NCBI GenBank assembly: GCA_964016885.1
Contig: OZ024744.1
Coordinates: forward strand, 79,670,001-79,734,000
Source: Eledone cirrhosa
Taxonomy: Eukaryota
Length of the DNA stretch: 64,000 nucleotides
Direction of reading: 5' to 3'
Shown here: positions 1 to 64,000 of the stretch, in pieces
How the letters are laid out: each line of letters starts with the position of its first letter
Position numbering within the stretch: position 1 is the stretch's first letter
Notes under the pieces: model-generated
What the model was told of the DNA's origin: nothing
The model's input: only the letters and a program-made list of their open reading frames with translations
Database searches by the model: none
Translations under genes and position numbers: made by a program

Positions 1-269
1 ACACCACTACACACACACAATCTCACCTCACCATAACACTATCAATTGAACTGAATCCATAACCATGTGGTTTTAAAACAAACTTTTTAATCACATAACC
101 ATACTTGCTCCATATCATATATCATCATCATCACCTTTGCTGTTTTACATCCATTTTTCCCCCCGTGATTGCATTAGTTCACCTAACTAATTTTAAGTTC
201 TAATTAATAATTTTTTTTTTGTGTTTGTTTTTTTTAAATTAGCTATCTGTTTTTATATATTATTTGCAG

Positions 270-496
270 GAACCCAAATGTTGATGATGAATCCCACATT
301 TACTTCACAGACAACCGATGTACACAACACAGCTTCGACTTCCCAGTTTAACATTTTGCAACACCCTGTCACCATCCAACAGCCCGTACAACAACAGTTT
401 TTGCCTTTCCAAATACTTCCCACTACCTCTGGACAAATCCTGCGTCAATCACCCAGCTCCAGTACACCAAATGTACACCAACAACCACAGCAGTGA
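270..496 (+). CDS. Probable terminal coding exon of an upstream gene, Q/S/T/P-rich low-complexity C-terminus
   Basis: T-rich tract and tttgcAG acceptor ending at 269; open frame (G)TQMLMMNPTFTSQ...HQQPQQ* ends at TGA 494-496; higher GC than the flanks. No family recognised. Confidence 0.55.
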
Positions 497-537
497 TATA
501 TTGTTGCATTGTCAAATAGTGCTTGGAATTTTATGGA

Positions 538-2792
<2,255 letters not shown>

Positions 2793-2867
2793 TCACGCAC
2801 ACACGTGCATATGTACATACACACACGCATTATATATCACTGTGCATTTATATCTTGGTAAATACAA

Positions 2868-2902
<35 letters not shown>

Positions 2903-3257
2903 TACACACACATGCGCATGTATATTATATCTGCATGTGCGTATGTGTATGTATATATGGGAAACTTTGTGTGTGTTGTGTGTATGTGTACATACATGTA
3001 TGTATATGAGAGTGTATATATATATGTGTGTATGTGTGTGTATAAATATACATTGTGTGTACGACAAATCTTTATGATAAACTAGTCTTTAAACGTTATA
3101 GTTTGAAAAGTAAGCCAAAGTCAAGCCTTGGCAAAAATATCATCATATACAGATATAGGCATAAATACACACATACAGATTATTCATAAACTCATGTATA
3201 GGCACACTTGAAAATTTAAAACGTATTTAGTAGTGGTGAAAAGTTTGTCTAATTTGG

Positions 3258-3375
3258 AACTACTACTAACACCACTACAACTACTATTACTACTGCCTCC
3301 ACAACAGCTACCACCACAACTACTATTACTACTGCCTCCACAACAGCTACCACCACTACTACTACTACTACTACT
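3258..3375. repeat. (ACT)n/(ACC)n trinucleotide repeat with a ~39-bp tandem duplication
   Basis: ctactattactactgcctccacaacagctaccaccac occurs twice, followed by (ACT)n. Confidence 0.85.
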
Positions 3376-3731
3376 TAGAAGAAGAATATAACAGTAGAGG
3401 AATATTAAAGGGAAAAATTATCTAATATTACCTCTACATTAATTTAAAATATTTCCTTTACACCATATTAAAATGTAATAATATTTAGCTATTTTTTTTT
3501 CTTGGTTTGTTCATACTTGCACATATACATACATGCAAGTTGCTTGTACATTCTATTATATACACTATCAAAAGCGCAGTGTGTCCAGATATATCTTTTA
3601 TACATTACTTATAAGGTAAGAAGAAGAAAAAGAAGAATTTCAAACTTTTTGCAGCTGAATCACTTTATCTAAAAACATCTTTACATTTTTGTACTCTTCA
3701 GGAAATTTTTATTGTTATCAAAAATTTATTA

Positions 3732-3827
<96 letters not shown>

Positions 3828-3965
3828 TATATATATATACACAAACACACACACCCATATATATATATATATATACACACATATATATCCAGACACAGAG
3901 AAAAATGAGTCTTCTTCCACACAAGTAGAAATATAGAAAAAAAATTATCTTGAAAATGCACCCAG

Positions 3966-4182
3966 AACCTTTAGCATTTAAACTGGCCATATCTGGCCAG
4001 AATTCTCTCACCTCTTTCTTTTCAAACTGGCCATTACTGGCTGCTCATACTTATGTTAAGTTATTGTTCTCAAAATAAATAATATCAAAATCTCATAGAT
4101 GATGTGAGATAAATATGTGAAGTAAAGCCTTTACCGTGAAAATATAGTAGTAAATAGAGTAAAGTAAATGGTAAAGGGTTAA
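3966..4182 (+). mobile_element. TTAA-flanked piggyBac-like MITE, family A (~200-220 bp)
   Basis: Family ends are TTAACCCTTTAGCATTTA...TAAATGCTAAAGGGTTAA; the same body recurs at 10942, 11060, 12878, 18671, 21772 (-), ~23821, 26827 and 52020. Confidence 0.8.
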
Positions 4183-4308
4183 ATCATATTTACAGTATCG
4201 AAGTATAGAAATATATTAAAGGATTTTGTGTGCATTGTCAGCTTCAATAATACACTGGGATAATTGCTGGCCTTGTGCCAAAAGTAGAAACAATTATATA
4301 TATATATC

Positions 4309-4510
4309 TTTTAAAACCCTCATGCTTCCCGAAATTCGCCAAAATTACACCTGATGTACCCCTTCCATACACATGCACACATGTGTATATCATGACTCAT
4401 GCACTGTTCATTTTCCTGACGTTTGTACATTACCCTATGTACTATACATACACTTTTTGATGAGTTGTAGTGCACCTGAGCACTGTACACAATATTTCAT
4501 TATTATTATT
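4309..4510 (+). mobile_element. 3' end/3'UTR of a CR1-group LINE with (ATT)n tail
   Basis: Near-identical to the reverse complement of ~13258-13455, which is contiguous with a CR1-type ORF2 C-terminus. Confidence 0.75.
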
Positions 4511-4609
4511 ATATATATATATCTGTGTGTGTAAATATATATGTATGCGTGTGTGTGGGTGTAAAAATATATGTATATATATATACATATATATATATAT
4601 AGATGTAAA

Positions 4610-4666
<57 letters not shown>

Positions 4667-4885
4667 ATATATATATATATGTGTGTGTATGTGTGTCTAT
4701 ATATATGTATGTGTGTCTATATATATATATGTATGTGTGTCTATATATATATGTATGTGTGTCTATATATATATATATATGTAAAGATATATATATATAT
4801 ATATGTAAAGATATATGTATATATATTCATATGAATATATATATGTGTATATATATTCATATAAATATATATATGTGTGTGTGTT

Positions 4886-5200
4886 AGACTTACGATCATA
4901 ATGTCATGGGTTTGATTCCTGGGCTGGTGTGTTCTTAAGCAAAACACTTCATTTCACATTGCTCCAGTATATTCACCTGAAAGTGAGTACCAGCAATAGC
5001 TGTGTGTTGTGTTCTTGAGCAAGACGCTTCATTTCATGTTGCCCCAGTATATTCAGCTGAAAATGAGTACCAGCAATAGCTGGGGGTTTAACCCTGCGAT
5101 TGACTGGCGTCCTGTCCAGGTGGAGTCTTGTACTCTCAGTCGCTTCACACCAGGAAACCAGGATAAGCACCGGCCAAATGAGCCTCTGGTTTAAGACACA
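4886..5200 (+). mobile_element. tRNA-derived SINE with CORE-like and V-like segments (internal duplication of the CORE part)
   Basis: B-box-like ggtttgattcc, CORE-like tgttcttgagcaagacgcttcatttc, then cctgcgattgactggcgtcctgtccagg; paralog at 8987-9256. Confidence 0.7.
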
Positions 5201-5212
5201 CTTTGGAGTTTA

Positions 5213-5232
5213 GATATTATATTTATATATAT

Positions 5233-5264
<32 letters not shown>

Positions 5265-5952
5265 ATATAATATATATTATAGATATTATAGATATTATAT
5301 ATATATATAAATATATAAATATATATATATTATAGATATTATATTTATATATAAATATATAAATATATATATTATTATAGATATTATATATATAATATAT
5401 ATATATTATATATATATATATGTATATATTATATATTATATTATATGTATATATTATATTGTATTATATGTATATAAATCATATATATATATATATATTA
5501 TATATATGTATATATATATTATATATATGTATATATATATATTATATATATGTATATATATTATATATATATATGTATATAAATCATATATATATGTATA
5601 TAAATCATATATATATTATATATATGTATATATATTATATATATGTATATATATATTATATATATGTATAAATATATGTATATATATATATTATATATAT
5701 GTATATATATATATTATATATATGTATATTTATATATATATATTATATACATGTATATATATATTATATATATGTATATATATATATTATATATATGTAT
5801 ATATATATTATATATTATATATATATTATATATATGTATATTATATATATATTATATATATGTATATATATATTATATATATATATATAATATATATGTA
5901 TATATATATACATATATATTATATATTATATATGTATATATTATATATATAT
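5213..5952. repeat. AT-rich micro/minisatellite (tattatatatatgtatatata-like unit)
   Basis: Recurrent ~20-bp AT/GT variant units seen directly. Confidence 0.9.
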
Positions 5953-6134
5953 AGTGTCATCACAGATTTTTCCAATTTTTAATGGCATTATTCTTTTTTT
6001 CATTCTTCTTCAGAAGTTGTTATTCCTCTCTTGGTTTAATGTCATATTTTTTTAAAAGGAAAAGCTTTGATCTCATTCTTTTGTAAAATTCAGGAAATAG
6101 CAAAACTATTGTATCATATTTTTCTACTCTTTCA

Positions 6135-6320
6135 CTTTTTTTTCTTTTGTTCTTTCTTTCTTTCTTTTTCTTTTGTTCTTTCTTTCTTTTTTCTTTTTCT
6201 TTCTCTCTTTCTTTCATTCATTCTTTCTTTCTTTCATTCATTCTTTCTTTCTTTCATTCATTCTTTCTTTCTTTTTCTTCCTCTCTTTCTTTCGTTCTTT
6301 CTCTCTATTTTTTTTTTTTT
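6135..6320. repeat. (CTTT)n/(CATT)n polypyrimidine microsatellite
   Basis: Seen directly in the sequence. Confidence 0.9.
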
Positions 6321-7789
6321 TCAGTTTCCAGAATTAATTTTTAATATTATATCAGCCACTATTTCATTTTCAATTAGAATAATGGTTTGTTTTTCTTAAT
6401 TTTTAATTTAATTTTTTCATTTTTAATTTATAGTTTTAAATGACATTTAAAACATACAATTTAAAACACACCAAATTGCCAATTAAATTCTAAGATATAT
6501 AGAATGAAAACAAGGACAATGAGAGATAGGGGGGGGGGGGGGGGGTGAGATGTGAGTAAGTGTGTGTAGGAAAGTAAATGTTATGTGAGATATTTTCACC
6601 ATATTTGAAATATTATATAAACGATATATTTGACATATTATGCATTCAATCATTTAAATATTGGTCAGTTGCAAAGCTTGGCATCTCTCACTATGTTTTC
6701 ATAATCTGGTATTAAAAAAACACAAACACACACATACAAAAGAAAAATGTCCATTTTTACCCTACGAGGCCTAATTACAGTTAAAGAAAGGTCCCAAGAT
6801 GGGGGTGGGTGGGGTGAGGAGAAGTAATGGGCATCATTACCAGGAATGTAGCACAAAAGAATCATAAATAACGTTTGTTGATGCTACATTACTCCTACTG
6901 CTACTACTATTATTAATAATAATAATATTAATAATAATGATGATGAAATAATATTATTAATGATGATGATCAGACATTGTGTTGAGGTAAAACACACACA
7001 CGTAGATATGAGATATATTAAAGTTGTTTTGAGAATTTCTGTTGACAATTCATGAAGTTTTTAAATTTTTAATGTTAAGAATTATGGAGGTTAAAAAAAA
7101 AAGTTTCATAATTGCATTTCTTTGCCTCTGTGTGCTATATATATGTGTACGCATGTGAGTTTTTACTGTATGGATGTGTGGTGTGTGTGTGTGTGTGTGT
7201 GTGTGCATATTTATGTACGTATATGCATGTACGTGTGTGTGTATATATGTATATACACATGTGCTATATATACATAGAAAAAAAAAATCCTCTAAAATTT
7301 GTTAAGTTTATAAAGTATATTCATATTTTGAATGATTAAAAAAAAAAATCTCCCCTTCCCCAACCAGAAAAAATATAACAAAGAATTTTTAAAAAAATCT
7401 TTAAATCTTCCCCACCGCCAGTCCCCATGAATTCTTCCTGTAATTTACCATTATGAAACGTTACATTATAATATTAAATTGCTATTAAAAAAAAAAATAT
7501 TGTTAACATAAGATCTTTATTGAAAGTTGATATCTTGTTACAAACTTTGTTAGTCCAACCAACCAACCAATAACTATATCTATGTATTATTAGTTATATA
7601 AAACAATCTGGTATGAGCGATATTCTGTCAAAATCTGATATTTCTGATATTCTATTAAAATCTGACAATAAATTGCCAACCCTTACATTTAAAAAAAAAA
7701 AGAAAGAAAAATGGCACTTGATAATATATATATATATTTTTTTTAAAATGTGTTCTTTTTAAATTTATACATAGAAACCCACAACCATA

Positions 7790-8057
7790 CACACAGATAT
7801 ATATATATATATATACATATATATTGTACACACATACATATTATATATATATGTATATGTATATATATTTATATATATATATATATATTATATATACGTA
7901 TATTATATATTATACATATATATATGTGTATAATGTATATAATACATATATAATGTATATATATGTGTGTGTGTATATATATGTGTGTATGTATATGTGT
8001 ATATATATATGTGTGTATGTATATGTGTATATATATGTGTGTGTATACATATGTATG

Positions 8058-8107
<50 letters not shown>
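7790..8107. repeat. (AT)n/(GT)n compound microsatellite
   Basis: Seen directly in the sequence. Confidence 0.9.
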
Positions 8108-8112
<5 letters not shown>

Positions 8113-8709
8113 CTTTTGACCTTTAAATCATTTGAAGTCTGTAAAAGCAACTAGCAGCACAATATTGTCAACAACAATAACAACTAATAGTAAATATTTC
8201 CCTCCCCACACACTAATGTACGTTTTTTTTTAACTTATAAACTTCAGTATAATTTCAAATCATAATCACATGTAGTGTCCATTACACATTACTCTGGGTT
8301 AACACATTTAACATGTTGCTGTGAGCTGTGTCAGGGTTGCATATATATATATATATAAACAAAAGTATGGTTGACTCTTTAAGGTCGATGTAGTACAGAA
8401 TATTTTGTAAACGACTAACATGCATTAACAACAGTACTGTGGGCCTGTATAAAGGGTTACACATGTTAACAACAGGGTTTATAATGAGAATATTTATATG
8501 GTGTGTTAGTAGTAGTAAGAAGAAAGATACATACAGCTGCCTTACTGGCAGAAGGGTTTACAATTAGCATAGTTATGTGAATATTAAATAATTATTTAGG
8601 AGAAATGAATAAAATAATCAATTGGCTTATTTTAACAAATTAAGCAATTAAACAAATAAATTATATTTCTGTAAATTCAAATATTTAAAAAAATTAAATG
8701 TATAAATAC

Positions 8710-8930
8710 TACGGGCATGTGGTGAGAATGTCTAAGGAAAGAGTTGGTAGCTAGATTTTACAGGCAAAACCAACTGGCAGGTGATCCAGGGCAAGATGTT
8801 TGCATGTTATCCATGAGCATGCTGGTCTCACATGGAGATCCAACGGAATCAATTGGAGATGGTTGCTTCTGACAAGACCCACTGGAAGCCATAACTGAGG
8901 ACCCAGGAATAAGTGGAGGAAGAAATAAAT
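8710..8930 (+). mobile_element. Degenerate RTE-clade LINE 3' fragment
   Basis: Translates to YGHVVRMSKERVGS*ILQAKPTGR*SRAR, matching the RTE ORF C-terminal pattern GHV.RM...R....G.R.RGR. Confidence 0.65.
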
Positions 8931-8986
8931 AGATAATTATTACATTGAATTTTTATTTTATTTTAACTCTGGCACTTAATATTGTG

Positions 8987-9256
8987 TGGAGGCAAATGAC
9001 CTTGTGGACTTACGCTCATAAAGTCATAGGTTCGATTCCTGGGCTGGGTTGTGTGTTGTGTTCTTGAGCAAGACGCTTCATTTCATGTTGCCCCAGTATA
9101 CTCAGCTGAAAATGACTATCAGCAATAGCTGGGGGTTTAACTCTGCGATGGACTGGCATCCTGTTCAGAGGGAAGTCTTGTACTCTCAGTCACTTCACGC
9201 CATGAAACCGGAATAAGCACTGGCCTAACAAACCTTAAATGGCTTAAAACAGACTT
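8987..9256 (+). mobile_element. tRNA-derived CORE/V-like SINE
   Basis: B box GGTTCGATTCC; homologous to 4886-5200. Confidence 0.75.
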
Positions 9257-9329
9257 AATATTGTAGTGTCAACATTACCAGATCAATTTCATTAAAAGTA
9301 CCACAACAGTTTAAAGAAACGGGACTGTG

Positions 9330-9622
9330 TTAGAATATAGCCTGAAACGATAAGTTTCCAACAGCTCCAGTTGATTCCATGAACAGAACTGCTTGCTCAT
9401 GAAATTAACATGCAAGTGGCTGAAAGTTCTCTAGACACGTGCATCCTTAACATAGTTCTCAGGGAGATTCAGCATGTGACATGGCTGGCCCCTTCAGTTA
9501 CAGGTAAAATAGACTTTTTGCCAGCTGTGTTGACTGGAGCACTGTGAAATAAAGTGTCTTGCTCAAGGACACAACATGCCTCTCAGTCTGGGAATCAGAC
9601 ACTTTAACCACTAAGTCACATG

Positions 9623-9624
<2 letters not shown>
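9330..9624 (-). mobile_element. CORE-type SINE, reverse orientation
   Basis: gaaataaagtgtcttgctcaaggacacaac is the reverse complement of the CORE-like motif; related copies at ~19125-19410, 25797-26050 (+) and 51776-52338. Confidence 0.65.
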
Positions 9625-9661
<37 letters not shown>

Positions 9662-10941
9662 TAAATTTAAACAATATACAAAAAATTAATCCATTTCATA
9701 TATCAAAATGAGAAACTATTACTATTATATAGAAAACAAATAATAAATGTACACACTTAAAGATAGAATCAAGCCAAAATCGCCATATTTAAGTGATTAC
9801 ATTTGTTATTTGTTCTATATATATATATATATAACAATCAGTGTATGTCAACAGGTTAAAATTAGCTTCATTTATTCATAGTCGCTGGTATATATATTTT
9901 TTGGTGATGACCATTATGCAACAGCTATAACCTCATCTGATAGCTAGAATTTAGAATTTGAACAGAAAAATCAGAAAAACATAACAATGGAATAAAACTA
10001 ACTTCTATTATTTCAAATCTTTTATATGCGCAGTGCTGAAGTTTGGTGTTGTTTTCTCAAATCACTGGTCACACATATATATATGTACATAATACTAGTA
10101 ATTTCTCAACCTAATATATGAAAAAGATTTTTTTAATATGGTTTAAATTTGTATAATTAATGCTCATTGAACTTTCTTTGTTGAGTAACATAATCAATAT
10201 ATATCTTATATGTAAAGACTAAACCTAATTATAGTAAATATATATGTGTGTATGTATATATGGATTACCTGTAGGTCAGGTCACTTTTAGTTTATTTAGT
10301 TGACAATTCAATATGATTGAGATTCAATAGGATTCTTACATTAAAAAAATATGATTTTAAAGTCACAAATTCTATTAGAAAATATCTCAAAATGAAAAAT
10401 GTTGCTAGTTTCAAAATATATAAGGATTGCCTGTAGTTTGATTATGATTTAATTAGTTGATAATTTAATATGATATTCAATAGAATTTTTACCTTTTAAA
10501 AATGAATATTTTAAAATAGCAATTAACTGAAATGGAGGGAGGAAAAAAGGTGCTATGTAGGCCTAAAATGTAGCATAATTTGCTAGTTGTAACCCATTTT
10601 GACAAACTAATCTGGCCCAGTATACCTTACCTGCTGTGAATCGACTCAATAATGAACTGAAGTTTAACTAGATGCTAAACTGAGCAAAGAATATATGTTT
10701 ATATTTTTTAAACTGTGATGTATTAAATGATGTTTACCTTCTTATTTGTCATTTGTTTATCTGAATTTGGTGAAATAATATAACATCTATATGAATATTA
10801 TTTGGCAGAAAAAAAAAAAGAGTTCTTGATAAAATTGCCTTGCACTATTTTAGTTACATCCTGTTGTGTGGTGAGTTAAAATCATGTTGGGGTTTGATGT
10901 TTATTTACATTTCTCTGGAGGGTTGTTGGTAAAATGCATAT

Positions 10942-11259
10942 TTAACCCTTTAGCATTTAAATCAGCTGTATCTGGCCAGAATTCACTCACCTCTTTCTGT
11001 TCAAACTGGCCAACCACTAGGTGCTTTTATTATGTAGATCAGCAGCACTTGTTTATACCTTAACTCTTTAGCATTTAAACCAGCCGTATCTGTCCAGAAT
11101 TGTCTTACCTCTTTCTGTTCAAACTGGCCATAACTGGCCACTCATCAGGTATTGTTCCTAAAATAAATAATATCAAAATCTCATAGATTTGATATTATGT
11201 AAGATAAAGCCTTTACTTCAAAAATACAATAGTAAATATAGAGTAATGTAAAGGGTTAA
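10942..11259 (+). mobile_element. Two tandem family-A TTAA MITEs (partial 10942-11011; full 11060-11259)
   Basis: TTAACCCTTTAGCATTT 5' termini; the second copy ends AAAGGGTTAA. Confidence 0.8.
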
Positions 11260-11340
11260 GAGCAATAAGACAATATAACATTATCTTTGGCTTCTGCCAA
11301 AGTTTTGAAATCAATATTATAATTATTGTTTAAGTATTTA

Positions 11341-11610
11341 TTAACCTTTTGTTACCATATTTCTAATAGAACACACAGCCCATGTGTTTCAATTTATCTT
11401 TAAAAATTAAAATAATGAAAAATTTGAAATAATTTAATAATATAACTTAACTTTTTTCATATTTAAGCGTTTGGAACGTTACTTAACAAAGGTTATTACA
11501 TAAAATTATGTGGAAGGTCTTTTTTTTTTAAATGTGAACATTTTTAAATGAGAAATTTTGAATCATAAAACCATGGGCAGTTTCTGAAGGGTTGGTATCA
11601 AAAGGGTTAA
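11341..11610 (+). mobile_element. TTAA-flanked piggyBac-like MITE, family B
   Basis: TTAACCTTTTGTTACC...GGTATCAAAAGGGTTAA terminal inverted repeats; related ends at ~16292, 17327 and 28223. Confidence 0.7.
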
Positions 11611-12002
11611 TTCATCCTCATTATATTCATAAGTTAATTTAAGATATAAAAAAGAATATTAACTTAAAACTTCAATGTTTTACTTTTGAGGTTATTTCTG
11701 TATCCATATTCATAAAAAACTACATGAAGTTGGTGTTGTTTAGCCACAGGCTAGCCATGATCATGCATACCTGTGATCAAAGGCATACTAACTGTGGCCA
11801 TCCTGTTTTGTTTGGGGTTATCTTGAAAGACCACATTATCTAATGTATGCTTTTTTTAAAAAATAGTAGGGAAATTTGGTTACTGTATCTAACAGATTGA
11901 GCAACTGTAGAGGCTCCATTGATGTAATTAAATGGTAAAAAAAAACAAAAAAAAACAGTTACATGAAACTTGAAAATATGAGAGATCCAATTGCAGAAAA
12001 TA

Positions 12003-12187
12003 ATAATTGTTTCTACTTTAGGCACAAGGCCATCAAATTACCCAGTAAATTACTGGTACTTTATTTTACCCCGTAAGGATGAAAGGCAAAGTTAACCTCG
12101 GTGGGATTTGAACTCAGACCGTAAAGGGAGGATGTAACTATGCTGGAAAGCATGGCGTCCGACTCTCTACCGATACTGCCAATCCAC
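12003..12187 (-). mobile_element. tRNA-derived SINE, family M (Meta-domain-like), ~185 bp
   Basis: Sense strand shows A box TGGCAGTATCGG, B box GAGTTCAAATCC, central GCCTTTCATCCTTACGGGGT..AAAATAAAGTACCAG and tail ...CTTGTGCCTAAAGTAGAAACAATTATTA. Confidence 0.8.
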
Positions 12188-12877
12188 AATAGTAACAATT
12201 GATCATTATAGATCAGGCAAAAGCAACCTTTTTTTAAAATAGAACTCATCCATAAGGCAGGCCACACTACTAAAAAAATTCATGGTAATTTTTTGTTAGA
12301 CATGCCATTCAGAAAGCCAAACAGGTTGAAGTTTGTCCATGACTGCTATAGATAATAGTAATTTACCCAATTTTCTCAATTATTATTCATAGTGATAAAC
12401 TATTATTACAGTTATTTTCTGCACTTGGGACTCTCCCGTTAAATTTCAAATACTTACAGTGTTTCAATAATTTATAAGGTATAGTATAAGTGTAGCATTG
12501 TAAAAGAAAGATGGGAATAAGTGTCAGTCGCTCCTTGGTGTACTGGTAATACACTTTCATGGTATTCAAGAGATACAGGGTTCAATACCTCTTAGGCACT
12601 TCTATCTGCTTTTTTTTTCTATTTCTGACAGTAATTCACCCAATTTTCTCAACTATTATCTCTGGGGATTGACTGTTATTGCAATTATTTTCTGCATTTA
12701 GGACTCTCACATTGTCAAACACTAATCATCCAGTTCTTGGATAATTAGTTTTATCTTTTTTTTTTTAAATATTAGTTTATTTGGTTGAGACAGTTGGCCC
12801 CTTTCACCTGCGTTGCTTTCTTCATATTCCAACAAACAGAAGTAAACTTTTTTTTGTTTTGTTTTTTATAGGTATCT

Positions 12878-13054
12878 TTGACCCTTTAGCATTTAAACCG
12901 GCCGTATCCTGCCAGAATTCTTTCACTTCTGTCTGTTCAAACTGGCCATAACTGGCCACTCATACTGATGATATGGTATTGTTCTCAAAATAAATCTCGT
13001 AGTTTCGATATTATGTGAGATAAAGCCTTTACTGTGACAAAAATAAATATAGAG
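12878..13054 (+). mobile_element. Family-A TTAA MITE interrupted near its 3' end by a SINE
   Basis: MITE body runs to ...aaatatagagtaat, where a SINE begins; TAGAGTAATA is duplicated on both sides of the SINE. Confidence 0.75.
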
Positions 13055-13247
13055 TAATAATTGTTTCTACTTTAGGCACAAGGCCAGCAATTACCGAGTG
13101 CATTACTGGTACTTTATTTTATCGACCCCGTAAGGATGAAAGGCAAAGTTAACCTCAGCGGGATTCGAACTCAGAATGGCAAGGGCCGTAACTCTATGTG
13201 TCAAAGCTTGGCGTCCAACCCTCTACCGGTACTGCCAATCCACCGCC
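13055..13247 (-). mobile_element. Family-M SINE with TSD TAGAGTAATA
   Basis: Full A/B-box head; TSD at 13050-13059 and 13248-13257. Confidence 0.85.
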
Positions 13248-13257
13248 TAGAGTAATA

Positions 13258-13660
13258 ATAATAATGAAAATATTGTGTACAGTGCTCAGGTGCACTACAA
13301 CTCATCAAAGTGTATGTATAGTACATAGGGTAATGTACAAACGTCAGGAAAATGAACAGTGCATGAGTCATGATATACACATGTGTGCATGTGTATAGAA
13401 GGGGGACATCAGGTGTAGTTTTGGCGAATTTTGAGAAGCATGAGGGTTTTAAAGGATGCAGTGTCTCGGCAGCTAACAACTGACGCAGGTAGTTTGTTCC
13501 ATGCTTCAGCAACTCTAAGCGTGAAAAAATGTTTCCGAAAGTCATGGGAGCTGTGCTGTTTTATGACTTTGTAGGCATGTCCACGTGTGTTAGACACATG
13601 GAGATCAAAGAGGTGCTCAGGGTTGTTGGCGAGATGGTTAATAACAGGGATAATGTATTT
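13258..13660 (-). mobile_element. 5'-truncated CR1-group LINE (ORF2 C-terminus plus 3'UTR)
   Basis: ORF 13409..13708 contains TRGHAYKV...RKHFFTLRVAEAWNKLPASVV...ASFK, the typical CR1/L2-type C-terminus. Confidence 0.85.
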
Positions 13661-13865
13661 ACTAGCACAAGTGAATCCAAATTTTACCCAGTTGCTGGTT
13701 CTATCCATGTCTGTCAGTTCAACCTCCCAATGTCTTTTGTCATTTTAAGATTATGCAAAACTTATTTACAGGAATTATCAGATTAGTTTATTAAACCAAA
13801 AAACTAATCTGTGAAAGTATGTTATTTACAAACATAATAATAGTAATAATAATAATAATAATAAT

Positions 13866-14193
13866 ACAATCCCCACGGATGACAATATATCTTCCAGGGA
13901 AATAGAGAAACTTTCCAAATATAAAAATCTAGAGATAGAAATAACTCAAATGGGGAAAATGAAAACAGAAACAATACCTATAATAATAGGTGCTCTAGGA
14001 ATGATAAAAAAACACAGACAAATACATAGCCGAAAATCCCAGGACTTATACAGCATACAAAAGATAGCACTACTAGGTACTGCACACATATTAGGAAAAG
14101 TACTATCAATACAATAGAACAACATCAGCAAGAGCTACACTGCTCATACCCAAGGCGCACAGAACTGTGCTCAATAAAGCATTGATGGTGCGC
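13866..14193 (+). mobile_element. R4/Dong-like non-LTR retrotransposon 3' fragment (restriction-like endonuclease C-terminus) in (TAA)n
   Basis: 13866-14117 reads open: TIPTDDNISSREIEKLSKYKNLEIEITQMGKMKTETIPIIIGALGMIKK...IQKIALLGTAHILGKVLSIQ*; (TAA)n on both sides. Confidence 0.8.
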
Positions 14194-14209
14194 AATAATA
14201 ATAATAATG

Positions 14210-14500
14210 ATACCAGTGATACTCGGTGCACTTGTAATGATAACAAAGAGAACAGAAAAGTATTTGGAAGCCATCTCTGCAAGAGATACAGAAAAGAGTG
14301 TTAACAGGCACTGTCTATGCTGAGTAAGGCATTATCAATTTAAATATCTTGTAAAGACATTTACTATTTTCTTTATGCCTTTATGGTATCATTTGTATTC
14401 CAATTGATTGTTAAATATGTATATTACCAAATTTTGCCTAAGGTATCAGGTTGACACTTGACAAGATATGGGAAAGAAGCAGAATTCAAATGAAGTTTTA
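14210..14500 (+). mobile_element. Second, divergent R4/Dong-like 3' fragment
   Basis: IPVILGALVMITKRTEKYLEAI / LQEIQKRVLTGT (frameshifted), then a probable 3'UTR and (TAA)n. Confidence 0.6.
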
Positions 14501-14502
14501 CA

Positions 14503-15040
14503 TAATAATAATTGTTTCTACGTTAGGCACAAGGCCAGCAATTACCCAGTACATTACTGGTACTTTATTTTATCGACCCCGTAAGGATGAAAGGGTTTTA
14601 CATAATAATAATAATGGTTTCTTATATAGGTGCAAGGCCAGCAGTTTGGGAGGAGGGGGAAAGTTGATTAAATCGACCCTAATGCATGACTGGTACTTTA
14701 TTTTATCGACCCTATAAGGATGAAAGGCAAAACTGACCTCGGCGGGATTTGAACTCAGAATGTAAAGGGTTGTAACCCTATGCCGCGAAGCAGGGTGACA
14801 GACGCTCTAACAATACTGCCAACCCACAACGCTTAATAAAAGTTGTTTCTACTTCAGGCACAAGGCCAGCAATTTAAGGGGAGAGGAAAGTCGATTAAAT
14901 CGACCCCCAGTACATTACTGCTACTTTATTTTATTGACCCCATAAGGACGAGAGGTAAAGTTAACCTCGACAAGATTTGAACTCAGAACGTAAAGCACGG
15001 TGTCCAACGCTCTAATGATTCTGCCAATCCACGGTGCTTA
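14503..15040 (-). mobile_element. Cluster of three family-M SINE copies or variants
   Basis: Repeated ggcacaaggccagcaatt...atcgacccc..aggatgaaaggcaaa..ggatttgaactcag segments separated by (TAA)n. Confidence 0.8.
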
Positions 15041-16020
15041 ATGATAATAATAATACCAATAACAACAACATTCATTTATGATAATAATTGTTTTCTTTAT
15101 TGGCTACAACGCCCCCAAAACATTGGTGGGGGGGAGTATATAAAGACAGGGTACAAACACTGTATTTACATGAAATCATGTAAAAAGGAAACAACTACAA
15201 TAGAAAGCAACAATAAAAAATATAAAAGGAATGGTTTCCAATATGAGACATGTCCAGCTGGACCCTACAGACACATGGTTACTTTGACCACCAAAGACAA
15301 GTATATTTTTCCTGGCTGTCATTTTCTGGTCTATGGGTGCAATACTGAGAGTGGCAAACATAGCTCATCGGCTAATGGGAGGTGGGGGTTCACCACTCTT
15401 AGAAGAAATTTACTGATGGAGGAGTGAGACGGCACCTCCACTCTCCACTCATTATTTCTCCAAATTAAAATTGGAATAATAATTGAAACAATCCTTTATT
15501 TATTCATTTACTTACTTTTTTTAATAAACATTACTTTAGCATTATTCATTTTAAATGGTGCTTGTAATTCCGAAGAAATATATGGTTTTGGGGGGTAGGG
15601 GATGCTTCCTTCTTCTCTCCCCATACCCATATTATATTTAAATATGGCTGAACACTGAAATACCTTTAATAAAGCAAAGAAATGTAGGGAATGACCAGAA
15701 GCTATAATGCTGATGATTGAACAGAGACAGTTTGAGAGAACCCTTCAGTCTGGGTAAGAATGTAAGACCATCTCTAATGCTGGTGTCACAATATAATGTA
15801 CCCAGCACTCCAAGTTAAGCGTCAGTTTTGGTGCCATGATAAAATGCACTCACTACACTCTGTAAAGTGTTAGTGTTGGTGCCACAAAAAAAATGCACCC
15901 AGTCTATTGTGTAAAATGATAGTGTTAATACTACAAAAAAAGGCACCCAGTCCACCCTGTAAGGTGGTTGCCATTTGGAAGGGCATCCAACCATAGAAAC
16001 CATACCAAATATGAAACGCA

Positions 16021-16151
16021 TGTGCGTGACATCATCACCCCTTCCTTCCTTCCTCAGTCATCTCTAGTGCGTGACGTCGTCACCCCTTCCTTCCTCTGTC
16101 ATCTCTAGTGTGTTACGGATGGACGGAAGTCGCTCAAATTTATTTATAGAT
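16021..16151 (-). mobile_element. Helitron-like 5' terminal fragment
   Basis: Minus strand begins A|TCTATAAATAAATTTGAGCGA..TCCGTCCATCCG; paralog at 26340-26490 has a (CTGT)n-type microsatellite, as in non-autonomous Helitron 5' ends. Confidence 0.5.
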
Positions 16152-16439
16152 AATCAAAAATTGGAACTTGTTTTAAGGAACAGAACTTTACAGAAGCAGT
16201 TATATAAATTATGATGGAAGTTTTTTTAGATGAATAATGAGGTATCATAGAACCAGGGACAGTTTCAGGCGTGTTGGTACCAAAAGGGTTAAAACAGTCA
16301 TGAAAGTGGTATAATTGGTAGCACGGTGGTGGTGTTGGCAGACAAAATGCTTGTGAAAATTAGTTTTATCCTTTCAAATTTATGGTTTCAACAAATCAAA
16401 GTACTGGGGTAAATACCCTGTCTCAAAATATGCGGCCCT

Positions 16440-17204
16440 ATACTAAGTTCTAGAATGTCATTCTAAATGGTAGTCAAATAACTATATGTAGAGTGTCATA
16501 ACTAAATGGTAGAATGTCATAACTAAGAGGTAGCACCACATACGAACTGGTGGAGTGTCATGATTAAGTAATATAGTCATATACTAGTGGTAGTTACATT
16601 CTAAGTGGTGGTCACATACTATGTAGTAGAGTTGCATACTAAATGGTAGAGTCACGTACTAAGTGGTAGAGTCACATACAAAGTGGTAGAGTGTCATTAA
16701 GTATTAAAGTCACATACTAAGAGGTAGAGTCACATACTAAATGGTGGAGTGTCATAACTAAATGGCAGAACCACATTATAAATGGAGGAGTATCATCATT
16801 AAGTAATAGAGTCAAATACTAATGACAGTCACATACTAAATGGTAGTAACATACTAAGGGGTAGTAACATACTAAATGGTAGTCACATACTAAATGGTAG
16901 TAGCATACTAAGTGATTGTAAAATACTAAATGGTAGTAACATACTAAGTGGTAGTAACATACTAAATGGTAGTCACATACTAAGTGCTAGTCACATACTA
17001 AATGGTAGTCACATACTAAATGGTAGTAACATACTAAGTGGTAGTCACATACTAAGTGGTAGTAACATACTAAATGGTAGTCACATACTAAGTGCTAGTC
17101 ACATACTAAGTGGTAGTCACATACTAAGTGGTAGTCACATACTAAATGGTAGTCACATACTAAGTGCTAGTCACATACTAAATGGTAGTCACATACTAAG
17201 TGGT
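16440..17204. repeat. Minisatellite, 18-bp unit AGTCACATACTAA(A/G)TGGT with diverged 20-21-bp units on the 5' side
   Basis: Homogeneous units at ~16828-17204, degenerate units at 16440-16827. Confidence 0.92.
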
Positions 17205-17529
17205 TAATCTATATTCTCTCTCTATTTGGTAGAGTTTCTTTGCTGACCAATGACAGAAGCTGATGTGTTATAATTAATATCATATGATTCTTTAACTGAA
17301 TGCTGTATGCTATAAGGTTGATGTTCAACCCTTTCAATACCATATTTCTAATGAAATATTACATCTATGTTTTTCAATTAATTTTGTAAGTAATCAGCAA
17401 TTTGAAGGGATTCATCATACTTCTCTGTTGTGCTCATAATTAAGTATAATAACTAACCATATTATTAAACTAGTGTTTAGTACATAGCTTAACAAAGATA
17501 TTCTTCCATTACATTATTTTTTATTTAGA

Positions 17530-17697
17530 TACTGTAAATGTGGTTGGTGTTAGGAAGGGCATCCAGCTGTAAAATACCCAACCAAACTTACAGTCCTTAC
17601 TGGAGCAAGGTGCGATATAGCCAACTCTGACCTATCTAACCCATGCAAGCATGGAAAAATGGATGCCAAACGGTGATGATGATGATGATGATGATGA
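17530..17697 (+). mobile_element. RTE 3'UTR-derived short element with (GAT)n tail
   Basis: gttggtgttaggaagggcatccagctgta...aacccatgcaagcatggaa...(GAT)n matches the 3'UTR of the RTE at 28906-32066. Confidence 0.75.
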
Positions 17698-18229
17698 ATA
17701 TGAATACTTTACAACTAGAGGTTTGTTATCATAGAATTGGGGCAGTTTTGGTTGATTTGATATCAAAAGATTGTGTATTAGTGGTTTGTTTGCATAGTAA
17801 CTGTTGATACAGACTAAGTTTAGAATAGATATACAGTATCTCTGTGTGTTGTAAAAGGTGACTTAAAGGGTTGGTACCAGCAATATCATCTGGCCAGAAA
17901 ACATTGTCTCAAATGATGGAACTCCATAGTGAGTATCATTAAAGCTTATCATGGGAGGCTGCAAGACTAACTCCTGCTTCAGCAAGGAAATTGGCCTTAG
18001 AATGCTTCTTCTTCTTGTTGAACACACACACACACGCGTGCGCACACATACATATATCCACACACATACATATATCCACACACATACATATATCCACACA
18101 CATACATATATCCATACACACATATATATAATATGAAAGTTACTGAATGGTGTCGGATGCTAACCACAATTAAGAAAGGTACTCAATATGTTCATAGAAT
18201 ATAAACATCCTTATTATATATGGAATGTC

Positions 18230-18278
18230 CATTCCTGATGATTTCATATGAATGAAACAGTTCTAGTTCTGTAGAAGT
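18230..18278 (+). ncRNA. Type-I hammerhead ribozyme-like motif in a Penelope-type repeat
   Basis: TTC-CTGATGA-t(TTC atat GAA)t-GAAA-CAG ttctagtt CTG-TA-GAA: intact CUGAUGA/GAAA core, GUA cleavage triplet, short stems I-III. Confidence 0.5.
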
Positions 18279-18451
18279 CATTTCTATATATAATGAATAT
18301 ATATATATACATATTAGGAAGGGCATCCAGCCATAGAATACCAAGCCAAAAACAGAACATATGAGCAATATGTGGTTACCTGTCCTGTCTAGTCTCATAG
18401 CATGACATCCCATCCAATACATGCAAGCTTGGAAAATTGACCTTAAATAGT

Positions 18452-18635
18452 AATTGTTTCTACTTTAGGCACAAGACCAGCAATTACCCAGTGCATTACT
18501 GGTACTTTATTTTATCGACCCCGTAAGGATGAAAGGCAAAGTCAACCTCGGCGGGATTTGAACTCAGATCGTAAAGGGACGTAACTATGCTGGAAAGCAT
18601 GGCGTCCGACTCTCTACCGATACTGCCAATCCACC
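18452..18635 (-). mobile_element. Family-M SINE with TSD CCTTAAATAGTAAT
   Basis: Full-length copy; duplication at ~18441-18454 and ~18634-18647. Confidence 0.88.
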
Positions 18636-18670
18636 TTAAATAGTAATGATGGCCATAATGACAGCTAAGT

Positions 18671-18898
18671 TTAACCTTTTAGCTTTTAAACCGGCTGTAT
18701 GTGGCCAGAATTCTCTCACCTCTTTCTGTTCAAACTGGCTGTAACTGGCCGTTCATACTTATGTTAAGGTATTGTTCGCAAAATAAGTAATATCAAAATC
18801 TCATAGATTTGATATTATGTGAGATATTACATCAGAAAAAGCCTTTACTGCAAAAATATAATAGTATATATAGAGTAATGTAAATGCTAAAAGATTAA
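18671..18898 (+). mobile_element. Family-A TTAA MITE
   Basis: TTAACCTTTTAGC...GCTAAAAGATTAA termini. Confidence 0.8.
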
Positions 18899-20454
18899 GA
18901 TGTTTTGATAGCAAAAATGTTGCTATCAAAGCTTAGCCATATAATAATTTCTACACTCTACTCTCTCTCTCTCTTCCTCTCTTTCTTTCTCCCTCCCCAC
19001 CCTCTCTCTGGTTTAGTGATAATGTGAGAAACTGAATAAGAATCAGTATTAGAATGAACAGTTTTGTGAAAAAATTAACAACTTCTTAAAAGATAATCCA
19101 AATTTATATATTAGCCACTTACCAAAATTGAGGCTTACCTTAAAAAAGGGATTTGCACCTAGAAAGTTCCCATCTGAGGCACAAGTCTGGCAAGGTTGTT
19201 TGTGGCAGACCAGCAGTCACCCATGCATACCAGTCTCCCTTCTCCATGCCACCGATGTTGTCCAAGGGAAAGGCAATGGCTGATACAGATTGCAGAAGTG
19301 ATGTTGCAACTCATTTCTGGAGTGAACTGGAGCATCATGAAATAAAGTGTCTTGCTCATAACCTGACAATTGCATGCCCAACACTCTAACCATTAAGCCA
19401 TATGCCTTACCTAATATATATTTAAACATACACACACAAAGATTTGTGTGAATGTGTGTGTGTATGAATGTCTATGTATATATATTTTAATATGTAGAGA
19501 ACGGCTTTTTTTTCAAACCTGCTATATTGAAAACACAACTGTGTTCCATTTTGATCCTTATTATTAAGGATTTTCCTTATTTCCTTATTAGTCTTTTATG
19601 CTCTGTTTGAAACAGCAGCATTCCTCAATCCCTCTGTGTATTAACGTTTTGAAGTCTTTATGACTTCATCTTCAGAGTCAGACAGAAACTTCACACTATT
19701 GATGTATGGGCACATTTCTCAATCGTTGAAGCATGGCAGTTATTATATTTGGTTTTAACATATGCTGTATATGTGTGTTAATCTTTGGTTTATATTCTCT
19801 CTATTAGTAGAGCCTCGATGATTATGCTAGTCATACAAGAACTACATTTTTTCGTCTGTTAACTATGCACATACAACATCAGCCATTGCAACACATTTAC
19901 ATGGGAATGTGTTGCAATACTAGATAGAGCGTACATTAGTAGATTCTATATAGAATCCCCCCCACAAAAAATGGCAAATACTGCTGTTCCAAACTAAGCA
20001 TAAAGAACTGATCAAAAAATATGAAAATTCTTTAGTAAAAATTAGTTCGGTTTTCAATATAACATACACTCACACGTATATAAGGAAGATTTTATGTATT
20101 CATGTACATGAAACATGCCTCTATGTGTATGTGTATGTGTGTGAGAGAGAGTGTATGCATTGAAATTGCCATGTTCTACACATATATAATCATAAATGTG
20201 TGTTATACAATATTTATACACAGTTTTTTTTTTGTTCATTTAATGTTCATTTTGTTCGTTTTATCTGATAATACAGTTAGAAATTTGATTTTCAATCAAG
20301 TTATACACTGTCACTTTCTCATGAATATTCATATTCACACACACACACAAACGCATAAACACACAAACACACAAACACACACACCATCTGCATGTCTTAA
20401 GTTGAGTTTATTCTGCATCTTATGCGAGAGAGTAATGTTGGGGATAATTATAAA

Positions 20455-20730
20455 TAATTTTAACACTTGGCACAAAGTCACCAATTTAGGGGGAAGGGAA
20501 AATCGATTATATCAACCCCAATACTTAACTGGTACTTTATTATATCGACCCAAGTAATTAATTAGTACTTTATTTTATTGACCCTAGTACTTAACTGGTA
20601 CTATATTTTAGCGACCCCAGAAGGATGAAAGGCAAAGTTGTCCTTAGCAGGATTTGAACTTAGAAAGTCATACTTAAACACAGCAAAGCATTATCCAATA
20701 CTCTACCGATACTTCCAATCCACTGCCTGG
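20455..20730 (-). mobile_element. Diverged family-M-like SINE with internal tandem duplications
   Basis: tggcacaaag...actggtacttt..atcgaccc repeated; aaggatgaaaggcaaagttg..ggatttgaact. Confidence 0.65.
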
Positions 20731-21083
20731 GGTGGGGGAGGAGTATGATTATAATTAAAAAAATAAAAGTTATAATGCTTTCTGTACCGTTTCTACATAA
20801 ATAAACAAATCCATCATGTTTAGACTTTAGACTTTGCTTTTCATCCTTTTTAGATTTAATAATAAGTACCAGTAATATCATGGAGAGTGAGTTGATTCAG
20901 TCAACTACATCAGTCATTACTTCGTAACAAAAACATGCCTTGAGCTTACTGATAAACAAAAAAAAAATAATTAAAATAATCACTGTTATTAAATCAATAG
21001 TGGACCAATATGATCGATAATGATGGCAATCGCATTAACATTTTTAATGAATTCCAGGATTGGTATGCCATATATATCAATGA

Positions 21084-21239
21084 TAGACCTGCCAACTTCT
21101 AAAAACACATGAAAAAAAGTGTCCCAAAACGAGGAGAAATAAGGTAAAATGGGGAGATTTTATATAATGAAATCTATACCCATTTTCACAAGAGAAGACA
21201 TCTCTCCCTGCCAGATGGGGAGAGTTGACAGGTGGTCTG
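21084..21239 (+). mobile_element. MITE with TAGACCTGCCAACT-type TIRs (hAT-like)
   Basis: Inverted ends tagacctgccaact / agttgacaggt; opposite-orientation paralog at 57882-58081. Confidence 0.65.
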
Positions 21240-21771
21240 CTGAATATACCAGGATTACTGGATATATGAACAATCATATAAACTGGGAAAGTTTCGTTTT
21301 GATAAATTTATGGGTTACATAAGAGAAACCCTACATTTATATTACTTACTGACACGTGGAAGTGATTAAAGATAAAAATGATATTTTAATAATCTTTTTC
21401 TAGCATATAATTACATAAATGTTCAGCATGTATTTATAAATGACACAAAGGATTAAATGTATGAGTAAATTTGGAGAAATAATTAATTAGAGGGACAAAT
21501 GTAAGGTTGGAACCCAGTACATTGTAAATGAAAAGCAACCTGAATGATATAAGAAACGCATTAAGTGTATATTTGTGTGTGTAAATTTTAAAGAGTTAAA
21601 GATAGGAATATATATATATATATATATATATACAAACACGTGGCATATTATTATTGTTGCTGAAAAGATAAATAAATAAATAATTTCATTACTATTATTA
21701 TTGTTATTATTATTATATTGATGTGTTATCTGGAGATAACCTGAATAATTAAGTCTAATGCTGACATTAGC

Positions 21772-21976
21772 TTAACCCTTTAGCATTTACATTACTCTAT
21801 ATTTACAATTGTTTTTTCACGGTAGGCACTTTACCTCACATAATTATTTGACATAATAGCAAATCTATGAGATTTTGATATCTATTTTGTGAACATCAGG
21901 ATGAGTGGCTAGTTACAGCTGGTTTAAACAGAAAGAGGTGAGAGAATTCTGGCCAGTTTAAATGTTAAAGGGTTAA
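21772..21976 (-). mobile_element. Family-A TTAA MITE, reverse orientation
   Basis: TTAACCCTTTAGCATTTAC...TAAATGTTAAAGGGTTAA. Confidence 0.82.
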
Positions 21977-22974
21977 TACGGCTACCTTTAAGTGTAAAAT
22001 ATCTATAATGATCCTTATTATTCAAAATATTGACAAATGAAAAATATTCTCATAATCAAAATATATACTTTATTATATATATTTCAAAGGTACTGTATTG
22101 TTTTTTCAGTACGTCCTCATCAGACAAAATATATGATTTGATATATAATATACCGTTACGGTCTTGATTATTCAATTCCAGTATTGGCAGTTATAATAAT
22201 CCCTATGTATATATGATATAATCATCAGTACATTTGATATGCAGATAGAGGACAATTCAACAAGGGAGAGAAGTATGTTTATTGGGGGGAAGTGAGAGGC
22301 AGAAGAAAGAGAACATCATTTATTAATAGTATGTCACACAAGTAGAAGAAACAAAAAGAGAGTAAGAGAGACATTAGTCCAACAGTTAAGTGATAAAAGT
22401 GAGAGGGATTGCTCAAATGCATACACATACACACACGTGTGAAATAGTGAGAGTTAAAGTGGTAGTTTTATTGAAAGGGATATTAGATAATGGACTTGTT
22501 GTTAGTGGTGGTCGTGGTCGTGGTCGTGGTCGTGGTGGTGGTTGTGGTTGTGTGTGTGTTAATATGAACGCATTAAAAGTTATTATACTTGTCTTTATGG
22601 TGCAAATAAAAGTTAATCCATAATTCTGTGCTATTCAATAGAATTTTGACATAATCATAGCTAATTGTGAGAAACAAAACATACATTTCAAAATCTTCCA
22701 TTAGCGAAACATTTACTCTTAACTATACATGGTTTATATTAAGAAGTGCACTAACAGATGATGTGTATGATAAAAGCTATATACATATAAATACAGAGAC
22801 TGCAATAATGTGTATATAAATATACACATTTTTAATATGTGGACATTGGTGCAGTCTCAGTTACATACACTGAATTTATACAGATATAGCTTAATTATAC
22901 ACTTTGGCTGCTAGCGCACTTCTTAATCAATTACCAACACAAGTGCTAATTATATGCAAATTAGTATGCCCATC

Positions 22975-23418
22975 TTGAAGGCACATGGCTTTGCGGTTAG
23001 GGTATTCAGCTCACAATCGTAAGGTCGTGAGTTTGATTCCCAATGGTGTGCTGTGTCGAGACAATTTATTTCACATTGCTCCAATGTAACATTAGATGTA
23101 TATGCATCAATGGCAGGGTGAAGAAGAGTGTTTCTTTCACTTATTTCTAAAATATTCCTAAAATAGTCAACTTTGTCTTTCATCCTTTCGAAGTCAATAA
23201 AAAAAAGTAGCAGTTAAGTACTAGGGTTGATTCTTCCTCTATATCTCTTTCTCATTTCCTCTCTTTCTCTCTCTCTGTCTATCTTTCTCTGTAAGAAATC
23301 TCTTGTACTCAGGCCTGGAGAGGGATGGGCTCTGCCAGGCTTAAATTGCCCAAGAAATGCTGTATGTTAATACGGCGCCCCTAAGACTCTATCAGGAGTT
23401 ACGGGACCATACCATACA
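22975..23418 (+). mobile_element. CORE-SINE head followed by a Meta-like SINE with a distinct (CCATA)n-ending tail
   Basis: Tail gtactcaggcctggagaggga...ggagttacgggaccatac is shared with 32470-32804. Confidence 0.6.
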
Positions 23419-23820
23419 TTCTAAGTACATAACTCAAGAAAGATGGTGGGCAAAGATCAAACTAGTAAAATATAACTATGAATATAAGTAATTAAGTATT
23501 GAGAAACATTATCTCGAAAGATGACATTGATAATCCGAAAAATATATACTTGTTGTTGTTACTTGTAAGAAATAAGATTTACATATAATAATGTGGAAGA
23601 TGACTGCATCATCTATTTGCTTTCTATAATATTCACATAAACCATTTTGTGTGAGTGTGGTAGAGGTGGGGATGGGTGGAAGATATTTTGTTGATCTGTT
23701 TGCTGTTAAAATAAATCTTTGTTGATTCATCGTTGTCGTTAGCTAACATAAGTAAACCTATGTTTATTAATTTGTTAAATAGCTCCATTCAGTTCTTTTT
23801 AATCCTTTTTATACAAAACT

Positions 23821-23985
23821 GCCTAATTCTCTCACCTCTTTCTGTTCAAACTGGATGTAACCAGCCACTCATATTGATGTTAAGGCTTTGTTCTCAAAAT
23901 AAATAATATCAAAATCTTATAGATTTGATATTATGTGAGTCTTTACTGTGAAAATACAATAGTATAATATGCTAAAGGATTAAAT
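23821..23985 (+). mobile_element. 5'-truncated family-A MITE
   Basis: aattctctcacctctttctgttcaaactgg...gctaaaggattaa. Confidence 0.7.
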
Positions 23986-24357
23986 TAAAACCTTCCAACA
24001 TAATTTTATATAAGAATATTTTGTTATGTAACAAATACCATATTAATGAAATTATAATTTTTTATAAATCCCTCCCGAATTCTTCAATAATTACTGTATA
24101 TACTTGTATATAAGCCAAGAAATGTATGACAAAAAATTGATGGCAAAATGTGGGATCAACTTATATTCAAGTTCAATATTTTGCTGATGTTCACCAACTT
24201 CAAATTCTATGTAAATGAGATGCTATCCCTTGGGAGGTGAATGTTATAGCAGTTTCATTTTTGATGTGTTTTGAATGAATATGGCCTTCAAAACGGTTGG
24301 AAATTGGTAATAAATCATTATGTAATGGAAGTGTGGCACAAAACCTGTTCTCTAAAT

Positions 24358-24514
24358 CAGCGGTCAACAACCGGTGGTCTGAGAGAAAATGTTGGCGGTC
24401 TACAGAAAAATTTTAATGTATTTATCTTTTTAAAAAAAATTCATATTAGTGGTCCATGAGATTTAAAATTATGAATTTAGTGGTGCATGAGGTCCGAAAG
24501 GTTAGCAACTGTTG
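24358..24514. mobile_element. hAT (Charlie-like) MITE with a perfect 8-bp TSD CTCTAAAT
   Basis: CAGCGGTCAACAACC...GGTTAGCAACTGTTG TIRs; CTCTAAAT at 24350-24357 and 24515-24522. Confidence 0.85.
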
Positions 24515-25685
24515 CTCTAAATGACACTTAAAATATTTTGAATATCAAAATGTTAAAACTTCATAAAAATATTCTCCCTCATGAGAATTTCAAAACTGCA
24601 CCATCTCTTAGCTGATTAACTGTCTCAGCTTATAAACAGGGTTTGGAGTTTTGCTTATTTTTTAGATATAAAGAAGAGGGTCGGCTTATATTTGAGGTAT
24701 ATACAATAATTAAAATACAAAGCTTTTCATTTGAAATAAAGTAATGAAAGAGTTAAGCAAACCTGTTTGGTGACTGGTTTTTTTTTTGTTGGATAGCTCC
24801 AATCAAACATAACATAAAATATAGGCCGGCAAATACGGTATATTGTTATTAATAATTTAGCGTGGAAAAAATATATATTGCCATGAAAAATACCATTATA
24901 AATCGCAGAAGATATTTATGATTCCGCCAATATGCAGTGGTTTCCACAAACAATTATTAGTTAAGTTCTAAGGAAAATTCCACAAATAACCGGGACTGCT
25001 GTATTTTTATGTTAATTCAAAAAACTATAGCAAGGTTATTGAAGAAAATATATGTGGCTGCTACATTGAGCTAAAATAAAGAACTACATAGAATAGTTTC
25101 CATTCTAATGAGATATATATTGTTGGAGATTTGGCTGATTTATTGATCAGGCTATGTAATAATATAGAAGATTCTTTACTGTGGTTCATGTGGTCCCTAT
25201 TTTCAAGATAACAGGAGGTTTAGATGTTACATCAAGCAAATGATTGTTTAGCCTCCAGATCAACCCTGACTGAGTAGACTTATGATATATAGGTGATTCA
25301 GCCCATCTTTCATTTAGATATCATTTTTCCAATGAGCACTTTTCTTTCTAAGGCAGAAGGTTATTTCCAGTATTTGTTGCTCTTGTATTGGCATGTAAAC
25401 AGAATTGCAGATACTAATCTTTCTGGGTGATTACCCTTCATCAGTACAGTATACTGCTTACCTGCCAACTGTCAGAGCTAGTGAAAATATATGATATTTT
25501 CTGAAATATACAGTGACTGATTTGCATATTAGCAGACTGCCCAATCAGACGGATCTGCATATTAGTTAGTTATATATATATATAGTAATAATAAATGTGA
25601 AGACTAAAATCTGAAGAGGGCTCGATAAGGATTATATACATATATTTATCAAAAAGCGATTCTTTGCTTAAACTTTAATCTGTTC

Positions 25686-25725
<40 letters not shown>

Positions 25726-26339
25726 CCACTAAAAATGTTCTGTTGTATAATTAATATATATTCATACATACATACATATATATATGTGTGTGTGTGTGAA
25801 GGTGCATGGCGTAGGGTTTAGGATGTTTGGCTCACAATCAAAAGGTTGCATTAAATCCATGAGCAAAATACTTTATCTCATGTTTCTCCAGTCTACTCAA
25901 CTGACAAAAATAAGATGTACCTATAATGCAAAGGGCCAGATTTTGTCACACATGCTGAATCTCCCTGAGAACTACAGTAAGAGTTGAACATTAATTGCAC
26001 ATGCAGCCTTTTCCATTGTTCGAACTGGAAAACTTGTAGTTGGAACTGGCAGAGGTCCAACAACAACAACAACAACACCAACAATAATGTATGTGTGTAT
26101 CCTGGTGAGTTTATCAAACTAGGAATATTTTTCAACTCTGATGCATATATGTATGTGTGTGTGTGTGTTTGTGTGTATGTGTATGTGCATATGCCTACAT
26201 TTATATGTATGAGTATATAAATATAAATGTGCAAAGACAGACACACTTACAAAAATACACTCACAGACATACATTCACACAAATACATACATTCATACAA
26301 ACATTGATACACATACACAAACATTTACACATACACACA

Positions 26340-26490
26340 CACAGCGTGGCAAATGGAATGCCAGTCGCTGTTTTGCTATAGTTTTTCATCATCCCCTTCC
26401 TTCCTTTTACACACATATACATTCACACAAACACACACATGTGTGATGGATGGACAGACAGACAGAATTTGCTCAAATTTATATATAGAT
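26340..26490 (-). mobile_element. Helitron-like 5' terminal fragment
   Basis: Plus strand reads ...gatggatggacagacagacagaatttgctcaaatttatatatagat; homologous to 16021-16151. Confidence 0.5.
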
Positions 26491-26826
26491 TAAAAAAAAA
26501 TTATTTTAAGAGGGGAAAATATGCCTTGAACCTTGAACAAATGAAGCCATCTTAGAGATGTCTATTAGTTGCTATTGATCTTTCATATGCTGGTAATTGT
26601 TCTATTTGTTTGATAGTGGTGCTTTTGATTACATTTTAATTGATATTCCAATAGATCAATAGCTGAAATATCTGGTATATCATTTAGAGAACAAAACAGT
26701 GGAGATGCTTAAGCTAATTGAACTTACAGCTCACAGTTTGAGTCTTATCCCACTGGAAGTGAACTTGATTTACATCCATCATGGGTTCTTCGGCTCGACA
26801 CAATCAGAAATTAGTCTTCTTTGTGT

Positions 26827-27043
26827 TTAACCCTTTAGCATTTAAACCGATCGTATCTGGCCAGAATTATTTCACCTCTTTCTGTTCAAACCAGCCATAA
26901 CCGGCCACTTATGCCGATGTTTAGGTATTATTCTCTAAATTAATAATATCAAAATCTCATAGATTTGATATTATGTGAGATAAAGCCTTTACTGTGAAAA
27001 TACAATAGTAAATATAGAGTAATGTAAATGCTAAAAAGTTAAT
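26827..27043 (+). mobile_element. Family-A TTAA MITE, near-consensus copy
   Basis: TTAACCCTTTAGCATTTAAA...GTAAATGCTAAAAAGTTAA. Confidence 0.85.
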
Positions 27044-28573
27044 CAAAATTAAACCTGTGTTATATTGGTGTGGTAGTGAAAGAAACAACAAAACAATGTT
27101 AATATATTTTCAGTTGGTCATTTACTAATACATCTTGTTGCTATCTTGCCTTTAAGTTTCATTATAGGAGACTGCTCAACACACACACACAACATTATGC
27201 TTGAATACAGCAAGTGTTTTAAAATCATTTTATCTACTAAAACATGGCTTAGCCTTGTGGGCCCGATGACAGATGTCCTACTCATCATAGAAGTCCTTTC
27301 TGAAGCAAGGTTTTACAGTCAGTTGCCTTTCCTGGCACTCACCCTTTTAATGTGATTTTTGCCCAGTGTTTTGAATCTCAAAGTAATTATAAAATTATTT
27401 CTTTTACTGCTACTAACACAGTAAATATGTAAATATTAATATCACCTGTTTCTCCATATGATTGATATATCAGGTCTGTTATTTTATACTATAAAATATG
27501 AGGTACTTTGTATCTTGTTTTTTTCACCAGTTCTGTGTGTGTCTGGTTAAATGGTAAAACAATTGAACTACTACTAATTCAAGGTTGAAACCTCGACACA
27601 GGCATTGTGGTACATCTCTGGACAAGATGGTGATTCTCTATATGTCTGAGAAATAAATTCTAATAGTATGATTAAATGCTAAAATATATTCTAACATTTC
27701 AGACAAAATTAATGATTTTATTTTATTAAAATTTTCCTTGTTGAACTCAGCCATTTTCATGATGGTGTCATGCGTCATTTCTAGGATTTACTGCTATATC
27801 AGATAGCATATCCACATTAATTCTTAACATCCTGTAATGATTTAGCATAAAATATTTTTAAAAAAATATTTAAAAAACCGGGCTTGTTAATTTAAATGTT
27901 TATAGTATCTTTATTTGTGAAATTTTGTAGTAAACTAAAGTAAACACCTTAATTTTGAATGTGATGCAGTCATAGTTCTGTTTTATACATTTCAAGAGTC
28001 TCTTGCTAATGAGGTTTTGTACAGTACAGTACAGAAACCAACTTTCAAGTATTCTTTTCTGTTCTGGAGAACACATGGAAGGACTTACCAGTATACCAAA
28101 CTATACACAAATTTTCTGTACACCACTTAAATCTTGCCAAATACTACAATATTTTCAGTAACAGCAATACTCCAATGCTGTTGTTACTTTTGTTGTAGAG
28201 ATGAAATCTCAATTAATTTTGTTTAACCTTTTTCAATACCATATTTCTAATGTATATATAATATTTAAAAAAAAATGAAAATTATCAAACATTAGAAGGG
28301 TAATATAAAACTAACTCTTGATATCAATATTGTGTCTAAGATGGTGGATTAGCAGAATCATTAGTGTGTCAGATGAAATGCATTACAGTATTTCTTTACG
28401 GTCCTCAACATTCTGGTTTCAAATCCCGCCACAAGGTCAACTTTGCCTTTCATCATTGTGTTAGTTCAGAGGTTCTCAAAGTGGGTGGTATGCACCCCCC
28501 CCCCCCAGGGAAGAAGGTCCAGGGGTACTGGGGCCTAAGGGGCGGGGGGGGGGGGGGGGGGGGGAATAGAAAT

Positions 28574-28815
28574 TATCATCATCACCATCATCATTTGACA
28601 TCAGCTTTTCCCTGCTTGCAAGGGTGGGACGGGTCCTATTCAGCACAGCATCTCTCCACTCGTCACGGTCCTTCGTCATCTCCACCGTGAGCTTCAGCGA
28701 TCTGGGGTCTGTTCTCACCACCTCCGCCCATGTTTTTCGTGGTCTACCTCTACCACGTCTTCCTTCAACTGGCATTTCCTGGCACTTCTTCACTCATCGG
28801 TCATCCTCCATGTGA
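28574..28815 (-). mobile_element. RTE LINE 3' fragment (older subfamily)
   Basis: ORF KKCQEMPVEGRRGRGRPRKTWAEVVRTD...; (GAT)n tail seen as (ATC)n on +. Confidence 0.85.
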
Positions 28816-28905
28816 TATATAATAGTATTTTAAATATAAAATGATACTTATTATATATAAATATAGTAAAGTAAAAAATATATAATATTTATTTATACAT
28901 AGTAT

Positions 28906-31900
28906 GGGATGGGATGGGTGGTGTAAGTATACTATTAGCTGACAAGTGGGTAGATAAAGTAATCTCAGTGTACAGGGTAAATGCAAGAATCATTAAACTC
29001 AGACTAGTCCTGAATAAGACAATTACCACAATAATATCAGCTTACGCACCCCAATCGGGGCTGCCAGACGAACTTAAGGATAGGTTTTACGAGTCCCTAA
29101 TACACACTACTGCTCTAACAGACGACAAGGACTTCCTAATCATTGCAGGAGATTTTAACGGACACGTAGGTAAACACTGCGACGGCTTCAATAGAGTACA
29201 TGGAGGCCATGGAGTTGGCACAAGGAATGAGGAAGGATTCAGACTTCTAGAATTCTGCGACGCCAATGACATGTCGATATGTAACACAAACTTTAAAAAA
29301 CCCGACAACCACCTGATCACCTATAGATCAGGGGAGCACTCTAGTCAGTTAGATTTTATCCTCATCAGAGGACGTGACAGATGGACGGTCGTAAACACAA
29401 AAGCCTTCCCTAGTGAGGAATGTACATCCCAACATAGCTTAGTTGTCAGCGACCTCACGGTCAGAACTAGACGAGCCCTGAAACAGAGGCCAACCTGGAG
29501 AAGAAAGATCTGGAAGCTGAAAGTCCCCTCAACCAGTAACAGATTTAAAGATATTTTACTCAACGCCTACGACAGTAAAGAAGAACAGATAGAGACATTT
29601 AACGTAGAAGAGAACTGGGAGTTCCTAAAAAATAACTTACTAGAGGCGACGGATGAGGTTTGTGGCTGGAGTAAGACCTCAAGCAGGAGGAGAGTGACTT
29701 GGTGGTGGAACAATAAGGTAGATGAAGCAGTCAAGGCCAAGAGACAGGCATGGAAAGAATGGAAGAACGGGGGGAGCAGGGTACATTACATAGAGACCAA
29801 GAGGGAAGCTAGGCGACAAGTATACTTAGCTAGGAGGGAAGCAGAGGATAGAAAATTCAAGCATGTTTTACAACGTGAGGACCAGAAACAGGAGGTATTC
29901 AAGATTGCGAGGCAGTGTGTCAGAGATAGTTGTGATGTCATTGGAGAGAAGTGTATCCGGAATGATAAAGGTGAGCTTGCCCTCACAAGTGCTGAGAAGA
30001 AAGATGCATGGAAGAGTCATTATGATAGATTACTAAATGAGGAGAATGCATGGGAAGAAGAGACCCTACCCCACGTAGACCCTATAGAGGGACCAGCAGT
30101 ACAAGTCAGCGGCAGCGTAGTAAGTAAGGCAATCAGAGATATGAAGATAGGGAAGGCAACCGGTCCATCGGGTATAGCTGCCGAGATGCTGAAGGCATCT
30201 GGGTCTGTAGGTCACACTATAACCACACGTATCGTTAACCAGGTAATACTAGAGGGGGCCATACCAAAAGATTGGTGCAGTAGCATCATTGTCAACTGCT
30301 ACAAAGGTAAAGGCGATGCACTAGATAGAGGAAACTATAGAGGTATAAAGTTGATGGACCAGGTCATGAAAGTAACAGAAAGAGTTATAGCACAGCTGAT
30401 TAGGGACCGGGTGAATATAGACGAGATGCAATTTGGGTTTGTACCAGGGAAAGGCACCACTGATGCCCTCTTCCTTGTGAGGCAATTACAGGAAAAGTAC
30501 CTAGCTAAAAGTAAGCCACTCTACTTGGCATTTGTCGACCTTGAGAAAGCCTTTGACAGAGTTCCACGTGCTGTAATCTGGTGGGCTCTTAGAAAACTAG
30601 GAGTAGATGAATGGCTTGTGAAAGCGGTACAAGCCATGTATAGGGGAGCAGTCAGCAAAGTTAGGATTGGCAATGAGTATAGCGAGGAATTTAGCGTACA
30701 GGTTGGGGTCCACCAGGGCTCTGTTCTTAGCCCTCTCCTGTTCATCATAGTCCTGCAGGCAATAACGGAGGAGTTTAAGACCGGATGCCCATGGGAACTC
30801 CTGTATGCTGATGACCTCGCACTCATAGCTGAATCTATGGTAGAACTAGAGAATAAATTCCAAACCTGGAAGCAGGGACTAGAGAGAAAGGGCCTCAAAG
30901 TCAACATGACAAAGACTAAGGTCCTTATAAGTAGACGAGAAAACAGAACCCAGATCCCCTCAGGGAAATGGCCTTGCTCAGTATGTAGGAAAGGTGTAGG
31001 TAGAAACTCCATTCTCTGCCCCAAATGCAAACAATGGGTACACAAGAGATGTAGCGGGATCTCAGGAAGCTTAATTAAGAATGTAGGATTCACATGCAGC
31101 AGCTGTGCTGAAACAGCAAGCAAACAGCCACAGGAAATAAGTACCACCAATCTCTGGGAGGGCCCTGTAGAAACAGTAGACAGCTTCTGCTACCTAGGTG
31201 ACCGAATTAGCAATGGAGGTGGGTGCTCAGAAAGTACAATAACTAGGGTAAGAACGGGATGGAAGAAGTTTAGGGAACTACTACCACTGCTAGCTGCAAA
31301 AGGCTTCTCCCTCAGAATGAAAGGCAGACTGTATGATGCGTGTATCCGAACAGCGATGTTGCATGGTAGTGAGACCTGGGCGCTGAAGGTGGAAGACTTA
31401 CGTAGATTAGAGAGAAACGAAGCCTGCATGCTCCGATGGATGTGTAACAGTAATATACGTGAACGACAAAGCATAAAGGAATTGAGAGAGAGACTGAGCA
31501 TAAGAGGAATCAAATGCTGCGTGCAGGAGAGGCGGTTACGCTGGTATGGACATGTGATGCGTATGAAGGATGACAGCTGCATAAAAAGGTGCAGAGCACT
31601 AGAAGTTGATGGAAACCGCGGAGTGGGGAGACCCAAGATGACTTGGGATGAGGTGATAAAAGCCGACCTTACCCAACTACACCTCTCAAAGTCAATGACA
31701 CACGACCGTGACTTCTGGCGTCACGCAGTAATACAGGGTACCCGACCTCCCATGGGTACATGCTGAAGCATATAAACAATATCCCCCCCCCCCCACCGCA
31801 AGGTGGTCGTGGAGGTGCCACGGCAAAAAAGCACCCAGCCCACACTGTAAAGTGGACGTGTAGGCGCCACGAAAAAGCACCCAGCACTCACTGTAAATGA

Positions 31901-32066
31901 GGTTGGTGTTAGGAAGGGCATCCAGCTGTAGAAATCAAGCCAGATCAGTTCCTGTATGAGCAAGGCATGGTCAGCCGACCAGACACTGCCCACAACAGGA
32001 CAACCCGTCTAACCCATGCTAGCGTGGAAGAACGGACGTAAAACGGTGATGATGATGATGATGATG
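28906..32066 (+). mobile_element. Young, slightly 5'-truncated RTE-clade LINE with (GAT)n tail
   Basis: Intact ORF, ~280-bp 3'UTR, (GAT)n at ~32047-32066, putative TSD ATAGTAT at 28899-28905 and 32067-32073. Confidence 0.95.
28914..31766 (+). CDS. RTE ORF: AP-endonuclease (N-terminally truncated), reverse transcriptase and C4HC3 PHD-like finger, 950 aa
   Basis: Motifs AGDFNGHVG, SQLDFIL, TSQHSLV (APE); VDLEKAFDRV, GVHQGSVLSP, LYADD (RT); CSVC..CPKC..HKRC..CSSC; no stops. Confidence 0.95.
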   Translation: MGGVSILLADKWVDKVISVYRVNARIIKLRLVLNKTITTIISAYAPQSGLPDELKDRFYESLIHTTALTDDKDFLIIAGDFNGHVGKHCDGFNRVHGGHGVGTRNEEGFRLLEFCDANDMSICNTNFKKPDNHLITYRSGEHSSQLDFILIRGRDRWTVVNTKAFPSEECTSQHSLVVSDLTVRTRRALKQRPTWRRKIWKLKVPSTSNRFKDILLNAYDSKEEQIETFNVEENWEFLKNNLLEATDEVCGWSKTSSRRRVTWWWNNKVDEAVKAKRQAWKEWKNGGSRVHYIETKREARRQVYLARREAEDRKFKHVLQREDQKQEVFKIARQCVRDSCDVIGEKCIRNDKGELALTSAEKKDAWKSHYDRLLNEENAWEEETLPHVDPIEGPAVQVSGSVVSKAIRDMKIGKATGPSGIAAEMLKASGSVGHTITTRIVNQVILEGAIPKDWCSSIIVNCYKGKGDALDRGNYRGIKLMDQVMKVTERVIAQLIRDRVNIDEMQFGFVPGKGTTDALFLVRQLQEKYLAKSKPLYLAFVDLEKAFDRVPRAVIWWALRKLGVDEWLVKAVQAMYRGAVSKVRIGNEYSEEFSVQVGVHQGSVLSPLLFIIVLQAITEEFKTGCPWELLYADDLALIAESMVELENKFQTWKQGLERKGLKVNMTKTKVLISRRENRTQIPSGKWPCSVCRKGVGRNSILCPKCKQWVHKRCSGISGSLIKNVGFTCSSCAETASKQPQEISTTNLWEGPVETVDSFCYLGDRISNGGGCSESTITRVRTGWKKFRELLPLLAAKGFSLRMKGRLYDACIRTAMLHGSETWALKVEDLRRLERNEACMLRWMCNSNIRERQSIKELRERLSIRGIKCCVQERRLRWYGHVMRMKDDSCIKRCRALEVDGNRGVGRPKMTWDEVIKADLTQLHLSKSMTHDRDFWRHAVIQGTRPPMGTC

Positions 32067-32469
32067 ATAGTATATATTACATTATTTATTATGTATCAAT
32101 TAATGATTTTATTTATTATATATTATTTACAATTTGTGTGTAGGCAGGTCTTTCTGGAAATAGAGATACTGGGCGCTGAGGATATTATGTAGCCGTGAGG
32201 GGGGTGGCGGTGGCCAAAAAAGTTCTAGAACCTCTGAGTTAGTTCATTCAGATGATAGCCACATCAACATAGGTGCCTATTGTAACTGAATAGTATCTGG
32301 GTAACAAACAATCACATTTTAAAGATATAACAGATTCCATATAACATGACATGACACCACAGCTCCAGTCACAGATGACAGCCACTACATCAACATAGGT
32401 AGCTATATTAACTGTATGGTACCTGGTTAATTAACAACCACAATTTAAAGGTAGGTATAATATATTCCA

Positions 32470-32804
32470 GGTGGCGAATTGACAGAGTCGTTAAAAGATC
32501 AAATAGAATGCTTTTTAGTATTTGTTCTGGCTTTCTGCTCTCTGAGTTCAAATCCCGCCGAGGTCAACTTTGCCTTTCATCCTTTCGAGGTTGATAATAA
32601 AAAAGTACCAGTTAAGTACTGGAGTCAATTCTTCCTCTATAAACTCATTTCCTCTCTCTCACTTTCTATCTTTTTCTGGAAGAAATCTGCTGTACTCAGG
32701 CCTGGAGAGGGACGGGCTCTGCCAGGCTTAAAAATGCCCAAGAAATGCTGTATGACAATACAACACCCCTACAAGTCTATCAGGAGTTACGGGACCATAC
32801 ATAC
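32470..32804 (+). mobile_element. Meta-like SINE with (CCATA)-type tail and 13-bp TSD
   Basis: B box GAGTTCAAATCC, GCCTTTCATCCTTTCGAGGTTGATAA; TSD ATAATATATTCCA at 32457-32469 and 32805-32817. Confidence 0.85.
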
Positions 32805-33110
32805 ATAATATATTCCATATAAAATGAAACCCTACTGTAATAGCCACTACATCAATATAGGTATCAAAATTTAAAGGTATTACATATTCCACATGAAATG
32901 ACATGATGCCACATCTGACATGGAATTAATTTACATAAAGAAATTTAAAAAAAGATAATTTGAAAGATTCTTAATCCAAAGCAGTTACAAATAAGTTTGT
33001 TTTTCTTTTCTTTTTTTGTCTATATAAAAAAATACCCCCCCCCCCCAAAAAAAAACAAGGAAAAGACTATTGGCTTTATGTAATTTTCTAATATTTGATA
33101 TTTAATTAAA

Positions 33111-33210
33111 AATTGTTTCTACTTTTGGCACAAGGCCACCAATTACCCAGTGTATTTCTGGTACTTTATTTTATCGACCCTGTAAGGATGAAAGGCAAAG
33201 TTAACCTCTG
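33111..33210 (-). mobile_element. Truncated family-M SINE
   Basis: Tail and central domain only. Confidence 0.75.
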
Positions 33211-33376
33211 CTTAATTAATAATGAATTCTATTGATGCAAATAGTTGAATATTTCAGGGATTGTTTTAATTGTTTTATTTGTGTCTTTGTTTCTACGTAA
33301 TTCAAAATATTGAATCTTTTTTTTTTTTATTTATTCCTTTGCTATATAAAACTTCTGAAAGAGGTTCTCCATTCTT

Positions 33377-33408
<32 letters not shown>

Positions 33409-33983
33409 CATTTGTATTTGAATGGATATTACCCCCACCCCCACCACCCCACACATGTGAGAGTGCTTCTTTGTGAAATTGCAAACCAATCCAACCCAAC
33501 CCATGTTGAAATAGTTTAAAAAAATAAAATTAATTAATTAAAATTAAAAGAAGTATATTAAAATGATGATGCCAATGATGATATTTTCAAATCTTAGAGG
33601 TTTTTTTTTACAAAAATATGTTGGTCTTGTATAATAATCTTAAAAAAATATAATGAAAATTATTGTGTACAGTGCTCAGATGCACTATATGTTACAATTG
33701 TTTCATTAGAGTACGTTTGGTAACTCCTAGCTGGAAAAATATATATATTTTAAAGAATGGTGCAGTGTGACCACAATGGTAATTTTAAGGTTTAGGGAGG
33801 TTTACGCTTAATGAGAACTGCTATTTAGTTGATACTATGATTGCAAAGACAACTTCTGCTTCAGGGACCTTAAAGGTCAATTGTTTTTTCTGTCTAGCAA
33901 TAAAATACAAGTATATATCAGCCATGTTGTTTTCAAAGTTCACTTTTATGCATATATGAACACACACACACACACGTAAATGA

Positions 33984-34338
33984 CACATGGTTGTGCAATG
34001 TCAATGTGCATGAACGACCAAGCAGAGACGAGTTGAGAGTGAAACTGTGTGTATGAGGGATAGGCTGTAGTGTGCGGGAGAGAAGACTGCATTGGTATGG
34101 ACATGTGGTGTGCATGGAAGCTGACCGCTAGGTAAAGAAGTGCCAAGAAATCCCAGTGAAGGAAGATGCAATCGAGGAAGACCACGAGAAACATGGGCAG
34201 AGGTGGTGAGAGCAGACCTCAGATCACTGAAGCTCACGGAGGAGATGACGAAGAGATGCTGTGCTTAATAAGACCAATCCCACCCTTGCAAGCAAGGAAA
34301 AGCGGATGTAATATGATGATGATGATGATGATGATGAT
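33984..34338 (+). mobile_element. RTE LINE 3' fragment with (GAT)n tail
   Basis: WLCNVNVHERPS...RRLHWYGHVVCME; homologous to 46020-46330. Confidence 0.85.
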
Positions 34339-34586
34339 ATATGTATGTATTGTTATACTTTGGGAGGATCATGCTGTCAATAAAAACACATGCAACTGTT
34401 GGTTTTCATTTCAATTTATTACAAATTTATAATAAATTGAAGTGAAAACCAACAGGTGCCTGTGTTTTTATTGGTAGCATGACCTTCCTAAAGTATAATA
34501 ATATCTACTTCAACATATGATTTCAGATAAGAAATCTTACAAAACAAATTAAAAAACGAAGTATATATATATATTATATATTTTTT

Positions 34587-34701
34587 TATAGAAATGGCTT
34601 CTGCGGGGCTAGAACTATTTCATTTGTATGAAATCATCAGGAATGCCCTGATGATTTCATACAAACAAAACAGTACTAGTCCTGTAGAATCCATTTCTAT
34701 A
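34587..34701. repeat. Palindromic element with two back-to-back degenerate hammerhead cores
   Basis: Arms are reverse complements centred on TCATCAG-gaatgcc-CTGATGA; same family as 18230 and 61763. Confidence 0.7.
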
Positions 34702-34956
34702 TTAAATTTTTTAAGTTTTCACTCTAAAATTGTATTGAGTACCTTGAGTACTTTTAATCACTGTGGTTATCTACATATATATTGCAGAGAGATATATTGC
34801 TTATAAGTAGTTGTTACATCGTAACTTCTTGACTTCTTGAGGATAAGCCAGTATATATTTATATATATATATATATATAAGTATGTACACGTACATACAT
34901 ATATGTATACAGACGTACAGTAGTATGTATATATATATATACATACATGCACACAT

Positions 34957-35945
34957 ATATATATGTACATATGGATTCACCGAACATTTATTATAATGCT
35001 TGGTGTGTTTGTAAACAAACATCCCGTATTAAGCCGTACAGTGTCTAGCAACCATCGTTGCTCGTTTGTTCAACACTGACAAAGGAACGCTGTACTAGTT
35101 TCAAGCTTATTAGCTATCGTCAGCAACGTATACCTTCCTGCCAGATTATTGAACGTATATACTTACCTTATGCATATTAACGGCTGAGTAGCCTAATTTG
35201 CATATCGAGTGGGTTAATCGGCCGGGTGCACCGAAAACGATAAACGGAAAAAATGAAACGAAATTTCATTTCCCACTCTTAGTACGGCTGTTACTTAAAT
35301 ATAAGTATGTACACGTACATACATATATGTATACAGACGTACAGTAGTATATATATATGGTGGCTGCCAACTCGTTTTCGAGTACGGCCACTACTTTATA
35401 TCCATGTAGGAGAACCCCTACTGATGCACTGAACGAGTGTGACTTTTTAGTCCAGCCAGCGACTTGAAAACTCTGGTACAAACACTACACTTGTGACAAT
35501 TATTGACACATAGTGCTGGTATCATGTGACGACAAGAGAGATCTCCAGATATAAAGCAATGCCTGTGCCGTGAAGCTTTTATAGTGAGTAAAGGCACTGC
35601 ACGAAGCCAGTCCCACTCTATTAACCAAGATGATATTTACCAAAAAGAAGAACAAGTCAACATCATTGGATACCATCAGGGTTGCAGGTGTTATATCAGA
35701 GTATTCCTTCTCCTAGAATTCTGCCTTGACAAAGGCTAAGGGGTCATCTCTCCCGACGATTTTGGATGGTCTTAAGAGCTCCTTTTCCCTTATATATATA
35801 TACATACATGCATACATATATATATATACATACATGCATACATACATGGTTGCTAGACACTACGGCTTAATACGGAATGTTTGTTTACAAACACACCGAG
35901 CATTATAATAAATGTTCGGTGAATCCAAACGTACATATATATATG
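34957..35945. mobile_element. Unclassified element bounded by ~95-bp inverted repeats
   Basis: 34957-35055 is the reverse complement of 35846-35945 (ggattcaccgaacatttattataatgct...gtgtctagcaaccat). Confidence 0.6.
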
Positions 35946-36174
35946 CAGAGTTTAAAAAGCAGAGTTTAAAAAGCAAGGACCAAGTCCAGTCCATAGGTTG
36001 ACATTATCAAGCCATAGTTTTGTTTGCCAACCTCTGCTTCTCTTACCAGCCAACCTTCCTTCCAGGCATAATCTACTCACACCACGAGTTGATCTTTTTA
36101 TATGACCATATAGTTTGAGTACTCTTGACTTGAAATTGATGTAATTGGTCTAAGTTTAGTAATGTTGAGCAGCT

Positions 36175-36595
36175 CACTAATAGGAAACTTCAAATGATAG
36201 GAAACTCGTGTACTCTTTTACTTGTTCCAGCCATCCAGCACTGCCCTTGTTGCTACACATTCTATCTCTAGCCTGTAAGAGGGAGTTTGTTGCTGCTGCC
36301 CTTAGATTACCTTCGTACCGTGCTGTGGGCTCATCTGGGATCCATGGATAGCAGGGTGTCAAGATGTTTCTTGAAAACATCCACGTCCACACCATGCAGA
36401 TCTCTCAAATTTCTTGGCAGCTTGTTGAAGAGTTGAGGGCCTTTGAACCCCAGGCTATTGCAACATCTGTTCCTTATTAAGATGTGAAAGACGGGACCTT
36501 TGGCACCACATAGTGACGTCCTGTTCAGGGGTTGGTCCAGCTCTCAATGCCAAAGTTTGGTGCTAATACCTCCAGGATTTTCCACATATATATCA
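36175..36595 (-). mobile_element. CR1-group LINE 3' fragment
   Basis: Minus strand: IYMWKILEVLAPNFG...SLGFKGPQLFNKLPRNLRDLHGVDVDVFKKHLD / PDEPT...RAAATNSLL. Confidence 0.75.
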
Positions 36596-36627
36596 ACTCG
36601 TGTGTCACTTGTCTATATATATATATA

Positions 36628-37929
36628 CAGGGTGTGGACGATATTTGTTTGCAATTTTCAACTGCTAATTTTATGCAAATTTTTTTTACTTCCATTGTCA
36701 CTCTTGTCTTCATAAAAACAGTGACTATATTTCCATTATTTATTTTCAGAATAATTGATTATGAATAATTTTGAACCTCCAAGTTTGTGGAAGAGACACG
36801 GAGTTCTTCTTGGAATCCGCGCCGGAAGGACAAATAAGGAAATTTCAGACTTTCTCAGCGTCAGCAGAAGAATGGTGTAAAGGGTCAGAAAGGAATTGGA
36901 AGATTCAGGATTCGACTACGAAGCAACATCAGAGAGGAAAACACATGATCGACGATCTGATGCCTTCAGAACGCCCGAGTTCGTCGCTGAAGTTCAGGAT
37001 ATCATCAACAATGAACCTAGCAAGTTGATGCATGCCATTGCAAGGGAGAAAGGCGTGGATGAAAAGCTCATTAGGTTGGTGGTACATGAAGACATTCGCT
37101 ACGTTTCATACAAGATGAGAAAAGGACAATTTCTGTCAAAGGCGATGCAAGAAAAGCGACTGAAGCACGCAAAGAAGCTGATCAGCAAGTTGAAACACCC
37201 ACTGGAGCCAGACATGCTGTGGTTTTTCTCCGACGAGAAAAACTTCTGCCAAGACCAGAAGATCAACTCCCAGAACAACAGGTGGCTCGCTGTCTCATCC
37301 AAAGACATGCCCAGAGTCATGCAGACAAAGTTTCCAGCGACAACATTGGTCTTAGGTGTCGTCAGCAGTCAAGGTGACGTCATGCCACTTCACTTCTTCC
37401 CCGAGGGCCTCAAGCTGAACACCGATGGCTACATCCGTGTTCTGAGCGAGGTAGTAAAGCCCTGGATCGACCAGGTAGCTGCAGGTAGGCTGTACGTGTG
37501 GCAGCAAGACTCAGCGCCCTGCCATACAAGCTGAAAGACCCAAGCCTGGCTGTCAGAGAACTTCGTCGACCACGCTTCACCTGACATCTGGCCTCCCAGC
37601 TCGCCTGACTGCAACCCCCTCGACTTCTTTGTGTGGGGTACAGTGAAACGAGACACCAACAGATCTAGCTGCAATACGAAAGACAATCTGAAGGCCAGAA
37701 TCACAAGTGCCTTTAGGGGCCTAAGTCGGGGGACAGTGACAAAGGCATGTAGCCATTTCCGAGGCCGCCTTGAGGCCGTCATCAAAGCCAATGGCGGGTT
37801 TATCGAGTGAGATCGAAAGAACAAGTCATGAAGACAAACTGACCCAAGTTTGATAAATATATCTTAAAAAATAAAACTACTATATTTTCCTAGACAGTAA
37901 TCTTGCAAACAGATATCGTCCGCACCCTG
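36628..37929 (+). mobile_element. Full-length Tc1/mariner transposon, DD37D (maT) family
   Basis: TIRs CAGGGTGTGGACGATATTTGTTTGCAA / TTGCAAACAGATATCGTCCGCACCCTG, TA-flanked inside (TA)n; 1302 bp. Confidence 0.93.
36761..37810 (+). pseudogene. DD37D transposase (349 codons) with two in-frame stops
   Basis: Single frame from ATG 36761; stops TAA 36878-36880 and TGA 37532-37534; FSDEK, QQDSAPCH, WPPSSPDCNPLD with 37 residues between the 2nd and 3rd D. Confidence 0.9.
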
Positions 37930-38845
37930 TATATATATATATATACACTCACTCACATACACACGCACACAACCATATAAATAACAACATACGCGTCCAC
38001 AGACGCCTGCCTACATGCCCACGTACATCAGCTCTCACACACACACACGCACACGCATACATGCACACACACATGCATACGCGTATATCTACTCATATAC
38101 ACATACACGTACAGACATATACATAGACACGCACATACACACACTTGTCCGTATATACAGGCACAAAGACAGACTCGCTCCCAAGTACACATATATATGT
38201 ATATGTACACACACATAAATATACACACAAACAAGGCCTTACCCTACAGTAGGTGCACGAACACACACACACACACACTGGCTCATATACACTCAAACAA
38301 ATACGCGCCTATTAGCTACATGCCCACGTACATCTACAAAGATACCTACATACATATATCTGTCCGTACTCAGATATGATATACTCACAGAGTCATATAA
38401 ATCTACACAATGGGTCATACAGGGTCATCCATGAAAGGATGCATCTTGTTATACACATGCACAAATATAAACAATGTAACCAAATACAGACATCCATGGA
38501 TGTATGTCTAATGATTTTGGAGCATATTCTCTCAGTGAGAGAATATGCTCCGAAATCATTAGACGTGTCCGTCGAACCTGCGGGTCCAGAATCAGACAGA
38601 TCCACACAATGATCACGTCTCAAGCTGTCCGCCAGCGAAACAATTGTAACACACAATAAATTGAGTACAGATGCATCACTGATTTTTCGTTTTCTATTCT
38701 ATTCTATCATACTCTGCTCTGTAAGAGCATAGAGTGCTCAACCGGCATACCGCCTATGGAAGCATCTTAGCTACCATCAGACACATATATATATATATTA
38801 TATATATATATATATATACAATATATATATTTTTACTCAATAAAC

Positions 38846-41793
38846 AAGGTACCAGCCCATCCATCAATGCACAGAAATGGAAGATTCAATTCATTGAGGA
38901 TTGGGTTGGTAACCATCCATTTCACATTCCCTTCTTCATTCTTACTGAGACCCACCTTGACAACTCCCACTTGGAGGCCGAAGTAAGAGTGAGGAATTTC
39001 ACAACCATCCGTGCGGATCGTGTTGGCAGAAGGAAGGGTGGAACTGCCATTTTCCTGCATGATTCCTTTACGCCAGATGGCAACACAACATTCTCTAATG
39101 GATACTGTGAATCAGTCACTGTGCACAATAAAGCCAATGACCTGACATTAGTTGGGCTCTATAGGCCACAACAAACACCCATAATCTGTTTCAAAGAATG
39201 TCTCAACAGCATTAAATGCTTTATTAAATAGTGCCATTCTAGCAACATACTTTTGATGGGAGACTTTAATCTACCCTGTGTCGATTGGTCTACAAACAGT
39301 TTGAAACCAGACACCCCAACCTCAACCACTGACAAAGAAGCAGTCGAGTCACTTCTTGACTTCATGAATGAGTTTTTCTTGTCCCAACTTTTCCTTGCAC
39401 CAACAAGGCATCAGAAGAACATTCTGGATCTAGTGTTTAGTAACCACACTAACACTATACATAATATTACAGTGGAAAAAACCCTTCTCTCAGACTATGA
39501 CATGGTTCTTTGTAACCTGAGATTCCACCAGCCGAAAGCTAATCCCAGGGTCTTCTTTCCAGCCCACCCATTTGATAACATGGATCTCTACAATGCCAAC
39601 TGGGATGCAATTATGAACGAACTATCACATGTTGACTGTTTATTTTACACACGCACACATTTCCACCAACATCAAAACATCTTGGTAGATCTTTGTAGAC
39701 ACTGTCACAAATATATGTACAAAACACACCCCACCAAAACCTGTGAACAAAACTAAGTGCAGTATCCCCAAAACAGAAAAACAATTATCAGAAAAATAAA
39801 AAGAACAAACCAAAAAATGAACACACTAAAATACTGCCAACAGCAACACACACATTCAATGGCTATCACCCTGCTTGAATCAAACAAAAATAACCTCCAA
39901 CAATGCATAATGACCATCATCAGAGAATAGCTGAAGAGAGGTGGGCCATTGAGAAAATCAAACTCAACCCCAAAGTGTTCTTTTCATTTGCTAAAAAACA
40001 CAAGGTCACCATCTCCACTGTTGGCCCTCTAGTTGATAAAAATGGCACACTCCAAGATAATGCTAAAACCATGGGCGAGATACGGCAGAAACAATACTGT
40101 TCTGTTTTCAGCAATCCTGATATGGCCGATCTGGACTGTATCAGTGATGTTAATCCCCAACACACTATATCAGACATAACGTTTGGAGCCCCGGATGTCT
40201 TAGCGGCAATAAACGAAATTAAACACAATTCAACAGTAGGCCCCGACAGGTTCCCCGCTTGTGTCCTGAAGGTGTGTCGACACCAACTTGCATCTCCTCT
40301 TGCTAATCTGTGGAGGAACTCACTGGACACTGGCTATATTCCTGAAAACTTTCTGTCCCAGTCCGTTGTCCCAGTCTTCAAAAAGGGAAATAAGTCCCTT
40401 GCAGTGAACTACCTTCCGATCTCACTCACCTCTCATATTATCAAGGTATTTGAGAGGGTGGTGAGATCGCGAATAACCCACTTTCTTGAAAGCAACGGCC
40501 CGCTGAACTCCAACCAACATGGGTTCCGTAATGGAAGGCTCCTGCATCACTTTTACGATGTTTTGAGAGCCTTGGAAGAGGGCTCCAATACTGATGTCAT
40601 CTACCTTGATTTCAGCAAGGCCTTTGACAGGGTTGATCATGAGATTCTACTGAAAAAAACTATCCAGCATTGGTGTCTCTGGAGAGTTACTACACTGGAT
40701 CAAATGTTTCCTGACAGACAGAATCCAACATGTTGTAGTCGAAGAAGTTAAATCAAGCCCTGCCAAAGGCAGCAGTGGCGTCCCACAAGGCACTGTGTTG
40801 GGCCCACTTCTATTCATCATCTACATTAATGACATTACTGACATCATCAAGCACAGCAATGTAAGAATCTTCGCAGATGATTCCAAGCTCCAAAGGGTCA
40901 TCAATGAGGTGGGTGACCGGACTTGCCTTCAGTCAGACCTACTGGCTGTTATCCAATGGGCAGAAAATAATAATATGCTGTTGAATGAGGATAAGTTTGA
41001 ATTAATCCACTTTGGAAAAAAGAATGCCCTGAAACTACCATACTCTTTTCCTTCGGGTGAAACTCTGGTGGCATCCAATAACATCAGAGACCTGGGAGTA
41101 ATTGTGGACAACAATATAAGCTGGGCCACTCATATAAACAGCAAAGTTGATATGGCCCGCAGAATGTGTTCCTGGATTCTCAGAACCTTCCAGTCGAGAG
41201 ATATCCACACTGTTATCCTTCTCCACTTTTGCCCGACCCCACCTTGAATGTTGTTGTCCACTGTGGTCACCCCACACGAAACAAAGTATCATGAAAGTTG
41301 AAGCACCCCAAAGGTCAATTACAAAAAAGATAGAGGGCATGGCAGGCCTTGACTATTGGAGTCGATTAGAAAAGCTCAACCTTTACTCTCTCCAACGTCA
41401 CCGTGAGCGCTACATTATCTGCATGATGTGGAAAATATTCCATCAGCTTTGCCCAAATGATGTTGGCATCACCTTTAATGTACACCCAAAGCCTCGGCCT
41501 CGTGCTATCCGCCCACGACAAAAATCTCACTCGCATCACATAACAACAATACGGCACAATTATTTCACCTCAATTGGCCCTGCACTCTTTAACATTACAC
41601 CAAAACACATCAAAACAGAAACAGACCCCATCAAGTTCAAGAAATCTTTGGACAAATTCCTTCAAGAAAACCCGGATAAGCCTCCGTAAACAATAACTCT
41701 CTGCTCGAGTGGGCCATGGTGCCCAAACACTGATTTGTAAGACTTCGCCAGGTGGTGCTATTAAGTTAGACATGGCCGAAACCTATCAAAGTT
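38846..41793 (+). mobile_element. Degenerate CR1-group LINE ORF2 (APE + RT) with several frameshifts and stops
   Basis: LTETHL, MGDFNLP, NILDLVF (APE); YLDFSKAFDRVDH, GVPQGTVLGPLLF, FADD (RT); GPALFNITP..FKKSLDKFL C-terminus. Confidence 0.9.
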
Positions 41794-41820
41794 ATATATA
41801 TTTATATATATTGTATATAT

Positions 41821-43795
41821 ATCATCATCACCGTTTTACGTCCGTTCTTCCACACTAGCATGGGTTAGACGGGTTGTCCTGTTGTGGGCAGTGTCCGGTC
41901 GGCTGACCTTGTCTTGCTCATACGGGAACTGATTCTGGCTTGATTTCTACAGCTGGATGCCCTTCCTAACACCAACCTCATTTACAGTGAGTGCTGGGTG
42001 CCTTTTTTTTCGTGTTGCCTACACGTCCACTTTACAGTGTGGGCTGGGTGCTTTTTTGCCGTGGCACCTCCACGACCACTTTGCAGTGGAGGGTGTGGGG
42101 CATATTGTCTATATGCTTCAGCTTCAGCTTGTACCTGTGGGGGGTCAGGTACTCTGTATTGCTGCGTGACGCCAGAAGTCACGGTCGTGTGTCATCACCT
42201 TTGAGAGGTGTAATTGGGTATGGTTGGCTTTTATCACCTCAGCCCAGGTCTTCTTGGGTCTCCTCACTCCGCGGTTTCCATCGACTTCTAGTGTTCTGCA
42301 CCTTTTTATGCAGCTGTCATCCTTCATACGCATCACATATCCATACCAGCGCAACTACCTCTCCTGCACACAGCATTTGATTCCTCTTATGCTCAGTCTC
42401 TCTCTCAATTCATTTATGCTTTGCCGTTCACGTATATTCCTATTACACATCCATCGGAGCATGCAGGCTTCGTTTCTTTCTAATCTACGCAAGTTATCTA
42501 CAGACAGCGTCCAGGGCTCACTACCATGTAACATTGCTGTTCGTATACACGCATTATACAGTCACCCTTTCATTTTGAGGGAAAAACCTTTTGCAGCTAG
42601 CAGTGGCAGTAGTTCCATGAACTTCTTCCATCCCATTCTTACCCTAGTTATTGTACTTTCCGAACACCCACCTCCGCTGCTAATTCGGTCACCTAGGTAG
42701 CAGAAGCTGTCTACTGTTTCTACAGGGCCCTCCCAGAGATTGGTGGTACTTGTTTCCTGTGGCTGTTTGCTGCTTGCTGTCCCAGCACAGCTGCTACATG
42801 TGAAGCCTACATTCTTAGTTAAGCTTGCTGAAATCCCACTACATCTCTTGTGTAACCATTGATTGCATTTGGGGCAGAGAATGGAGTTCCTACCTACACC
42901 TTTCCTACATACTGAGCAAAGCCATTTGCCTGAGGAGATCTGTGTTCTGTTTTCTAGTCTACTTACAAAGACCCTGTCTTTCTAGTCCCTGCTTCCAAGT
43001 TTGGAATTTCTTCTCTAGTTCTACCATAGATTCAGCTATAAGTGCGAGGTCATCAGCATACAGGAGTTCCCATGGGAATCCGGTCTTAACCTCCTCCGTT
43101 ATTGCCTGCAGAACTATGATGAACGAGAGAGAGCTAAGAACAGGGCCCTGGTGGACACCGACCTGTATGCTAAATTCCTCGCTATAGTCATTGCTAATCC
43201 TAACTTTGCTGACTGCTCCCCTATACATGGGTTGTACAGCTTTCACAAGCCATTCATCTACTCCTAGTTTTCTAAGAGCCCACCAGATTATAGTACGGGG
43301 AACTCTGTCAAAGGCTTTCTTGAGATTGACCAATGCCAGGTAGAATGGCTTACTTTTAACTAGGTACTTTTCCTGTAACTGCCTGACAAGGAAGAGGGCA
43401 TCAGTGGTGCCTCTCCCTGGCACAAACCCAAATTGCATCTCATCTAGTTTCACCCGGTCCATAATCAGCTGTGCTATAACTCTTTCTGTTACTTTCATGA
43501 CCTGGTCCATCAGCTCTATACCTTTATAGATTTCCTCTATCTAGTGCATCACCTTTACCTTTGTAGCAGTTGACAATGATACTACTGCACCAATCCTTTG
43601 GTATGACACCTTCTAGTATTACTTGGTTAACAATACATGTGGTTATAGTGTGACCTACAGACCCAGATGCCTTCAGCATCTCGGCAGCTATACCTGATGG
43701 ACCGGTTGCCTTCCTCGTCTTCATATCTTTGATTGCCTTACTTACTACGCTGCTGCTGACTTGTACTGCTGGCCCATCTATAGGGTCTACTTGGG
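41821..43795 (-). mobile_element. RTE LINE, 5'-truncated (left arm of a head-to-head pair)
   Basis: (ATC)n tail at 41821; minus-strand RT ORF 42959..43510 with LYADD; homologous to ~30068-32066. Confidence 0.92.
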
Positions 43796-44546
43796 GCAGA
43801 CTGTATGATGCGTGTATACGAACAGCAATGTTACATGGTAGAGGGACCTGGGCGCTGTCTGTGGAAGACTTACGTAGATTAGAGAGAAAGGAAGCCTGCA
43901 TGCTCCGATGGATGTGTAATAGTAATATATGCGAACAGCAAAGCATAAATGAATTGAGAGAGAGAGACCGAGAATAAGAGGAATCAAATTCTGTGCAGGA
44001 GAAGCGGTTGCGTTGGTATGGACATGTGATACATATGAAGGATGACAGCTGCATAAAAAGGTGCAGAGCACTAGAAGTCTATGGAAACCGCGGAGTGGGG
44101 AGACCCAAGAAGACCTGGGATGAAGTGATAAAAGCTGACCTTACCCAATTACACCTCTCAAAGGCGATGACACACGACCGTGACCTCTGGCGTCACGCAG
44201 TAATACAGAAGACCCGACCTCCCATGGGTACAAGCTGAAGCTGAAGCATATAGACAATATGCCCCCACTCCCTCCCACTGCAAAGTGGTCATGGAGGTGC
44301 CACGACAAAAAAGCACCCAGCCCACACTGTAAACTGGACGTGTAGGCGCCAAAGAAAAAAAAGCACCCAGCACTCACTGTAATTGAGGTTGGTGTGAAGA
44401 AGGGCATCCAGCTGTAGAAATCAAGCCAGAATCAGTTCCTGTATGAGCAAGACAAGGTCAGCTGACTGGACACTACCCACAACAGGACAACCCGTCTAAC
44501 CCATGCTAGCGTGGAAGAACGGACGTAAATCGGTGATGATGATGAT
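43793..44546 (+). mobile_element. RTE LINE 3' end (right arm of the head-to-head pair)
   Basis: Starts at GRLYDACIRTAMLHG and ends in (GAT)n at 44535-44546. Confidence 0.92.
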
Positions 44547-44594
44547 ATGTGTATATATATATATGTTATATATATATATATGTATATGTGTGTG

Positions 44595-44653
<59 letters not shown>

Positions 44654-44654
44654 A

Positions 44655-46333
44655 GAAATGTCACTATGAGAGACTGATGAATGTGGAGAACTAATGGGAC
44701 AGAGAAATTACCCTCAGTAGACTCAACAGAGGGCCCAGCTATTGAGATTGACGAATATAGGGTACAGGAGGCAATTAAGGAAATGAAGAATGGTAAGGCT
44801 GCCGGACTGTCGGGGATAGTAGCTGAGATGCTGATGGCATCAGGTGAAGTAGGCATTAAACTGGTTGCAGGCATCATCAATCAAGCTATATATGGTGGTG
44901 TCATACCCAAAGACTGGTGCATTGCTACAAAGGTAAAGGGGATGTTCTAGAGAGAAGCAATTATAGGGGCATAAAGCTGATGGATCAGGTTATGAAAGTG
45001 GCAAATTAGATGAGATGCAGTTTGGTTTTGTGCCTCGGAAAAGTAAAACAGATGCCCTCTTCTTAGTGAGGCAACTACAAGAGAGGTTCTTAGAGAAGAA
45101 TAAGCCACTATACTTAGCTTTTGTTGACCTAGAGAAGACCTTTGATAGGGTACCCTGATCTGTCATCTGGTGGTCCCTAAGGAAACTAGGTGTTGAGGAA
45201 TGGCTTGTGAGGACAATGCAAACTTTGTACAGAGGTACTGTCAGTAAAGTCAAGGTAGGAATGGAGTTTAGTGAGGAATTCCAGATACAAGTAGGTGTAC
45301 ATCAGGTTTCAGTCCTCAGCCCGCTCTTGTTCATTATAGTCCTCCAAGCCATAACAGAGGAGTTTAAGACTGGATGCCCATGGGAACTTCTCTATGCTGA
45401 TGATCTGGTTCTTATAGCAGAATCAGTATAGGAGCTAGAGAATAAATTCTGGCTATGGAAACAGCAGTTGAATCAAGAGGACTGAGAGTGAACCTAGCTA
45501 AGACAAAAGTGTTGATAAGTAGAAAAGAGGACAAAACTCTGATTCCATCAGGGAAATGGCCATGTTCGATATGCAGAAAAGGAACTGGCATAAATTCTAT
45601 AAAATGTACACAATGCAGATCTTGGGTACACCAAGATATAGTGGGATAGCAGGCAAACTAACAGGTAGGGAAAACTACGTATGCAGTAGATGTACAAGGA
45701 AAGTTGGCAGTAGTAATCGCAGTGATAGACACATTTTTCCAATGCAGGTGGGTTCTATAGACATGGTGGATATCTTCCGGTACCTAGATGATGAGATTAG
45801 CATGGGAGGGAGGTGTTCCGAGGCCATAGTATCTAGAATAAGGATGGGTTGGAAGAAGTTTAGGGAGCTGCTTCCTCTGTTAACAAAGAAGGGTTTCTCC
45901 CTGTTTACGAAAAGCCAGTTATATGATGCCTGTGTGAGGAGCGCGATGCTGCATGGTAGTGAGACATGGGCAGCAACTGCAAAGGATATGTAACGGCTGG
46001 AGAGAAATGAAGCAAGCATGCTCCGTTGGATGTGCAATGTCAATGTACGTGAACGACCAAGCATAGACGAGTTGAGAAAGAAACTGGGTATTACAGGGAT
46101 AAGTGGTGTGCAGGAGAGAAGTCTGAGATGGTATGGACATGTGATGTGCATGGAGGATGACCGCTGGGTAAAGAAGTGCCAAAATATCCCAGTAGAAGAA
46201 GACCACGAAAAACATGGGCGGAGGTGGTGAGAGCAGACCTCAGATCGCTGAAACTCACGAAGGACCGTGACAAGTGGAGAGAAGCCGTCCCACCCTTGCA
46301 AGCAGGGAAAAGTGGACGTAAAATGATGATCAT
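44655..46333 (+). mobile_element. Degenerate RTE LINE (older subfamily), RT to 3' tail
   Basis: Fragments GPAIEID..., VGVHQVSVLSPLLF..LYADD, WPCSICRKG, YDACVRSAMLHGSETW; short GAT tail. Confidence 0.9.
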
Positions 46334-46799
46334 AAATAAATATATATTTTTTATTTTACTATATTTATATATATGTATCATTTGATATTTAATATACTAG
46401 TATATCATCTCTACCAACCCACACCACTCCTTTAGGCCTCAGTGGACTGGAGAATGAATTCTTGTGTAGGCATGATAGTAGTAGTAGTGTTGGTAGTTGT
46501 GTTTCTTCACAGAACAAAATTGTTTTTTGGGGGCAAAGGAAACATTCTGTAAATATGTGTGTATATCTGATTGTGTTAATTGAATGGTCAAGAGTTCAAA
46601 TGGGGGTGGGGAATTGTAAGCTAGAGACAAATTCTATGGCAGCAGTAGGGTACCTTCTAAAAAAAAAAATAATTGGTAGTGGTATGTACCAACAAATGTC
46701 ATTTAGTCGGTCAAGTAACACTTGGATTCCAAGACCACTAGGTAGCAAAATGCTGAGAAAGGGTATTGTTTTCAGTGTGACTTCTTATTGTGTCCACAA

Positions 46800-47160
46800 G
46801 AGTGTCATCTACAAAGCTTGGCTAGATGTGGTTCGGCCACAGCTGAACACATTGCTGTACTTTCTCATTAAACTCTGCCAAGTACAATGCTGTGCAGGGG
46901 TGTTCCAGCAGGGGGCATATAAAGAGGTGCTGCATAGTCTGTGGTTCGATGCCACAGTCACACACAACATCCCCATCCTTTGAATATCCCCATTTTGTCA
47001 GATTGACTTTTGCACATCCAACACCAGATCTTAGTCTGTTGGGGCATTTCCACACTGCATAGTTTGTATCTGCTCCGGGTGGCAGTGCCTTGCTCAGTGC
47101 GACTGATTCAACAACTATACAATGAGTACAGGTTTCTGTGCCTTCCTGGAAACAATTTGA
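46800..47160 (-). mobile_element. Ingi/Vingi-like non-LTR retrotransposon 3' fragment (CCHC C-terminus)
   Basis: NRLRSGVGCAKVNLTKWGY...CDCGIEPQTMQHLFICPLLEHPC. Confidence 0.65.
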
Positions 47161-48211
47161 GCTCAAATGAGAGCAATCTCTAAACTTTAATAAAGATAGA
47201 AAGAAAAAGATGAAGAAAAACAAGAGCTTACTGAAGGTTTGGAGTCAGTGTTACAGTTGTAAGCATTTCCTCTGGTGTTGTTAGTTGTTCCATAAAAGCA
47301 GGGCTGTATTAATTGTTTTATTTTTTTGTTTTCCTTTTCAGATGACCAGTGTAAGATAGTGCTTGTGACTTGCATGGTTACCAGTAAAGCTAGATTGCAT
47401 GACATGAAGCTAATTTGACATGAAGCTAATTTGCGTGACATGGTCACCAGTGAAGTTAGTTTGCATGATGACATGGTCACCAATGAAGTTAGTGCATGTT
47501 AAAGGAGAGGGTTGGATATAACACATTAATAATAACTCAGTATATTAGAACATAACAATTTTATGCAACAAAATCAGTATTTATACAGGCTTCAACATAA
47601 TCATGGAATTGATCTCAACCAATCAAGTAAACAGGAAACTTCATGGGAGTGAGTGTTCAACAATAGCAGTTTATTTTGTTGGAGTGTCATGATATATGTG
47701 TATGAATGTTAAACAGAAAGAAAGTTAAAAAACGGTTTTGTAGGTGTGCGCATGATGTGTAGTATAATGTTTTTATTTGAGGAAAAACAAAAACAAACAC
47801 ACAAAAGAGCAAGTTTTCATATTCAACCTGGGTTGAGGGATTTGTTTGATAGTTGAAGAAATTCTCACCAGACAAATTTACTTCCAAGTCTTTATTCAAA
47901 GAAATTTAGAAAATGGGATTCATGTGAACTGTTGCAGACAAGACAGCTTGGTGACGGAATCACTCTGCTGACTACTAAAAGCGAAATCACCTTCTCTCTC
48001 AATTCTAAGTGGAAATGGTCATAGCTAGAATGTTTTCCATCATTGTGGCTCATCTACTGGATCAGGACTGGACCTAGGACTAAACGACAACAACAATAAC
48101 AACAGCAACGACCAGCATGGTCGTTTTTTTATCCTCATATTCATCTTTAATGAACGTTTTCACAATACAGTTAGTTTTGCTTATACATATAAATATTCAA
48201 CAACATATACT

Positions 48212-50384
48212 TGTAGCGTTTTCTAGACAGGAAGTAGCTGAAGTTACTTCCCGTTGAGGTTGCAGAACCTTCTTTGTGACTCCCGTCCAAGCAACTATAA
48301 AGGAGATAGCTGAAAGCTATCTCCCTCTCTATTTTCACCTGCCTGGCGCGTTCCACTGAGGGTATATTCTCTGGCAACCTGAACATGGTAATGTAAAGAC
48401 CTCTTGGTCTCTTGCGCGCTGACTTCAAAATGGTAAACATCTAACTTTCTTTCGCTGTGAAAACAACTAGCCAACATGTAACACAACAACTTAACCACGG
48501 CCTGGCAATATTTCCGCCAGTAGACCGTGCATCCTGAATTCCTTTAATTCTCTCTTGGCATGTCAGCTATTCAGCTCTACTCAGCTCAATCTTTGTAAAT
48601 AAATATTGTACATACAACCTCAATCACCCTGTTATAATTGGTGACCCCAAGAAAAAAATAATAGGATCTGGTGTTGTGTGAATATGAAAAAAAGAAAATT
48701 AATTAGCAGTATTTAAAAAAAAAAAAAAAAAATTCCTCTAACAACATTCCACATGGATTTTTTCTCCGAAACTGTCTACAACGAAAAATATAAGTAATCT
48801 TTTTCTCAGCAGCAAACAAACAAGAAAACATTTTGCTCTTCACCTCATGTGTTTACATCATTTAAATGTGTTTCACTCACTAGATATATCCTTCGTTCTT
48901 CTCACAACGAATACTCAAAAAGACTTGGACTCCTGTATTCAACATGTCAATTTTGATGAACATCACAGCTTGCTTACTCATTCAACTAGCCTTTTTCGCT
49001 ACTTTTTCATTACTTTCACAAAAAAATTGAACTCTCGCCATATTTGTATACAAAGTGAATATAGCCTTTCCTTCTTTTTCATCATATTGTCACATTCACA
49101 CACAAACTTTTCAAAATGGCTGCCAACGGCCTGTTCCACTGTCATTTTCGCGCCATTTTCTTGCGCAAAAGAAATATTTTTTTTTATTCAAATTGACTTT
49201 AACCTTGTTTCGGCACGTGTGGGAGCACACATCTCGACTCACTGAGATAACACACGCCATAGATAATGTTTCTTGCCAAGGATTCTCCAGCCTTAAGCTA
49301 TATTCTCCTATTTGCCAGTTTAAAAATTTACCACGTAAATTTGCCGTTGAAAATTGCGCATTTATTCAGAATGCTTATTTCTATGGTCGCTGGCCTCTCG
49401 ACCCATCAACTTTGGCTGATATTTCTAGCACTTTGCGCAACTCATTTTTTCTGGGAAACTTTTTACTGTGAATTGAAAAAAAACTTCGAGACAACAACAA
49501 CACAGCTTCATCTTTGCTTTATCAACAACCAAAACCAGCAGAACAAAACAGAGAATTTATTTTTGCAGCACTCTTCCTGTGAGAAAATCCCACCGCCTTC
49601 GGAGGTTGGGAATTTCACGTTGTACCACAGTCCAGAAACCACCTGCATACATTCTCTGGAGGACACACTTTCTTTCCTGCTATCATATGCTTACATACCT
49701 GTTAACTTTATTTTGAACATTTGAACTTTTTTTAATAACTATGTTCGAGCACGTTTATTTGTTCCTTTGACCTCTTCTTAGGTTGATTACATTGTATCTT
49801 TGTGTGATGTCCAGTCGTTCTCTGGCCAAGAGCGGTTGGCTACCTTGATATCTATCATTAATTTTTGCATGCTCATTTTGCTATTTGCTTGCTCATGTTT
49901 TGTTCATTCATGTTCCTGTACCTTTTACCTTGCTCCTCGTGTTCTCGCTACAATGATTTCATTTGGTCATTCGACTTCTTGTCTGGGAGGGGAGTCCTGT
50001 AGCGCTCTCTAAACAAGCAACTATAAAGGAGATAGCTGAAAGCTATCTCCCTCTCTCTTTTCACCTGCCTGACCCTTCGGCCAGGCACGTTCCACCGAGG
50101 GTATACTCTCTGGCAACCTGAACATGGTAATGTAAAGACCTCTTGGTCTCTTGCGCGCTGACTTCAAAAAGGTAAACAACTAACTTTCTTTTGTCGTGAA
50201 AACAACTAGCCAACATGTAACACAACAACTTAACCACGGCCTGGCAACATTTCCACCAGTAGACCCTGCATCCTGAATTCCTTTAATTCATTGTTTCATC
50301 TCTCTTGGCATGTCAGCTATTCAGCTCTACTCAGCTCAATCTTCGGAAATAAATATTGTACATACAACCCAGTGTCCTGTTATA
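48212..50384 (+). mobile_element. Non-autonomous LTR retrotransposon (Gypsy-like signals, TRIM/LARD-like)
   Basis: LTR1 48212-48636 and LTR2 49998-50384 (TGTAGCG...TGTTATA); PBS TGGTGACCCC 48639-48648 (tRNA-Trp type); PPT GGGAGGGGAG 49985-49994; TSD TACT at 48208-48211 and 50385-50388; no gag/pol recognised. Confidence 0.88.
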
Positions 50385-50527
50385 TACTTTTCACGTATCA
50401 TTGACAATAGAGTTTAAAATAAGAATACAAAAATAACTTGTCAGTCATCAGATTCATTGGACATTCTCTGCTTGCATACACATAGATATATATGTATGTG
50501 TATATATATGCACACACACACATACAT

Positions 50528-51423
50528 ATGGAAACAGAATTTATAATCAAAATAGCTAAGAGTAAACTTAGAAAAAACTAATGTGTTAGTAAGCAGGAAA
50601 GAAGACAGGACCTTGATCCTATCAAGGAAGTGGCCCTGCTCTATAAGCCGAAAAGGAGTAGGCAGAAACTCTATATATTGTACATAATGTAAATCTTGGG
50701 TGCACAAGTGGTATAGTGGGATAACAAGTAAACTAACAGGAAAGGAAGTCTTTGTATGTACTAAATGCATAGGCATAATCATGGGAAGACATCAGTGATA
50801 TAAACCTTTTCCAATCACGTCAAGGATCAATAGAAATAGTTACTAGCTTCTGCTACCTAGGTGACTTAATTAGCAGTAGAGGAGGATAATAACTAGAATA
50901 AGGATAGGGTGGAAGAAGTTTAAAGAACTACTCTCTCTATCAACAACAAAAGGACAGCTGTATGATGCTTGTGTGTGAAGTGTGATGCTGCATGGTAGTA
51001 AAATATAGGCAGTGAGTGCAAAGGATATGCATAGGTTGTAGAGAAATGAAGCAACCATGCTTCAATGGATGTGCAATGTAAATATGAGAGAACAGCAGAG
51101 CTTGGATGAACTAAGGGAGAAACAGAATTTAAGAGGAATCCGAAGTGGTGTACAAGAGAGAAGACTGTATTGGTGTGGGCATGTAATGCACATGGAGGAA
51201 GAAGTTCCAGGAAATTTCAGTAGCAGGAAACCACAGTAGAGGTAGACCAAGAAAGACTTGGATGGAGGTGGTGAGAACTGATTTCAGATCGCTGAAACTT
51301 AGAGGAGAGGACGAAGGAATGCAGTGAGTGGAAAGATGCTGTGCTTAAAAGGATCCATCCAACCCATGCATGGAAAAGCAGATATAAAAATGACAATGAT
51401 AATGATGATAATGATGATAATGA
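50528..51423 (+). mobile_element. Degenerate RTE LINE 3' portion
   Basis: SGKWPCS, GWKKFKELL, YDACV, RRLYWCGHV remnants; (GATAAT)-type tail. Confidence 0.85.
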
Positions 51424-51728
51424 GCTGCCAAGAGAACCCTAGTCCTAATCCTAAGGTGTATACAAATCTCTTTCAATGTTATAAATTGTAATTTAGTTGG
51501 AAAAACAACAACAACAAAAAAAAAAAACAAAGGAAAAAGAAAAAGGTTGTACTTCATAACAGCAATAACATTTTGTTATTGTTGAAAATAAACTTAGGTT
51601 TAATGAATAGTTTTGTTAAAATCAATGAAGTTAAAATGCTTTCTTCAAATTTTCTTGTACTATAAAACATTGTTCAAATTGTGTGTGTGTGTCATAATGG
51701 GTTAAATTCAAATCAGTTTGAAATGTAA

Positions 51729-51759
<31 letters not shown>

Positions 51760-52019
51760 GATGGTGGTGGTGTCCTTTTAGTTATGACTGACCACGGGTT
51801 TGCACCTAGAAAGTTACTTTCCAGAGTCCAAGGTGTTTCCTGGGCAAGGTGTTTTATGGAAGACCAGCAGTCACCCATGCATACTAGTCTCCCTTCTCCT
51901 CACCACCTATATTTTCCAAGGGAAATGCAAAAGCCAACAGAATATTTGACATCAGTGTTGTTGCACTTCACTTTTTTTCAGCTGAGTGGACTGAAACAAT
52001 GTGAAATAAAGTGTCTTAC

Positions 52020-52249
52020 ACCTTTTAGCATTTAAACTGGTTATATCCAGCCAGAATTCTCTCACCTCTTTCTGTTTAAACTGGCTGTAACTGGCTGCTC
52101 ATATTGATGTTAAGATATTGTTCTCAAAATAAATAATATCAAGATTTCATAGATTCAATATTATACGAGATAATTATGTGAAGTAAAGCCTTTACCACAA
52201 AAATAAAATAGTATATATATATAGAGTAATGTAACTGCTAAAGGGTTAA
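52020..52249 (+). mobile_element. Family-A TTAA MITE inserted into a CORE SINE (51776-52338, -)
   Basis: SINE motif aaataaagtgtctt|...|aaggacacaac is split by the MITE, which ends GCTAAAGGGTTAA. Confidence 0.8.
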
Positions 52250-52929
52250 GGACACAACACATAACCTGATCCAGGAATTGAAACCACGACTTTATGATCA
52301 TGAATCGAATGCCCTAACCACTATGTCATATGCTTTCACAGTTTGAAATGTAATACACATAGAATCAACAAAGAAATTGAATAATGATAAAAATGAGTTT
52401 AAAATACATATAAAAAGACATTCCCTCTTTCAATGACACATTACAACAGGAAAAGCTGATATCTTCTAAAAAAATTTGGAGGCAACCCAAAACACCCATA
52501 TCATTTGTTTTTTTTAAATTTGAATTGAAGGAAATCCTTCGCTTTAAGGTCACATATAACTTGTGGTTATTTCCTTGAGTAAAAATGTCATCTTTTTCAT
52601 TTCATCAACATAAATCATAAGCTACACCTTCAAAAATCTATCTCTGCAAAATATGCATTATTAAGAAAACTATGAGGAAATAAAATTAGGTGAGAACACT
52701 AGATTGTAGCTACATTGTCTTATATATATATATTGTAATCATAATAACAGATACAAATACCAAAATAAGGGTTGTATGTACATATATATATATAAAATAT
52801 ATAAAAACCCATAGAGCAAATACTTCTTATTAGCACAGATTAAAACTTTATATATATTTGTTTGTGTGTGCATGTGTGAGTATTTGAATACATATGTATG
52901 TATGAATGTACGTATATTCTCTTTCTCCT

Positions 52930-53580
52930 AATTTTGAGTACATTTTTGACCGGTCACTTTCCTGGAGGCAAGGTTGTAAAAGAAATTGTCATCCCTTGAA
53001 TCACAAGAATGTTTTGCAAATTTTGAAGGTGCCAGCTTTCGCAGCCATTTGTAGTCTATGAATTAAGGAGCTGCGTTCATTGTTCACAAATCCAAGTTCA
53101 GTTATACTTTGGTCCAAGTGAATTGGTTTATAAGCTGTAGCTCCAATAATAATGGGTATGAAGCTGAAGGTGTATCTTGAAGACTGGATCTGCAAACTCC
53201 TCATCAATGGTCCGTAGATGTCCTCTTTCTCCTGTATTTTTCTGACAAAGTTGGCTTCAAGTCGGCAGCTGATCTCCACAACAGAACACGTTTTCAATGT
53301 GTGGTCCCAAACAACAATATCAGGCCAATTGGGCTTTAATTTGGTGGCAGTTTTTATTTTCAGGTTCCATTAGTATTCTTTTGTTTTTAATTTTGTTTTC
53401 CTTAGTGCATTCTAGATGGTTCTAGCTATCACATCGTGTCTCACAGGGAGGTAATAATGAAACAACATTCTTTCACATTTGGCAATAATGTGGCTAACAT
53501 CTTCGATCTTTGTTTTACATAGCCTACATTTATTGTTGACTGATGGATGTTCTTTTATGTGTAGTAGATATTTGGTAGAG
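52930..53580 (-). mobile_element. R2/R4/NeSL-type non-LTR retrotransposon fragment (CCHC knuckle + restriction-like endonuclease)
   Basis: Minus strand: KCRLCKTKIEDVSHIIAKC...RHDVIA...KPNWPDIVVWD..CSVVEISC...EKEDIYGPL...IPIIIGA. Confidence 0.85.
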
Positions 53581-53984
53581 ATTTTTAATTTTTCTAGTTT
53601 TTAATTCTACAACTGTATTTTAAATTTTCATATTTAGTGTTTTATTTTTGTTTTTGGTAGGTGAATCGTTTTGAAACTTTACTTGGTACATTTCTTTATG
53701 AGTGTAATATATAATATAACAAAGCAGTATTTATATGTTAAAATCTATGTAATGTTTATATAAATAGATGTGTTGCAATACATGTACTGTTCAAACACTT
53801 ATGTATAAATATTGTATGTAATCTTACCGCATTCTGTAGTTCAACTTTTCCAATATATGGTATGTTGCCTTCATATAAGCCTTAATTACATAGGTCCGAT
53901 CATCAGACTGACCACAACAGTCACCATTTGTGTGTGTGTGCGTGCGTGCATGCATGCATGTATATATTATCATGTGTACTCATT

Positions 53985-56600
53985 TTAGAATAGGCACATC
54001 ATATCTCTGCATGTTATAAGAGGTGACTAAAACAGTTGGTGCCAGGAAGGGCTTCCAGCCGTTAACCAATGCCTCAAAAAGGACCTCATGATAAGTAGAT
54101 TAACATATGGGAAGGGTAGTGGTGTGAGGATAATGAGAGGAAGACAAGGACAGAAGTACAAGTTCATGCGGCAAGGGTATCCAGAAGGTGTTCATAGTGT
54201 TTGTAGAGAATGTGGTGTGACTAGAGTGAGTGAATGGTAGATGATGGTGAAAATGGTGATTGAAAAGTTCTTGGTGAACATGATTTCAGAAAAAGGTTTT
54301 AGGATTGCAAGGCAGTTAATGAGAGAGAGAGAGAGAGAGAGGTGATATGACAGGGTTGAATTGGTTGAATGGTGAAGTGGGAGAAATTGTTCTAGACACA
54401 GACAGAATTAAGGAAAGGAGGAAGAGATATATGGAGAGTGCTGTGCATGGTAGTGGGATGACTAGCCTAGCCATATGTGAAAGCCCCTTGACTGCAATTG
54501 CACATACATTTTCTATTTCAGGTACAGAAAAGCTGCTACCAATGAATAACCTAATTACCACTGTCGGGGCTGCTACTTATAATGTGCACACTCGGAAAGG
54601 TATATCTGGAGAAATTGTGGAGTTACTTAAGAGGAGATGAGCAGATGTGTGCTGTGTCCAAGAAATGTGATGGAGGGGAGCCTCAGTCAAACAGCTTAAT
54701 TATAAGCATTTATGGATAGGAGGAGCAGGCATTCTACTAGCCGAGAAGTGGGTAGATAAGATAATTGAGGTAGAATATCAAGCACAGAATAGTGATAGGC
54801 TATAGAATGATGACAATTATCTTTAGCTGTACACCACAACCAGGTCTAAGTAAGGAACAAAAGGACTGCTTCTATGAGGAACAACTTCAGTTACAGATGA
54901 CAGAGATCTCATCATTCTAGCTGGTGACTTCAATGGACATGTTGGGCTGCAACAGGATGGCACCACTGGAGTATATGATGGATATGGCTATTGTTTGAGA
55001 AATGAAGAGGGAGCAAAACTCCTAGAATTCTGTAATGCAAATAAACTAACTATTTGCAAGACCAACTTCAACTTTAGAAAACCAGCCAACCCCCAGTCAA
55101 CTACCAATAAGGTGAACACACTAATCAGATTGACTTTTACTGGTCAGAAAATGTGATATAAATATCCTTCTCTGGAGAAAAATGCACTACAAAACACAAG
55201 TTAGTTATTAGTGACATCAAAATAATCACAAGACAGAACAAGAAAAGCTGGAAAACCTAGAGGAGGATAGTATAGAAGCTAAAGGACCTACTCGTTAAAT
55301 ATAGGTTTAGAAAAGCTTTATATGATATATATGACAAGAGGGAGGATACATATGACATAGAAGACAATTGGAAGTTCCTATGAGACAATTTACTATAGGC
55401 TACTGACAGGATTTGTGGCTGGAGCAAAGCACCAGCTAGACAGAGGGTGACCTGGTGGTGGAACATCACTGTGGATAGGGTAGTTACAGCCAAGAGACAG
55501 GCATAGAAAACCTAGAAAAATATGGGCAGCAAGGATCAGTAGCAGATAGCTAAAAGAGAAGCTAGACAATAGGTATAGATACCATGCAAAAAAGCTGAAA
55601 ACAGGAGGTTTGCTAACAAGATGTTCTACATTGCAAAGCAGTGTGTTAGTGAAAGCCAGGAGGTTATTGAGGAAATGTGTGTTTGAAATGACACTGGTGC
55701 ACTTAGCATCGCTGATGCTCAAAAGAAAGAGGCCTGGAAATGCTATCATGAAATATTGTAAAGAAAGACTACCCCCAACCAACTAAACGGAGGAACCAAC
55801 TATCCATATTGACAGTTATAGGTCAGAGAAGCAATGAAAGAGATGAAAAATAGTAAAGCTGCTGGTCCATCAGAAATAGTCACTGAAATGCTGAAAGCTT
55901 TCTGGGGAAATAGGAGTCGAACTAGTCACCTGCATAATCAATCAGGTAATATATGATGGGGTCATATTCAATGACTGGTGAAGCAGTGTACTCATTAATT
56001 GTTACACAGGGGCATAAAACTGATGGACCAAGTTATGAAAGTGACAGAAAGTGTTTTAATACAGATAATTAGGGGAAATATCAAATTGGATAAGATGCAG
56101 TTTAGTTTTATACAAGAAAAGAGCCCCACTGATGCCCTCTTAGTGAGACAACTACAAGAGAAGATCCTAGCTAAGTGTAAGCCACTGTATCTGGCTTTCA
56201 TTGATCTGGAGAAGGCGTTTGACAGAGTGCCATGATCTGTTATCTGGTGGTCTCTAAGAAAACTAGGCACAGAAGAATGGCTTCTGAGAGCATAAACAAA
56301 AGAGCCATCAGTAATGAGAGAAAGAAGTGAAATTAGTGAGGAATTCAATGTGTAGGTAGGTGTTCATCAGGGCTCAGTCCTGAGCACATTCCTGGCAACA
56401 TCAGAGAAGTTTAAGACTGGCTGTCCATTGGAACTTCTGTCCATTGGCAACCTGATTCTTATAGTAGAATCTGTAGGAGAGCTAGAGAAGAAATTCCAGC
56501 TTTGGAAACAGAACTTAGAATCAAAAGGGCTTAGAGTAAATTTTGGAAAAACTAATGTTTTGTAAGCAGAAAAGAAGGCAGGATCCCGATTCCATCAGAC
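53985..56600 (+). mobile_element. Old, near-full-length RTE LINE remnant including the APE N-terminus and a possible 5'UTR
   Basis: ATYNVHT...ADVCCVQE, AGDFNGHVG, VTWWWN and DLEKAFDRVP remnants with many stops; RTE 5'-type motif at ~54005-54032. The 5' boundary is uncertain. Confidence 0.75.
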
Positions 56601-56699
56601 TGGCAGAGGAGAGAGCAGAAGTTAAGGAATAATTGAGAAAGGTGAATAATTGAGAAAGGCAGGAGTTGTCAGGAATTGTGAGAGATTAAAGGCAGCAGG

Positions 56700-57880
56700 A
56701 AGTTGTGTGTGAAGAGGACGACAGAGATCTGTAAGTTGATGGTGAAAGAAAAGCATATTCAAATGGATTGGGAGTTAAATACTCTAATCCCTATGTACAA
56801 GAGGAATATTGAAAAGATGAAAGTGATAGCAAGAGGTTAAGCATTTGGTGAAATGGAAAGAACAGGAAGGTGGCCATGTGTAGTGTGCAAAAAGAGTGTT
56901 GGAGTGAACGCCATTAAATCTATAATATACATTGGGTGGGTATACCAAAAATGTAGTGGTGTGAAGGGATCATTAAATAATGTGGTAGCTACATTCAAGT
57001 ATTAAGCGTGTATGGAGGGAGCTACAGATGGAGAGGATGTTGAACTGGATGTTGAGAATAGTGTGAAGGGATTATTAAATAATGTGGCAGCTACATTTAA
57101 GTATAAAATGTATGTATGTGTGAGGGAGCTACTGACGGAGAGGATGTTGAGCTGGATCTTGAAAATGGTATGAACATTTAAGGTGTAAAAACATTCTGTT
57201 AACTTGGAGACATGTTGAATGGAGAGGGTAGATCAGTCTCTGTGATATCTAGAATGAGAGGTACATGGAAGAAGTTCCAGAAACAGAGTGGTGTGTTAAT
57301 GAGGAGGGGAATGTCATTGAAACTGAAGGGAAAGGTGTATGCTACATGTTTGAAAAATGCCATGATTTATGGGTGATGAACATGGAGCAACAGAGAAGGC
57401 TGGAAAAAACAGAAATGAGAATGGTCTGATGGATGAATGGCGTTTCACTGAGAGAGGGGAAGACAAACAAAGAATTGCAGAAAATGGTGGAAATAGAACA
57501 AGTGGTAAATGTTATGAAGAGAAATGGAATGAGATGGTTGGGTCATGTGTCGAGGAAGATGAAAGTGACTGAGTGAGAAGAGTGATAGAAATGAATGTGG
57601 AAGAAAGTAGAGGAAGGGGAAGACAAAGAAAGACATGGCTAAAAGTGGAGGAGGAAATGAAAACCAGGGGATTGGTGAGGGTGTTTGCAGACAATAGGGA
57701 AAAATGGAGAAACCTTGTCATGGGGCCTGTAAGGCTAACCCTTGCTTTAGCAGGGATGGTGGCCTTAAAATGCTTATTTGTTGTGTTTGTGTGTTAGAGA
57801 GAGAGAAAGTTTTTGATGGGGTTCCACGTGAAATAGTGACATGGACATTTAGACAATTGGGAGTAGAGGAATGGTTATTA
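56700..57880 (+). mobile_element. Additional degenerate RTE fragments with a ~100-bp tandem duplication (~56957-57170)
   Basis: GRWPCVVCKKSVG, WKKF, MRWLGHV, RGRGRQRKTW; separate RT piece EKVFDGVPREIV..LGVEEWL. Confidence 0.75.
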
Positions 57881-57881
57881 A

Positions 57882-58081
57882 AGACCTGTCAACTCTCACA
57901 ATTCGAGGCGCGGGGGGAGATCTCCCACCCACTTTAAGGTGGATGAGAGATGTCTTCTCCTGTGAAAATGGGTATAGCTTTCATTATGTAAAATCTCCCC
58001 ATTTTTGCCTCAATTCTCCCCGTTTTGGGACACTCTTTTTCATGGTACTCCCCGTCGGGTTTTTAGAGATTGGCATGTCTA
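57882..58081 (-). mobile_element. MITE of the 21084-21239 family, inserted in an RTE RT fragment
   Basis: agacctgtcaactctc...agagattggcatgtcta; shared internal atgtcttctc.tgtgaaaatgggtatag. Confidence 0.7.
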
Positions 58082-58194
58082 GCAATGATGACACTGTATG
58101 TGAAAGCACATACAATCGCAACAATTCCCACCTAATTTTGGTTTGTTCTTAACTTTCGTGCATATTTTGTATAAGATGAAAAAAAAAAAAAAAT

Positions 58195-58876
58195 AATAAT
58201 TGTTTCTACTTTTGGCACAAGGCCAGCAATTATTCCAGTGTAACAACAATAATTGTTTCTACTTTTGGCACAAGGCCAGCAATTATTCCAGTGTAACAAC
58301 AATAATTGTTTCTACTTTTGGCACAAGGCCAGCAATTATTCCAGTGTAACAACAATAATTGCTTCTACTTTTGGCACAAGGCCAGCAATTATTCCAGTGT
58401 AACAACAATAATTGTTTCTACTTTTGGCACAAGGCCAGCAATTATCCCAGTGTAACAACAATAATTGTTTCTACTTTTGGCACAAGGCCAGCAATTATTC
58501 CAGTGTAACAACAATAATTGCTTCTACTTTTGGCACAAGGCCAGCAATTATTCCAGTGTAACAACAATAATTGCTTCTACTTTTGGCACAAGGCCAGCAA
58601 TTATCCCAGTGTAACAACAATAATTGTTTCTACTTTTGGCACAAGGCCAGCAATTATTCCAGTGTAACAACAATAATTGCTTCTACTTTTGGCACAAGGC
58701 CAGCAATTATTCCAGTGTAACAACAATAATTGCTTCTACTTTTGGCACAAGGCCAGCAATTATTCCAGTGTAACAACAATAATTGTTTCTACTTTTGGCA
58801 CAAGGCCAGCAATTATCCCAGTGTAACAACAATAATTGCTTCTACTTTTGGCACAAGGCCAGCAATTATCCCAGTG
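58195..58876 (-). repeat. Tandem array of 13 x 53-bp SINE 3'-end units
   Basis: Unit AATAATTG(T/C)TTCTACTTTTGGCACAAGGCCAGCAATTAT(T/C)CCAGTGTAACAAC; exact 53-bp period (58201, 58254 ... 58837). Confidence 0.95.
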
Positions 58877-58954
58877 CATTCCGGCGGGATTTGAACTTAG
58901 AATATAAAGGGCCATAACTCTATGCAGCAAAGCATAGTGTCTGACGCTATAACA

Positions 58955-59138
58955 ATAATTGTTTCTACTTTTGGCACAAGGCCAGCAATTACCCAGTGCA
59001 TTACTGGTACTTTATTTTATCGACCCCGTAAGGATGAAAGGCAAAGTTAACCATAACGGGATTTGAACTCAGATCATAAAGGGACGTAACTCTATGCTTC
59101 AAAGCATGGTGTCCGACTCTCTACCGATACTGCCAATC
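58955..59138 (-). mobile_element. Full family-M SINE inserted into another SINE, TSD CTGACGCTATAA
   Basis: Duplication at 58941-58952 and 59139-59150. Confidence 0.85.
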
Positions 59139-59412
59139 CTGACGCTATAATAATAATAATTTTTTCTCTTTTAAATTTCATCTTCCCCATCGTAATCTAC
59201 AGCCTCAAAAGGCAATGGTTCAAAATTTCATTAAAATTATTGGTATTGTTAAGATAGGGAAACATAAATTCAGGTGGTTTATGTGAAAACTGTAGTTATG
59301 CCAACAGGATCAGAGATAAAGAAATAAACAGACACAGATAATGTAGTCCTTCATATGTGGGTTTGATTGATTAAAAAAAAAAAAACCGACGGGATGTCTG
59401 TATGATGGGTGC

Positions 59413-60545
59413 TTGTGTGGTTAACAGATGAAATGTTTGTGTGGTTAACAGATGAAATGTTTTGTGTGGTTAACAGATGAAATATTTTGTGTGGTTAACA
59501 GATGAAATGTTTTGTGTGGTTAACAGATGAAATATTTTGTGTGGTTAACATGAAATGTTTTGTGTAATTAACAGATGAACTGTTTTGTGTGGTTAACAGA
59601 TGAAATGTTTTGTGTGGTTAACAGATGAAATGTTTTGCGTGGTTAACAGATGAAATGTTTGTGTAGTGAACAGATGAGATATTTCTGTGGTTAACAGATG
59701 AAATATTTTGCGTGGTTAACAGATGAAATGTTTTGTGTAGTTAACAGATGAAATGTTTTGTGTGATTAACAGATGAAATGTTTTGTGTAGTTAACAGATG
59801 AAATGTTTTGTGTGATTAACAGATGAAATGTTTTGTGTGATTAACAGATGAAATGTTTTGTGTGGTTAACAGATGAAATGTTTTGTGTAGTTAACAGATG
59901 AAATGTTTTGTGTGATTAACAGATGAAATGTTTTGTGTGATTAACAGATGAAATATTTGTGTGGTTAACAGATGAAATGTTTTGTGTGATTAATAGATGA
60001 AATGTTTTGTGTGGTTAACAGATGAAATGTTTTGTGTAGTTAACAGATGAAATGTTTTGTGTGATTAACAGATGAAATGTTTTGTGTGATTAACAGATGA
60101 AATGTTTTGTGTGGTTAACAGATGAAATGTTTTGTGTGATTAACAGATGAAATGTTTTGTGTGATTAACAGATGAAATGTTTTGTGTGGTTAACAGATGA
60201 AATGTTTTGTGTAGTTAACAGATGAAATGTTTTGTGTGATTAACAGATGAAATGTTTTGTGTGATTAACAGATGAAATGTTTTGTGTGGTTAACAGATGA
60301 AATGTTTTGTGTGATTAACAGATGAAATGTTTTGTGTGGTTAACAGATGAAATGTTTTGTGTAGTTAACAGATGAAATGTTTTGTGTGATTAACAGATGA
60401 AATGTTTTGTGTGATTAACAGATGAAATGTTTTGTGTGGTTAACAGATGAAATATTTTGTGTGGTTAACAGATGAGATATTTGTGTGGTTAACAGATGAA
60501 ATATTTTGTGTGGTTAACAGATGAAATGTTGTGTGGTGAACAGAA
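59413..60545. repeat. 25-bp minisatellite (~45 copies) GTGT(GG/AG/GA)TTAACAGATGAAATGTTTT
   Basis: Period 25 checked at 59821, 59846 and 59871. Confidence 0.96.
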
Positions 60546-60704
60546 ATAAAGTAGCAGGAAAAACAGTCACTCTTTTAGATAAGAAAAAATTTAACTCGAA
60601 ATTTAAGCGTTTACTTGTATTTTATTGTTTTAAATGAAATATACATTTTTAATGGCATTTAAATGAAGTGTGACCTTTTCTCTTGGATTCCCCTAACCCA
60701 CTCA

Positions 60705-60752
<48 letters not shown>

Positions 60753-60971
60753 GGAGGTGAGTTTTATGTTGATTTAAAACTGAACTATCCACAAGTGTTT
60801 TTTAACCTTCATATCATGTCCTCCTGTTTTATCTGATGAAAACACAAATATTATTGCATGATGATATTTGTTTTTGAAATGCGCATAATAAAATACATGG
60901 AACTCTTTTAACCATCTTTTGTTCTTATATATATATATATGTATATATATATACCGGAAGTCGCTTATTAT

Positions 60972-61158
60972 ATAATTGTTTCTACTTTAGGCACAAGGCC
61001 AGCAATTACACCAGTGCATTACTGGTACTTTATTTTATCGACCCCGTAAGGATGAAAGACAAAGTTAAACTCGGCGGGATTTGAACTCAGACTGTAAAGG
61101 GACGTAACTATGCTAGAACGCATGGCGTCCAACCCTCTACCGATACTGCCAATTCACC
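60972..61158 (-). mobile_element. Family-M SINE
   Basis: Full-length; flanked by TTATTATATAAT direct repeats. Confidence 0.85.
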
Positions 61159-61343
61159 AATTATTATATAATATATATAAATATATGATGTATATATGTG
61201 TGTGTGTGTGTGTATGCGTATACACACACACGTTTTCTGTTTATATATATATATAAACAGAAAACATGTGTGTGTGTGTATACGCATACACACACACACA
61301 CACATATATACATCATATATTTATATATATTATATAATAATTG
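61158..61343. repeat. Spacerless ~186-bp palindrome
   Basis: Arms are reverse complements centred on (AT)6 at 61243-61254; ORFs 61108..61305(-) and 61196..61378(+) share their distal halves. Confidence 0.9.
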
Positions 61344-61480
61344 TTTCTACGTTAGGCACAAGGCCAGCAATTACCTAGTGCATTACTGGTACTTTATTTT
61401 ATCGACCCCGTAAGGATGAAAGGCAAAGTTAACCTTGGCGGGATTTGAACTCAGAATGGCAAGGGCCGTAACTCTTGCCA
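61337..61480 (-). mobile_element. Family-M SINE with truncated head
   Basis: Tail, central domain and B box present. Confidence 0.8.
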
Positions 61481-61497
61481 TATATATATATTATATA

Positions 61498-61574
<77 letters not shown>

Positions 61575-61577
<3 letters not shown>

Positions 61578-61674
61578 GGTGTCCCCCAAAAAATACATAC
61601 ACACTTCAACAGCATTCTAATAAATATTCCCTGTACAGGTAATCAGTGTGTATACGTTTTTGGGGGACACCCTG
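61575..61674. mobile_element. 100-bp Tc1/mariner-type MITE
   Basis: CAGGGTGTCCCCCAAAAA..ATACACACT / AGTGTGTATACGTTTTTGGGGGACACCCTG TIRs next to (TA)n; CAGGGTG termini as in the maT element. Confidence 0.85.
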
Positions 61675-61800
61675 TGTGTGAGTGTATGTGTATATATAAG
61701 TTTATATAGGGTTCAATCGGGGGTAAACACAGTAAGTAAGGTACTCAATACATATTTAATATAGAAATGGCTTCTACATGACTAGAAGTGTTTCATTCGG

Positions 61801-61849
61801 GTTTCCTGATGATTTCTCCCGAATGAAACAGTTCTAGACCTGTAGAAGC
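61801..61849 (+). ncRNA. Type-I hammerhead ribozyme-like motif within palindrome 61763-61856
   Basis: GTTTC-CTGATGA-t(TTC tccc GAA)t-GAAA-CAG ttctagac CTG-TA-GAAGC: 5-bp stem I (one G-U), intact core, GUA site at 61842-61844. Confidence 0.55.
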
Positions 61850-62146
61850 CATTTCTTTCTCTCTCTCTCTATATATATATAGCATCGGAAACGTTCTATT
61901 TCTAAGATAGGATGAAAAAAGTATTACAAATTTATTTATCAAATTTTGATAATTTGCTAAATAAAACTATTTGTCTTTAAGGAAACACTTCATATACATA
62001 TATATATATATACTTAACTAGATGTTTATTGCCGAATAATTGACTTACAGTTGAGAAATCTTCGGAGTTTACGAAGGTTTTTGCTTTTAATCTTTTCTCT
62101 GGAAAGTCGACTGTATTCTGTTTATTCGTTTGTCTGTTGCTTTTAT

Positions 62147-64000
62147 TTAACGCCACGTATATGTAGATAAACGAAAAGCTTCGAAAAATTCATTAATATC
62201 AATCTGTCCATCATTATTAAAGTCCATAGTTCTGCCTAGATTTTCAATATCATTTGCTTGAAAATCTCCAATCTTGGTGTGTCTTAGAAGCATCTTCATT
62301 CCATCCTTGAATTCATTCATGGTAATAGTTCCAGAGTTATCGACATCGAATGTTCGAAATATAGTTTCCAATATCTCTCTGTTATCATATAGGTACATTT
62401 TAGTCAGTGCGGATGAGTTTTCCAGATCCATCATCTTGAAAGTGTTTTCGTAATTCACCATGTTGTTACTGTCCACATCACAGATCCTGCGAATGATCAA
62501 ACGCCATGGCAACTTCACTTTCAACACTTTAGACAAACATTGGCAGAATTCTTCCGTAGTGATTTCCCCCGTTTTACCCGTGTCGAACTCAGCGATAGCT
62601 TCCTTAAAATCTGGTAGTTTCATTCGAATCATCTCCTTTATTTTATTGAATGCAGTAGTTTCCAAAGAGATTATTTGGGTCTTTTATGTTCAATTTTTCT
62701 AATGCAATCTCATTAGTGATATACTCAACGATGCTTAAATTAGTTACGTCGCCAGTATAGACGATGTAAGCACCTTTGTTGCTTCCTCGTTCGTAATAGT
62801 TGGATGCAGAGAAGACGGTTAGCACCTGATTGTTATGTGTGTACTCGAAGCCATTCGGCTTACATTCGTGTGATCTTATCAGAAGTAGAAGATTGTTTTT
62901 CTGCAAAAAACGTCCGGTTACGTCTGGTCCAAAATATTTTCCACTACCCCTATATAGATTATCGACGCAGCCAAAGTTTTTTCATTGGGTCACTCCAAAG
63001 AATATCAAGGAAATGTTCCCAGTTTTCCTTGTCATACGTCTCAACATCTGGCCCCTGGCCGTATCACTGATAGAAATTTGTCTCTTGGAATGTTATTGAT
63101 TTTATCTAAATCTAATACGTTCGATATTCCTCCATGTACAACCAATATTTTATGATCGATCAACGAGCCTAATGGCAGTAATTTAAATAACATATTGAAC
63201 ATCACAAGGAGGTTTTTTGAGAAATTTCTATATCGCTGAGTAACTTCTTTTATAAAACCATACCTTCTATTTAAAACAGGATCTTCATGGTTGCCTCTGT
63301 TTAAAAATACGTGATTAGGAAACACTAAAATACAGTAAAATATAATCATGCACACTTCCATGGACTTGTGTCCTCTGTCGACGATGTCACCGTTGAAAAC
63401 ATAAGGATTAGTTGTTGAAGGAAGATTATTTTTGTGAAATATTGTGAGGAGGTCATCCAAACTGCCATGTAAGTCTCCAATAATAGTCACCTTCTTCGTT
63501 ACTGACGTGGTCACATTATACAGATTCTTTCGAGTTTTTCATTTTCAAAATCATATCCTTCAGTATCTTCGAAACATAAGCAGCATGAATTAATTTTCNN
63601 NNNNNNNNNNNNNNNNNNNNNNNNNNNNNNNNNNNNNNNNNNNNNNNNNNNNNNNNNNNNNNNNNNNNNNNNNNNNNNNNNNNNNNNNNNNNNNNNNNNN
63701 NNNNNNNNNNNNNNNNNNNNNNNNNNNNNNNNNNNNNNNNNNNNNNNNNNNNNNNNNNNNNNNNNNNNNNNNNNNNNNNNNNNNNNNNNNNNNNNNNNGA
63801 AAAAGAGCTTCTTCAGTGGTAGACGAGTATTGAGTGGACAAATTGTAACTCAGATGTTGACTGATTAAATTTATTTATCTTTGTGTCTTGAAATTCTTGA
63901 ATCAATAATTTAAACATCTTACTCAGTCTTAATTGATCTTGTTCGCCGAATATTCAAGCTCTTGAATATATTCCAGGCCACTTCTCTTCGTATTATCAGC
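62147..64000 (-). CDS. PPEF: Ser/Thr protein phosphatase with EF-hands (PPEF/rdgC family), apparently intronless; frameshifted in this assembly; 5' end lies outside the window
   Basis: PPP motifs GDLHG, GDIVDRG, RGNHE, HGG, ILWSDP, RSHE, FSASNYY; EF-hands DVDNSGTITMNE and DFNNDGQIDINE; LIHAAYV helix; beyond the gap a frameshifted RREVAWNIFKS/EY/GEQDQLRL matches the PPEF post-IQ region. Confidence 0.88.
63599..63798. other. Assembly gap (200 N)
   Basis: Run of N inside the PPEF coding region. Confidence 1.

What the first reader, a model, noticed from the sequence alone, without database searches (positions are those of the whole stretch)
61763..61856. Dispersed palindromic repeat carrying type-I hammerhead ribozyme cores (best copy; family also at 18230 and 34587)
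Seen: CTGATGA at 61806, a short hairpin, GAAA-CAG/loop/CTG-TA, and a 5-bp stem I (GTTTC/GAAGC). This is a complete minimal type-I hammerhead with a GUA cleavage site and a palindromic CTAG-containing loop 3. The family occurs three times in 64 kb, each time with a shared aaggtactcaata flank and a full or partial inverted arm. Established: Penelope-like elements and animal non-LTR retrozymes carry minimal type-I hammerheads with palindromic loop 3 that can work as dimers. Inference: this is a high-copy, non-coding, self-cleaving retroelement family, possibly undescribed in this genome. Caveat: the 10.1-11.1 position is U-U rather than G-C, which may lower activity.
Basis: partly seen in the sequence, partly recalled or inferred. 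Interest (0 to 1): 0.75.

Follow-up and report, generated by a model that had tools for sequence, protein, structure and literature searches.

The report
Hammerhead stub of Hydra-type Penelope retrotransposon
This hammerhead-shaped RNA motif is real, but it is the front end of a very abundant protein-coding jumping gene of a known kind, left here as a short mirror-image stub that likely formed when both ends of a DNA break copied the element's RNA back to its predicted start and were joined.

Summary
The motif is confirmed: CUGAUGA at 61806 and GUA at 61842-61844. The family is not non-coding. It is the terminal repeat (pLTR) of a Hydra-clade Penelope-like retrotransposon. Ten fetched genomic copies carry this hammerhead 175 nt before an intact 713-aa RT plus GIY-YIG ORF with the Hydra motifs. 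Three copies of the focal subfamily run into the same ORF start. The 32-nt core pattern has 20,859 exact matches in the genome. The core is invariant across subfamilies and stem I covaries. The U-U pair is usual in Hydra hammerheads. The focal copy is a truncated head-to-head stub: its hairpin is predicted 39 kcal/mol more stable than the ribozyme fold, so it is likely inert. Stubs pair one long arm with one short arm. Their 5' joints stop at the first base of stem I (0 of 54 arms pass it), about 30 nt behind a TATA box, which likely marks the RNA start. No RNA test was possible. This scan has already reported the same reading for other families in this genome. Verdict: new member of a known kind.

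The parts
61699..61856 (.). Whole head-to-head stub insertion: long inverted arm plus short forward arm, between simple repeats
61699..61801 (-). Long arm: element positions about +12 to +128 relative to hammerhead C3. It has the tail, lacks CUGAUGA and has a small deletion in the tail hairpin
   Evidence: 82-85 of 88-90 aligned nt identical to the ORF-linked focal-subfamily and young copies
61800..61856 (+). Short arm: starts at -6 (first base of stem I; 2-nt GG overlap with the long arm) and ends near +50
   Evidence: 53-54 of 57 nt identical to L195, L196, L199
61800..61850 (+). Type-I hammerhead motif; predicted cleavage after A61844; one G-U in stem I where the subfamily has G-C
61691..61698 (.). 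(TA)n left flank, likely target
61857..61881 (.). (TC)n(TA)n right flank
34587..34775 (.). Second stub: short inverted arm with core at 34640 (-) and long forward arm with core at 34648 (+); both cores damaged
18160..18290 (.). Third stub: decayed long inverted arm without core, joined to a short forward arm with core at 18235 (+); stem I broken

Best explanation
The stretch is a truncated head-to-head insertion of the hammerhead-bearing terminal repeat of a protein-coding Hydra-clade Penelope-like retrotransposon, likely made when the element's enzyme cut a TA repeat and copied the front of its RNA from both DNA ends. Shown: the link to a 713-aa RT plus GIY-YIG ORF, the copy number, the TA flanks, two preferred 3' ends (near +55 and +129 from C3), one long and one short arm per stub, and a sharp 5' limit at -6. 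Inferred: the repeat's upstream part is a TATA promoter and the RNA starts at about -6, the first base of stem I. Each cut strand primes at one of two internal start sites, as shown in vitro for Poseidon_Ac. Both cDNAs read through the uncleaved hammerhead, run off the RNA 5' end and are joined by 1-6 nt of microhomology or fold-back. In parent elements the hammerhead would cleave after GUA, probably weakly and with help from protein or a second RNA. The focal copy is predicted to be silent.
For: ORF link: in 10 of 10 fetched copies (picked for a 758-aa open frame from the 150 scored) the hammerhead lies 175 nt before the ATG of a 713-aa ORF, and 8 of 10 have a second same-strand hammerhead 2.5-3.7 kb after the stop. 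Focal subfamily: L195, L196 and L199 match the focal arm at 53-54 of 57 nt and continue into the same ORF start (67-77% aa identity over 114-158 aa). Motifs RWR, DKT, YRDDG, CxCX5C, CxxC and CxH are present and fit the Hydra definition. Counts: 20,859 core matches and 15,745 tail matches, controls 0; 3,684 head-to-head pairs with 12 nt or less between cores. Tail-selected sample, the first 90 of 100 listed: 57 of 90 have an adjacent inverted arm and 57 of 57 of those end short (+68 or less); 79 of 90 long ends run into TA repeats. 0 of 54 arms in three subfamilies pass -6. TATAAATA lies at -36 in 46 of 51 and 16 of 24 contexts, and at -35/-36 in 8 of 10, in three subfamily groups. Core: 0 of 12 positions vary between subfamilies against 25 of 56 downstream; two compensated stem I pairs. 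PMC11167929: a predicted dimeric PLE protein cuts and extends both strands, starts at two internal sites that bound the tail, and does not need hammerhead cleavage.
Against: No RNA evidence for the start site, for expression or for cleavage. Position -6 is also the edge of stem I, so a structural pause or fold-back gives the same limit. The base added after -6 is mostly C (55 of 65 informative rows; 27 of 47; counted by hand), which fits copying of a cap but also templated fold-back. 16 of 90 forward arms extend upstream of -10, so longer templates are also used. 2 of 30 loci (L020, L025) have two long arms, by eye. No complete ORF was found for the focal subfamily itself; intact ORFs belong to a younger sister subfamily. 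Even parent copies are not predicted to favour the ribozyme fold in their own 5' context (2.5-14 kcal/mol above the MFE). Clade membership rests on motifs, not on a tree.
Confidence: 0.78

Rival explanations
1. Same element, but the joint at -6 comes from the ribozyme's stem I: a single cDNA folds back and primes on itself (self-priming, as proposed in PMC3846280), with no RNA 5' end there.
For: -6 is exactly the outer edge of stem I. Several joints contain short fold-back copies, including up to 7 nt of the stem I 3' side. Perfect hairpin joints with 3-4 nt loops are common.
Against: The short arm ends where ordinary non-inverted insertions end (7 of 8 downstream pLTRs), which suggests independent priming. 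The 5' strand of stem I should already be unpaired when the enzyme reaches it (inference). The TATA box keeps a fixed 35-36 nt distance although the sequence in between differs.
Confidence: 0.2
2. A non-coding, self-cleaving retrozyme family that spreads through circular RNA monomers.
For: Most copies carry no ORF; the window and the next 10 kb hold no remnant of the ORF. A 2026 preprint derives retrozymes from pLTRs.
Against: Retrozymes are head-to-tail tandem repeats of 150-450 bp. These copies are dispersed, head-to-head and of variable length, and they are contiguous with the ORF in parent copies. Their ends do not sit at the cleavage site.
Confidence: 0.03
3. A MITE or fold-back DNA transposon that moves as a fixed palindrome.
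For: Long inverted arms and TA flanks.
Against: The arms are unequal in 57 of 57 sampled pairs, and the centres differ from copy to copy, so each palindrome arose anew. Copies grade continuously into the full retroelement.
Confidence: 0.02
4. The limit at stem I is a 3' splice site, as for the D. virilis Penelope intron that ends at helix I.
For: An AG lies just upstream of stem I in all three reference copies.
Against: In the focal subfamily the AG is at -10/-9 but arms still stop at -6. In the young subfamily arms include the AG at -6/-5. No shared upstream exon appears in the joints.
Confidence: 0.05

Closest known systems
Hydra clade of C-terminal EN+ Penelope-like elements (Craig et al. 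2021, PMC8557442), including Hydra-1_Obim of Octopus bimaculoides
   Same: Single RT plus GIY-YIG ORF; RWK-like, DKT, CxCX5C, CxxC and CxH motifs; hammerhead in the pLTR, often with U-U at the base of stem II; (TA)n targets; inverted 5'-truncated copies.
   Different: A different family from Hydra-1_Obim by eye (other hammerhead and other N-terminus; not aligned). Unit of 4.8-6.0 kb against under about 3 kb, because of a 1.6-2.9 kb simple-repeat 3' UTR. Loop 3 of 8 nt against 0-3 nt in the published table. More than 20,000 copies with intact young ORFs.
Poseidon_Ac of Anolis carolinensis (Frangieh et al. 2024, PMC11167929)
   Same: Two preferred 3' ends bounding a tail, AT-rich targets, hammerhead read through in inserted copies.
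   Different: Other clade. There the ORF starts inside the hammerhead and the start sites lie inside the ORF; here both ends lie in the 5' UTR and the tail is about 70 nt.
Adineta vaga Penelope elements with inverted pLTRs (Arkhipova et al. 2013, PMC3846280)
   Same: Head-to-head inverted pLTRs, one-sided tail, palindromic joints, putative TATA box and initiator in the pLTR.
   Different: That paper explains the joints by self-priming on an antisense template; here the joints line up with a predicted sense-strand start.
Metazoan non-LTR retrozymes (PMC7229834)
   Same: Type-I hammerhead; a U-U base of stem II occurs in an axolotl ribozyme that cleaves weakly as a monomer and better as a dimer.
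   Different: Not a head-to-tail short tandem repeat; linked to its own ORF.

Membership tests
Type-I hammerhead ribozyme | CUGANGA, GAA and UH core with three helices | tested here: met
Type-I hammerhead ribozyme | Core conserved above flanks; helices kept by compensatory change | tested here: met
   0 of 12 core against 25 of 56 flank positions vary between five subfamily groups; two stem I pairs covary; stems II and III are nearly invariant and so uninformative
Type-I hammerhead ribozyme | G10.1-C11.1 pair | tested here: not met
   U-U in all subfamilies; also in 14 of 25 published Hydra hammerheads
Type-I hammerhead ribozyme | Match to an Rfam hammerhead model | tested here: not met
   none among 149 matches at E<=5
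Type-I hammerhead ribozyme | Self-cleavage | not testable with these tools
   needs an in vitro assay
Hydra-clade PLE | Single ORF with RT and C-terminal GIY-YIG | tested here: met
   713 aa, YRDDG and IVY..YIGMT; weak Pfam GIY-YIG hit, E 2e-4, just under the cut-off; no Pfam hit for the RT part
Hydra-clade PLE | RWK motif, DKG changed to DKT, CxCX5C linker, CxxC and CxH in the endonuclease | tested here: met
   RWR38, DKT116, CxCX5C566, CxxC666, CxH694 against the definition
Hydra-clade PLE | No CCHH motif in the endonuclease | tested here: inconclusive
   none seen by eye in the protein; not aligned to references
Hydra-clade PLE | Hammerhead in pLTRs and (TA)n insertion | tested here: met
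   (79 of 90)
Hydra-clade PLE | Short element (generally under 3 kb) | tested here: not met
   4.8-6.0 kb in 8 of 8 copies with two hammerheads; a general trait in the paper, not a diagnostic motif
Hydra-clade PLE | Placement in the RT phylogeny | not tested
   reference proteins were seen only as cut text in the paper's supplement and were not used as input
Non-LTR retrozyme | Head-to-tail tandem monomers of 150-450 bp, no ORF of its own | tested here: not met
Non-LTR retrozyme | Circular RNA monomer | not testable with these tools
   needs RNA data

The most novel reading that the evidence does not exclude
The thousands of mirror-image stubs record the transcription start of a Penelope-like element: a TATA promoter starts the RNA at the first base of the hammerhead, and two cDNAs primed from the two ends of one break run off the capped end and are joined. 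This would explain the unexplained inverted structure of Penelope insertions. The same young family also carries about 2 kb of TA/TG simple sequence in its own 3' UTR and so would seed its own target sites and part of the host's microsatellite load.
Probability: 0.55. Interest if true: 0.6.

Novelty: new member of a known kind. Interest (0 to 1): 0.38.

Why it matters
As a ribozyme find it is ordinary: hammerheads in Hydra-clade pLTRs are published, including one from an octopus. Its value is as a test system. How Penelope-like elements build inverted insertions is named as open in PMC8557442. This family offers intact, nearly identical ORFs, three subfamilies with a fixed TATA-to-stem-I distance and thousands of joints that stop at one base, so one 5' RACE and one in vitro run-off assay could decide it. 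The long simple-repeat 3' UTR is unusual for the clade.

Tried and rejected
Rfam scan: no hammerhead family among 149 matches. The repeat finder on the window was swamped by microsatellites. The top 30 Pfam GIY-YIG loci belong to other PLE families; 0 of 30 had this hammerhead within 1.5 kb. Only 1 of 30 endonuclease loci of this family had a downstream hammerhead within 1.5 kb; this was explained by the long 3' UTR. Sequencing runs: no RNA holder listed. Laying contigs of two runs of unknown kind showed cover of both repeat and ORF but cannot show starts, ends or copy number; not used. A peak of 5' truncations at the cleavage site (+39) was looked for and not found (3 of 90 in +30 to +44). 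The cap-templated base test was ambiguous. A sequence look-up in earlier findings gave one unrelated hit. One search kept about 6 misaligned rows among 63 (L175, L188, L189, L240, L263, L272), so its within-subfamily rates are inflated and not used; two of its five groups have only 2 rows; the Fisher p of 0.0025 treats positions as independent and flank alignment gaps may inflate the contrast. The rows were selected on the core pattern, so they speak only to stem I. Literature: three searches listed no paper describing this family or tying PLE inversion joints to a transcription start; the library lacks most subscription papers, and Repbase and Dfam could not be searched.

Full report
Observation. 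All named letters are at the stated places. The focal copy has a 6-bp stem I, CUGAUGA at 61806, U-U at the base of a 3-bp stem II, GAA, a 4-bp stem III with an 8-nt loop, and GUA at 61842-61844. My descriptor found 4 hammerhead cores in the window against 0.13 per shuffled window (30 shuffles); only the focal one is of this family, because the copies at 18235, 34640 and 34648 are damaged. Rfam gave no hammerhead match.

Fold of the focal copy. Alone (61800-61856) the hammerhead fold lies within 1 kcal/mol of the minimum, and two such RNAs are predicted to pair through stem III and its loop (-30.0 for the dimer against -8.6 per monomer). In context (61720-61870) a long hairpin is 38.9 kcal/mol more stable and the three helices have pairing probability near zero. 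The minus strand has no CUGAUGA. This copy is therefore predicted to be inert.

The family. These are lower bounds. Some copies continue from the tail into a reverse transcriptase ORF. A search with its C-terminal part scored 150 of 70,550 candidates, all 94% identical or more; 17 of the 150 lie in a 758-aa open frame (counted by hand). I fetched 10 of those 17. In all 10 the hammerhead lies 175 nt before the ATG of a 713-aa ORF, and 8 have a second hammerhead 2,483-3,652 nt after the stop. These belong to a young sister subfamily. For the focal subfamily, three copies match the focal arm at 53-54 of 57 nt and run into the same ORF start, but none is complete.

Clade. The protein has RWR, DKT, YRDDG, CxCX5C, a GIY-YIG-type pair, CxxC and CxH. 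These fit the Hydra definition in PMC8557442 section 11, as do the (TA)n flanks (79 of 90). In that paper's File S2, 14 of 25 Hydra hammerheads have the same U-U arrangement (counted by hand). The listed octopus family Hydra-1_Obim has a different hammerhead and N-terminus by eye. No tree was built. The unit here is 4.8-6.0 kb; 1,586-2,882 nt of each 3' UTR is TA/TG simple sequence, with five 18-mer anchors in the same order in at least 6 of 8 copies, so this block is part of the element.

Selection on the ribozyme. In copies chosen by the tail alone (63 of 90 span the core by alignment, about 6 of them wrongly), 0 of 12 core positions differ between five subfamily groups, against 25 of 56 downstream positions; the differences fall on N7, loop 2, loop 3 and stem I. 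In 33 core-selected rows two stem I pairs change on both sides (A-U 20 and G-C 8; A-U 14 and C-G 14). These are two events on a tree, not 23 independent ones.

How the palindromes arise. At least 3,684 head-to-head pairs have 12 nt or less between the cores. Of the first 90 tail matches listed on contig C1, 57 have an adjacent inverted arm, all 57 end short (+68 or less), and the forward arm ends at +103 to +132 in 88 of 90. Two of 30 loci have two long arms. 34 of 57 inverted arms and 32 of 90 forward arms begin at -10 to -1; 16 of 90 forward arms reach further upstream. With subfamily-matched references, 0 of 54 arms in pairs with a spacer up to 40 nt pass -6; genome-wide lists show read-through of 2 nt or more in 2 of 100 listed rows (of 1,186) and 3 of 74 rows (counted by hand; these patterns allow only short spacers). 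A TATAAATA box lies 35-36 nt before C3 in three subfamily groups (the young contexts are near-identical and not independent), which puts a start near -6 by the usual 30-nt spacing (recalled). PMC11167929 shows that a PLE protein cuts and extends both strands, starts at two internal sites that bound the tail, and uses uncleaved RNA. Together these suggest two cDNAs primed at about +60 and +129 that run off the RNA start and are joined. The focal stub fits: the short arm starts at -6, the long arm stopped early at about +12, and they share a GG overlap. The start site is inferred; the stem I fold-back rival is not excluded, and the added C after -6 fits both.

What the ribozyme does. Inserted copies cross the cleavage site intact and show no peak of truncation there, so cleavage is not part of making these stubs. 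A role in cutting long read-through transcripts into units is the published hypothesis and is untested here.

Surroundings. The focal stub lies about 290 nt past the stop of an intronless, frameshifted phosphatase plus EF-hand sequence on the minus strand. On that strand it offers only a hairpin, no core. No ORF remnant of the element lies in the window or the next 10 kb.

Earlier findings. I formed the Hydra reading before the first look-up and the TATA reading before the third. Both had already been noted by this scan for other families in this genome; those notes are unchecked and are not counted as support. The tail-hairpin lead came from them.

Papers seen. PMC4209133: parts 1-2 of 4 of the text. 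PMC8557442: abstract, passages, section 11, supplement passages and part 2 of 59. PMC11167929: parts 1-2 of 4. PMC3846280, PMC2377424, PMC13282606, PMC7229834 and bioRxiv 10.64898/2026.07.22.740005: passages only; the preprint's supplements were not seen, and the O. vulgaris repeat library of PMC13282606, which may hold this family, was not seen.

Verdict. A real hammerhead motif in a new, very abundant Hydra-clade family; the focal copy is a likely dead stub. New member of a known kind, interest 0.38.

Noticed in passing
window 62147-63783 (-): Intronless calcineurin-like phosphatase plus EF-hand sequence (PPEF/rdgC-like, name recalled) broken by about three frameshifts and running into an assembly gap; a retrocopy or sequencing errors.
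   Followed up: partly
window 60833 (+), 35123 (-), 22123 (-): Three more hammerhead cores of other families; 60833 has a long stem II and recurs in L036; 22123 has a (UA)n stem III.
   Followed up: partly
L155-L164, 3' UTR: 1.6-2.9 kb of TA/TG simple sequence is part of the element and resembles its own target.
   Followed up: partly
window 61738-61750 (-); L155 about 3260-3282: Small bulged hairpin (ACTC...GAGT) a few bases past the short end, seen by eye in the subfamilies and partly deleted in the focal long arm; a second small hairpin follows the long end. Lead taken from earlier notes; no covariation count made.
   Followed up: partly
window 28875-31766 (+): Uninterrupted 963-aa endonuclease plus RT frame of RTE-LINE type (type recalled, not scanned); a close copy sits next to the Hydra element in L122.
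   Followed up: no
window 61575-61675: TA-flanked MITE-like inverted repeat directly beside the focal stub; a similar one lies beside stubs in L018 and L095.
   Followed up: no
window 36881-37534 and 53001-53369: Fragments that look like a mariner transposase and a restriction-like LINE endonuclease (recalled, not scanned).
   Followed up: no
window 34620-34665: Both arms of the second stub share the same variant in loop 2/stem II, which may point to one template or to conversion between arms.
   Followed up: no
L121:5498-5989: Endonuclease fragment of another Hydra-like family (CxCX5C linker) near a truncated focal-subfamily copy.
   Followed up: no
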